From assembly GCF_902459465.1 (NCBI RefSeq), contig NC_047066.1:18476001-18540000 (forward strand): a stretch of 64,000 nucleotides of DNA, in the 5' to 3' direction. The translations under genes were made by a program, and so were the position numbers. This DNA is from Asterias rubens. Its lineage: Eukaryota. Shown piece by piece: positions 1-64,000 of this stretch; position 1 is the first letter of the stretch; the number at the start of each line of letters is the position of its first letter. The notes below the pieces were generated by a model that saw nothing but the letters and a program-made list of their open reading frames with translations, was not told where the DNA came from and did no database searches.

Positions 1-3000
1 GGGAGAGGTTGATGGTATAAAACATTGTGAGAAACGGCTCCCTCTGAAGTGCCATAGTTTTCGAGAAAAAAAAGTAATTTTCCACGAATTTGATTTCGAG
101 ACCTCAGATTTAGAACTTGAGGTCTTGAAATCAACCATCTACATGCACACACCTTCGTGTGACAATGGTGTTTTTTTCTTTCATTATTATCTCGCAAGTT
201 CGATAACCGATTAAGCTCAAATTTTCACAGGTTTGTTATTTTGTGCTTATGTTGAGATACACCAACTGTGAAGGCTAGTCTTTGACAATTACCAATAGTG
301 TCCACTGCCTTTAAGTCTTTTGTTCTTATTATGGTAGTCGTTGTTTACTATAAGTTTCTACTTTTCTTGTTCAACTTTTTTTAACATTACCTTTTAACTG
401 TCACTACAGTGTGCTGAGATAATTGTATGTGATGCACTTTAAACAATAAATGATTAGATTAGATTAGATTAAAGTCATATCGTGTCTTCATCATCTCTTG
501 AAGACCATCACATTATGGTGATTGAAACGTCGAGGTCAGTAACCTTGTTAATGCGCTGGCGTGTGTGTTTTCAGTCAGATGCCTGAGTGCCCGGTGTGTG
601 CTTTCAGAAGCCTTTCTCAGATTCAAATTATGTTGGTGGAAAACTTCATCCTTCTCTAAAACTTCACAAAGTAGTAAGAATTACTTTTCTTTGAGTGAGA
701 AATTCCTCTTTCTTTTATATGTGACTTCAAAGAGAGCCGTTTCTCAGAATGTTTTATACTATCAACCGCTCTCCAGTGCTTATTACAAACTAAGTTGTTA
801 TGCTAACAATTATTTTGAGTAATTACAAATAGTGCAGTGCCCTTAAATTATGCTTTATAATTACTATGGTGATTTGTATAGTGACACGACACAGTGCTTA
901 CAGGATTTGGGTACTTTTTTTAAATGTCCACAGATTTACATTAAACTTACATGGTTTGAAGATAATGATAGTGGAAAGCTTCCCTTCAAATATTACTAAC
1001 TGAGATTGTGTAGTTTTTGAGAAATGAGTAAAACAAGTCACAAAATTGTTTTAGCATGTAAAATCCCCTTAAACAGTTATGACATTATACCAAAACCATA
1101 GCATAACTGGTTAATACGTTTTTACATGCTAAAACTGAGACGAAAATTATTACTTTTACTCATTTCTCAAAAACTACAGCACCTCAGTAAGTAAAATTTC
1201 AAGGGACGCTTTCTACTATCGTAATCTTCAAACTGTGTAAGTTTAATGTAAATCTCTGGACATTGTGTTTTTTGTTAGGAAGACGATCAGAGCATACTGA
1301 TCGAAACGTCGAGTTAATCCAACGGTTCTTTTCAGAACCACCCAACTCATTTAGAGAGGGTCATAACATGGTGTTACCGCAAACTCTTCTATATCTTATT
1401 TCCACCATGCAAAGTTTCAAATCCTACTTGTTAGGAAAAAGTACATAAACCCTTAATGCAGTTAAGATTTGATTTAAATCAGCTCTATGAAAATCAAGCC
1501 AGAACTCCGATTCCCCCTGACATTTTGCGTGTTGGATATTGCTTGTTTCATACAGCTGGAAAACACATTCAATTTCCACACTCACATTATACAATAAAAA
1601 GTCAATCATCCGTGTGTTTAAAACACATTAATGCCGTCTGCATCAGACAACTGATGAACATGAAAGTGGCCGATAAGGTACCTATGGGTGGTTGACGTTT
1701 CCTCCACACAAAATGTTAACATGTTTTTCAGTATGGTTTCCAGATGGCCTATGAATGATCTCATATAGAAAATTTGTTCCGGCTGGCTGTAGGGGCTTAC
1801 TGGGGGAGTGGGACACACCCACTCTATATCCCTCCTCCTTCGCAAGACTGTCTGTGCATTGAGGTAGACCCATACACCGTAACTCCTTATAGGAGTCAAA
1901 GACGAGTGTTCTCACTTTCTCCATGATGTATCCTAACATATGCATGAAACAACAAATCTGTGAAAATTTGGATTCAATTGGTCATCGAAATTGCAAGAGA
2001 TTAACGATAGAATAATACACCATTGTTACACAAATTTGTGTGCTTTCAGGTGCCTAATATAAAAGGCTACAGCTGAAGTCTTTTTCAAGTGAGAAATTAC
2101 CTCTTTCTCAAAAACTACGTTACTTCAAAAGGAGCCGTTTCTCACAATGTTTTATACTATCAACAGCTCTCCATTGCTCGTTACCAAGTCAGTTTGTATG
2201 CTAATCATTATGTTGAGTAATTACCAATATTGTCCAGTGCTTTTAAAACTATGACAGTCGGGCCCCAAGTTTAATTAATCTATGTGTATTGAACCTCTCC
2301 GGCCAGCATTGTTTTCTGTACATAAAAAAATCCACTGTCGTGGATGTTGTTCTTCTATAAAATCGATTCAAAAAAGGGAATCCTTCAAAACAATCTGGAT
2401 TTTTTTTTATTTTTTAGGATGGCAATTTTGTAGAACGTGAAACGAAAATTTGCCATCAGGCCATGGTTATGCCTCACTCTAATTAGCGACAGCCCCCTCT
2501 GCCGTTGTGCTCCTCCCATTTTCACATTCAAATACTTAGTCCATTGACCCACATTGGTTGGCCATGCGGGCCACATCACTCCCTCTTACAACGACATCCA
2601 CTTATATAGTTGCCCCAGCCTTGACACGCCGTTTACCTCTGGCAACCCCCCCCCCCCTCAAACCGATCTATTACAACCACAATAATTCCTACCCCCTTTT
2701 GGCTATATGCCACATCCCTTTAACACATTATATCCTTCTTTATTTCAATCAATACTGTCTTTATTCTTTCCCCCTTCGGTCGAGGGAGAAAGATGGATGT
2801 CAAAGGGGGAGGAACTAAATCATTTTCATGTAGGATGTACGGCCGCCGCTGGCTAAGGGGAAGGGGAAGGGTTGCTTCAGATCGACCCAGGAAAATACAT
2901 GTATGATTGAATAACAACGTATTAAAATCACTGTGTCGTTACTATGAGCTTTTTATTTACCTTGAGTAGTTATGTACATCTGAGCATTCTGAGTAGTGAG

Positions 3001-6000
3001 TGTGTACATTGTACTACTCGATAAACAATGGCAAGGGTGTGTGTACGTGATACTTAATATAATTTATACAACTTAAAGCTCGGAGTATTTTATTACTCGA
3101 GCAGTTACTCTGTACATTTTTATAAACCAGAGTACTAACTCTGGTAATTTGTATTAGTCTGAGTAGTTACTTTGAGTAATAACTTTGAGTACTTTGAGTA
3201 TTTCGTGTTACTCAATTTACTCTGATATTAATTAACCCATGCAGTAACTCTGAAAAGTTGTATTTAGTAGGGCCTATATGACACAGAATATCTTGAGCAC
3301 CTTCACAAATTTTAGTACATGTACTCTGATGAGCATGTTTGGTATTACTCGACTTGTTACTGTGCATTTATGAAGCTGAGTACATTATCTTAGACACCGA
3401 AGTAGTAACTCTGAGAAGTTGTGTTAATACTCCGGTGGTGAATTTTTTGTTTATAACTTTGAGAACTCTGAGCATGTAGTACTAGATTTGCTACTATGAA
3501 CGTTTACTACATAAAGCTGATAGTAACTCTGGGAATTAAAAATTTATCTGAGTAGTTACTTCGATCTTTTTATGAGAATGTTTTTTTTTTCTTTTTTTCT
3601 GCGTATTTGTTCTGAGCAGTGAGTGGTTAGGCTACCCTAAACATTTTTGATGACAGAAACAGAAACATTGTATTTCAACCAATTAACTCCCGTGACCCAT
3701 TTCTCAAAATGTATGTTATGTGTGTGGGCCTACAATAAAAAACAAAAGTTCAATGAAAGTCATATCAAGCTATAAATAATACAACAGCCTCTCTGGACAA
3801 AGAGGATAGGTGTAACCAACCTGCAAGTAACACGCTTACGTATACAGGATACCAGATCATTACAAGAAATTATCAGTATATACAAGGAGCTGTCAAACCG
3901 TGCCTGAAACAGGGTTATACCTGTCCGTGTTGTTTTTGTATAATGCATAACAGTGTTTGTTCGTCAAATAATGTGTTGTATCATGAAAATCCAATTGAGC
4001 ATCATTCCTTTCATGGTCTGCCCAAGCAAATGGGCATACCCCGTCGAGTAGCCACCCCTGGCCTGCTCTGGAGTAGGGGGACACGGTAAAACCCCGTTGT
4101 ATTCTTAAAATGTGCAACCGGAACCCTGTAGTAGAAGGGGACACAGTGTGAAAGTGCGCCGTGATTGAACCGTGGGGTAAAAAATGCCCGGGGCCTCCCA
4201 GGGGCACGCGCCCTCGGGGCTGTATTCCACGACGATAACAGACACAGTGTGAAAGGGCTTTATATACTTTGTGTCTAAATAACGTTTTGCTACATTCACT
4301 ATCAAAATTGTTCCCCACTTAGGTCCGCCAGGCAATCAAGATACGTTAAGCAATGGTCACATTACTATAAAACTTTAGCTATTCAAAATCCGCAATAACA
4401 GTGGAAACACGCTCCATAATAAAGGCAGTGGACACTATAATTGGTAATTACTCAAATAATTATTAGCATAAAACCTTACTTAGTGACGAGTAATGGGGAG
4501 GGGATGATAGTATAAAACATTGTGAGAAACGGCTCCCTCTGAAGTGACGTAGTTTTCGAGAAAGAATCAATTTTCCACGAATTTGGTTTCGAGACCTCAG
4601 ATTTAGAATTTGAGGTCTCGAAATCAAGCATCTGAAAGCACACAACTTCGTGTGACAAGGGTGTTTTTTCTTTCATAGTTATCACAACTTCGACGACCAG
4701 TTGAGCTGAAATTTTCACAGGTTTGTTATTTTATGCATTGTTGAGATACAGTTACACCAAGTGAGAAGATTGGTCTTTGACAATTACCAAGGAATGCATT
4801 TATAGCATTATACCAACGGGTTAGTCTATGTGCTATAGTTGGGTACGATTTTCATGCACATAAAAATCCGACATGTCAATGGGACTGCAAATAGAAGTGC
4901 AATGCATACAATGAACTTCATGGGGAAAAGAGAATGTACTAAGTTCGTTGTAACACAAAACTGTTATTGTGTACAGCTACAAAGCCAATGCTTTTGGGGT
5001 GACCTTTTGGAAATAATGACAATTCATCGAGGTATGCAGCAACAGGGAGCGTTTTCTATTAATACAAACGAAGGTATCGTGTGTAAGGTCACATTTTGTT
5101 CGGGTCATGCATAATTTTCTTTTGTCAAAGAGTGATAAAATAACCATTGACTGTGAGTTGTATGATACAAATTGGTTGAGTGCGCCCACACCCCCTTTCC
5201 ATACCACCAGGGAATTGTCAAATCCTACATGGGGAAATGTAAATTAGTATGGTTGCCCACCCGTACACGTACGTGTTATTGTTCACCTTGCCACGTAACT
5301 TTTTTTCAAAAAACGTCTGTTGCCTCTTACAGACACAAATTGCAAACAGGATAGTCCTCCTGTGCGACAATATTCACTACCACACTGGGGTGGATTTCAC
5401 AAAGAGTTAGGACCAGTCCTAACTTAGGACCAGTCCTATGAGATATTAAAAACGTATAGCTAAAGTCCTAAGTTAGGAAGTATAACCCGTCCTAACTCGA
5501 GATAAGACTAGTCTTAACTCTTTGTGATACCCACCCATGGGTTATTTTTGTTCCCCACTAAAGTCAAGCAAGCACTCGAGAAATGGTGAGCAATGGCCAC
5601 AGTACTAAACTTTAGCTCGTCGAAAATTGCAATAACAATGGAAGTAAACGCTCTATACTGTAGTATGCAAATGATCAATTTAGAAATCAGCTCAGAAATT
5701 GAAATACTGTTCAAGTATATGAACATATTGCTCTAAACTACCTCAACACAAATATGTATTTCCCGGTGGCTTTCCAAAAAAAAAAAAAAATCGTGAAAAA
5801 CATTACAAAGGAGTAACATTACAAGGAATTTGCAGACCAGCAATGCATTTTTATTACCGAATAATAACAAGAATTTACATCAGAGTGAAAGACAAAATGG
5901 TTTTATATATATCATGAAAGTAATATCTTATACTCGCGCATACAAAAATATACAACAGTGGTTTAGTATGTACGACTATTTTTATAAGCTCTCATTTGAA

Positions 6001-8973
6001 TTTTCTTTTGATATAATAAAATAGCGACAATGAAAAGGAGGGTATGCCTTTGGTAATTACTCACAAATTTAATGACCATAAAACCTAACTTGATGAAATG
6101 CACTAAAGAGATGTTGAAATAAATTGCTGTTGATACTTTAAAGGCACTGGGCACTATTGGTAATTACTCAAAATAATTGTTAGCATAAAAACTTTACTTA
6201 TGGCAACAAGCAATGGAGTGCTGTTGATAGTATAGAACATTGTAAGGATTGGCTCCCTCTGAAGTTTTTTTCGTGAAAGAAGTAATTTTCCACCAAAATA
6301 TTTGAATTTGATTCCGAGAACTCAGAATTATGTTTTGAGGTCCCGAAATCAAGCATCTGAAAGCACAACTTCGTGTGACAAGGGTGTTTTTTCTTCCATT
6401 ATTGTATCGCAACTTCGACGACCAATTGAGGTCAAATTATCACAGGTTTGTTACTTGTGCATACTTGAGATACACCAAGTGAGAAGACTTGTCTTTGACA
6501 ATTACCAAAGGTGTCCATAGTCTTTACCACATTGTTTAAAACAACCCCATTTGAAATAATGCAGTTTGAGAGAAGGAGGTTATTTTTCACATACACAATT
6601 TAGATCTGAGAAAGGCTTCGGGTATGAAGCTTTTCTCAGGCACACATTTTCATGCAACAATTCTGTCTTTCTTTCATTATTTGATACAAATTCGATAACA
6701 AATTGATCCAAAATTTTCACAGGCTTGTTAATTTATGCATATTGGAAAACACCAAGTAAGGATACTGATTTTTAGCAATTATTACCAAAGGTAAACCTGC
6801 CTTTATATAATAAATTTTAAATTATATGCGCACATTATTGCATTGTCTTTCATGAGCAACGTAACAAGTGTAATTTAATACTTAATATTCAACTTCATAT
6901 GTCATATGAACTATTATACATTGTGATTGATGTGTTGCATCATTGTTCCCTCATAAGGCACTTTTTAAGTAAAAATCACAAAACTAAAATTATGCAAGCT
7001 TCGTTTTCGTAACGTGTGGTGACACAAAATTTAAGCAAAATACGCCAAGCAGTTTAAGCTTCTTTGCTTACAATTTTGACACACAAACATTGTGTCATGA
7101 TCTTGTTTTGAAAGACATTATTTTACGATAATTTCTTCCCTCAACCATTCAGAAAACTTAATAAAAAAGCTTCGGTTTCGTAACGTTTAATTTTTGCTTA
7201 CTGAAAATTTAAGAAAAATAGGCCGAGCAGGTTTTAAAATCTTTGTTTAAAATATAACACTTTGACGCACATGAATTTCACAAAGTGTCTTTGTCTCCTT
7301 TGAAAGACATTAATTATTATACAATCATTTTTCCCTCAATCATTCTTAATGGTTTGTATAACAATTTAAAGCAAAAATTAAAACAGTGCCATGACAACAA
7401 TTGTGCTAATTGGGAAACAACTTAAAACAAAAAGCCAAAACCTAAGGCAATTCTTAGGAAAACCAAAACTCAACACAAGAAGATTGCATCACAGCAACCC
7501 TCTTAAAATCTAAAAGAAGAAAAAAAATTCATAAGGAATTAGGAATTTTGTGTGGGTAAACATTTTTGTTTAAAATGTCTCTCACAGGTTTTGTCTCCAC
7601 ACACAGTATTCAATGATAAACAAAAATAATATGTAATAATTGTTAGAACGGATCACTGCTTATTCAATTCCAGTGCTAAACTTATGTGTGATTGTCCCTT
7701 TCAAAAACCATAACATATTTTGCATCATAATCCGCATACATATCACCCGTCTAAAACCAATGTACATTCAATTCTTCACATTATAAAATGTACCAGAAAA
7801 TATAGTGTGTTGCCCTTTAACTTAACTTGCATTGAAGGCGCAGCCCATACTTTAGTCCCTACAAAGTATGAGCCGCACCTTAAGTTAAGATTACACAATG
7901 AACTTGAGGAATGGTATACAATTGGTTTACTTTCTCTATGTCCAACCAGACAAAACGGTTGAGCGAAATGGGGAAGCTCCATCACACAGTGCCCAATTTC
8001 ATAAGCCTGTAAGCACAACAATTTGTGCTAAGCACAGAAAAGTATTGCTTGGCAGAAACAGGTTACCAGCCAAAATTGCATTCAGATTGCACTGTTGTGA
8101 CAGGTGCCCAACTGAATGTTTGCTAAGCAAAGAATTTGTCAAGCTTAAAATCCACTTGTTAGTCAAACTGCATGTAGCTAATTTCTCTTTGAAAGTCATG
8201 TTGTTAGAAGGAACCTAAGAAGCTTGTTCTTTGCCCAATATTATAAAGCTGTCTAGCAAAATTACTGCTTGACAAATTTCGTTGCTAAGCAAAATTTGAA
8301 TGGGCTCCAGTCACAACAATGTAAACCTACTGTAACTTTGGCTAAGCTGTTTCTGTTAAGCAATACTTTTTTCTTAGCAAGTTTTTGTGATTTAAAAGCT
8401 CTAGGAAATTGAGCCCTGACCCAGTACTATGACAGAATATTTTTCAGATCACTCAAGTTATTTCACATGTTCATTTTTATACGACATGTGTTTCTTGAAA
8501 ATGAATAAGGCTATGGAAACAGTTAATTATCCATTTAACAATTTCCATTACACACATTTATTTTATACACTTGATTCTTTTGCAAAAACAACATTTCAGC
8601 GCAGGAATTCCCAGGATGTTTGGTCCCAATACAATCTTTCATTCAATTAAATCTGTCAGACAAGAAGGTAACTGAAGAGAAACATGATTGTGAGTATCAC
8701 TTTGCATTGCGGTGAGAAAAAAAAATTTAAAAAACAACTTGTTGGCTTTGGTCTTCCCATACTTGTTTTCAAGTAAGACTAATTGATAACTTGATTCATA
8801 ACAGGTGTCATCATTAACACATTAGTTGTCAAGACAGTTACTTCTGGTATACTCTACAAGTTGATGACCATACTCGGGCCTGGTACTTCACAAAGACAAC
8901 AAAAGCGATTTCCTCCATGCCCCCTGGTCATTGCCTTAGTGCCCTTAAAATGCTACAGTAGAAGTGTACAATT

Positions 8974-9115
8974 TCCACACCCCAAATTAAGCTTTCATTT
9001 GCATTTGTTTGTAACCCAGTCACAGAAAACCACACCCCAATTTAAGTTTTCACTTGCATTTTGTTGTAATTCAGTCACAGAAAACCATACCCCGAATTAC
9101 GTTTTTCATTTTCCA
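8974..9115. repeat. About 56-bp tandem repeat, roughly 2.5 copies
   Basis: CAGTCACAGAAAACCA(C/T)ACCCC and TTGCATTT recur at about 56-bp spacing. Confidence 0.65.
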
Positions 9116-9220
9116 TTCTAATAAATCCATCACCAATTCGATTTAAGAATAAGCAGTCATTCAATTCAAATTGCATTAATTTCACAACAGGCGGCTTACC
9201 CCCCATATCCCCCCCCCCCC

Positions 9221-9252
<32 letters not shown>

Positions 9253-9350
9253 ATACATGTAATGATGGCAAACAGTTTGTAAAAATTGGCAAAACAAGTT
9301 TTGTTTGTTATTCAATCCTAACTACAAGCACTTCTTTGCTTGAATTTTAA

Positions 9351-9732
9351 AGGAACACGTTGTCTTGGATCGGTCGAGTTGGTCTTTGAAAAGCATTTGT
9401 AACCGTTTATTATAAAATGCAAATGATTAGAAGGATATTTTAAAAGTAGAATATAATGATCCACACAAGTATCATTCGAAATTGCGTGGTTTTCCTTTTA
9501 CTTCGTCGACAAACACGGTGGGCCATTTATGGGAGTCAATTTTTTTACTCCTGTAAATGGCCGACCGTGTTAGTTCGCAAAGTAAAAGGAAAACCACGCA
9601 ATTTCGAGGCAAATGTGTGTGGATCATTGTATTTTACTTTCAAAACATCTTTCTAATCATATGCATTTTATAACAAACGGTTACAAACGCTTTTCAAAGA
9701 CCAACTTGACCGATCCAAGGCAACGTGTTCCT
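9351..9732. mobile_element. Family B fold-back TTAA-targeting MITE (Kolobok-like)
   Basis: TTAA|AGGAACACGTTG(C/T)CTTGGATCGGTC...GATCCAAGGCAACGTGTTCCT|TTAA. Nearly the whole element is a palindrome centred on GGGAGTCAA...T(G/T)ACTCC. Other copies: 17633-18004, 24332-24693, and an internally deleted copy at 55774-55917. Confidence 0.85.
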
Positions 9733-9913
9733 TTAAAACATTCTTCAGTGGTCCACAGGTCTTGCATTTAAGTACAGAAAGTAGCTAATCAAAATTACAA
9801 AACAAAATTATGCTCACCAGGAATCAGGTTACCAGCCAAATTATCATGTCACGTGTACAATTTGTGACTGGTATCCTGCTCATTTCTGCTATTAAAAAGC
9901 AGAAATTTGTTAA

Positions 9914-10901
9914 AGGGACACACCGGCCGACTTGGGCTATTTGGGCTACAAAATAGACTAAGAAATGTATTCAACGGGTTTCCAGGAATGAAGAACAGTC
10001 CTTAAAAAAAATCATCAAATTTGGCCGTTTTTGAGCATTTTAAAACAAAAACGAAGGTCGCGTGATTGTTCTAACCAAAAAGTGGTACAAACAATCACGT
10101 GACCTTCCGGGCTAGTTTTACTTCCAGCCATCTAAAAGTAACTTACCAAACCAAATTTAATTTTTTTTTTACAAAATTATTAACGAGTAATTGACGAAAA
10201 AGATCATGTATTCAAATTATCGCTACGAAATGTAAATAATGGTGAAAAATCTAACGTAAGATTCGCATTCAAAGAGTCCGTGTAACGGAAGCTTGTTATA
10301 TGGCCCCCACAGCGTGGAGCAATCGGAACGTAAGCCTCGGGGCATATCACGTACCGCACATGCCGTGTCTCGTGGGGGGCTGGAGGTGTAATCCCGGGCG
10401 CTATGAACTCCCAGCTTGCGGGTCTCGCCGTGAGCTTGGGAGGGGTTGGGAGCCAGACATCAGAGTACATGTTTGTCATCGTGGGTTTGTCAGTCGGTAC
10501 ACCTCGTGTCAAATCCGTTATTTCTTATGATCGCAACGTTCCAATATTATACTCTGTTTTGTTTCATGGCTCCTAACTTCTTTTTGCTAGTTTTCAGGAA
10601 ACAATAAAAAAAGATTGACGATGTCAAAATGTAGGAATACCGCATTTTGTTATATTGACAGTGTTATTGTGTGAGTAGCTTAAAAAATGTTTTATGAAGA
10701 AGAAAAAAAGGATTAAAAAAACCGGAGCCCCCGATCGAAAAAAGAACAGGTGAAAAATAATTTTGTATAAAAGGTTCAATAAAATATGATAAAAAAATTA
10801 CGTGACATTTTGATGACTTTTTTTTACAGCAACCATCTATAAAAACATTATTTATGATTCTACAGCCCTAAACTGCGTACACGGTGAGCCGGTGTGTCCC
10901 T
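9914..10901. mobile_element. 988-bp TTAA-targeting non-autonomous element
   Basis: TTAA|AGGGACACACCGGC...GCCGGTGTGTCCCT|TTAA: a perfect 14-bp TIR with TTAA TSD. No transposase ORF. Confidence 0.75.
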
Positions 10902-11615
10902 TTAAGCAATTTCGTCTGCTGAAAGCAACTCTATGAAACTGACCCATGTGCTTTATCTATGTAGTGGTCCAATGGGTATATTTTAAGCCCTGTATTTGTA
11001 AACTTTGTAAACAAACAAAATGCACTCTCCACAAAAGGGTCCTAAAATCTTTCAGTTCAAATTAAATGAATACAGCCAGCATTGGTCCATTAAAAAAAAA
11101 GATAAATTAGAATGTTATAAATGTATTGAAGCATTGTAAAATATTGACACCGTATATCCATCTAACCCCATTTTGTTTATCTTTTTTAAACACCTCACAG
11201 CTCTTAAAGGCATTGGACACTATTGGTAACTAGCTACTCAAAATAATTATTAGCATAAAACCTTTCTTGGCAACGAGTAATGGGGAGATTTGAATAGTAT
11301 AAAACATTGTGAGAAACGGCTCCCTTGGAAGTAACGTAGTTTTTTGAGAAAAAATATTTGAATTTGATTTTGAGTCATCAGAATTAGACTTTGAGGTCCC
11401 GAAATCAAGCATATTTTTTCTTTCATTATTATCTGGCAACTTCAACGACCAACTGAGTTCAAATTTTCACAGGTTTGTTATTTTATGTTGAGATACACCA
11501 GTGAGAAGACTGGTCTTTGACAATTACCAATAGCGTCCAGTGTCTTTAAATCATGAAACATGAAGTACCTTTTGATACAAAATTTACACACACATTTAAA
11601 GTACTTTGGAGAAAA

Positions 11616-13400
11616 TTAAGGATGATAACTGCTCTGTTGCAATGTTGAAATCACAGGATGCTGTAATGCCTTAGTGCAGTACATAGTCGCAACATCTTGT
11701 TGCAGAAACCGCTGACGCAATGGCTGTATTAAGCCAGAGTTTAGATCAGCCCCGAATGGATAGTCCCTAAAAGCTTCGTAAATGACTCTAAATGGACGCT
11801 GTTTGTCGTTGTGGTATACGCCCCTGTTACCATGAATAACCGCCACGCCCTCTGTCGTTATGCGCTGGCAGTTCAAAGAATACATACAGTGATCGGGGCG
11901 AATGTTCCACTCACACGGGTAGACGTAAACCAACTCCGGGTGGAAATGAAACAATATATTGATGAGGTCCTGGTCCCCCCAAGTGATTTTAGTTTTGTAC
12001 TCTCTGTAGATCGGGAGAATCTTTGCCGACCATCCAAATGTCCGCATCCTCGTTAAGTTCATTAGCATGACGCCGGAGTTCAGTCCTGTTGCGCCGTGGT
12101 AAGGATGCCTTGCGAAGCGGTTATACCAACCAATGTTGGTTATTTCATGCTCAGGGGTCAGTGCTGCAAGCTGGGTAGAATTGAACTTCTTGAAGAAACT
12201 CCAGATATATTGCAATGGCTTGATGAATAAGATGTCGGTGTCCACATACAGCAGAGCGTCTGTGTCGGTTAAGAGGTCCGGTAGAAATAATCTCTGCGTG
12301 GCGCACTTTTTAAACATTTTCTTCCACTCTTCAAAATTTTCACCGGGAGGGAAAGAAATTGGGTGAATCTTGAAAGAAATTCTGTTCTGGAAGGAGGCGG
12401 GCCATGATTTGATCTTGCCAGCGATATCTGCATGTAGGTCGTCCTCGGCAAAAATGTGAAAGTGTATCGGCATTGGGGTTAGTATTGCTGCAGATTTAAG
12501 CATGACCAATGCTTCGTCTGTTCGATCACCACATACTACAACTGCTAACACCATCTTTCCTTTAATCGATGGTGCGGTGTCACTGCCTGGATTTTGAATG
12601 TTTTGAGGGGCAGCGAGTGGGGCTTGTTGTTGCTTCTGTTGTTGCCCCTCGTTGAAAGCAGGAGGGTGGACATCTTTTGCTGGGGCAACCTGTTGATGCT
12701 GGGGTTGATTTGCTTGTGCGTTCTGCGGAATATTTACAGCTGGAGCGTGAACTTCCTTATGCAAAGCTTGATGCTTCACCATATTATTACCTTCACCAGG
12801 CACTGGTAGTCCCTCTTGAATGTTCTGCTGTTGGATTGGTTTGTTGACGCTATGATTTATCAGAGTCTTTCCTTGCACGGCAGGCGGACCAACATGTTTA
12901 ACTTTAACAGGCTGTAGACGGAGTGGTGCTTCAAAACCTTTTCGATCTATATCACCATGGTGGTTGTCGCTATCAGGTTTTCCATCATGAAGGGCATCAC
13001 CTTTTAAGTGTGCGACCACAGCAGGCTGGTGGTTTTCAATAGGAACATTCACACTCAATTGGTGACCTCCTTTTGGGTTGGTACTATCTTTAACAGATTC
13101 AATGTTCGATTTTTTGTTACTGCCAACAAAACTGTCTGAATTCCCAATTACCTTTTCCACGGCCACTGGTTGCACTGGATGCACTGGATGGGGTTGCTGC
13201 TTTAAATTTAAAGGCTCCCGCAAATGGCCTCCCCCATCAACATCATTGACATTCCTAGTTTCAGGTGCGACACGAACTCCCCCGGTGTTTTTGTTACTGG
13301 TTGCCTCTTCATAGTAAAATCCACACAACATTCCTAAACTGAAGACCGAAATCACGAATATGATGTTCAGGAGTTTGCCACACCGGCGACCCCGCATCAT
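11616..13400 (-). CDS. GXYLT1: Glucoside xylosyltransferase (GT8 family, GXYLT1/2 homologue), single coding exon, about 594 aa
   Basis: Long ORF. N-terminal type II membrane anchor (LLNIIFVISVFSLGMLCGFYY), low-complexity stem, then a GT8 domain with GXYLT-type motifs: LAVVVCGDR, FKKCATQRLFLP, DxD motif YVDTDILF, ARHPYHGATGLNSGVMLMNLTRMR, WGDQDLINILF, WNIRPDHCMY, HGNRGVYH. The likely start is the ATGATG at 13400 (MMRGRR); the track's start at 13472 is a TTG. Confidence 0.93.
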   Translation of the reverse strand: MMRGRRCGKLLNIIFVISVFSLGMLCGFYYEEATSNKNTGGVRVAPETRNVNDVDGGGHLREPLNLKQQPHPVHPVQPVAVEKVIGNSDSFVGSNKKSNIESVKDSTNPKGGHQLSVNVPIENHQPAVVAHLKGDALHDGKPDSDNHHGDIDRKGFEAPLRLQPVKVKHVGPPAVQGKTLINHSVNKPIQQQNIQEGLPVPGEGNNMVKHQALHKEVHAPAVNIPQNAQANQPQHQQVAPAKDVHPPAFNEGQQQKQQQAPLAAPQNIQNPGSDTAPSIKGKMVLAVVVCGDRTDEALVMLKSAAILTPMPIHFHIFAEDDLHADIAGKIKSWPASFQNRISFKIHPISFPPGENFEEWKKMFKKCATQRLFLPDLLTDTDALLYVDTDILFIKPLQYIWSFFKKFNSTQLAALTPEHEITNIGWYNRFARHPYHGATGLNSGVMLMNLTRMRTFGWSAKILPIYREYKTKITWGDQDLINILFHFHPELVYVYPCEWNIRPDHCMYSLNCQRITTEGVAVIHGNRGVYHNDKQRPFRVIYEAFRDYPFGADLNSGLIQPLRQRFLQQDVATMYCTKALQHPVISTLQQSSYHP

Positions 13401-15370
13401 GACTGCAGTGGTAGGTAGCGCTTCGCTACGTCTTTCAGTGGAGACACTTGTGCGATGAGCAAACTGCAACACTTGTTATGTTAGTACCTTGCGTAAAATG
13501 AAACCCTAACACAGAAACACCGTGTCCTCATGAAACGAGAGTTACGTACCCATACACACCGTGCATACACTGTCATCAGATGAGTGTCGTGACTGTGTGT
13601 GATACCCTGTATTTAAGGCTACCGGCTTGCCGATCGACCTGACACGTTTACAATGTCCTTCAGGGGGATTGTGCTCCCCCTATTCATCAAACAAAAGTCG
13701 AACTCAGCATTACTAACCATCCATCCGTAAACATTCTGGTCTCACGTGTGAGAAAAATCCAAGCTCTCATCGTACTGCGGTGTTCATGAGGAAATGATTG
13801 CACTGCAAAAAATGTGTACACACACAGAGAGCTCGAGGAGGAAGCTTGATATAGATGTTAGCGGAGATTATGTTAACGCCCTCTGTTGACAGATCGGAGC
13901 TTTCCGATCCGCACCGGATGTTAGCCGTGGAATATTTTTTAGATGCTTTTCCTGTGTATTTATTGTTTTTTGTGTGTTAATGTCTAGTTATTTTATTGCT
14001 GTGTGATATCACTGTATACTTAATAGGCTTTAACGAGTTCTGTCTGTGAACTTTTGCAATTCTAGAGCAGTGTCAAAGACCATTTGTTTTTTTACAATTA
14101 TTATATTTTTTTAAACCAACCTTGCGTGCAATGGCATTAGTCACAAACATGGATTCGTTTCGATTTGTTCTGATTGCGAAGCCAATGATTCTCAGATCAG
14201 AGAACTTATAGCGAACTTTTTAAATCACTTTTTTTTCACTTCAGAGGAAATTTATTCTCACTTTTCTTACTGAAAAATAACCGACCAAACGATCAGCTAA
14301 CTTTGTGGCTTGAGTGTGTCTTCTTGTTATGATAGAGAGTGACAGTTTATCAATAGCCTAATCTAATTGGACTCTTGAGCGCGTCACAGGCCAGCTGCAC
14401 ACCCGTAGTTTGGGCTGAGTGGCCGGTAGTAGTACACCGACCGGCGCCGGCCAATGCTAGTGGCGTACCGCGGACTGTGAACCACAGATACACCCAAAAC
14501 TTGACGGCGGATTTATAAAGGATGCATTTATCAGTTCTCACAGGACATATGACCAGGTGACTCATCAAGGAACGGTTGTGGCCGATTCCCTTTTTTTTGT
14601 GACCATCAGAAGGTTTGAAACTAACTGCCCATAACGCAGAGGTCTCAAAGGGGTTGGGTTTTGTGAGTGTTTCATGGGATAACCCATGATGCAGGATAGC
14701 CCATGCAGGAAGTATAGTTTCATGGAGGTAGAAGTAGGTTGGACCACCAAATACCACTTGGACTTGGAGAGGTTCTGAAATATAGCCTATAATATTTTAC
14801 TCAATCCAACTGTGTGTAATGGGTCACAGAACTTCACTGTCTGGGTTATTTATACGTACCTCTGTTATTAATACTTGACCTTTTAATAACTTTAGTCAAG
14901 TGAAGTTGGGTCATTAATTGACAAAAAGATCAGAGCTGTCAATCATACAGACGACGACGTAATCACGAGCCAGTTGCCGAGGCCTGGTTCTTGATAATTT
15001 ACCTCGACTTCGTCTCGGTAAAATTATCAAGAACCAGGCGTCGTTGTGATTAAACCACTATAGTTGAAAACCTCTTCACCACACATTGATTCCCTTAGTA
15101 TTAATAAGGCGAGGCCATTAACGGAAACCAGGAGCCCAAAAATTGAAAGCATTGTGATCTGTTTTTATTTTTCAACATCAAAAGTGTACTAAATCACACT
15201 TGTTGGTGGACATGCATTGTCTTTTTGTTTGTTTTGTTTGACAGGAATCATAACAAAATTCAATTTTCGTATGTTTTTTTTTTCTTGCAGACCCGTCGAG
15301 GCAATCAACCAAGAAAAATCAAACCTAAAACTGCCTCACGTCGTGCAAGTGACACTAGTGGCTGGCTGCC

Positions 15371-15524
15371 ATAGACCTTTTCGCAAATACCGGGGCGCGC
15401 GCGTAAAGCTTGGAATTAGGTGCATTGTGGTCTAGCTGGTATCCAAATTTGATCCATATATATCCCACAATGCACCTCATTCAACAGTCTGCGCTTGCGC
15501 ATTGGTATTTGCGATAAGGTCTAT
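15371..15524. mobile_element. MITE with ATAGACC...GGTCTAT termini
   Basis: ATAGACCTTTTCGCAAATACC...GGTATTTGCGATAAGGTCTAT. A second family with the same terminal heptamer lies at about 21013-21207 (ATAGACCGATCCA...TGGATCGGTCTAT). Confidence 0.6.
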
Positions 15525-15923
15525 GGAGGTGATACACAAGGCAACTCAAACAGGTGAGTTCGGGCATTGCGGTCGCGCTCTGCAACTTCCGTGTGGGGCG
15601 AAAACGGCATTCTGCGCAGCGTACACTTTATAGTGCGACCTCATGATCTAGGATGTACCGGTACTTAAATTGCCCGGATATGATTTTCAATTTAGAAGTC
15701 CAACAAAAGAGGTCTTTGGATTACAGTGTGGCAAGGAAACAAAAGCCAGACTGTCTCAATTACCATGAAGTTCCTCCGAATCAAAGAAACAAAGGATGCG
15801 GTCTGGATAAAGCCAATGAATGTGACTTGATGGGCTAAGTTCAACGGCCGGTGTGACTGGAAATTGTGTTCCCCAGAGAGCCCCCCCCAAAAAAAAACCC
15901 CGCCCACCAAAGTGGTGAACTAA

Positions 15924-16073
15924 GGGTGCGTTCGTTTAGCTTCCCTGGGTCGACCCCGGTGTGTGGCGGTTTTTTTCCCAGGGCGAACGTGGGTAATTAT
16001 CTAAACACGTTCGTCCTGGAAAAAAAATCGCCACAAACCGGGGTCGACCCAGGGAAGCTAAACGAACGCACCC
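15924..16073. mobile_element. PIF/Harbinger-like (Tourist-type) MITE
   Basis: TAA|GGGTGCGTTCGTTTAGCTTCCCTGGGTCGACCCC...GGGGTCGACCCAGGGAAGCTAAACGAACGCACCC|TAA, a 3-bp TAA TSD. A longer, degenerate copy lies at about 25790-26035. Confidence 0.8.
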
Positions 16074-18447
16074 TAAGTAAAAACTTATTCTGATAGCGCC
16101 CTCTTTTTAATCATACTCCTTCAGCCTGAGTTTCCTGTGGGGACACTGGGTAAACATTCTGAGCGGCTGCCTCTGAAGAAACGTTTAGTTTTTGAGAAAA
16201 TAATTTGATGTTTTATTTCGAGACCTCAGATTTAGAATTTGAAGTCTCGAAATCAAGCATCTAAAAGCACACAACTTAGTGTGACAAGGGTGTTTTTTTT
16301 TTTCATTATTATCTCGCAACTTCAACGACCAATCGAGCTCAAATTTTCACTCTCAGGTTTGTTGTTTAGTGCATAATAGTGAAATACACCAAGTGAGAAG
16401 ACTGGTCTTTGACATTTTTAACAAAGGTGTCCAGTGTCTTTAACTCACGTTGGTGACAATACGCGACCAGACAGAGCGGATAACTTAATTAATTGAGTAA
16501 AATCGAGTCCATAATAAACTTTGAGTGAACTTTAGATGATTTGTTTAGCTCCATTGGGAATTCTGTCTGTGATCCAGTGGGTATTATTACTATAAGTTGT
16601 CATTTCCCGCCGTGAATTGGCTGCAGGTGTTTGCTCCTGCCGCAAAGCTCACATTAAAACATGCAATAATGCAGTTTACTATTAGTCAGTGTGTAGTTTA
16701 CATCAAAGTTAATGTTAAGTGGTTCCTAATTCTTCTATCAGGAAATAATAAGATTGACTCAACACCATAAAGTTAACCATGTTGTTTTTGCAGCCTCGGG
16801 TTTCCGATGTTTTTTTTCCTGATCCAAGTCAAAACGGCCCGGGCAGAATTGTGAAAATTAAACTTTATTAAACTGTATGCATTCTTGGCAAATTCAGTCC
16901 CGAAATGAGAGAATCACCTAATGGGTTTTGAAATGCCACTTCACATTATTAATGTTTGTGCTCACTGAAAAACCTTGTTGGAATTAGTGAGTTTTATAGG
17001 CCTATTACAGAATGTTTCTATAATTTTTCACTTCAATTCCAAATGTACATTCCCTACTTCATGAAAACAGTACATTAAAAACAAAATTTTACAAAGGAGT
17101 AATCCCCGTGCAAGTCCATACATGTTTTAATTAATCAGCCAGCCAGTGTTTTGCTGTTACTGAAAACAAAGGTTCGGGTTGTACCACCCCCAAGAGTGTG
17201 GTCTAATAAGAAAGAGTTTTGGAAAGAAAACACATTCATCACATGGGTCTGTTAGTGTGATCCGCAATACACTTACTAATCTACATAATATGGCCCACTC
17301 ATATCAAAACGTGTTGATTTCGAGGAAGAATTTGTTAGGCTTTTGGATAGACGGACTCGCCATAAAGGTAGGCATACGACTAGAGCCCACTGCCTTTCAG
17401 TTGCCACCACTCAACCACGCCCTTTTGATGCTGCAGTATGGCGTACGAAATTTGTATCACATGTGCCCCGCCTCAAACCATCCCCCATAAATGTAGTCTA
17501 CTTCAAATTACACGCTTACAAACTATTTTGACAGATTGAAAATTGAACTCTGAAAAGTGAAGGGAAACTCGGCCGGGTCAATCGCTCTTGGCCGGAGAAT
17601 GGGACACTTCTCGATGAAGCAGGATTCATTAAAGGAAACGTTGCCTTGGATCGGTCGAGTTGGTCTTTGAAAAGCGTTTGGGACCGTTTGTTATAAAATG
17701 CATATGATTAGAAAGATCATTTAAAAGTAGAATATAATGATCCACACAAGTATCACTCGAAATTGCGTGGTTTTCCTTTTACCTCGCCGACTAACACTGT
17801 CGGCCATAATATGGGAGTCAAATTTTTGACTCCCATGAATGGCCGACAGTGTTAGTTCGCAAAGTAAAAGGCAAACCACGCAATTTCGAGGCAAATTTGT
17901 GTGGATCAATGTATTCTACTTTTAAATCATCTTTCTAACCATATGCATTTTATAACAAACGGTTACAAACAACCAACTCGACCGATCCAAGGCAACGTGT
18001 TCCTTTAAACCCAACTATAGTAGGGAGGCCCAATTGCAGTCACCGCAGTTCAGTGACCGAGTGCAGAGTGACAACGTGCTGGTGGTTGCTGTCCATTACT
18101 TTTCTTATTACGGCGCTCAATTACATGTCATCATTGAAGGTGCAATAGCATTAGGTGTTCAATTTCATGATTGGAGTCTATTTTTTTGCCCTTTTGCTAT
18201 ATTTTTCACTTCGTTGGTTTCCAAATTTATGTGAATTTTTGACAATTTGTAGCGGATTGAACGTTTTGCGGCGTCCGGGTTTCAGACTATAGTACCAATG
18301 CGAAGCATGTCAAAATAGACTGGTGACCTCCCTTACTGTCCTGCTGCCAGTGAATGGTCGACAAAAATCACAGGCTAGAAATCGAAAGAAACAGTTTGGA
18401 GGAAAGTGTAAAGAAGTTGTGTTGTCACTCAAGTTTAGTGAGAAATC

Positions 18448-21400
18448 ATGTCCTGTCAAGAATCACAAGAGGTAAGTTGGGACGTTTCTTCTTTCAATTA
18501 TTGTATTTGTGGTTAATTTTCAATTAAAATTTCTGAATTTACCAGTATTTGCACTCTTCACCTTCACTTCACTTCAGTCCACTCGACTTCAGTTCTTTTT
18601 TATCTTAAATTTATTTTCAATAAAAATTAGGCCAATGTTATAATACTATACTAACTATTAATATTATTATTGTGTTATTTTTTTGTAAATCTTTTTATTC
18701 TACTTTTGATTTATGTTTATTCACAGAGGTTTACTTTACAGTTACACATTAATTTATGATCAAAATTATTTGCTAGCCATGTTATGAAAATATGATGTTA
18801 TTGAATGTCAGATGTCCATGTGTCCCACCCATCCATGGTGATAGTTAGTCATTAGTGAACCTACATTTTAAAATGTTCTTTGTTTAGCACTGCAGTCTGT
18901 TTAGAAAGGATAGTTTTGCCTTCTTGTTTTTATGCCGGCGTAGGCATGATAGGAATGTCCGACAACTCTGCAGACAAATTGACGATTGAGACAACACAAT
19001 GAATGAGTTGTCTGAACTTCAATCCATAGTATTCTTTATTCTGTTTTTGATGCACATTTGTTGCATTTAACAAAACAAATTAACAAAAACTCATTTTGTG
19101 CACCACCATTATGATAAGCCAGAGTTAGTTTAATATGCAGTTTGTTTTTGTTTTCAGGAGGAGAAGGAAGTTCTTCTCTCCATATACGATGGAGATGAAT
19201 GTTTCAAATTAATAGACTCTACGTGTCAATACAGGGTAAGTTCTTCTTCGTCTTCCGTGTAAGTACAGACTCAATCACATGAGCAAAAGCATACTGCGTT
19301 GGCATGCGTGCGTTGGCTCGCAAATGACGAGACATGATAGCAAGAGCAGTTATTTATAGTGCGGTTAAAAAGTGAAAAACATGATGGGTGCAGCTACTTC
19401 AGCCGGTTAACCCTCAGAGCTGCCTTAAAGACCCTGGACACTATTGGTAATTGTCAAAGACCTCACATGGTGTATCTCGACAAATGCATTAAATAACAAA
19501 CCTGTGAAAATTTGAGCTGAACTGGTCGTTGAAGTTGCGAGATAATAATGAAAGAAAAAAAATGCCTTACATGAAGTCGTGTACTTTCAGATGCTTGATT
19601 CGAGATCTCAAATTCTATTAATCTGCGGTCTCGAAATCAAATTCGCAAAAAAATTACTTCTTTCTCGAAAACTGCGTCACTTCAGAGGGAGCCGTTTCTT
19701 ACAATTTGTTATACTATCAACCTCTCCCCATTACTCGCTACTAAGTAAGGTTTTATGCTAATAATTATTTTGAGTAATTACCAATAGTGTCCACTACCTT
19801 TAAAGGTGTTGAGGGATGAGTACAAGGCTGGATCCTTCTGTAGATTGTTCCAATCCCTGATGGTGCGGGGTAAGAAGGAGTTTGTGTACACTGACGAGCT
19901 GGTTTGTGGGATCATAAAGCGAGAGCTGTGACCCCTAGTTATAGATGATAGAGCTAGAGGTATTAACACGCTCCACAGATAGGATAGCAGGCCTCGGCTC
20001 AATTATACCATGGAGGAAGGAACCCATGATTAAAGGAGCCAAGATTGATCTTAAAGGACATTACAGAAGTGGTTTTTGCTAACAAAACGGTAATCCACCA
20101 TATATGTACATTAACTGACAAACCTGTAGAAGTTGGAGATCGATCGGCCATCTGGGTCACGAGAGAATAGTGAAAAACCGATTTTGCATTGCATCAATGA
20201 CATACAAAGAGAACGAAACGCTCACTGAGCGATTAACTCCAAACGTGAAATTAGATTATTTATTTCTCAACAAATATGAAATTTCAAACAAATTATTATT
20301 TCAGGGGATGATTTCTACTATCATCATCATTAGACCATGTAAGTTTTATGTAAATCTGTGATCTTCACGATTTTTTATTCTTACCGTTCCTTTAAGACAA
20401 GTTTGGGCTTGGTTGGAGTAATATTTTCATTGTGTGTTTTTTTCTTCCCCAGGTAGGAGATGAGGGTCATTTTAAGTCATTTATGCTGGAGATCAAATGG
20501 GGAGATAATTATCCAGAAGAATTTCCTGAAATCAGCTTAAATACATTCTACAATAATCACTTGTGAGTACGCACCTGTTTAAGAACACATTTTCAGACTA
20601 GTCTTATCTCTATATAGGACGCGTTACTCGACCTAACTTAGGACTAGCCGTACGTTTTTCATATCTCCTAAGACTAGTCCTAAGATAGGACTAGTCCTAA
20701 CTCTTTGTGAAATCAACCCCTGGACTATTTTAATCATCGGGAGAAAAATTTGTTAGTTTGTATCTTAAAGATAATCATCAGTACAGATCCTAAAGCATCT
20801 AGGCGTATAACCCAGTGGGCAAGGGAGGCAACTGCCGACCAAATTTTATGCAAAGAGAAAAGAAAATGGACAGAGAAAGCAAACTTTACCTATAGTATTG
20901 TTATCAATATTGGTGTTTTAATCTGCTTTAAATTTCTGCCCCTTTAAACCAAAGAGGCCCAAAATGCCCATTTCATCAAGGGAGAATACCGATCTTTAAT
21001 TACAAATTCCCCAATAGACCGATCCAGTAGGCTCCGCCCAAGACACACGTGTGAGCAAGAACGCGTGGAGACCTACAATGCCTTTCTGCACAACTCTGCC
21101 GCTCGCACCAAGATACGCGCAGGCATGTCAGATCTTATTTGTCAGACCTTCGTTGCGTTGTGATTGGTCAGTACGCAATGGGGCGGAGCTTAGTGGATCG
21201 GTCTATTAAGGATTGCATCTTTTGACTAAAGTTGTCTTATGTTTTAATCATCCTTCTACTGTTTCTTAATACAGACAGGATGATATACGAAGTAGTGTGG
21301 TCGAGAAGGTCAAGGCAGAGGTAGGTAGACTGAGCCGGCATGTTATTGTCTGACTGTATATTTATCCTGCTTCACCATATTTCAGTGGGCAAGGGAGTGC

Positions 21401-24400
21401 TTGGTGGGGCCCATCTCCTCTCCAAGCTTCAGTGGCTTTATACAGAGTTGTAGCTAGACAAATTTTAGGAGTTGGCAATAAATAATTTTTGTTCGAAGTC
21501 CACCAAGGGCGAGCGAATCAACAAAGTTATTCATGTTTAAAGATGGGGTCATCATTGCTGAAGTGCAAGCTTATTAAGGCATGATGCAAGGTTTCCAAAC
21601 TGCTCATGTTATTGGCCATGCAATAAGTTGAATGGCCTTTGACTGTGTTCTTTCTCTGTACATTTGATACTTCTTATCATTAGCTGTGTCTCAGATCATT
21701 GCACAATAGACAATATTTTTGATTTATTTTAAGGGGAACTCTGTGCTGGGCAGCACAGTGTGTTTTGCTCAGAGTGCTGGGCAAAAACTGTGAGTCCTGG
21801 GTAGGCCTGCACAGCACCACCCACCAGGGCCCTATTTTATGGCTCTGCTTACCGTAAGCACAGAATCGGCGCTTACGGAAGCAGGGAATTCTGTGCTAAC
21901 GGCAAGCGAATTTGGGCTTCTGCGCGTGCGTACTCCACGTTACTAGGCATTCTACACTTACAAGGCTAGCGCAGAAATTCGGCGCTTGCACGTGAGCGGG
22001 GAATCGTGATCGTAAGCGCAGAATACGGCGGTTAGCAGAGCCATGAAATTGGGCCCAGGGCTACAACACTGTCTGTGTATTAGAGTAGCCTCATCGTGGA
22101 TAAGTTGCGGCCCATAGCTAACAAGTCCCATCTGCCTGGGTTTGAGATCAGAGTTTCCCTTCGCTAGGGTGGGCTGCCTCCTATGGATTACTAGCCCTAC
22201 CTGCCCAGAGCAATCTGGTTTTAAGTCACCAAAAACTCGCCCGTACATCTCTGCCATCAGTATTAAAAACAGTGAGAAGCCAAGCAGTAGGCCTTCGCTT
22301 AGGAGAGACTATTTGAGACGCTGGCATATAGGAGTGGCTTAGTTCTCTATATCACCCCACCCATTCTAAACTTTGATTTCCAGTATAGCAGTTTCAGCAA
22401 TTAGAGTCGCCATACCACTGATCTATTGTTATCAAAAAAGTTTCCTACTTGTATATTACCACTGAAGTATCTGATCTTATCAATAAAGTTTCCAACTTAT
22501 ATGCTAATTTTCCAACTCGTTTCTGATCAAAACCCTCCTTTTCTTTCAACAGGCAGAACAGTGGCTTGGGTGTGCAATGACCTACACATTATTTGAGTGG
22601 GCAAAGGAAAATGCTGAGGATCTAATGGCAGAACAAACAGAAGCTCAAATGACTGTTCGAGTAAGTGCAGCTTCCCGAAATTGTCATGGATCATTCGCCA
22701 AATTTTAGTTTATGGCCAACTTCTGAAGAATATTCTTTTTTATTTATAAGTTATACACCTCCATATTACAAGCGCCAATAACAGGATGAATGGGAAACAA
22801 GAATAAAATAGTTTTAGATGTGGAAGGAAAACCCCAAATGGGGAAAACCCCCCCGCAACTGAAAACCACATCCACATTCAAGGCTCCAGTCTGAGGTGGG
22901 ATTTGAACCAGGGATCACAGAGGGGAAAGGCATGTAAAGAAACCACTTAGCCAACCTGATCCAACTTAAGTATTAACCTTGATTCGCTATTCCTATTGGT
23001 GGAGAGCGCGTCACGTGGGTGTGTATAAACCTTTGTTTATGACCAGTAAAAAGTGTTGAAACATGGGCGTGACACGCGAGTTTGCACCTGTGCTTATAAG
23101 ACAGTTTCTTCATTCCTGTTGGTCGAGAGCAACGGCCGGGACAGTTGTGCTACATCACGCGATACGCGCGACGCGCACATCATTCCCTTATAAGGAGTTG
23201 TTTACCCGAGGGCGACGGAGGGCCTTACCATTTCATAGCTGGAGGGGTGTTGTGTTGAAAAAATGTGACCAAAAGTGTTGATGTTTTTTGAGCGAAAAGG
23301 TATTTATGAGTGGGGATCAAAGTGTGTTGAATCGGTATTCAACTAGTGGTTTAAACACGCCGAGGCCTGGTCCTTGATAATTTACCTCGACTTTGTCTCG
23401 GTAAAATTATCAAGAACCAGGCCTCGTTAGGATTAAACCACTAGGTGAAAACCTCTTCACCACACATTGATTCCCTTGTTAGATTTTGTCTGTATACGGT
23501 ACTTGTAGACCTAAGTCTATGCGATTGTAACAATTTAGCATCATGATGAATAGTTGGAACAATGCCAGCAACATTATCCTGGTGTGCTGTAAGGTCTCAT
23601 TGATCATTCTTTAAAGACATTGGACACTTTTGGTAATTGTCAAAGACTAGTCTTCACATTTGATGTATCTCAACATATGCATAAAATAACAAACCTGTGA
23701 AAATTTGAGCCCAATAGATCGTCGAAGTTGCGAGAGATTAATGAAAGAAAAAACACCCTTGTCGCACCATGGTCACACAAAGTTGTGTGTTTTCAGATGC
23801 TTGATTTCGAGAACTCAAATTCTAAATTTGAGGTCTCGAAATCAAATTTGTGGAAAATTACTTCCTTCCCCAAAACTACGTCACTTCAGAGGGAGCTGTT
23901 TCTCACAATGTTTTATACTATCAACGTCTCCCCATTACTTGTAATCAAGAAAGGTTTTATGATAATAATTATTTTGAGTAATTACCAATAGTGTCCACTG
24001 CCTTTAATATTGGGTTATTATTAAAATAATTTTTTTTTTTCCTGGAACAGAGTTCCAGTAATACAGAACAAGCTGTGGCAAAAACGAAAGAGAAAAAGGA
24101 ACAGCTGACAAAGGCGCAGAAACGAAAAATTGCTAATAGAACAGGTAGGCTTTTACTGTTTCTTACACTCTTCTTGAGAGGTATGTTACAAGGTGCTCTG
24201 GCACAATATGCTGCCAATCAAAGCAGGAACACCTGGGCGAACCCCTTCTCTTTTTGATGAGTGCACTGGGTTCTTTTAGGTCCATTGCACAACACACAGG
24301 ATCAGTGGCTTGAAGCAGTCATAATGGTTAAAGGAACATGTTGCCTTGGATCGGTCGAGTTTGTCTTTGAAAAGCGTTTGTAACCGTTTGTTATAAAATG

Positions 24401-27014
24401 CATATGGTTAAATAGATGTTTTAAAAGTAGAATACAATGATCCACACACATTTGCCTCGAAATTGCTTTGTTTTCCTTTTACTTTGCGAACTAACACGGT
24501 CGGCCATTTATGGGAGTAAAAATTTGACTCCCATAAATGGCCGACCGTGTTTGTCGACGAGGTAAAAGAAAAACCACGCAATTTCGAGTGATACTTGTGT
24601 GGATCATTATATTCTAATCATATGCATTTTATAACAAACGGTTACAAACGCTTTTTAAAGACCAACTCGACCGATCCAAGGCAACGTGTTCCTTTAAGTG
24701 TCTTGTAAGGACACAAGTGTCACGACTGTGACTCAAACCCGCATCTGCTGAACAGAAACACCAGAGCTTGTGTCCCGTGCTCTTATTTGCTCGGCCACGA
24801 CACGCCATATTTATGGGGTGTCGTGGTCGTGTGGATAAGAGCACCGAACTCAAGCTCTGGTGTTTCTGCTCAGCAGAGTGTGGGTTCGAATCCCAGTCGT
24901 GACACTTGTGTCCCTGAGCAAGACACTTTACTATAATTGTTTCTCTCCACCCAGGGGTAAATATCGACTAGTCACCTGAAATAAACCATGTTATATTTGT
25001 TTTACTATACTTTATATGGATTCAGTTACCGAAACGTGATTTGAAGCAAGGGAAAATGAAAACTGTGAAATAAAATGCACATGATAGTTTGTTTATGTGT
25101 TGGATGTCGCTGGAGAGAGTGATGTTCGTGCGTGTGTACAAAACAGTACCACGATCATAAAGCACATGACAAGTAGACTATCGCCCGGGCTGACCGGTCG
25201 TACAATGGTAAATTCACGTGACAAGTAGACTAGCGTAGGGCTGCCTGGGTGCTATTCTACTTGTCATGCGCATTTACATGTACCATGTGCGTGATTGCTA
25301 GCATGCACGCTTGGTAAACGAAACACCAACACTCTCCAGACATTCAAGAGTAAACTAAAGACACATCTATTCTCTTCTCGCTCATAAACTTACTTTTTCG
25401 TAGCTCTCTTACCAGCGCATTGTATCTTGTAAAATGTGCTTTATATGTCTTGTTTCTTCTTATTATTATTATTATAAATAGCAAAAAAGCACCTGGCACG
25501 TGATAATGAAAGGACCAGTAAGAATTTGACTCTCGGTCATGAATATGTACAATGTACATGTATGAGGTATAGTATTACAATTTTACTATTAATGCACATT
25601 TGGGCATAATGTATTTTGTATTATTTATTACCTTTACAGATCACAGAGGAGATCTACCCAGAGGTTTTGACTGGGTTGATATAGTCAAGGTGAGTTGCCT
25701 ATAATTTTATGCAAATTTCTCACTGGGCAAAATCTTTACTGTAAAATAGATTAAAGCAATTAAAGTTTTGTTTGTACTATCAGACAATGGGTGCGTTCGA
25801 TTAGCTTCCACGGGTCAACCCCGGTAAGACGTACGAATAGCTTTTGTGTAATTTTAGGGGCTCACCCGGGTCATCCCCAAGTGCCCTGCTTGTGGAACAG
25901 GTCACTTGGGGCTGGCCCGAGGTGCATAACGTCATCACGAGAGGGTGAGTGATCATTCAATTCACTCTTGTCAGGGGCTCACCCGAGTGAGCACCGCGCG
26001 CGGTCGTCACAGGGAAGCCCAATCGAACGCACCTAGAGATACCAACCTTACCCTATTAGACTTTTAAATAGTAATATTGAAGTAAAAGTAGATGTTTAAT
26101 ATGCATTGGTGATAAAGAATATTTATTTTGGTTTTTACCCTTTACACTGATGTGCGTAGGCACTGTGCTTACACACAGTGTAAAGGGTACATCGGTGTTA
26201 AAGGAAGAGTACACGTTTGGTAATTGTAAAAGACCAGTCTTCTCATAAAATAACAAGCCTGTGAAAATTTGGGCTCAATTGGTCATCAAAGTTGCGAGAA
26301 AATGATGAAAGAAAAAAACACCCTTGTTGGACGAATTTGTGTGCTTTCAGATAAGAATAAAAGACTTCTAGCTAGAAATCTTTTATTATTTTAGTGAGAA
26401 ATTACCTTTTTTTCAAAAACTATGTTACTTCAGAGGGAGCCGTTTCCACAATGTTGTATACTATCAACATCTCTCCAATGCTCGTTACCGAGCCAGTTTT
26501 TAAGTTAATATTATTTTGTTTTGAGTAATTACTAAACGTGTACCTTTCCTTTAAGTGCTTACACACATTGGTGTAAGGGTACAAAACAAAATTAACATTG
26601 AAGTTGCCATTTATGCAATAATGTGATGATATTGTCCCTTACACATTGCATTTGTCTTCTTCTTCCAAACGAATTTGAACACCCTCTACAAACTCACTGC
26701 CATCTGCTTCATCGTCTCAGCATGTAAGTATTACACTTGATAAATTAATACACAAAACAAGATATTAAACATGAAATTATTGTATGCACTTTTTATGATC
26801 TCTTCGGCTATTCAAAGAGGTTTTGCTCTTAACACTTGCCTGGCACCTTAGTTAAGCGCAAGGCTTGTTGGTTATCAAACTAAGGGCTGACAATATTGCT
26901 GTCATAGTTTGAATTCTGTGTGAGCTCGAACGTGCCAACAATCTGGTTTCTTTTTAAATACAGCTCAGCAAGACAGGTTTCTCTAAGACACAGGAAGGTG
27001 AAAAGGAAAGCTGA
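18448..27014 (+). CDS. RWDD4: RWD domain-containing protein 4, about 187 aa, multi-exon
   Basis: Exons, all GT-AG and frame-consistent: 18448-18471, 19158-19235, 20453-20562, 21275-21320, 22553-22660, 24051-24144, 25640-25689, candidate microexon 26721-26723, 26964-27014. Translation includes EVLLSIYDGDECF, LEIKWGDNYP, LGCAMTYTLFEWAKEN, KEKKEQLTKAQKRK, DHRGDLPRGFDWVDIVK(H)LSKTG, matching RWDD4 as I recall it. Confidence 0.92.
19803..20005 (-). mobile_element. 3' remnant of a non-LTR retrotransposon ORF2
   Basis: The frame reads TRGHSSRF...VYTNSFLPRTIRDWNNL, a typical C-terminal motif (SFFPRTIRxWNxL) of CR1/L2-like and related LINE ORF2 proteins. It is truncated at a family A TTAA boundary. 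Confidence 0.6.
20055..20391. mobile_element. TTAA-flanked element with asymmetric ends (family F)
   Basis: TTAA|AGGACATTACAGAA...TTCTTACCGTTCCT|TTAA. The right part is the reverse complement of the family C arm. Confidence 0.6.
21828..22055. mobile_element. PIF/Harbinger-like MITE (GGCCC termini, CWG TSD)
   Basis: CAG|GGCCCTATTTTATGGCTCTGCTTACCG...GCAGAGCCATGAAATTGGGCC|CAG. Related copies at about 61958-62213, 57410-57572 and 7990-8415. Confidence 0.7.
22860..22965 (-). mobile_element. tRNA-derived SINE head (second family)
   Basis: The minus strand reads GGATCAGGTTGGCTAAGTGG (A box)...GGTTCAAATCCC (B box)...TGAATGTGGATGTGG. Confidence 0.5.
22975..23479. mobile_element. Dispersed 500-bp repeat with an internal AACCAGGCCTCG hairpin
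   Basis: A near-identical reverse-orientation copy lies at about 31201-31690 (SHPK intron 1) and a partial copy at 14955-15100. One end reads AAGGGAATCAATGTGTGG. Confidence 0.7.
24152..24806 (-). mobile_element. tRNA-derived SINE interrupted by a family B MITE (24332-24693)
   Basis: Head GGCGTGTCGTGGCCGAGC (A box) with a degenerate B box GGGTTTGAGTC. The body GACACTTGTGTCC...GACACTTAA resumes as CCATTATGACTGCTTC...AAGAACCCAGTGCAC on the far side of the MITE. Confidence 0.65.
24815..24962 (+). mobile_element. tRNA-derived SINE, 5' part
   Basis: GGGGTGTCGTGGTCGTGTGG (A box) and GGGTTCGAATCCC (B box), followed by GACACTTGTGTCCCTGAGCAAGACACTT...CTCTCCACCCAGG. No complete cloverleaf. Confidence 0.7.
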
Positions 27015-29538
27015 CTTCTGTCTTGAAGGTATACCATTGTTATAGATCTTATACACGGCACTACTGGAATATGGCACTCCCTGATAGAAGGTTGCTTATC
27101 GGCCCACCACGTGCATTGTGCTGACATGGCTCTACGCGTCCACTGTGTCATCATTATTTTACGTCTGGATGATGGCAGGTTGATGTCTTAAGGTCATCAG
27201 TGCTACAGTGATTTCCCTCAAAGGCATTGCACACGTTTGGTAATTACTCAAAATATATAATTAGCATGAATTGTTTTTGGAAACTATATTTAGCATCGGA
27301 GAGCTGTTGATAGTAATAAACGTTGTGAGAAACGGCTCCCTCTGAAGTAAAGTAGTTTTTGAGAAATAGGTAATTTCTCACTCAAATATTTGAATCTGAG
27401 AAACACGTCAGGCCTGAAGCCTTTCTCAGGCATCTGAAAGCACACACATTAATTGTGCAGCAATGGTGTTTTTTCTTTCAAATCTTGCAAGTTTTATGAC
27501 TAATTGTGTCCAAAGTTTCACAAATTTGTTAGTTTATGCAGATGTTGGGATACACCAAGTGAGACTACTGGTCTTTGACAATTACCAAACGTGTTCAGTG
27601 CCTTTAAATCGACTCTGTATTTGAAAGCAGAGAACAAGTATGATGCGTCCTGAGAAATATTCCCAATTCAGGTGCTGTAGTTTGTAGGAAAAAAAGAAAT
27701 CCATCAATTTGGTTTGTTTAACCATTGTTTTAAAAATAAGTTACCCCTCGCACAAAGCCGAACACATCTTTGCATTTTGTGCATCTACCATAGCTGCCAT
27801 TTTAGGAGTTGGGTCTTTGTGTATATTTTGACTCCCAAAATGGCAGACAGTTAAGGCGCTTGGTGTTGGTGGTTTATAGTGCCCTCGATCTTTTGTCAGA
27901 ATTTATCCATTTCGCCTAAAATTGATTTGGCCCAAAACTAACATAACGCCCATGGATCCCATGACTTAATCTTGTCAACAAAAAGTCACGAATTTTAAAT
28001 AAAATATTTACAATCTCCTATTAAAGGTAGGGTACAGTTTGGGTAAATGTCAAACACCAGTATCACCGCTTGGCGTATCGCAACATGCATAAAATGACAA
28101 TAAGTCCCTGTGACAATATTGAAAGAAAAACCACCCTCTTTGCATAGAATGGTGAGCTTTCAGATGCCTGATAAAGACTTCATGCCTGAAGTCTTTCCCA
28201 GATTTGTTTGTAAAACTACATTACTTCAAAGTGCTTGTTACCAAGTAAGGTTTTTTATGGTCATTATTTTTTGGAGTAATTACCAAAAGTGTACCCTTCC
28301 TTTGATGAACTACGAACCAATAAATTGGTTAGAAAACATATCAGACTCTAAACATGCATCACTGAAAGAATTCTACAATGCGAGACAGTTTCAGTTGTGC
28401 CAATATTTCATCCATTTAATAGTTAAGACCTTCATAAAAGACGAAGGCAAATGAATTTTTCTGTCATGTTCTCTGTTTATGATACTGTTCCGCTTGTTGA
28501 ACATGATGTCTATTTTGTGGGAGATGAAATAAAATATACAATTTTAACATGACTTGAGTAAGAGTTGTCAAAATTGTTGTCTAGTAAGGTTTAGTCTATG
28601 AGCCACAGCAGGCACTGTTGGTGGTAACTCGGCTAAGAAAATCTCAGTTGAGTAGCTACTACATGTAAAGTAATGGAGAGACCACACTGGGTCTCAGAAC
28701 TAACACTTCTCCCAAAAGAGTTTTATAAATGGTTGTATTAAATGTACCTAGCCCTGGCGGCCTTACACTTGCGTATTATACTACAGTGACGTCCTGGATA
28801 TCAGGGTCCATTTCTGGGGCGGAAACATTTCAAAGCTTCATAACTCAAATCTTACCTGCAAGAAACCACTAATTTCACCAGATTCACATTCCATGGCAGC
28901 ATAAATTAGTTCACGAAAATGACAGATTTGTGAAGAATATATGACGACCAAAACCCCCCGCAGAAGAATGTATGCCGCCATAGAATGTGAATCTGTTGAA
29001 ATTAGTGGCTTGTTGCAGGTAAGATTTAGGTTATGAAGCTTTGAAAATTTTCCGCCCCAGAAACGGGCCTTAATAGTTAGGACTCTGTATCTGTGTACAG
29101 AGAAAGAGTCCTGTATAGGGCTATAATGTACCCACAAGTTTACTCCTATAGTTTTTCCACACAATGCAAAGTTTCAAACACCACTTAATATGTAGTATGC
29201 AGGAATTGCAACTCATTGTTCTTTCATAGGGCATAGTAGTAGCCAGAGGGGTGTCTGGGTGTCTTTTGGACACCCCGTTGTAAATGTGGACAGCCTGTTT
29301 TATCTAAACTTTCAGCAGATTTTGACACCTTTTCCCAAATCCTCCCGGCTAAAACCTTGTCATCAGATCAGGCTCTGAACCAACAAGTAATGAAAATTTG
29401 ATGTTTTATTTGTTGACATGTTTATTTATTGACAGAATGTCTCAGGGAATCAATATAATTCATCAGTTTATACTTTTTTTTATTCTAACTGCAAATGTAC
29501 TGTACATGGACCTTTTCTACTATTTACAAACCTATCTG

Positions 29539-29697
29539 TTATATTAGCATTGCCATAGCTGCACCTTGAGCAGCATCCCCACCCTGTCCATGTACAACAG
29601 GCATCTTAAAAACCCTCTCCAACTCCTGCATCAAGACTGGATTCCTCCGCATTGCACTTCCGCACCCAACTATCCTCCCTACCCCTCTACCAATCAA
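29539..29697 (-). repeat. Tandem duplicate of the last 159 bp of the SHPK CDS
   Basis: Aligns to 29726-29884 at an offset of 187 bp, with 6 substitutions by my count and no indels. Confidence 0.9.
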
Positions 29698-29725
29698 TTC
29701 CCTATTGTTCACAGGAGCTGCTTTG

Positions 29726-32368
29726 TTACATTAGCATTGCCATAGCTGCACCCTGAGCAGCATCCCCACCCTGTCCATGTACAACAGGCATCTTAAAAAC
29801 CCTCTCCAACTCCTGCATCAAGACTGAATTCCTCCGCAATGCACTCCCGCACCCAACTATCCTCCCTACCCCTCTATCAATCAAATCATCTCTCGACATC
29901 ATGCTATGGAGGTTTGTAATAATCCCACAACACAAGGCTCGTGAGATATCACCGACCCTCATATTCCCAGGCGCCAGATTCTCAACACTAGCTCTCTGAG
30001 ATGGTGCGTGTCTCTCACCATAAAGTGTCGGGCGAATCAGAATGCTTGTATCTTTCACTTCCAGACCCTTCTCGATAAATTTCTTGTAAGCATCCTCTTT
30101 TGAGATGCTGAGACCAAAGTCTTCGGCTAGTTGACATAAAGATGAGACACAGTCTGCGATGACATTGCCTCCTGTCAGGGCTGCTGCGACTGCAAGGTAT
30201 TGGCCTTTAAAGAAGGGGAAGTATTCGATGGTAGAGCTAGGAGTTGACTTCGGTGGATCAAAGCCTGCTGGGGTACTGGTCACAAGCTGTGCAGATGTAC
30301 CGATATTCACAACTAAAAGAGAGAAGAGTGATCATTGCGTATGCAAATACAGTGTATCAAATGATGTTTGGGCAACTGTGGATAGCCACCTTTCCATTTT
30401 AAACTCCGTTTCCACAAACTCAATTTTACACCGATTTATACTAAACTGCAATCAAGCCCAAGGGTCAAAAGTAATAAGAAATACAAGCAACTGTTTGGAA
30501 AATAACCTTCACATCTTATCTGTACTGACCAATAGTGCAGATGTAACATGAGTTTTGCTGATTTTGCAACAAAGAAAATAAGTAGAAAAACTCTTACATT
30601 GATCGCTTCCTTTTAGATTATTGTAAAAGATGTTTTGTCTGTTTGTATGGAAAATGAATGAGTGTAATGACTCTGGTAGGTCGAGGGAGGATTTGTGTTG
30701 GTTTAAGGGAAGTACTTTTCAGATATAAATAATGTGTACCTGCATCTGATGGCGATTGTAACAATGGCAATACAGAGCAAGGCAAGTCTCCCATAGCAAC
30801 TCCAACCTTACAGCCTGCTGGAATACTGTGCCATGGTGACCCGAGTTGACCCACAATGACCCCTGGGTCAACGACCTCTGGTAACAGATGAACTGGGAAC
30901 CCTGCAGCTGTCAGGCTGTAGATTTCAAAATGAAAAACCAAAGGATTATGTCTGCCACATAAGTTCTATTCAAAGTGTTTTGGTGACTGCTTTGATATAC
31001 TACTACTAGTACTAGGCTATCCCGCCTTGTTGGGCTGTTTTTTATGGCTGTCTTTAAAAAAGAAAAACAAAATCATTTAGACAGCTCTGATGGGATTTGC
31101 GTTTTAAAAAAAAACGGTTTGTTTTCCGTGTTTGATTCACATTAATACATCGTTACAAATTTATGACTTCACAAAATGTTAGAATGCTAGAGTTTACGTT
31201 AATAAGGGAATCAATGTGTGGTAAAGAGGTTTTCAACTAGTGATTTAAACCCGCGCTGAGGCCAGGACTTGATCATTTTACCGAGACAAAGTCGAGGTAA
31301 ACTATCAAGAACCAGGCCTCGGCGGGTCTGAACAACTAGTTGAAAACTAAATCAACACACTTTGATTCACATTCATAAATACCTTTTCGGTCAAAAAACA
31401 TCAACACTTTTCAACACAACACCCCTCCAGCTATGAAATGGTAAGGCCCTCGGGTAAACAACTCCTTATAAGGAGATGCTGTGCGCATCGCGTATTGCGT
31501 AATGTTGCACAACTGTTTCAACCGTTGCTCTCGACCAATAGGAATGAAGAAAATTTCTTAAAAGCACAGGTGCAAGCGCGCGTGTCACGCCCATGTTTTA
31601 ACACTTTTTACTGGTGTTGTATCTTTCGTTCAAACAACCCCTTGTGATGCCCTCTCAACCAATCAGAATGGATAAACTGTCTTAGGTATTTATGAATGCA
31701 GTATATTTACAGTTCCCTTACATTTCCTTATTCCATGACTTTTCGGACACATTGAAATACCCCCAGCTAGCAGCATTCTGTATCCCCATAACAGGTTTAT
31801 CCAAGCCACACAGCCTAGCAACCAAGAGATCCATAATAGTTCCCGCATGTGTGAATTTCTCCAAGTACTCCGGGTTGTTTCGCTGAAACCAAAACAACGT
31901 CACGCAGCCATGACCCGTAGCGAGTCTTAGATGGGTGTCCGGAGTGGGGAGGCTTGCAATGAAATCCTCAGTACATCTCAAATCTTCCCATGTAACAAGT
32001 GGACTTGTTGTAATCAAATCATCATTGAACCCTTTGATTGTACTCGCTCCTGCCAATTCCAGTTGGTCAACCACGGCATGTGATGACCAGCAGACACAGC
32101 CGTGCATCTGACCCGTGATGCCGACGCGTTTCACCCGGGAGAGTTTCTCTGAGTCGAGCCTACTCAAACAAGTCTCGCAAGTTTCCATGATTTTACTAGT
32201 TAGTTGTTCAGCTGCTCCAGGTGGCTGTGATGAACAAACGAACTTTGAATGCGTGTCACACGATGCACTTTGAATGGTTTCTTTACCGTCGTACAGAGAA
32301 ACTTTCACAGACGTTGTGCCCAAATCTATGCCCAACACAAGCCCCGTTTCTTGTGTTTCTAGCTCCAT
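29726..32368 (-). CDS. SHPK: Sedoheptulokinase (FGGY carbohydrate kinase family), 3 exons
   Basis: Exons (-): 32368-31722, 30915-30740, 30312-29726, with compatible phases 2 and 1 and GT-AG sites. Motifs: LGIDLGTTSVK, GITGQMHG, TWEDLRC, LATGHGC, GTIMD, QNAASWGYF, MGDLPCSV, VNIGTSAQL, VAAALTGGN, PTLYGERH, GCGSAL, DAAQGAA. Confidence 0.93.
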
Positions 32369-32940
32369 AACGCCGTTAAAACTCAAAAATTGTCCTTGGT
32401 CCTTGTACTTGTTGAAGACAACTGTCGGTAGAACTTAGAAGAAGACGCAGGATCTATCGAGATTGTTGCAGAGAAAGAGTTGTAACTTATGACTTTGTTG
32501 TTGTCTTGACTGTACTGTGTTGTGGATAAACAGCGTAGATGGATGGTCATGTGACCCGTAAATGATCACCTGACTTGTGATCACCTGATAACGCGCAGCG
32601 CGGCCCATGTGCAGATTCGTACACGGGCCTGTTTTGGTGTGTGTTGAGTGTAATATAATAGTTCTCAATTGGGCTTATTATACTGAAATGGGCAAGTTGC
32701 TCAGCCAACGTTGTCGTATGTGCTGGTACCTGTTGATTTTGTCCACGGGTGATAAGAAACTGAAGTGTTGGAATGCTTCTGCAGGTCTGTAGTTATATTA
32801 GCTACAATTTCAACTTGTTTTTTTTCTTCAAGCAATCCAAGGGCGGGGGGTCGCAACAGAAGTTGAAACCATTTTGATCTCACTCTACCGATTCCACCAA
32901 CACGTGTTTTTGTTTGTAATTTCTTAATAACCGCTGCAAC
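32369..32940. promoter_or_regulatory. Bidirectional promoter region shared by SHPK and TMEM97
   Basis: The two divergent ATGs are 572 bp apart. The interval holds GGTCATGTGACC (32545-32556), two GATCACCTGA repeats (32564, 32579), a reverse CCAAT (32668-32672) and a GC box (32841-32850). Confidence 0.6.
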
Positions 32941-35900
32941 ATGGCCAAGGGTTTTACACGGTTTCTGGAATGGGTGGTGGTTGTCTACTTTGCCAGCCAC
33001 ATCCCAATTACAATCTTCATTGACTCGCAAGCCATTATGCCATCATGGTTCCACCCAAAAGTGGTAAGTACGAAGTGTTTTAATTTCAAATCCAAGAAAT
33101 GTAGTAGTAGTACGTAGTAGTATGAATGAAGGGCCTACATTAAATAATATACACATAATGAATGTTTATGATGAGTGCAATGGTGCGAATATGTTCATGA
33201 ATTGAAAGATGGAATGTTCTATTCAACGAGGCGGAGCCGAGTTGAATGGAACATTCCAGCTTTCAACGAATGAACATATTCGCACCATTGCACGAATGAA
33301 AAACATTCATTATTTGTTTTATATTAACATCCAAGTAGAACTTTGTCATTTTTATTGAAAGAAACAACTTTCAAAACAAACAATTTCAACTGTAGAAGCC
33401 GAATGCTAGTAATTTTACTATGCCTTCTTGCAGTAACACCTGCTGCGTTACCAAAGACACGCGAACGCAGTGATGTTTTTACTCAGCTTTTTCGATCCAT
33501 CCGAAAAGTACCATTGCACGCTGGCAGCGTGCCAGCGTGCAATGGTACTTTTCGGATGGAACGAAAAAGCACGGCGAGTGACTCAGCGTGCAATGGTACT
33601 TTTATTTGCTATCACGTGACGGACAATCCTCCAATCAAATGGCAAGGATCTGCTTGGGTGTTATATAATAAATTCCATTTTGTATATTTATTTGGATGTT
33701 GTTTGTTAAAGGCAGTGGACACTATTGGTAATAAATTGTCAAAGACTAGCCTTGACAGTTGGTGTATCTCAACATACATGTTTGCATCAAATAACAAACC
33801 TGTGAAAACTTGAGCTCAATCGGTCATCGAACTTGCAAAATAATAATGCAAGAAAAAAACACCCTTGCCTTGTGTCACACAAAGCTGTGTGCGTTTAGAT
33901 GGTTGATTTCGAGACCTCAAGTTCTAAATCTGAGGTCTCGAAATCAAATTCGTGGAAAATTACTTCATTTCAGAGGGAGCTGTTTTCTCATGATGTTTTA
34001 TACCATCAACCTCTCCCCATATTACTCATCACCAAGAAGGGTTTTACGCTAATAATTATTTTGAGTAATTACCAATAGTGTCCACTGCCTTTAATTGTGT
34101 GGATGTGGGCCACCTCCATGCACTGGCTAAATTTGATCAGCTTTATGGGTTTAATAAACACTACTTAGCCGGTAATGATTAGTTGTAGTATAGTGCCATT
34201 TTGTCAGTGCTGACAAGTAGGTACGTACGAATGTAGGAGGAATTGCAGGAATTTGTTACTGCTGCATAGCTCAGCAGTGCAAGCAGTGTGCATTCTAGTA
34301 CAGTAGAGTTTGAATTCCTGCTTAAACCCCAAAATATTATTTTAAAATTTAGTCAAACATTTTATTATGGTTAGTAATTACAATTTTTTCTATTTGTGGC
34401 TCCTGAAGTACATGTAGTCCACCTCAACAATTCTGGCTTGTCTGCTTTTGTCGCTTTTGTCAAAGTTATTAAGAGTAATGTAATTTGTAAAACCTATGGG
34501 ATGGGTATTGCCTTTTTGACATTTAGACAAGTGGTATTGGTCAAAGAATGGAGCTATTAAAGTAACTTTAAAGTATAAATTGAATGCATTCATGATTGTC
34601 ATTATCAAAATGCTATTCATATTTGTTTTCAATCATTTGTTTCCTAGCTTACAGATCTTGTGAGAGATTACAGTCTCGAAATGAAGGATGAAATGATGGC
34701 AGACCCCTCTGCCCATCCTTGGTTTATGTCATTCGTCTACGGTGAATGTCTCCTGCAGTTTCCATTCTTCTTTGTGGGTGCTTACGCCTTTTATATAGGT
34801 TTGTAATAACAATTACACCACTTACAACGTATTGTATTTGTTTTCATTTAAAGACAGGCGGACACTGTTGGTAATTGTCAAAGACCAGTCTCCTCACTTG
34901 GTGGTGCAGAGTGGACCCTTGCGCCACTCTACTCAGACCAATATCATACATGAAACAAGAATGGAACAGTGACACCAGATTAGAAATAATAAAGAAACTA
35001 CAATTTAATAGAAGTACCCAACAATAATTTAAGTTGGAATTAATTAAAGGAACAATTTTCCCACATACTGTTACACTTGGTGTATCTCAACATATGCATA
35101 AGAAAAACAAACCTGTGAAAGTTTGAGCTGAATTGGTGGTCGAAGTTGTGAGATAATATTTATGAAAGAAAAACACCCTTGTCACACGAAATTGTGTGCT
35201 TTTAGATGCTTGATTTCGAGACCTCAAAATCTAAATCTGAGGTCTCGAAACCAAGTTCATGACAAATACCTTCTTTCTCATTTAAAGGCAGTGGACACTA
35301 TTGGTAATTACTCAAAAAAATTATTAGCATAAAACCTTTCTTGGTAACGAGTAATGGGGAGAGGTTGATGGCATAAAACATTGTGAGAAACGGCTCCCTC
35401 TGAAGTGCCATAGTTTTCGAGAAAGAAGTAATTTTCCACGAATTTGATTTCAAGACCTCAGATTTAGAACTTGAGGTCTCGAAATCAACCATCTAAAACG
35501 CACACAACTTCGTGTTGCAAGGGTGTTTTTTTCTTTCATTATTATCTCGCAAGTTCGATGACCGATTGAGCTCAAATTTTCACAAGTTTGGTATTTTATG
35601 CATATGTTGGGATACACCAACTGTGAAGGCTTGTCTTTGGCAATTACCAATAGTGTCCACTGCCTTTAATCTATGCCAGGCGTTTTCTAAACACCATGCT
35701 GAATATACAAAAATGGAACACTGAAATGCTTTGAAATGCATTAAACAGATAGTAGATCATTCTGTTGCAATATGAAAAGAACTCCTCATAAATTTGTTTT
35801 TACCCTTTTTTTTTCTCAAGTTTTGTGAAAAAATCCACCGGAAAATCACTTGGGTGGGATTCAAACTTTTGCATTGCTAGACCACCAAGCTAGGTTGATA

Positions 35901-36463
35901 ACTAGAGACAGTTCGGAACCATAGCAGCGGCTACCCTAGCTGGTAGCCTAAACCAATGTGTATACTCAGTATGCCTACTTTCTGAAGTTCTATAAAACAA
36001 AATCCGTAGCTATGGTACGTGAGCAAAATTTTCATCAACTGAAGTTGCATGATGTGTTTGGTCATGACTTGGTAACTGAAGAAATTCCTTAGATTTGAGC
36101 TGTTGTGCAGTTCAGGGAAGAACTTTCTACATCTGCCATTTATAAAAGTACATTTTTTTCCCATTTTTTGTCTTTTCAGGTAGTTGCAAGTGGGTGCGAA
36201 TTCCAGCTATTATATACTCTGTGCACACTATCACCACACTACAGGCCATCTTTGCTCATGTCTTCTTCCAGGACTTCACCAACTCTCCTCACCCAGGACC
36301 AGTTACTTTAGAAGACAAGCTAAAATTAACAGCTATTTATATGCCTTATTTGGCCGTGCCTGTACTCATTCTGTTGATGATGTTGTTAAGCAAAGATTAC
36401 ATGCCTGGTGAAAAGGTGGCTAAGTCGGGTGCTGCTCGCTCAAAAAAGCAAAAGTCTCGCTAA
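32941..36463 (+). CDS. TMEM97: TMEM97 / sigma-2 receptor (EXPERA domain), 3 exons
   Basis: Exons 32941-33063, 34648-34798, 36180-36463. Translation includes YFASHIPITIFIDSQ, PWFMSFVYGECLLQFPFF, GSCKWVRIPAIIYSVHT, YMPYLAVP. It ends in KKQKSR, a KxKxx-type ER retrieval signal. Confidence 0.93.
33156..33640. mobile_element. Composite hairpin-rich element in TMEM97 intron 1
   Basis: Palindrome 33156-33312 centred on GAGGCGGAGCCGAG, and a second hairpin with perfect 31-bp arms (33496-33526 / 33530-33560). Confidence 0.55.
33710..34090. mobile_element. Family A TTAA-targeting non-autonomous DNA transposon (Kolobok-like), intact representative of about 24 copies
   Basis: TTAA|AGGCAGTGGACACTATTGGTAAT...ATTACCAATAGTGTCCACTGCCT|TTAA, with an internal GAGACCTCA...TGAGGTCTC hairpin. 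Other copies at about 1-310, 575-842, 1925-2246, 4423-4788, 6142-6524, 11208-11545, 16135-16440, 19429-19799, 23615-24003, 26203-26550, 27221-27603, 28023-28281, 34852-35281, 35286-35665, 36610-36908, 37497-37812, 39680-40050, 44686-44910, 53397-53749, 53754-54108, 58226-58572, 61093-61463, 62908-63293. A TTAA target with AG...CT termini fits Kolobok rather than piggyBac. Confidence 0.85.
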
Positions 36464-36958
36464 AGTTGCCTTTAGACCCATTGCACAACGCTAAGCGCGC
36501 AAACACGCGCGTCTCCTGTTTTGGGGGTCAAAAAGTGCACAAAAGGATGGTACATGTGTTTACACACCAATGTGCCTGTAATCACATGTACCATCCTTTT
36601 GTGCATGTTTTAAAGGTCATCATAAAAACCTTAATTGATGACGAGTAACAGAGAGAGGTTGATGGTATAAAACATTGTAAGAAACGGCTCCCTCTGAAGT
36701 GACATAAAACTTGAGGTCTCGAAATCAAGCATCTGAACGCACACAACTTCGTGTGACAAGGGTGTTTTTTTATTTCATTATTATCTCGCAACTTCGACGA
36801 CCGATTGAGCTCAAATTTTCACAGGTTTGTTATTTTATGCATAAAAATGTTGAGGTACACCAAGTGTGAAGACTAGTCTTTGACAATTACCAATAGTGTC
36901 CACTGTCTTTAACAGCCAAAATGGCGAACAGGAGACGCGCATGCGGTCTTTAGACCCC

Positions 36959-37131
36959 TAGTCTTGGCCCAAGATGTCGGTGATCAATAGTGGATAGTGT
37001 ACTACGCACAGTTGTGAGTGCGAGTCAGTTAAACCATATACTGTAAGAGGGCATGCTGCAGCGATTTACCACTGAGCGTGTGCGCTGTACACCCTCCACT
37101 ATCGACCACTGACGTCTTGAGCCGAGACTAT
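36959..37131. mobile_element. MITE with about 36-bp imperfect TIRs (TAGTCT termini)
   Basis: TAGTCTTGGCCCAAGATGTCGGTGATCAATAGTGGA pairs with TCCACTATCGACCACTGACGTCTTGAGCCGAGACTA. Confidence 0.6.
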
Positions 37132-37255
37132 TATTAGACCCCCCCTTGCACAATGCGCAGCACACTCGCTAGTCTTGATTGGGATCGTGTTTTTTGTATT
37201 GGTCAGCAGTAGAGGGGGCAGTTTTTTGAGAGAGTGACTTCATTTGCAAGGGGTC

Positions 37256-37420
37256 CAGGCCTGATACTTCACGGAGGCAACGGAGGCGATTGCCTCCGTT
37301 GCCCATTGCCATTGCCTTGGTGCTCCAGTAGAAATTTACAATTTCCTCATAGGGTGCCCTTTGCCACAGAGAAAATGCCTTGGTGCCCTTGCCCTTTCAA
37401 AAACGAAGCATACAGGCCTG
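37256..37420. mobile_element. 165-bp hAT-like MITE with a 6-bp TSD
   Basis: GGGGTC|CAGGCCTGATACTTC...GAAGCATACAGGCCTG|GGGGTC. Confidence 0.6.
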
Positions 37421-40400
37421 GGGGTCTATCATCAGCCTGCTGTTGTTTTTTGTCAAAAACCCATGGTTGGGAAAAAAAGGTTAACTGTATTAACGGCACT
37501 GGACACTGTTGGTAATTACTCAAAATAGTTGTTAGCATAAACACTTCATTGATTACAAGCAATGGAGAGCTGTTGATAGTATAAAACATTGTGAGAAACA
37601 GGCTCCCTCTGAAGTAACAAAGTTTTGGAGAAAGAAGTAATTTTCCAGGACTTTGAATTCGAAATCAAGCATCTGAAAGCACACAATTTCGTGTGACAAG
37701 GGTGTTTTTTCTTCCATTATTATCTCGCAACTTCGATGACCAATTGAGTTCAAATTTTCACAGGTTTGTTATTTTGTGCATATGTTGAGATACACCAAGT
37801 GAGAGGACTGGTCTAACTGACTTGGGGGGGGTATAGGGTGGCATTCTGAAGAGCTTCCAGTTTATAAACAATGAAAATAATTATTTTGTACATCTGCCGA
37901 CCAATTTATAGAAATTTGGTCTGTGTTTTTGTGTGTATTACATATTACCAACGATGCAAGGATTCTAACAAAATTAAATTATTGTATTGCCAGGTATGAA
38001 TATAGTAAAATAAACTCTGCTCTGCAGTAGAGCTCTTGTAAAAAGAAAAGAATGTTTTTAATTTTTATTTGTGTCTGGTCGTTTTTCATGTATTTGTTTG
38101 AAGTAGGGCAACAGACAAAGCAGTGCGGTATGTTTGTTAGACCCGTAGACGCGTGAACTCTGTGCAGATATAAAGTAGGAAGTTTGTTGAACCTATATTA
38201 AAGGGAGGGTATACCCTTGGTATTTACCCCCCAAAAATTAATGACCATAAAAACTTGCTTTGTAAGAAGCATTTAATGTATATCATTAGGCTATGAGAAA
38301 CAACTCCCTTCAAAGGAATGTTGTTTTAGAGAGTAGGATTCAAAAACACATTTCTGAATGAAACGTTTCTCAGATTGGTGTGTGTTCTAATTAACATAGA
38401 GGGAGTTAACAGCACTGGCAGTGGCATAACTTTTGTTGTAAACTGTGCAAACTCGCCGTCTAGAGCTGCTGGCCCCGGTCAAAAATTACGATTTTTTTTT
38501 CATAACGCAACCACCGCTAAGGATTGTCCATGACACATACGTGATCATGAAAAGCAAAGTGACTTGACTTCGGCTCTATCCAAAATATCTTCATGCCGTT
38601 GCAGTCAGACAGGGATCTAATTTTTGTGTTAAAGGGTCTATGTAAGTTTTGTAGGACAAAAAACATAATGTCCACAGATTTACACTAAACTTACACAGTT
38701 TGAAGATAATGATAGTAGAAAGCTTCCCTGAAAATACTACGTGCTGAGGTGCTGTAGTTTTGGGAAATTAGTAAAACAATGTCATGAAAATAATTTTCAA
38801 TCATTTACAAACGTATTTACATGACATTGTTTTACTCATTTCTCAAAAACGACAGCACCCCAGTAAGTAATATTTGAAGGGAAGCTTTTATCTTCAAACC
38901 CTGTAAGTTTAATTTAAATCTATGGACATTTTGAATTTCTCTGCTCCGATACAATTTGTTTATACATGTATTGTCTATAATTTGTATACTTTGTTTGCTG
39001 CATCGTGATAATACTTTTACAATTTGCATCTCATCGTTTGTTAACTTGTTACACCGATGTGTGTTAGAACTGTATTCTCGGTACTTTCCCGAGTTCTGTG
39101 AAAACAAAATCACAGGCATATTACTCGGGTGTGTTTGGAACCCACGACCTTGAATTGTAGAGCAGTGTCGTACCAACTAGACAACCGAGATTGCCCGGTA
39201 TGTCAGTTCGAATCCTATATTTTAGCAGCGGGTAGAACCGCAACGATTTAATAGCTGTTAAATTTCCAGCAACCTAAAGTTGCTTCTCCTACAGAGATGG
39301 GTGAAACAATAAGTACATTTTCTTTTATAGGATTTTGACAAAAAACCATGAAATACAGAACAGTGACAATAATTGTATTTCTTTTTTATAACAATTCAAA
39401 GAGAGACTCCGTGTATATGGTATTGCAAATCTTTTGTATCTCCACGTTACGTTCGTGTTGATTTTAGTCTTTGAGATTTACTGATAATAAAAATAGCATT
39501 TTCATCACAAATGTCATCACTTTCTCCAGAAGACGATCAGAGCATACTGATCGAAACGTCAAGTTGAGCCAACGGTTCTTTTTAGAACCACCCCAACTCA
39601 TTTGGAGATAGTCATGGTGTTACCGCAAACCTTTCCATATATATGGCGCATTTCCACCATGCAACATTTGAACCTCTTAAAGGTAGTGGACACTATTGGT
39701 ATTTACTCAAAATAAATATTATCATAAAACCTTTCTTAATTACAAGTAATGGGGAGAGGTTGATAGTACAAAAAAATTGTGAGAAACAGCTCCCTCTGAA
39801 GTGATGTAGTTTTTGAGAAAGAAGTAACTTTCCACGAATTTGATTTCGGGACCTCAGATTTAGAATTTGAGGTCTCGAAATCAAGAATCTGAAAGCACAC
39901 AACCTCGTGCGACAATGTTTTTTCATTTCTTTCATTAATATCTCGCAACTTCGACGACCGATTGAGCTCAAATTTTCACAGGTTTGTTATCTTATGCTTA
40001 TGTTGAGATACACCAACTGTGAAGACTAGTCTTCGACAATTTCCAATAGTGCACAGGGTCTTTATTATAACTTTTGTTGTTATGTATAAGCAGCAATACA
40101 AGACTAACATACTACGTAACATTCATCTCTCCACAGTGGTGTGTGCTAAAGTTAGTCAAGTATCATGAAACTTCCGGTGCCATTGAGCGGGCCCAGTTTA
40201 ACTTTTCGAAAGTTAAGCTCAATCATGCCCGTGGACTGTCATCCCATTAAGGATGACGACACCCAACCCTATAGAGACTGGTCTCAGCCTAAAGCAAGAG
40301 TAGGAGTCAACATACTTTTTGCAAGGCCGATTTTCAGCACTCGTGATGAAGGTATGTCATGTTTACCAATAAGATTGAGTAATTACCCTTTCCACAATGT

Positions 40401-41069
40401 TTGCACAGCTACTTAGTGAAGTTTTTTTTTCTGTGGTCCAAGATGCATATACATTTTTAGGAAAACGTGCATGTTGAACCATGGAGGAAAAAATGGTTGA
40501 ACCCTGGAGGAATAATGGTTGAACACAGTATAATATTATAAGCTTTGAAAAATGTTGTCCTTGTCTGTTTTGTGGCCAGCGGATTTGTCATACAGGCTTA
40601 TAGTCTAAATCTTTCTGCGATGTATTTAATGATTACCATGTGTTATAGGCATATTTATGTTGTGTGCCATTGTTATTTTATTTTTTATTTATTTATTTTA
40701 ATTTATTGGACAAAACAATAAAACAAGCACAGGCCGTCCAGGGAAGGGCAAAAAAAAAAAATTACATAAAAAAGATGTGCCCTCCCAGACCTAGCTCATG
40801 AAAAGCTCACATTTATATACTATACATTAAACACTCTAAAATTGTTAACGTACTGATTAATTATGTTTACCAATTGATCTAGTTCGCCGGTCTATTTGAG
40901 TGGTTGGCCTATTACATTTATATGAATCCCATAGTTATTATGAAATGGCAGAAACACTTTTCCTCCCCCATAAAAAAAATGAAATAAATTATCAAGTTAA
41001 TTAGACCATGGAGGTAGAAAACTTATCATTGATGAAGGAATCAATCGGGTTAAACATTGGAAACTCGGA

Positions 41070-41148
41070 TAAGCAAGGTATAGGCTAAGCAAGTTATAGG
41101 CTAAGCAAGTTATAGGCTAAGCAAGTTATAGGCTAAGCAAGTTATAGG
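41070..41148. repeat. 16-bp minisatellite, 5 copies
   Basis: (CTAAGCAAGTTATAGG)n, with the first copy slightly diverged. Confidence 0.9.
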
Positions 41149-42702
41149 GCCCCCTAGTGAGGAATAACGGCCTTGGGACCAATGGGAAAATACGATGACG
41201 TCTTTTCTCGCCACCGTCTGTGTCTGTGTGTCTTCTCAATAGCAAGGTTTCTCGATGGAATTTTCCCGGCAAAGGACCTATGAGTGTAATGCTTAGTTAC
41301 GGTAAACACGTGCATGGCAACAATGGTGATACTTGGCTATTTTTGGTTTCTTTGTTGGCTTCTTCGTGGAGGACCTCTACATGGTTCCTTCTTGGGTCGG
41401 GGAAGGGGGTTGGGGGAAATTATTATTTATGAGAAATCAACAGATTGAAATAACATCATGAGATATGGTGGATATCTGTATAGCAGCATGGAGGAATAAA
41501 TTATTCCTCCATGATAGAAGTACCTGTTTGGTTTGGGTGTAAACAGACAAATCCATGACCATAGCATTGTATTATAATAGATGTTAAATTTGCATCGAGG
41601 ATAGGAATATTAATTTTGGGTGTTTACCCATCGAATCCCACCGAGTTGCATGCTTGTGATAATTTTTCACAGGACTCAGGAAAGTACTGAGTAATGCAGT
41701 GCTAACACACATCGGTGTATGGGCAAAACCACAATTTATATTTTCATAGCATTGTGTCCATCTTTATCCCAAAATAGCTCATATTGCACTGTTCATGGAG
41801 ATATTAAAATATAATGAAAACATAAGTTATTGGCCGAATGCAAACATGGACTAATCATAAAGCTCTGCCAAGCAGATACATATATCTCGATACTCGATAT
41901 TGTATTCGATTTGATCTCTGTTTAGACAATTAACGTGGTGGTTTTTTCGAAAGTGGAACGAGGGAAACTATGCCCTAGCAAAAAGTGAACGTTTTGACGA
42001 CGACAGCGGGGGCTCGATGCGGTGGGGTTGAGATGGGTTGAGATGGGTTGAGGGGAGTTGTGCTCGAGGGAAGTACTATACGTGGTTGATCAGGGGGAAA
42101 TATTTTTGGGAAAGACAGCGGAAAGGGTTCTCGAAGATATTTTATTAAACCCCTTAAGATTTTTTTTGAGCTTGACTTTGTGTTTGAAAATATGGAACAT
42201 AAAATGTATTAGGATGGAGAAAGTTCCTGAATTATTTACCTAACTGTTATATGCGTTCAAAAAAACTTATGTTCACAGTCTAAAGACATAGTAAATAATG
42301 ATCGAAGCTATAAAATGCATGTTCATGTTTACTTATCTTACACTCACCCAGCTAAACACAATAGTGTCACGAGGATCGCTCCGTGGAAGGGATGACGAAG
42401 CGTCTTCTATTGTTAATTATGCTAATTAAGGTCAAGAAACTTTCGCTTGAGTAAATTTGTTCGAGCATAGAGCAACCCCAACTCCGTCATAGAAGTGTGT
42501 TTAGTGGATGTGTGAATACTTCCGCCCAGTTTAAGTCATGGCCACAGTAACATTCTTAGATAGAATTGTCAAGGAGTTGCATGATAGGGATGATGAGGTG
42601 CTCTTTGAGATCTTAGAACCATCCGCGAGAGGAGTTTGTCTGTAGTCTTTAAGTGTCATCTGGTCTTGAAGGAAGACAGTCGGCACACCTTGTGAGAGTA
42701 GT

Positions 42703-45700
42703 ATGGCATCATCAGTGATCAGTGACAGTGAACCCTCACATAAAAAGGCAGCACAATACCACGATGAAGGAACGGCCATAGAGGACGATGCAACAGGTGT
42801 ATGCAACACGTAAGTCATCCAGTCGATTGTGGCTGTTCAACCATGGTTCAACCATGGAGAAATGGTTCAACCATGTAATAATGTTCCTTTGGTATCATGG
42901 TCACATCGATACAAAACCAGAGAGCATGGGTTGGGATGTGGACGTATAATATAATTAACTTGGAACAGTTTTGCAAATTTGCCAGCTAGGCCTAAAGTAA
43001 AAAATTAATTTCGTCTTGCTAGATTAGTGTCGATCAACCTATAGGCGTTCTTCCCTGCATTTTGCCCACGAACCTTAACGCAAAACCATTTGATGAGGGG
43101 AGGGGCGGGGATCACTAAGAAGATCATTCATTGCACTTTATTTGCCTTAAAGCCATTGGACACTTTCGGAGTTCACAGATTTACAAATAACTTACAGGGT
43201 TTAAAGAAGGTAATGGTGAAAGACCTCTCTTGAAATATTATTCCATGAAATGCTTTACTTTTTGAGAAAAAAAATTAAAACAATATCAATTCTCGATATC
43301 GAGATTTACGGTTTTTTTTTTAACACATGTCATGACACGGCGAAACGTGCGGAAACAAGGGTGGGTTTTCCCGTTATTTTCTTCCGACTCCGATGACAGA
43401 CTTGAGCCTAAATTGTCCCAGGTTTGTTATTTTATATAGAAGTTGTGATACACGAAGTGTAGACCTTGGACGATACTGTTTACCGAAAGTATCCAATGGC
43501 TTTAAAGGATTTGGGTACTTTTTGTAACACAAAACATAATGTCTACAGATTTACATCAAACTTACACCGTTTGAAGATAATGATAGTAGAAAGTGTACCT
43601 TAAAATATTAGTTGCTGAGATGCTGTAGCTTTTAAAAACTGTGTAAGTTTAATGTAAATCTGTGGACATTGTGTTTCTTGTCCTACAAAAAGTACATAGA
43701 CATTTTAATATGTATAATTTTGTTAACACTAATTTACTCCAAGACATAGATTGCCTTTGGTGTCACGTAACATTTTCTGGTCTGAATAATTAACAACTGC
43801 AATAACTGTAGTCATTAGGGTCCAGTCGACTTACACAAAGAATTTCAATCTACTCTTTTGGAACGTGCACGTTCTGTTTGACCGAAAATTTGAAGAAGCA
43901 TGATTGAATTATCGTACAACAAAACTTTTATAAAGTAAGTCATATTTTCGTGACAAACACATAATATGGGCGTATAAGACCCTATGGGGGTCCATTTTGG
44001 TTAAGGGGTAGGAGGGGTAGATTTGCACAGATACATGTATATACATAGGCCTAGATACAAACACAAGTATACCAATACCGGCTCAATATAATATTTTACT
44101 TTCTCCCTCATTCTGTTGCTGTTCCCGAAATTCCCCTGTACATTATAACTGTTTTACCCGAATTCGGGCTCCACCCTGCACTGGACATCGCATATAAACA
44201 CGGTGAAACGGGATTGTGGCACGTCCCACCTTCTGCAGCATGTCGTGCTCATATGCCTATAATTTGTTATACTGGGTGAATGCTTCAATAAAGGAATTGA
44301 CAGTCAAATGTAGTTCTCAAGTGGTTATGCTTTATCCATTGTTGTAGTTCCACCTGTCTTATTAATGCAACTTCATTGTTTTGGGGTGTCGACTGAGACA
44401 TGTGCGACACGCATCCGAATTCGCTGCACATCCACCCTAAATTAACAAAAGTCATTACTCCCTTATTTTTTTTTTCCATTTGTAGGTATGCAACAATCCT
44501 GTCTCGATTTTGGTATGTGATTTGCATTATCATATTCGCTATGATAGCTGCATACAGCACCATGGCGTTCACACTGTATGACATACCAGATTTCCTGGAC
44601 CCCGTGAAGGTAAAAACTAACAACCTCAACACTTTGAAATGACTAAGAAACACTAATCCCTTCGAGATTATCCACTCGAGATTAAAGACTCTAGACACTT
44701 TTGGTAATTGTCAAAGACCAGTCTTCTCACTTGGTGTATCTCAACATAATGCATAAAATAACAAACCTGTAAAAATTTGAGCTCAATCGGTCATTGAAGT
44801 TGCGAGATACTAGTGAAAGAAAAAACGCCCTTGTCGCATGAAGTTGTGTGCTTTCAGATGCTTGATTTTGAGACCTCAAATTATAAATCTGAGGTATCAA
44901 AAACAAAATAAGCCACTTGAAAGGCGATATTTTGTCAAATATGGCGGCCATTTTGAAATTTGTGTTTTAAATGAAATCACTTTCGGAACAGAAATAGATA
45001 AAAGTTCACAGATTTACAAATAACTTACAGGGTTTACAGAAGGTAATGGTGAAAGACTTCTTTTGAAATATTATTCCATTAAATGCTTTACTTTTTGAGA
45101 AAACATTAAAACAATGACTCAATTCTCAATATCGAGAATTACGAATTTATTTTAAACACATGTCATGACACGGCAAAACGTGCGGAAACAAGGGTGGGTT
45201 TTCCCGTTAATTTCTCCCGACTCCGATGACCGATTGAGCCTAAATTTTCACAGGTTGTTATTTTAAATATGTAAGTTGTGATACAATAAGTGTGGGCCTT
45301 GGACAATACTGTTTACCAAAAGTGTTCAATGGCTTTAAAGCATCGGACACTTTCTGAACAGAACAAAAATTAAAGGTTCACATATTTAAAAAAAAACTTA
45401 CAGGCTTTACAGAAGGTACATAAGGTTGAGAAAACATTAAAACAATATCAATTCTCGATATCGAGAATAACGGATTTATTTTAATACATGTCATGACACG
45501 GCGACACGTGCGGAAACAAGGGTGAGTTTTCCCGTTATTTTCTCCCCGACTCCGATGACCGATTGAGCCTAAATTTTCACAGGTTTGTTATTTTATGAAT
45601 AAATAATTGTGATACACGAAGTGTGGGCCTTTGAAAAAAAAAAACTGTTAACCGATGTTTTGCGATTGCTTTAAAACAGCCACCTAAATGAGTAAATTTC

Positions 45701-48700
45701 TTCTTAAACAGGGTTTTGAGGCTCGAGGTACAGTCATCTCAGCCCGTCTGAAGAGCATAAGTAACACGCTCTTCCATTCGGATTACTACTTAACTCCGCA
45801 AGTTACTGTACCGAGTAGTGATGACAATGGGGCATCGTTGAGTAACGCCCTCGCCTGCAATCGAGCCGATGACCCGCTGACGATTACCGACAACTCCATA
45901 TCGGGAATCCATTTTGGCACTTCTTTGTGTAAGTATCAAAACGTACACTTCTTCACGGTTTTTATTGTTTGTTTTCTGATTGGTATTGTCTAGTGGAATG
46001 GCAAATTTAATAAAAAAAATGTTATGCTATTTCGTGTCAGCATGTCCTTGGGCCATGCCATGCCCAAAATAGGGTGCCCCACGCTTATGTGTGGAGTGTT
46101 TTGCTGAAGCACCAAAAAGCATACACTGCGATCAAACTCATAAAAATGGTCTACAAATCCAAATGTACACTATACCTAGGTTAAAATAACACACGTTTCT
46201 GCCGAAACAATGGGAGACATTTGGGACGCTTGGTGGCAGCAGACTTACCAGGTAAAATCATAGAGTTAATTATAACTTTATGGGTAAAATCCATTGTTCT
46301 CGGTAATGTGCGCAAGCTCAGAACTACGTAAATAATGTAAATGTACCTGGTAACTCTGCTGCCACCTAGCGCCTCAAAGTCTCCCATTACACTGGTGTTA
46401 TTTTAACACCGATGATAAGTTCGATAATTTTCTTGCTGTCTCACAACTCAAGGTGTAAATTTTGACACTAATGTCAAACGTGGTCACAAGAGTTCTTAGC
46501 AGTTTGGCCGGTGCCTGTTCTTGGCTTCACACAATATTTTCCTAAGAGTGTATGTACACCATGAATTACACACAGCAGACCATTCAAAATCACATGTTAA
46601 AGTTATACGTATGATTTATTTTCTTCTTTCAGGGGACTGGAATGAACAATTTCCCAAAATCGTTTTCGAGGGAGTGGATGGTGTCGATATTCTATCAATG
46701 GAAGGTATCAGATCAGTTTGCTCTGCAGAAAGAGACTTTGTCACATCTCACCCTAACTACAACTCCAGCTGCCTCTGTCACCAAGAAGGACATTGCTTAA
46801 GTACATGGTCCATCGGGAACTATGTTGCACTGCTATCTAATAAGACATCATGTCATGACATCAATGACAACGACGTCACCGTCTTGGTGTCGCTGTTGAG
46901 ACAATGTGCGCCTTTCTTCCACGGACGCATTCGTTCAGAGTTGCAAGACGCAAGCGTCCCTGCTGAATGTGCACAGCACGACTACGCGATCCACTCTATA
47001 CTCTTCTTCCTGCTACCGTGGGAGTTCAGCGAGACGATCGTCGCTAATGGTACCGTCCAGAAAGCCGAAGTGACGGTCGTGTTTTTCCCCATCAGCGTCT
47101 CAGAAGATACCGCTCTGACGACTATTTACTGGGATAACCTCCATCGATGCACCTGCTCCGATGGTATAACACAGATGAAAGCAGTCGAATTCTCTCTCAA
47201 GAATCCCTTATTTGCAACCCTTCTGTTTGCTGATTCGCTGTATCTTGGTATTGGTAGTGCAGTGATATTCGTTCTCATTTGGCTCTACACTGGAACTTTC
47301 ATAGTCACCTTAGCAGCGATTCTCAACATGGTGTTTTCATTTCTAATGGCTTACTATTTCTACACTGTAGTTTTCGCCATGCCGTTTTTCCCCTTCAGTA
47401 ATGTATTGACCGCGATCCTTATCATAGGGATAGGGGCAGATGACGCTTTTGTCTTCATTGACCTTTGGAAGAAATGTCAACTGGAAATGAAGGGGCAAGA
47501 TCTTATCTTTGTAACCCGGGAGACACTTCGTCATGCCACAGCCACTATGTTTGTCACAAGTGTCACCACAGCCTCGGCACTCTATGCGAGTACCATAAGT
47601 GACATCACAGCAGTTAAATGTTTCGGCATCTTCGCTGGCACAGCTATACTTATGAATTTTATTCTAACACTGACACTCATGCCAGCATTTATAGTTCTGC
47701 AGCACAAAGTGTCCCCGTTGATCTGTTCGACCGAAGGTAGTCAAGATGATGACCCAAGAAACTCCAAACCAAGACAGAGGTCATGCCGACAGACACTGGT
47801 CGATTTCGCCAGCAAGCTCTTTGAAGAAGCACTACCTTCATTTGTCTTCAAGCTCAGATACTTATGGGCGATTATATTCCTTCTTCTAGGCGCTGGGGGC
47901 GCTGTGGTTATATTCTACAAACCTGGCCTCCAATTACCCAGCGCTGGAGAAAACCAGCTCTTCATCATCTCACATCCTTTTGAACAATATGACTTCATAT
48001 ATAAGGAACAGTTTGCATTTTCACTGAAGAACAGACCGTATGTTCCTGCATACATTGTGTGGGGCGTGGAAGCACTCGACAATGGCGACTGGTGGGATCC
48101 AGACGATGGAGGGCGTTTTACACCCCAAGAAAGTTTTACATTTTCCAGCCCGTCCGATCAACAATGGCTTCTTAATTTTTGCCATGACATGCAGAACCAG
48201 TCTTTCTTTAACTCAAACGGTCCATACAGTTGTTTCATTGAGAATGTTAAGATCTTAATGGAACTTCCTTGTATGGCTGACCCTGTGACTGGGCAAGATG
48301 CAACTCCTTGCTGTGGACATTCAATCTTCCCTTACTCCCCATCCGTCTTTAGAACTTGCCTTGATCGCTTCCACAGCACCGGCCTCGTCCCAAGTGTCAG
48401 ATTCAAAAAAAGCAACTCCACTGTTGGTGTCATTGCTCTACCCTTCACAATGAGTTACAAGCAAAGCCTCCTGTACACGCTCAACGAAGAGCTGTGGACA
48501 CAGGCAAACACGTGGGTTGAATTCCAACTCAAAACAGCCCCCGGGGCCCTCCAAAACGGTTGGTTCATTCCTTATACATATGACATTGCCTTCTATGATC
48601 TTCAGAGAAGTTTGGCCTCTGGGACAACCATGTCTATGCTTGTCACTCTCGGCATTGGATCTGTTATTCTACTGTTCTCAATACAAAACATCATACTGAC

Positions 48701-49529
48701 TGTAAATGCAATGCTTACCATCACATGTGCGGTTTTTGTTACTGTTGGTACGCTAGTGTTACTTGGTTGGGAGTTGAATATTGTTGAATCAACTGTTATA
48801 ACTCTATCCGTTGGGTTGTCGGTTGACTTTACCATTCATTATGGTGTTGCGTATAGAATGGCGCCTCATGATGACCGTAAGGGGCGCACTCTATACTTCC
48901 TTTCGACAATGTCAGGCGCCATCTCAGTGGCTGCACTTTCAAGTTTCGTGGCTGGTGCCTTGGTCATGCCGGCTACCGTTTACGGATACACCCAATTCGG
49001 AATCTTCTTCATGATTGTTATGAGCACCAGTTGGACATACAGCACATTCTTATTTGGGTCCCTCTGCTATATCATAGGTCCACAAAAATCCACAGGCGAT
49101 ATACCTTGCTCGTCATGTTGCGACTGCTTCGGGTACAGTGGTAGTCGCACCTCAGCGCCAGTCGATCAAGAAATGCAGGTTCAGGAGTTTTATAGTCCCA
49201 GCGAGCGCCCTCTCGCGAGAGAAAGTATCAGCACTATCACCAGGGGTAGGTTTCTACCCATCCAAAGCCCAGACAGCGTCATGAAACATTTAGAGGGACA
49301 CATAACAACTGCTAACTGGAAAGAGAGTAATAGAGAGACTTACTTCCCAAATAATAATAACTGGCCCTCTACGGTGAGTAAACCAAAAGCAGGGGGATAC
49401 TTGGAGCAATCTTCTTCAGTTATTTGTAGCCCGAAGCGATCGAGACACCCTGACCACTATGGCACAGATATACATTATAACTATAACGAGGTTCATTTTA
49501 ATCCAGTTTATAATATAAATATGAGATAA
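42703..49529 (+). CDS. DISP1: Dispatched-family RND/sterol-sensing-domain membrane protein, about 1114 aa, 4 exons
   Basis: Exons 42703-42809, 44486-44609 (TM1, DIPDFLDPVK), 45712-45928 (GFEARGT), 46633-49529, with consistent phases 2, 0, 1. Contains the TM4 motif GIGADDAF, the TM10 motif GLSVDFTIHYG, CLSTWSIGNYVALL and WGVEALDNGDWWDPDD. Exon 1 is the least certain part. Exact paralogue identity within the Dispatched family is not established. Confidence 0.88.
43151..43501. mobile_element. Family D TTAA-targeting MITE (Kolobok-like)
   Basis: TTAA|AGCCATTGGACACTTTCGG...CCGAAAGTATCCAATGGCT|TTAA. Other copies at about 44975-45334 and 45339-45670, in tandem and sharing one TTAA. Confidence 0.8.
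46209..46388. mobile_element. MITE with long imperfect TIRs (GGTGGCAGCAGA core)
   Basis: AATGGGAGAC...GGTGGCAGCAGACTTACCAGGTA pairs with TACCTGGTAACTCTGCTGCCACC...GTCTCCCATT. A related copy lies at about 55617-55726. Confidence 0.6.
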
Positions 49530-51936
49530 ATTTGTTAAAAGTCATTCTCGATGTGTTTTTAAACTTTTACGTTGCATTATTTGTCATCAATTTTGGTAAA
49601 CATAGGCACTGGATGGACGCGTTTTGGTAATAATTGACCAGTTTTCTCAGTTGGTGTTACTCAACATAAAAAGAATTCATAACCCAACAAGGTTACTGTA
49701 CCTAATATAACGAGGCCGCAAAAATCCGGCCTCGTTGTCGTTGATACCTCGAAAAGCCATGCTTCGACCCCACGGTATCAATTACTGTTATGTACCGTGC
49801 GGTACAGTATCTACATCTACATGTATACAGTTCTTGAATTCTAAGCGGGCCAGTGCTTTCGTAAAGAGCCTTGGGACAAGGCTACTCAGCACCATGTCTT
49901 CCGTGCGCTCCTGATTTTCTGCAATTATCTAAAAAACTAAAAACAAAACGCGTTCAGCTTTTGAAATGTCCACAGGTTAGTTTGATTGTATTTATAATCT
50001 AAATAATATTATTTATAAAGGACTAAGACAATCAAACTTTTAAAACAAATTGAAGCTTTTCAATTTTTCTTAAAACCATGGGTCAGCACGTGTACATTTC
50101 AGCTTTAGTACGAGTGACTATTAGTAGGCCCCCGTCACAAGCTAATGCAGTTTATTAGGCTTGCAACTGTTTGACATCATTCATAACATATCCTTGTTGC
50201 GTCCTCCAACGTGCAGCTCTAGCCCTATAAATATAGTATTTTTAAATTAATTTGCCAAATTAATTATGATAAATAATTGTGAAAAACTTGCATTGCAATA
50301 GAAACCATTATGGAAATAACTTGAATCAATCATAAGTTGATCATTTGAAGCTTGCCGTTCAGGACAATGATGGAGGACACACCAAGAATGGAGGACAGGA
50401 TAACAGCAGTTTTAAAGATACGGCAATTAATTTCATGGTCATGTAAACGAAATGAGTTTGTGTCTTTTGTCTTGATTTTGTCCGAGTGTGATGCTTATGT
50501 GAGTTCCCTTTTGGAATTGGGGTGAATAGGGGCTTTTGCAACTTTTGAAATTCGACCTTAAGCCACTCAAGTGTCCATAAATCCACCAAACAACATCGTA
50601 GCGCAACACAAGATGTGTCAAAACGTGCAGAAATTAACGGTGAATAGAAACGAACAATTAAATTTTTTTATACTATATTAGGTTCCGATAAATCTGACCA
50701 TTTGTAAGTGTTTAGATACTTTATTGGCGCAGTTTAGTATGGCATCGCAGGGTTTGATAATAAGTAAACCTCGTCATTGGTTGCGCTGCCTATAGTAGTG
50801 TATTACTTTTAAATACATCAATCACATATTACTTTCAATGGTAGACTGTTTTTTAATGTAGAGATGTTGAGTCTGAAATAAACGTCACACTAATACACAC
50901 CTCATGAGGTCATCATGTCACCACTAGGTTTGTTATGGTTTTGAGTTCTTTAATGCCTGCTAAGCTGTTGTCTTACCACGGGGAGCACAGGGGCACGTGA
51001 TGCCCGTAGCCCCGGGTAGGTCTACCCCACCTTTAAAATTAGATTTTCTTTTTAAGTCTCATTGCTAAAGTAAAAGGTTCAATTTGTATTAAGCTTAAAG
51101 TGTAACTTTCTTAATACTTGTTCAATATTTATCTGACGTTACATTATATAATTATCTTAGACAGTTTCGCTATTCCTATTTGTTGAGAGCACGTCACGTG
51201 GGGGTGTTTAAACGGTTGTTAATGACTACCTGGAGCTCTGTTAAAATCGGTTGTAGTCGGATACTAGGCGCTAGTCTTGGTGCAAGACGTTTCTTGTTAC
51301 GAGCGATGCGGGCGCTGTCGGTGGGGGGGGGGGGGGGGGGTTGCAACATCACATACATGTCTACACCTTTTTTTGTGGGTGGGGGATACACAATTTATCG
51401 GCGCGTTATTCGCGTCGCCCGTCGCAAGATTATCTTTATATGAAGGCCAGATGTATCAATTTTATTGATTAATGTGCGCGCAATTTTTTTCTTTTTTAGG
51501 GGGGGGGGGGGGGGGCATGGGTATGAACAAGAATGTAATGCTGTAGCACGGTAGCAAGTCGGTGCTGGAAAAACCTCGGAGTGTTTTTTTACCCCATAGC
51601 AAAAAATCTGTACGGTTGACCTGCCAATTTTTTTAAAGAAATCTAAAGTTTAGATGTTCGTGGATATATTTGATTGGTTTTTTTTTGAAGAGACGGGGGA
51701 CTTTAAGGTACTTTTTAAGTATGTTTAATAAATGACTGGTTGTTGCTTTTTAAGTTTTATTATATAATGTTTAGCAAGTGCACAAAACAGCGCCATCAAT
51801 AGTGACATTTTAACGATTGAAGCTGGTGTACAGCAATTTAAGTGGCAAACGCACAGGTTACGATGAGGCAGATGTAACAGTGTTCCCGAGTACCAGCGAA
51901 ATTCCTGACTTTCCTGAAAACATCAACCGGTAAACC

Positions 51937-54900
51937 ATGGCGGACGAAGCTGTTGCCAAGGCAGGCTTACATTTCGATGAACTGAATAAAATAAGAGTTC
52001 TAGAACCTGAAATTCACCAACAAACGACGGAGTTGAAAGAAGAATGCAAGGAGTTTGTTGAGAGTGAGTATGGTTATTTGTTGCAGCTGAAATTTGCTTA
52101 ATACAAATATTAATAGCACCCTCCCTAACAAAAAGCTACTGTAAAAAAACAGTTAGTTGCACACACTGTGCAACTGTCATTCACGCTGCCATTGTATTGT
52201 ATTTTGTAGGTAAACTTGGTGAACGGGGGGTGGGGGGGGGGGTGAGGCAGGGGAGGCAGAGGGCAGATAAGTTGGTAGCTTCCATCCTAAAACTTTCCAC
52301 ATAAATTCATGTTAAGCACAGCCCACACTCTACACAGGAACAGGTATGGATAACCTTCCGTTCCGTACGGGCACCAACTAAGTGACCATACATACCAAAA
52401 CCATGCCACCACTTTTTCACTCATTTTTAGTTTTACAAAAAGGATCTCATCTAATGATCTAATTCTAATGAGCATGATGAGTTGAGGTAAATTTATAGAT
52501 GGATTATTTCATATCAAATAAAAATGTGGTGGGGCCATACGGAAACTTTTCCATTAATTGCTGTAATTGTGTGTGTAGATGTACCGTAGTGTAGTGTAGT
52601 GTGTAGCTGTAGGGTAGGCCTAGCATTATATAAAAAGAAAATTTCACAGAATGGCCTGAGTCTTGACCACATGCAGGTCCGTGACAGTGTGACAGTTTTT
52701 TATAGTTTTTATTTAGTGTGATAATTTTAGTTTAGTGTTTCTGTTTTAGTCTGGTTCCATGCCAACATTATTATCCATATGACTTTGTCATGAGACGGGA
52801 ATACTATATTGTATAAGACCATTTTGTGAAATTTACTTAATATTTTAATTTAAATAACTCCATCCATGGCCCGCATGGGCATGGGTCCACAGAAATACTG
52901 GGACTAAAAATAAAAGAAGTGCAAGTCTAAATTTGGAGGGTTGTTAAACATTTTAAAATTCAGACTCGCAACCCTTGCAGTTGCCCCCCCCCCCCATACC
53001 CTTCACCAAACATGACAATGATCAGCAGGAAAGAAAAGGCACATGTATAGTTGGATACAACTAGAATAATTCCCTCCTCCCACAAATTATTCTGCTTCAC
53101 CCCTCCCCTCCCAAATTAAAACATCTGTTTACAACATTTGTGTTACTGTTGACATTGTCAAAGGTCACTTTGTTGATTCTGAAATTTTTTAACTATTTGT
53201 TTGATTTGTATTCGTCAGAAATCGATGGTTTTCAATCTATTGTTGGAGGCTTCATCGAGATGGTAGATGGCCTTGCGCAGGAAGTGGAAAAAGAAAAAAT
53301 GAAGGTATAGTTCATTTGAAAAACATTGCTTTGTTGGAATGAACTAGTTGACTAGTAAATTGACAGTAACACAAAGCTGTGTGTGTTTTTTGTTAAAGGC
53401 ACTGGACACAATTGGTAGTTGTCAAAGACCAGTGATCTCACTTGGTGTATCTCAAAATATGCACAAAGTAACAAACCTGTGAAAATTTGAGCTCAGTTTG
53501 TCATTGAAGTTGCTAGAAAATGATGAAAGAAAAAACACCCTTGTTGGACGAATTTGTGGGCTTTCAGATAGGAAAAAAAGACTTCTGACTTTAATATTTT
53601 AGTGAGATATTACCTCATTCTCAAAAACTATGTTAGTTCAGAGGGAGTCGTTTCTCACAATGTTTTATCATTAGCTCTCCAATGCTTGTTACTAAGTCAG
53701 TTTTAAGTTAAACTTTGTTTTGAGTAATTACCAAACGTGTACTATCCCTTTAAAGGCAGTGCACACTATTGGTAATTACTCAAAATAATTATTAGCTCAA
53801 AACCTTACTTTGTAATGAGTAATTGGGAGCTGTTGATAGTATAAAACATGATGAGAAACAGCTCCCTCTGAAGTAACGTAGTTTTCGAGAAAGAAGTATC
53901 TTTCCACGAATTTGATTTCAATACCTCAGATTTAGAATATGAGGTCTCGAAATCAAGCATCTGAAAGCGCACAACGTCATGTGACAATGGTGTTTTTTTC
54001 TTTTATTATTATCTCGCAACGTCGACGACTGATTGAGCTCAAACTTTAACAAAGGTACAGCAAGTGAGAAGACTGGTCTTTGGCAATTACCAATAGTGTC
54101 CAGTGTCTTTAAAACAGCTTATTATGCAAAGCAGATTGGTAGGCACCATGTGAGTAAAGGTCTAGGGCCTACCTCCTATACTGTATGAATCAAATTTCTA
54201 GAGTCATGTTTTATTAAAATTGGCAATGTTTGATTTCACCAGGCTATTGGATCTCGAAACTTGTTAAAGTCCATCGCAAAGCAAAGAGAAGCACAGCAAC
54301 AACAACTACAAGCACTCATTGCAGAGAAGAAAACGCAACTAGAAAGGTAAGATTCAACTAGACATAAAACGTGTTCAAACTGGTATGAATGAACGAAATT
54401 CAACTAATACAAATAACAGACCACAAAACTATCATCCAATGTTATTTTTCGATTTGAAAAGGAACAACGGTGATCGGTCGATGAAAAGTAATTTTTTGAG
54501 GTATGAAAATAACTGATCCAAACTTAGGACGGGTTCAGTTTCGTATCCAAACACGCAGGACGCACTGAACCCATCCTAAGCTAGGATTAATCTTAGCGTT
54601 TCGTGAAATCGGCTGCATGTTTTTGATGAGATTTTGTTCAGCAGCTTCCCTTACAAATCTCTCTGAGTGTTCTCTAATGAACAATGGAAAAACATACTTC
54701 TCGAGAGTCGCGATGAGCCTCTAGATTGAAAATTCACATTATATTATATCAAATTCTTACATACCGCATTTCACAATAACCGTCTTAAAGGCTTTGGATA
54801 CTTTTTCAAAATGTCCATAGATTAACATTAAACTTACAGGGTTGGAAGATTGTGATAATGGAAAGCTTCCCTTCAAATATTACTTACTGAGGTGCTGTAG

Positions 54901-55550
54901 TTTTTGAGAAATGAGTAAAACAATGTCATGAAAATATGTTTGTAAATGATTAAAATAGTTTTTGTCTCATGATACGAAAATTATTTTCATGACATTGTTT
55001 TACTCATTTTCCAAAAAATACAGCACCTCAGCACGTAATATTTTCATGGAATCTCTCTACTATCATTATCTTCAAACTGTGTAAGTTTAGTATAAATCTG
55101 TGGACATTGTGTTTTTTGTCCTACAAAAGTTACATAGACCCTTTAATGCGTATTACATTAGTACCCTGGTCATTGAGAAAATTAAAATCCCTCTAATCTT
55201 TCTCAGCTCCTTGGGGAGTACACAACCTGTTATGGGCAACCTTAGCACTCTAAAGGCCAAGTCGCACTGCAGCTATAACAAAAATGATAACAATCACAAC
55301 GCAAAGAGAACGCATTCTATTGGTTGAATGAGCGTGTGCGCATTCTACGTGGAGCAATTCAACCAATAGAATGAGTTCTCTTTGCGTCGTGATCATTTTC
55401 GTTATTGCTGCAGAGTTACTCGGTCTTAAAGGTTTTAAATACTAAAACATACATGTACACTTTTACAGATATCGGATACAAACAGCGGCGTTACAGAAGG
55501 AGGAGGCAGAACAAAACGAATTCATCGAGCAGTTCATTCTACAGAAATAA
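51937..55550 (+). CDS. IFT20: Intraflagellar transport protein 20, 132 aa, 4 exons
   Basis: Exons 51937-52063, 53219-53304, 54243-54346, 55469-55550 (399 nt). Translation includes [77 protein letters not shown]. Confidence 0.96.
54789..55142. mobile_element. Family C fold-back TTAA-targeting MITE (Kolobok-like)
   Basis: TTAA|AGG termini, with inverted arms CACAGATTTACATTAAACTTAC...GTAAGTTTAATGTAAATCTGTGG. Other copies at about 898-1262, 38630-38935, 43506-43704, 57852-58221. Confidence 0.8.
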
Positions 55551-56002
55551 TCTAATGTGGAAAAGTACAGTTTCGCAAACTTATTGTATACAGGCACAAT
55601 GGTACACTTTTCGGTGACACTAGGTGGCAGCAGACTTACCATGTAAATTCATTGTTCTCGTGTGTGCGCAGGCACAGAACTACAAAACCACTGGAGATTC
55701 ACCTTGAAAGTCTGCTGCCACCTAGTGATTGAAAGTCTGCGTGTGGAAAATTTGTTGACTAGTTTGATATTAAAGGGACACGTTGCCTTGGATCGAGCAA
55801 GTTGGTCTTTGAAAATATAATGTCCATACAAATATGCCCCGAAGTTGCATGGTTTTCCGACCGTGTTAGTTCGCTACTTAAAAAGAAAAATGTATATTTC
55901 CAAGGCAACGTGTCCCTTTAAAGGGTGCTTTACTTTTGGTTGAGATATTTTTTAGATCGGGAAACCCTTTTTTAACATTTCAACGAGAAATTGACACATG
56001 GC

Positions 56003-57292
56003 AGTGGTTTCCAGTTGGGTCAACTAGTTTCCAGTTGGGTATCATGAGCTTTTTTCTAGTTAGGCATCAGCTGGTTTCCAGTTGGGTCAACTAGTTTCCA
56101 GTTGGGTATCATGAGCTTTTTTTCTAGTTAGGCATCAGCTGGTTTCCAGTTGGGTCAAGTAGTTTCCAGTTGGGTAACATGAGCTTTTTTCTAGTTAGGC
56201 ATCAGCTGGTTTCCAGTTGGGTCAGCTAGTTTCCAGTTGGGTATCATGAGCTTTTTTCTAATTAGGCGTCAGCTGGTTTCCAGTTGGGTCAGCTAGTTTC
56301 CAGTTGTTATCACGAGCTTTTTTCTAGTTAGGCGTCAGCTGGTTTCCAGTTGGGTCAGCTAGTTTCCAGTTGGGTATCATGAGCTTTTTTTCTAGTTAGG
56401 CATCAGCTGGTTTCCAGTTGGGTCAACTAGTTTCCAGTTGGGTATCATGAGCTTTTTTCTAGTTAGGCATCAGCTGGTTTCCAGTTGGGTCAACTAGTTT
56501 CCAGTTGGGTATCATGAGCTTTTTTTCTAGTTAGGCATCAGCTGGTTTCCAGTTGGGTCAGCTAGTTTCCAGTTGGGTATCACGAGCTTTTTTCTAGTTA
56601 GGCATCAGCTGGTTTCCAGTTGGGTCAGCTAGTTTCCAGTTGGGTATCATGAGCTTTTTTTCTAGTTAGGCATCAGCTGGTTTCCAGTTGGGTCAGCTAG
56701 TTTCCAGTTGGGTATCATGAGCTTTTTTCTAGTTAGGCATCAGCTGGTTTCCAGTTGGGTCAGCTAGTTTCCAGTTGGGTATCATGAGCTTTTTTCTAGT
56801 TAGGCATCAGCTGGTTTCCAGTTGGGTCAGCTAGTTTCCAGTTGGGTATCATGAGCTTTTTTTCTAGTTAGGCATCAGCTGGTTTCCAGTTGGGTCAGCT
56901 AGTTTCCAGTTGGGTATCATGAGCTTTTTTCTAGTTAGGCATCAGCTGGTTTCCAGTTGGGTCAACTAGTTTCCAGTTGGGTATCATGAGCGTTTTCTAG
57001 TTGGGCATCAGCTGGTTTCCAGTTGGGTCAGCTAGTTTCAAGTTGGGTATCATGAGCTTTTTTCTAATTAGGCGTCAGCTGGTTTCCAGTTGGGTCAGCT
57101 AGTTTCCGGTTGGGTCAGCTAGTTTCCAGTTTGGTCAGCTATTTTCCAATTGGGTATCATGAGCTTTTTTCTAATTAGGCGTCAGCTGGTTTCCAGTTGG
57201 GTCAGCTAGTTTTCAGTTGGGTCAGCTTGTTTCCAGTTGGGTCAGCTAGTTTCCAGTTGGGTCAGCTAGTTTCCAGTTGGGTCAGCTAGTTT
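56003..57292. repeat. Tandem repeat with a 67-68-bp unit (about 16 copies) ending in 20-bp monomers
   Basis: Unit CTGGTTTCCAGTTGGGTCAG-CTAGTTTCCAGTTGGGTATCATGAG-CTTTTTTCTAGTTAGGCATCAG. The period of 67 was measured between 56711 and 56778. Confidence 0.95.
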
Positions 57293-59330
57293 TTAGCGAG
57301 TCAACTTCAAAGTCAGTGAACTCCCAGATTGTGTTAAACTGTTGGGGTCAATCAGCCGCTTCACACAAAAGCAATTTAGCAATGATCCCTTGCTAAATGG
57401 ATTTTACCCGGGCCCAATTTCATAGAGCTGCTAAGCACTAAAACTATATTCAGCTGTTGTATGCTTACCTTGAAAATCACATAGAAATTTGGTTAGGAAA
57501 TCCTGTTTTTATCAAGGCAAGCATTTCATGCTAAGCAAATTTTTGTGCTTAGCAGCTCTTTGAAATTGGGCCCTGGTTACTATGCTGCCAGGTAGCGCCC
57601 CAAAAAAGTCCCCATTGGTTGGGACTGGTAGAGTGGTAGTGTTGCACAGAAAGACCCTGTTCTGTATAACTGTTCATATTGAGTTTACATTTTGTTCAAT
57701 AACGTGCAATGTCAATGTAGACATGGTCTGTACATAAAATGTAAATAGTTTCATAACTTAGATAAAAGGTTTTGCCGAAGTTCTTCATAACACCTTGTCG
57801 ACTATTTTGTTTAAATATACTCGCTATTCATTGATCTTTAACCGCTATTAAAGGATTCTGGTACTTTTTGTAACAGAAAACACAATGACCACAGATTTAT
57901 ATAAAACTTACACAGTTTGAAGATATTGATAGTAGAAGGCTTACCTTACCTTGCTCAAGGAGATGTAGTGTTTGAGAAATAAGTAAAACAATGTCATGAA
58001 AATACGTTTTTACATGCTAAAATAATTTTCGTCTCGTGATCACTGAGATAAAAATCATTTTTGTGACACCTTTTTGTTTTATTCAATTCTCAAAAACTTC
58101 AGCACCTCAGCAAGTAATTTTTTCGGGGAAGATTTCTACCATCATTATCTTCATACTGTGTAAGTTTAATGTAAATCTTTGGACATTGTGTTTTGTGTCC
58201 TACAAAAGGTACCCAGACCCTTTAAAGGCAGTGGACACTATTGGTAATTACTCAAAATAATTATTAACATAAAACCTAATTATTTGGTAACGAGTAATGG
58301 GGAGCTGTTGATGGTATAAAACACTGTGAGAAATGGGTCCCTCAGTAACATAGTTTACGAGAAAGAAGTAATTCTCTCTGAATTTGATTTCGAGACCTCA
58401 GATTTAGAATTTGAGGTCTCGAAATCAAGCATCTGAAAGCCCACAACGTCGGGTGACAAGGGGTTTTTTTTCTTTCATTATTATCTCGCAACTTCGACGA
58501 CCGATTGAGCTCAAATTTTCACAGGTTGGTTATTTTATGCATATGTTGAGATACACCAAGTGAGAAGACTGCCTAATATGCTGTTCAATAAGCACCGAGT
58601 GATATGATATATAATTAAACTTTCGTTGAATTTGTACCCATGGTTGTGATATTGACTATCAGTTATTCCAAATTATTACATTATTGCAATCAAGATTTAT
58701 TATTATCTACAATTTTTGGGGTATTTTATAGCAAAAAATTCCAACAAAGTACATTACTTTGTCAGACTGTAATTGTTTTCACAATCTTAAGCCATCTTGT
58801 GGCACAGCTTTGGCACCCTGCCTTGAAAATTGCATATTATGACCAACGTCGGTTCAATGCCGGCCCAATGGTGCGCCGTTACAAAATCAGTAGGCCTATT
58901 GGCACAGAACAGTTTTTTATACCATTATTTGCCAAAATGGTGTGCCACTTGGAAACCAGTGTTGGCCCAAAACAAGTTTTCTATACCATTTTCCTAAAAT
59001 GGCTTGGCGCTAAAAAAAAAACAGTAAACAGATGTCAGAAAGTAAAACTTTCATTATCAGACGAAAATTCAACCAGCATTTTAAAAATGCAAAAAGTATA
59101 TCAAATATAATGTTAAATTTAAATAAAATTACTTTGCAATAAAAAAGTCCATTACAATAAAGTGTAGTTGTCCATGATAAAAAAAATACAACAAATGAAA
59201 AAACAGCAGCAATGAATACATTATTTTAAAAATGAATGCTATGTAAAAACCATTAAAATAATAAATACATTTTAGCACAGTTTTTTTTTTTTAAATAGTA
59301 TTCGGTTTCTCTAAATGCCGGTACCATCAG

Positions 59331-59460
59331 GGGTCGATTTCACAGAGAGTTAGGACTAGTCCTAGGAGATATAAGAAACGTATGGCTAGTCCTACGTTAG
59401 GACGATTAACTCTTCCTCACTCCAGATAAGACTAGTCTTAACTCTTTGTGAAATCCACCC
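59331..59460. mobile_element. PIF/Harbinger-like MITE (GGGT termini, CAG TSD)
   Basis: CAG|GGGTCGATTTCACAGAGAGTTAGGACTAGTC...GACTAGTCTTAACTCTTTGTGAAATCCACCC|CAG. Related copies at about 5387-5535 and 20590-20722. Confidence 0.75.
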
Positions 59461-62400
59461 CAGGTTCAATAGCTTGCATGGCCTAATTCCTTTTTAAATA
59501 TCAAGTCGGTTTAGTAATTAGAACATTATTTTCTTTACCGTTTTGCCAAAACCAGTATTGACATGATTGGCCCAGAAAAAGTTTTCTATATGACACCATT
59601 TTTATAAAAATTGTGTGCAGCGACAAAACCAGTATTGGCTCAATGAGAGGTTTTCTGCCTGTTTTCCCAAATGGTGTGCCGCAAAACCAGTATTGGACCA
59701 GTGCAGGTTTTCTACCGTTTCCCAAAATAGTCTAGACCAGATTTCCAAAAAGGGCTCTACTAGTTAAGGAAGTGAGCGGCATTTTTGAGTAAAAGTTGGT
59801 AACATACCTGATTTAACTAATTTGGGGGTGCTGAATCCGAAAATAGTGGATACCAAGGCTAATTTTTGGTCTTTCACCCTGAAAAATCAAATTTAAAACA
59901 ATACAGACAACCCAGCAGACGACGGACTTCTCACGTGAAAAATATTCAGGTTCTGCTGTGGTTCCATATCGATGTTGTCAGGACACCACACAGGGCAGGT
60001 ACCCGGGTGCAGGTCAGGTATCCGTAACAAACTTTTGATTGTACTGGATAGATCTACAACCAAATTGCACTTTCAGAGGGACCAACAGGTGCTTTCAATG
60101 TCATTTTAAAAGTATTTGATATTTCGATTACAATCCTCCCCCGTTTTAGAAAGTATTCTCCACAGTTGACGAACCAATCTAACTGTTGTAGGCTAACAAT
60201 TGAAAAAATAAATTCCAGTTTGTTTGTTGGCAGTATAATGCATCGTTAGTCGTGTTTGTACACACACGGACAAATTGCACACAAGAAGACGATAGTAAGA
60301 TTCCGAAACAAAGGACAACAAAATATGTATCCCCTCCATTGATAAAACAATCCACCCTCTCTTTTCAGCTGGTTGTGAAGAACAAGGAAAAAACAAATTA
60401 TTTACTTTGATAATATCACAACAATTTGGGTCAGTTTAATTGTTATCCATGGTAAATTTGTGTATTTTTGTGTATAATTCTTTTGTAAGAAAATATGAAC
60501 ATCAAAAGTACAAACAAAAATTTGTAATTCAACATTGTTAATTAGGAAGTACACAGTTTGAATTAACAAACCATGAATGGAAAGTCTATGGATCCTGGAC
60601 TATTAATACAACACATACAGTGCAGAAGGATGCATAGGCATGTATTATAGATTGTAGTCGGTTTAGAAAGTATTTAGTTATTGGTATGGTCGTAAATTAC
60701 AAGTAAATAATATGACTGATAAGTAGCTGTTCACAGACTCTAACAAGGCCTACTTGAATTAATCATAAAGATAATTTAGTTCATGAACAGAAATATAAAC
60801 TCAAAGTCAATATTTTTGAATAATGATACGTTGGCTCAATGTTTAGCCAACATCCGGTGTGTGACGAGGTGTATGGGTGGATGAGGTTGATGAGGTATTG
60901 CATGGTGAGGTATCAATATTAATATTATGGTCTAAACATGACACATTTGCCGATACAACACAACACAATATCTTCGTAGTGGACACAATGATTTACCCAC
61001 ACATTCAAACTGCATTCAATTTTTCGATTGAAGAAACATTTATTTCCATTTCATAAAAAAAATATTTAAAGTATCATACTAAATAAAGATTAAAGGCACT
61101 GGACACTATTGGTATTGTCAAGGACTGGCCTCCACAGTTGGTGTATCTCAACATTTGTGAAAATTGTGAAAATTTGAGTCAATCAGTCATCAAAATTGCG
61201 AGATAATAATGGATGAAGAAAACACCCTTGTCACACGAAGTTGTGTGCGTTTAAGATGGTTGATTTCGAGACCTCAAGTTCTAAATCTGAGGTCTCGAAA
61301 TCAAATTAGTGGAAAATTACTTCTTTCTCGAAAACTACGTCACTTCAGAGGGAGCCGTTTCTCACAATGTTTTATACCATCAACCTCTCCCAATTACTCG
61401 ACACCCAAGTAAGGTTTTATGCTAATAATTATTTTGAGTAATTACCAATAGTGTCCACTGCCTTAACATTAAATCAGCCAATGATACTACAATAAGAATA
61501 GTAGGAAAAGGACAGAGGAAGTGAAGTGGTGGTAACCCCCGTAAGCGTATGTTCACCATAGTGTAGAAACCGCACTTCAATTGTAATTTCACGCCACCCG
61601 CTGCTATGGGTAAATGCTGTTTATTGCACACTGGTTCGTAGAATGTTCTGTTGTACCTCTACCCAACCTTTGACTTCAAAACATTTACAGCTATCGATAA
61701 TTTTACGTAACGCTGTGTTCAAATGAAAAGGTTTCGTTCAATAGTGGTTCAACAGTGTCCATCCTTTTCGATCTTGTTCGACATCGATCGTATGGGTAAT
61801 CAATTTCGAAACTTGCTTGGTATACAAAATAATATGCAAAGTGAATATGTGCCCTGCATGGATGTGTCTCTGTATCAAACTCATCCAAACATGACCAGAG
61901 TTCTACTGTTCGTTTGTTCCATACCACAACAATAAAAACAGCGAACAGGGCCAATGTCATGGATCTGCTTACCGCAAGCTTGGCTTACCGTCGAATTCTG
62001 CGCTTACGATCACCATTCTCCGCTTACGTGCAAGCGCCGAATTTCTGCGATAGCTGTTCATGCGTATAACGCCCATAGCAACGTGGAGTGCGCACGCACA
62101 CAAGCCAAAATTCGCCGCTAGCCCGTGAAATACGCTTGCCGTAAGCACACAATTTCCTGCTTACGTAAGCGCCGTTTCTCTGCTTACGGTAAGCAGAGCC
62201 ATGAAACTGGGCCGTGATGTGATGCAAAATAAAGGCAGTGTGTCACCCACGCTTGGCAAACTTGACGGGGATGATTAGTGGGTGGGAAGAGCTAGAGCAG
62301 AAGCAGACAATGAGATTGTTGCTTGTTTAATCGATTGCGGATTAGAATAGATTTGTACTTTCCTCGTTGTATTATCCCATTCTAATACAAAAGTAGCCCT

Positions 62401-62478
62401 ACACAGTTTATCAGTGTACTGCTGCATTCGTCTTTGCAAAGAGCAATTGCACGGCGCGGTAAAGAGTAACTCTGCGAA

Positions 62479-62736
62479 ATGACATCTTCGCCAAACACAC
62501 CATCCGGTGTGGAATCGTTCGAGGATGTCTTCACAAATGGAGACCTATCACCCAACCCTGTCAACAAACTTGGTGTGGGAGGAGGAGGTGGCATTCTGAA
62601 TTCTCCAAAGAAGGATGGACGTTGTGGGTTTACTTCTCCCCCACCACCCTCCCCGCTCAGACAGAAATGTGTCAATCTTCATAACTTTGCTACGGGCTCG
62701 CAGTTCGTTGACTCCCTGCATCACAAGGCATCTACG
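62479..62736 (+). CDS. Probable first coding exon of an unidentified gene (Ser/Pro-rich N-terminus)
   Basis: ATG-initiated, GC-elevated, non-repeat frame of 86 codons (MTSSPNTPSG...SPKKDG...SPPPPSPLRQK...HHKAST) ending at a phase-0 donor ACG|GTAGGC. No downstream exon was recognised in the window. Confidence 0.45.
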
Positions 62737-64000
62737 GTAGGCGTTTCATTTGTTTGTGGTTGGGAATCAAGTTGTCTTTAGGAAGAATTTAGTAAGCGTA
62801 AACTATTTCTGTGACGACTCTCTATCGTTGAAAGTGTAGACTATTTACGAATCTACACTTAAGTGTAGATTTGTAACATAGTTGCTTGTAGACTCAATTA
62901 ACGCTTAAAGACACTGGTCACTATTGGTAATTGTTAAAGACCAGTCTTCTCACTTGGTGTATCTAAACATAATTTATGCTTAAAATAACAAGCCTGTGAA
63001 AATTTCAGCTCAATTGGTCGTCGAAGCGGCGAGATAACTATGAACGAAAAAAAAACACCCTTGTCACACGAAGTTGTGTGCTTTCAGATGCTTGATTTCG
63101 AGACCTCAAGTTATAAATCTGAGGTCTCGAAATCAAATTCGTTGAAAATTACTTCTTTCTCGAAAACTACGTTACTTCAGAGGGAGCTGTTTCTCACAAT
63201 GTTTTATACTATCAACCTCTCCCCATTGCTCGGTTCCAATAGGGGTTTATGCTAATACATATTTTGAGTAATTACCAATAGTATTCACTGCCTTAAAAAC
63301 AACCATCCAGGGCGTTACCTTTATCGTTTAAGGAGAATTGACGAGAATGTGTAGATTCATGAGTAGAATGTAAGAACCGAAGGTGAGTACATTGTAATCA
63401 CGAATCTACATTTAAAGACCTGCTTGAACGAAAATTTCAAGTCGTAAACTTTGCTGCAATTCACTTAAAATGTTTTCAAAGAATAGGGAAATCGAGTCAT
63501 ATGACTATAAAAAGATTTCAATTGTGTAAAAAAAGAATTATTTTGAATGCCCTTATCCAGCGCTTTTCTGAGAGATTTGCGAAAAGCCCTGTTACGTAAT
63601 CACTCTCAAAACGTCATCTCTGGGAGCTTTGTTGCAGCGTGGAGGCATAACAAAGCAAGCTCACAGAGATGATGTCAGCGGCATTGTCCTTTGACGCGCG
63701 CTCTCAACGGCAGAAGTGTTTTAGTTCTTCAAAACCTTTAGGTTGGGGCCTGATTTTTTATTCGATAATTACGAACAATTATTCAGAAGTGCACATAATA
63801 TCAAAATTACATTAAAATGTTGAACAGGTGCATAATAAACAAGTTAAAATACCATTTACTTTGAAAACATTCCGCTCAGGTAGCTGTTTAGGAATCTGTT
63901 CTTTGACTTCAATGATTTCCCTCATAAAGAATGGAACAGAACATAAAGCCTTTAAAATAATCATATGAGCAGCAGTAGAACCTTTTGGATTAACAGCATC

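What the first reader, a model, noticed from the sequence alone, without database searches (positions are those of the whole stretch)
26640..26730. Candidate 3-nt (single His codon) microexon in RWDD4
Exon 7 ends ...WVDIVK| and the last exon begins |LSKTG, whereas vertebrate RWDD4 as I recall reads WVDVVK-H-LSKTG. Inside the intervening intron is TCTCAG|CAT|GTAAGT (CAT = 26721-26723): an acceptor, exactly one His codon, and a consensus donor. Upstream are a displaced pyrimidine tract (TTTGTCTTCTTCTTCC), a CTCAC branch-like site and two TGC motifs near the AG. That layout resembles microexons regulated by SRRM3/4 (eMIC-domain) factors, which are typically neural. Inclusion and skipping both keep the frame. 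Failure to use the donor would give an alternative end, HVSITLDKLIHKTRY*. Automated annotation usually misses such exons.
Basis: partly seen in the sequence, partly recalled or inferred. Interest (0 to 1): 0.75.

Follow-up and report, generated by a model that had tools for sequence, protein, structure and literature searches.

The report
Ancient three-base exon in starfish RWDD4
A gene piece only three DNA letters long, encoding one histidine, really lies in the last intron of the starfish RWDD4 gene; public annotation already includes it, and starfish, acorn worm, fish and frog share the same piece and its unusual flanking layout, so it is probably over 500 million years old.

Summary
TCTCAG|CAT|GTAAGT lies at 26715-26729 in the intron between exon 7 (25640-25689, ...WVDIVK) and the last exon (from 26964, LSKTG...).

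The window is Asterias rubens. A nine-exon model that includes CAT (26721-26723) translates exactly to RefSeq XP_033628052.1 (187 aa, ...VDIVKHLSKTG...), so the exon is already annotated.

- **His is near-universal.** It follows the K in 116 of 126 full-length RWDD4 relatives and in 38 of 38 ORFs from transcript assemblies.
- **The core is shared.** CAGCATGTRAGTA is an isolated 3-nt exon in the homologous intron of A. amurensis, Patiria, the hemichordate Ptychodera (its annotated protein lacks His), Xiphophorus and Xenopus. It is the only conserved island in otherwise unalignable introns.
- **Other lineages differ.** Amphioxus and the urchin Diadema have AAA-CAT|GTAAGT, with His fused to exon 7. 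Brachiopod, annelid and cnidarian have no intron there.
- **The layout is shared too.** A displaced pyrimidine tract and a 60-140-nt AG-free spacer precede the acceptor in all six microexon-bearing species.

The SRRM3/4 neural-switch reading is untested and unlikely as the main mode, because the His form is the canonical protein everywhere.

I did not see Asterias junction reads: repeats swamped the one reads call.

The scan had noted a 2-nt microexon elsewhere in this genome.

The parts
18448..18471 (+). RWDD4-like exon 1 (coding part, MSCQESQE)
   Evidence: Peptide located. It is part of the 9-exon model that equals P0039.
19158..19235 (+). Exon 2 (EEKEVLLSIYDGDECFKLIDSTCQYR)
20453..20562 (+). 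Exon 3 (RWD domain core)
21275..21320 (+). Exon 4
22553..22660 (+). Exon 5 (AEQWLGCAMTYTLFEWAKEN...)
   Evidence: It was the query that retrieved the Asterias RefSeq proteins.
24051..24144 (+). Exon 6 (basic linker)
25640..25689 (+). Exon 7, ends ...WVDIVK in phase 0 with donor GTGAGT
26638..26642 (+). CTTAC, candidate distal branch site just upstream of the pyrimidine run (inferred)
   Evidence: Conserved in A. amurensis. A yUnAy site sits in the same relative place in Ptychodera, Xiphophorus and Xenopus.
26651..26666 (+). Displaced pyrimidine tract; its 12-nt pure run ends 54 nt before the exon
   Evidence: Displaced tracts occur in all six microexon-bearing species.
26604..26718 (+). AG-free stretch of 115 nt preceding the acceptor AG; contains UGC at 26698-26700 and 26705-26707
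   Evidence: Stretches this long are 0.2% of AG-AG gaps in the window. The other five species have 60-140 nt.
26719..26720 (+). Acceptor AG of the microexon
26721..26723 (+). 3-nt microexon CAT (His171 of the 187-aa protein)
   Evidence: It is required to reproduce XP_033628052.1 exactly. It is conserved in five other species.
26724..26730 (+). Donor GTAAGTA, full consensus match
   Evidence: GTRAGT is invariant in 8 deuterostome species, including the two where His is fused to exon 7.
26964..27014 (+). Last coding exon LSKTGFSKTQEGEKES + stop; the 3' UTR continues (AATAAA at 27315 and 27998)
   Evidence: RNA contig pieces of runs X2 and X3 begin exactly at 26964 (table 8, records 22 and 30).

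Best explanation
CAT 26721-26723 is a genuine internal coding exon of three nucleotides in the Asterias rubens RWDD4 orthologue. It supplies the single His of the metazoan-wide C-terminal motif W-V-D-[VI]-[VI]-K-H-L-S-K-T-G.

It is most likely included in most or all RWDD4 mRNA, that is, constitutive or nearly so, because the His form is the canonical protein in every animal group examined.

The exon is old. The intron after the His is shared by all deuterostomes examined. The intron before it, which isolates the His codon, is present in vertebrates, hemichordates and sea stars. From mis-annotated proteins I infer it is also present in crinoids, brittle stars and sea cucumbers. It has been lost precisely in amphioxus and in the sea urchin Diadema.

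Inferred mechanism: an exon this small cannot hold U2AF/U2 at its acceptor and U1 at its donor side by side. Three conserved features probably solve this:
- a perfect donor (GTAAGTA);
- a branch site and pyrimidine tract pushed 30-80 nt upstream;
- an AG-free spacer, so that the first AG after the tract is the acceptor.

This layout spaces the two recognition complexes roughly one normal exon length apart. Alternatively or additionally, it lets the two introns be removed one after the other, with the downstream intron first turning CAT plus the last exon into an ordinary terminal exon.
For: **Shown**
- Window 15448-30014 is identical to A. rubens LR699096.1.
- The nine-exon model with CAT equals RefSeq XP_033628052.1; without it the protein is one His short.
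- The residue after the K is His in 116 of 126 full-length relatives and in 38 of 38 ORFs from transcript assemblies.
- HLSKTG is not contiguous in the genome of Asterias, Patiria, Xiphophorus or Xenopus, although their proteins have K-H-L.
- CAGCATGTRAGTA occurs exactly once, on the gene strand and in the homologous intron, in every locus with a K|...|L split, and in none of the other five loci (alignment).
- In intron-versus-intron blastn, that 13-15-nt core is the top hit against Patiria, Xiphophorus and Xenopus and the second hit against Ptychodera.
- Amphioxus and Diadema read AAA CAT|GTAAGT. Lingula, Owenia and Actinia have no intron there.
- Displaced pyrimidine runs and AG-free stretches of 60-140 nt occur in all six species.
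- Logan contigs of 1-2 kb carry whole ORFs with K-H-L and group with a sea cucumber and a brittle star, whose genome annotations run into the intron after K.

**Literature**
- Microexons have strong donors and Py/BP signals farther from the AG (bioRxiv 10.1101/2024.09.17.613571, read).
- Steric hindrance and downstream-intron-first removal are proposed for very short microexons (PMC10250204, read).
Against: - No Asterias read or contig crossing the exon 7 / CAT / last-exon junctions was seen. The single read-laying run was flooded by intronic repeats, and the relevant joints were among the rows not shown.
- The RefSeq model could in principle have been shaped by protein homology rather than by reads.
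- Four genome-annotation proteins (Ptychodera, Glandiceps, Antedon, Scyliorhinus isoform X2) lack the His, so some real skipping cannot be excluded.
- The steric and sequential-splicing mechanism is inference; no splicing order was measured.
- One gain plus two losses of the upstream intron is only slightly more parsimonious by event count than two gains plus one loss.
Confidence: 0.85

Rival explanations
1. The exon is real but works as a regulated, neural-enriched cassette. Its inclusion depends on an eMIC-domain SRRM2/3/4-type factor, and other tissues make a His-less RWDD4.
For: - The upstream layout matches what is described for SRRM3/4-dependent microexons: displaced Py/BP, a UGC between tract and AG, and a strong donor.
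- UGC lies within 30 nt of the AG in 5 of 6 species.
- Skipping keeps the frame.
- NCBI lists a His-less isoform X2 in a shark, and His-less models exist in two hemichordates and a crinoid.
Against: - The His is invariant in animals where it cannot be skipped: cnidarian, annelid, brachiopod, amphioxus, urchin.
- All 38 transcript-assembly ORFs carry it.
- RefSeq gives no spliced His-less form for either Asterias species or, among the hits returned, for Patiria.
- Patiria has no UGC between tract and AG.
- No RWDD4 entry was found in the main text of any microexon paper or in the supplementary tables of three microexon studies.
- The same layout is also what any ultra-short exon would need for steric reasons.
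Confidence: 0.12
2. The AG-CAT-GTAAGT is a chance splice-like motif. Asterias RWDD4 simply lacks the His, and the RefSeq model was forced to fit homologous proteins.
For: - No junction read from Asterias was seen here.
- AG-CAT-GT without an extended donor does occur by chance; there are two such sites in the Diadema intron.
Against: - The expected number of AGCAYGTRAGT in this intron is about 0.002.
- The identical 13-mer sits in the homologous intron of six further loci from three phyla and nowhere else in those loci.
- It is the only, or nearly the only, alignable island between these introns.
- It survived repeat insertions that changed the intron from 780 to 1274 nt between the two Asterias species.
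Confidence: 0.02
3. The isolated His exon arose independently in vertebrates and in ambulacrarians by separate intron gains at the K|H boundary, rather than being inherited from the deuterostome ancestor.
For: - Amphioxus and Diadema lack the upstream intron.
- Event counts are close: two gains plus one loss against one gain plus two losses.
- The K|H boundary (AAG|C) partly resembles a proto-splice site.
Against: - The position and phase are the same, and CAG|CAT|GTRAGTA is identical in all lineages.
- The unusual upstream architecture is also the same in frog, fish, hemichordate and sea stars.
- Precise intron loss is commoner than parallel gain at one site (general knowledge).
- The urchin's lack of the intron is clearly derived within echinoderms, given that four other echinoderm classes have, or are inferred to have, an intron after K.
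Confidence: 0.2

Closest known systems
Conserved 3-nt microexons described in other genes: TLN1 (PMC4317164), MAP4K5 (PMC8632122), cytohesin-1 (PMC6314551), Drosophila homothorax micro-Ex8 (PMC7392893)
   Same: - A single codon forms an internal exon with canonical AG/GT flanks.
- The reading frame is preserved.
- It is conserved across species and is hard for aligners and annotation pipelines.
   Different: - By the titles and passages seen here, those are alternative or are reported as conserved within mammals, within vertebrates or within flies.
- This one restores an invariant residue of the canonical protein, so it is probably constitutive.
- It is shared between vertebrates, a hemichordate and sea stars.
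- No paper in the searched library mentions it.
SRRM3/4 (eMIC)-dependent neural microexons
   Same: - A strong donor.
- Pyrimidine tract and branch site displaced upstream.
- UGC between tract and AG in most species.
   Different: - Neural restriction and dependence on the factor are untested.
- The encoded residue is universal in the family rather than an isoform-specific insert.
- Patiria lacks the UGC.
Recursive splice sites (juxtaposed 3' and 5' splice sites, AG|GTAAGT) in long introns
   Same: An acceptor and a consensus donor lie almost on top of each other inside what looks like one long intron. Stepwise removal of the two halves is plausible.
   Different: - Three nucleotides are kept in the mRNA and are coding.
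- The introns are short (about 0.1-3 kb).
- This comparison rests on general knowledge and was not tested here.
2-nt microexon in RasGRP noted by this scan in the same genome (s1-150075)
   Same: An ultra-short exon is needed to give the canonical protein, and distant relatives share it.
   Different: - It is a different gene.
- A 2-nt exon changes the frame if skipped, whereas this one does not.
- I did not check that finding.

Membership tests
Internal coding microexon (3 nt) | Canonical AG acceptor and GT donor directly flanking the segment, on the gene strand, inside the intron | tested here: met
   TCTCAG|CAT|GTAAGTA at 26715-26730. It is the only AG-CAY-GT in the intron.
Internal coding microexon (3 nt) | Inclusion is needed to give the orthologous or annotated protein, and the frame is kept | tested here: met
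   The nine-exon model with CAT equals XP_033628052.1 exactly. Flanking exons are both phase 0.
Internal coding microexon (3 nt) | Exon and its splice signals conserved in orthologous introns | tested here: met
   CAGCATGTRAGTA occurs once each in the homologous intron of A. amurensis, Patiria, Ptychodera, two Xiphophorus assemblies and Xenopus. It is the conserved island in intron blastn.
Internal coding microexon (3 nt) | RNA molecules that contain both junctions | tested here: inconclusive
   - Asterias: the read-laying output was swamped by repeats; only the acceptor at 26964 is seen in RNA contigs.
- Indirect support: transcript-assembly ORFs grouping with holothuroids and an ophiuroid carry K-H-L.
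- Indirect support: the Xenopus protein named MGC89285 has K-H-L while its genome has the isolated CAT. That MGC names mark cDNA clones is my own knowledge.
SRRM3/4 (eMIC)-dependent neural microexon | UGC motif between pyrimidine tract / branch site and the acceptor AG | tested here: met
   - A. rubens has UGC at -23 and -16.
- It is also present in A. amurensis, Ptychodera, Xiphophorus and Xenopus.
- It is absent in Patiria.
- With about 0.4 expected by chance per 30 nt, this is weak evidence.
SRRM3/4 (eMIC)-dependent neural microexon | Weak proximal 3' splice-site context with displaced Py/BP, and a strong 5' splice site | tested here: met
   Pyrimidine runs end at -23 to -56. AG-free stretches are 60-140 nt. 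The donor is GTRAGTA in all six species.
SRRM3/4 (eMIC)-dependent neural microexon | Inclusion restricted to or strongly enriched in neural tissue | not tested
   - No tissue-resolved reads could be laid; run identities were coded and the one call was used.
- Indirect evidence points against it: the His is universal, and 38 of 38 assembled transcripts carry it.
SRRM3/4 (eMIC)-dependent neural microexon | Inclusion depends on the eMIC-domain factor | not testable with these tools
   This needs knock-down or ectopic expression.
RWDD4 orthologue | N-terminal RWD domain plus the conserved basic linker and the ...RGWxWVDVVKHLSKTG tail; best hits are RWDD4 of other animals | tested here: met
   Pfam RWD covers residues 5-107 with E = 1.2e-18. 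There are 594 relatives, and the named ones among the 120 listed are called RWD domain-containing protein 4. Echinoderm classes are recovered in the tree.

The most novel reading that the evidence does not exclude
The RWDD4 His codon is a three-nucleotide exon inherited from the last common ancestor of deuterostomes. Its recognition architecture has been kept for more than half a billion years: a distal branch site and pyrimidine tract, an AG-free spacer and a perfect donor. If so, it would be among the oldest and smallest conserved exons known. It would also be a natural model of how the spliceosome handles an exon too small for exon definition, because amphioxus and sea urchin have independently lost the upstream intron. 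In addition, its skipping might be regulated, by an eMIC factor or otherwise, in some tissues.
Probability: 0.6. Interest if true: 0.6.

Novelty: already known. Interest (0 to 1): 0.42.

Why it matters
**For this genome.** The exon is real and the public annotation is right, so nothing needs correcting.

**For annotation elsewhere.** The same exon is missed in several other deuterostome annotations:
- His-less models in Ptychodera, Glandiceps and Antedon;
- models that read into the intron in Amphiura and Apostichopus.

A simple rule, CAG|CAT|GTRAGTA in the intron after ...VVK, would probably correct them. I confirmed this at the genome level only for Ptychodera.

**For splicing biology.** A one-codon exon shared by starfish, acorn worm, fish and frog, together with its unusual upstream layout, is a compact test case for how ultra-short exons are recognised. 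Two lineages that fused the codon to the upstream exon serve as natural controls. I found no paper describing it.

Tried and rejected
1. **Read laying.** I laid window 22300-27800 on four RNA runs at 85% likeness. Intronic repeats drew tens of thousands of contigs, and the joints at 25689/26721/26964 were among the rows not shown. The only usable results were that contig pieces start exactly at 26964 and that depth is zero over 26716-26899.

2. **The look-up of sequencing runs.** The first call got no answer. All runs returned by the other two are Logan contigs with coded names, so no tissue could be chosen.

3. **Junction pattern in JGI metagenome contigs.** No match.

4. **C-terminal 48 residues as a protein query, to catch short transcript fragments from Asterias.** One unrelated-species fragment was found, and it carries K-H-L.

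5. **P0002 look-up by exact sequence.** Not on record; the longer isoform P0040 worked.

6. **Alternative sources of the His.** I rejected an alternative donor of exon 7, a NAGNAG acceptor of the last exon and a split codon. No CAY adjoins either splice site, and both exons are phase 0.

7. **The second AG-NNN-GTRAGT in the intron (AG|AGG|GTGAGT at 25940).** It encodes Arg, and its surroundings (about 25796-25979) show repeat-level depth. A. amurensis has no AG-NNN-GT site in the corresponding part of its intron.

8. **Literature.**
   - No paper holds both RWDD4 and microexon.
   - No title among the 15 listed RWDD4-plus-splicing papers concerns this exon.
   - No RWDD4 in the supplementary tables held for three microexon studies.
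   - No supplementary files are held for a fourth study.

9. **Earlier notes of this scan.** None on this place; none on RWDD4.
Full report
**What is in the sequence.**
One search shows ...CTCACTGCCATCTGCTTCATCGTCTCAG|CAT|GTAAGTATT, with CAT at 26721-26723.
- TTTGTCTTCTTCTTCC at 26651-26666;
- CTCAC at 26693-26697;
- two TGC, at 26698-26700 and 26705-26707.

Exon 7 runs 25640-25689 and ends GTCAAG|gtgagt in phase 0. The last exon begins at 26964, acag|CTCAGC..., and encodes LSKTGFSKTQEGEKES*. Reading through the CAT donor gives HVSITLDKLIHKTRY*.

**Chance.**
AGCAYGTRAGT occurs once in the window on both strands. Shuffles give 0.18 per 128 kb, which is about 0.002 for this 1274-nt intron. It is the only AG-CAY-GT in the intron.

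**Identity of the gene and the window.**
A phmmer search with exon 5 returned a 187-aa protein. One search names it RWD domain-containing protein 4-like of Asterias amurensis (XP_071790491.1). Its cluster also holds the A. rubens protein XP_033628052.1 (P0039).

The A. rubens locus fetched by exact protein look-up (L001; GCA_902459465.3, LR699096.1:18491448-18506014) is identical to window 15448-30014.

The nine-exon model is 18448-18471, 19158-19235, 20453-20562, 21275-21320, 22553-22660, 24051-24144, 25640-25689, 26721-26723 and 26964-27014. All junctions are AG/GT. It translates exactly to P0039. Leaving out CAT gives ...VDIVKLSKTG..., one residue short.

So the public RefSeq model of this genome already uses the three-base exon. 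The claim that annotation misses it does not hold here.

**The His is the canonical state of the protein.**
I took the full-length relatives among the proteins retrieved and counted the residue after the K:

| Residue after K | Count (of 126) |
|---|---|
| His | 116 |
| Gln | 3 |
| Absent | 4 |
| Replaced by intron read-through (V...) | 3 |

- The four His-less proteins are all genome-annotation models: Ptychodera flava, Glandiceps talaboti, Antedon mediterranea and Scyliorhinus canicula isoform X2.
- The read-through proteins are A. amurensis isoform X1, Amphiura filiformis and Apostichopus japonicus.
- All 38 ORFs that come only from assembled contigs of 1-2 kb (Logan, JGI, EukProt) carry K-H. 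Because these contigs hold a whole ORF of an intron-rich gene, I infer they are spliced transcripts.
- In a maximum-likelihood tree, three of these ORFs group with Apostichopus (two ORFs) and Amphiura (one ORF) with support of 99-100. So holothuroid-like and ophiuroid-like mRNAs contain the His that those genome annotations miss.

**Comparative gene structure.**
I fetched orthologous loci by exact protein look-up and mapped the peptides on either side.

| Species (locus) | State at the K-H-L boundary | Flanking introns (nt) |
|---|---|---|
| A. rubens (window) | Isolated CAG\|CAT\|GTAAGTA | 1031 / 240 |
| A. amurensis (L002) | Isolated CAG\|CAT\|GTAAGTA | 345 / 432 |
| Patiria miniata (L003) | Isolated CAG\|CAT\|GTAAGTA | 1681 / 1138 |
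| Ptychodera flava (L005) | Isolated CAG\|CAT\|GTAAGTA | 396 / 694 |
| Xiphophorus (L007, L008) | Isolated CAG\|CAT\|GTAAGTA | 116 / 75 |
| Xenopus tropicalis (L012) | Isolated CAG\|CAT\|GTGAGTA | 148 / 502 |
| Branchiostoma belcheri (L006) | AAA CAT\|GTAAGT: His fused to exon 7 | downstream intron only |
| Diadema antillarum (L004) | AAA CAT\|GTAAGT: His fused to exon 7 | downstream intron only |
| Lingula (L009), Owenia (L011), Actinia (L010) | K-H-L contiguous | no intron |

In the first six species the genome has ...VK|gt and ag|LSKTG but no contiguous HLSKTG.

- The 13-mer CAGCATGTRAGTA occurs exactly once in each of the seven fetched loci with a split boundary (L001 is the window's own sequence). 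It is always in that intron and on the gene strand, and it occurs in none of the other five loci. One search gives the alignment.
- In blastn of the A. rubens intron against each orthologous intron, that core is the top hit for Patiria, Xiphophorus and Xenopus and the second hit for Ptychodera. Nothing else aligns convincingly.
- Between the two Asterias species the intron differs by several hundred bases of inserted repeats, yet the exon and its 115-140-nt upstream region are kept.
- The two chance AG-CAT-GT sites in the Diadema intron have poor donors (GTTAGA, GTCTGT). This shows what chance matches look like.

**Conserved recognition architecture.**
- In all six microexon-bearing species the main pyrimidine run is displaced upstream. 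It ends at -54, -55, -56/-37, -38, -32/-23 and -41. In four of the other seven acceptors of the A. rubens gene such a run ends 2-8 nt before the exon.
- The stretch free of AG before the acceptor is 115, 140, 106, 63, 60 and 78 nt. Each value lies in the top 0.1-4.5% of AG-to-AG gaps of its locus.
- A yUnAy branch-like site sits immediately upstream of the pyrimidine run in all six species:

| Species | Branch-like site |
|---|---|
| Both Asterias | CTTAC |
| Patiria | CTTAT |
| Ptychodera | CTTAC |
| Xiphophorus | TTGAC |
| Xenopus | CTGAC |

- UGC occurs between tract and AG in five of the six species; Patiria lacks it.
- Exon 7 ends AAG wherever an intron follows it. It ends AAA in amphioxus, Diadema and Owenia, where none does.

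**How it most likely works.**

*Shown.* The exon, its conservation, its necessity for the canonical protein and the shared layout.

*Inferred.*
- A 3-nt exon cannot be recognised by exon definition, because the complexes on the two splice sites would collide. Steric hindrance is discussed for short microexons in PMC10250204.
- The displaced branch site and pyrimidine tract with an AG-free spacer put U2/U2AF 30-80 nt from the perfect U1 site. This is the layout reported for microexons in general: Py and BP farther from the AG, and strong 5' splice sites (10.1101/2024.09.17.613571).
- Stepwise removal is also plausible. Downstream-intron-first is the commoner order for SRRM4-dependent microexons and tends to go with shorter ones. 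It would turn CAT plus the last exon into an ordinary terminal exon. The amphioxus and urchin genes look like the product of the other order fixed in DNA.

**Evolution (inferred by parsimony).**
- No intron is present here in the cnidarian, annelid and brachiopod.
- The intron after His is present in all deuterostomes sampled.
- The intron before His is shown in vertebrates, a hemichordate and sea stars. From K-L or K-V... models it is inferred in crinoids, brittle stars and sea cucumbers.
- One gain on the deuterostome stem plus two precise losses (amphioxus, echinoid) is my preferred history. Two gains plus one loss is not excluded.

**The neural SRRM3/4 reading.**
The cis layout fits that class. 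But the same layout is what any ultra-short exon needs, and the following points argue against a neural-only exon:
- the encoded residue is invariant even where it cannot be skipped;
- every assembled transcript has it;
- RefSeq lists no spliced His-less form in either Asterias species or, among the hits returned, in Patiria;
- RWDD4 does not appear with microexons in the searchable literature or in the supplementary tables held for three microexon studies.

I put regulated, neural-enriched use at about 0.12. It remains untested because no tissue-resolved reads were available.

**Gaps.**
- I did not see an Asterias read across the two junctions. The single read-laying run was swamped by repeats at 23588-24139, 24324-24691, 26164-26531 and 27268-27635.
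- It did show RNA contigs of two runs starting a piece exactly at 26964, and no depth over 26716-26899, so there is no sign of donor read-through.
- The RefSeq model may owe something to protein homology.
- The function of the C-terminal tail, and so of the His, is unknown. Pfam covers only the RWD domain (residues 5-107), and the only solved relative covers that domain alone.

**Verdict.**
- The microexon interpretation is supported.
- The regulatory interpretation is not supported so far.
- The exon is already in public annotation of this genome. What I could not find described anywhere is its conservation across three deuterostome phyla together with its recognition layout.

Noticed in passing
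L005:12202-12214 (Ptychodera flava); proteins P0042, P0043, P0057, P0044, P0056: Several public annotations mis-model this exon. Ptychodera, Glandiceps and Antedon proteins read K-L without His, although Ptychodera has an intact CAG|CAT|GTAAGTA in the intron. Amphiura and Apostichopus proteins run into the intron after K and end early.
   Followed up: partly
window 23588-24139, 24324-24691, 26164-26531, 27268-27635: Intronic and 3'-flank repeats have enormous summed depth in RNA contigs of runs under three organism labels (depths far lower in the third). There are many opposite-strand joints between copies, for example 23675/27542 and 26244/27546. They look like an abundant short interspersed or foldback element family, and they make read-laying on this locus uninformative.
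   Followed up: no
window about 25753-26037 and 26155-26563: These segments of the A. rubens intron upstream of the microexon have no counterpart in the A. amurensis intron. They are probably lineage-specific repeat insertions, and the microexon region just downstream is untouched.
   Followed up: partly
window about 29726 onward, minus strand (L001:14279-14567); L003:15796-17265: A FGGY-family carbohydrate kinase gene lies tail-to-tail just downstream of RWDD4 in both A. rubens and Patiria miniata. This is conserved local synteny.
   Followed up: no
proteins P0084 (Arapaima), P0127 (Scleropages), P0141 (Leptobrachium): Three vertebrate RWDD4 proteins read K-Q-L instead of K-H-L. This could be a CAA/CAG version of the 3-nt exon or an acceptor shift. 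No genome was examined.
   Followed up: no
window 25687-25689 and the orthologous codon in L002-L012: The Lys codon ending exon 7 is AAG in every species where a donor follows it. It is AAA in amphioxus, Diadema and Owenia, where none does. This is consistent with splice-site constraint on the last exon base.
   Followed up: partly
P0040 (A. amurensis isoform X1); window 25690-25704: NCBI lists an A. amurensis isoform that retains the intron after exon 7 (…VDIVKVSCLYANF…, 202 aa). In A. rubens the same read-through stops after four codons (VSCL*).
   Followed up: no
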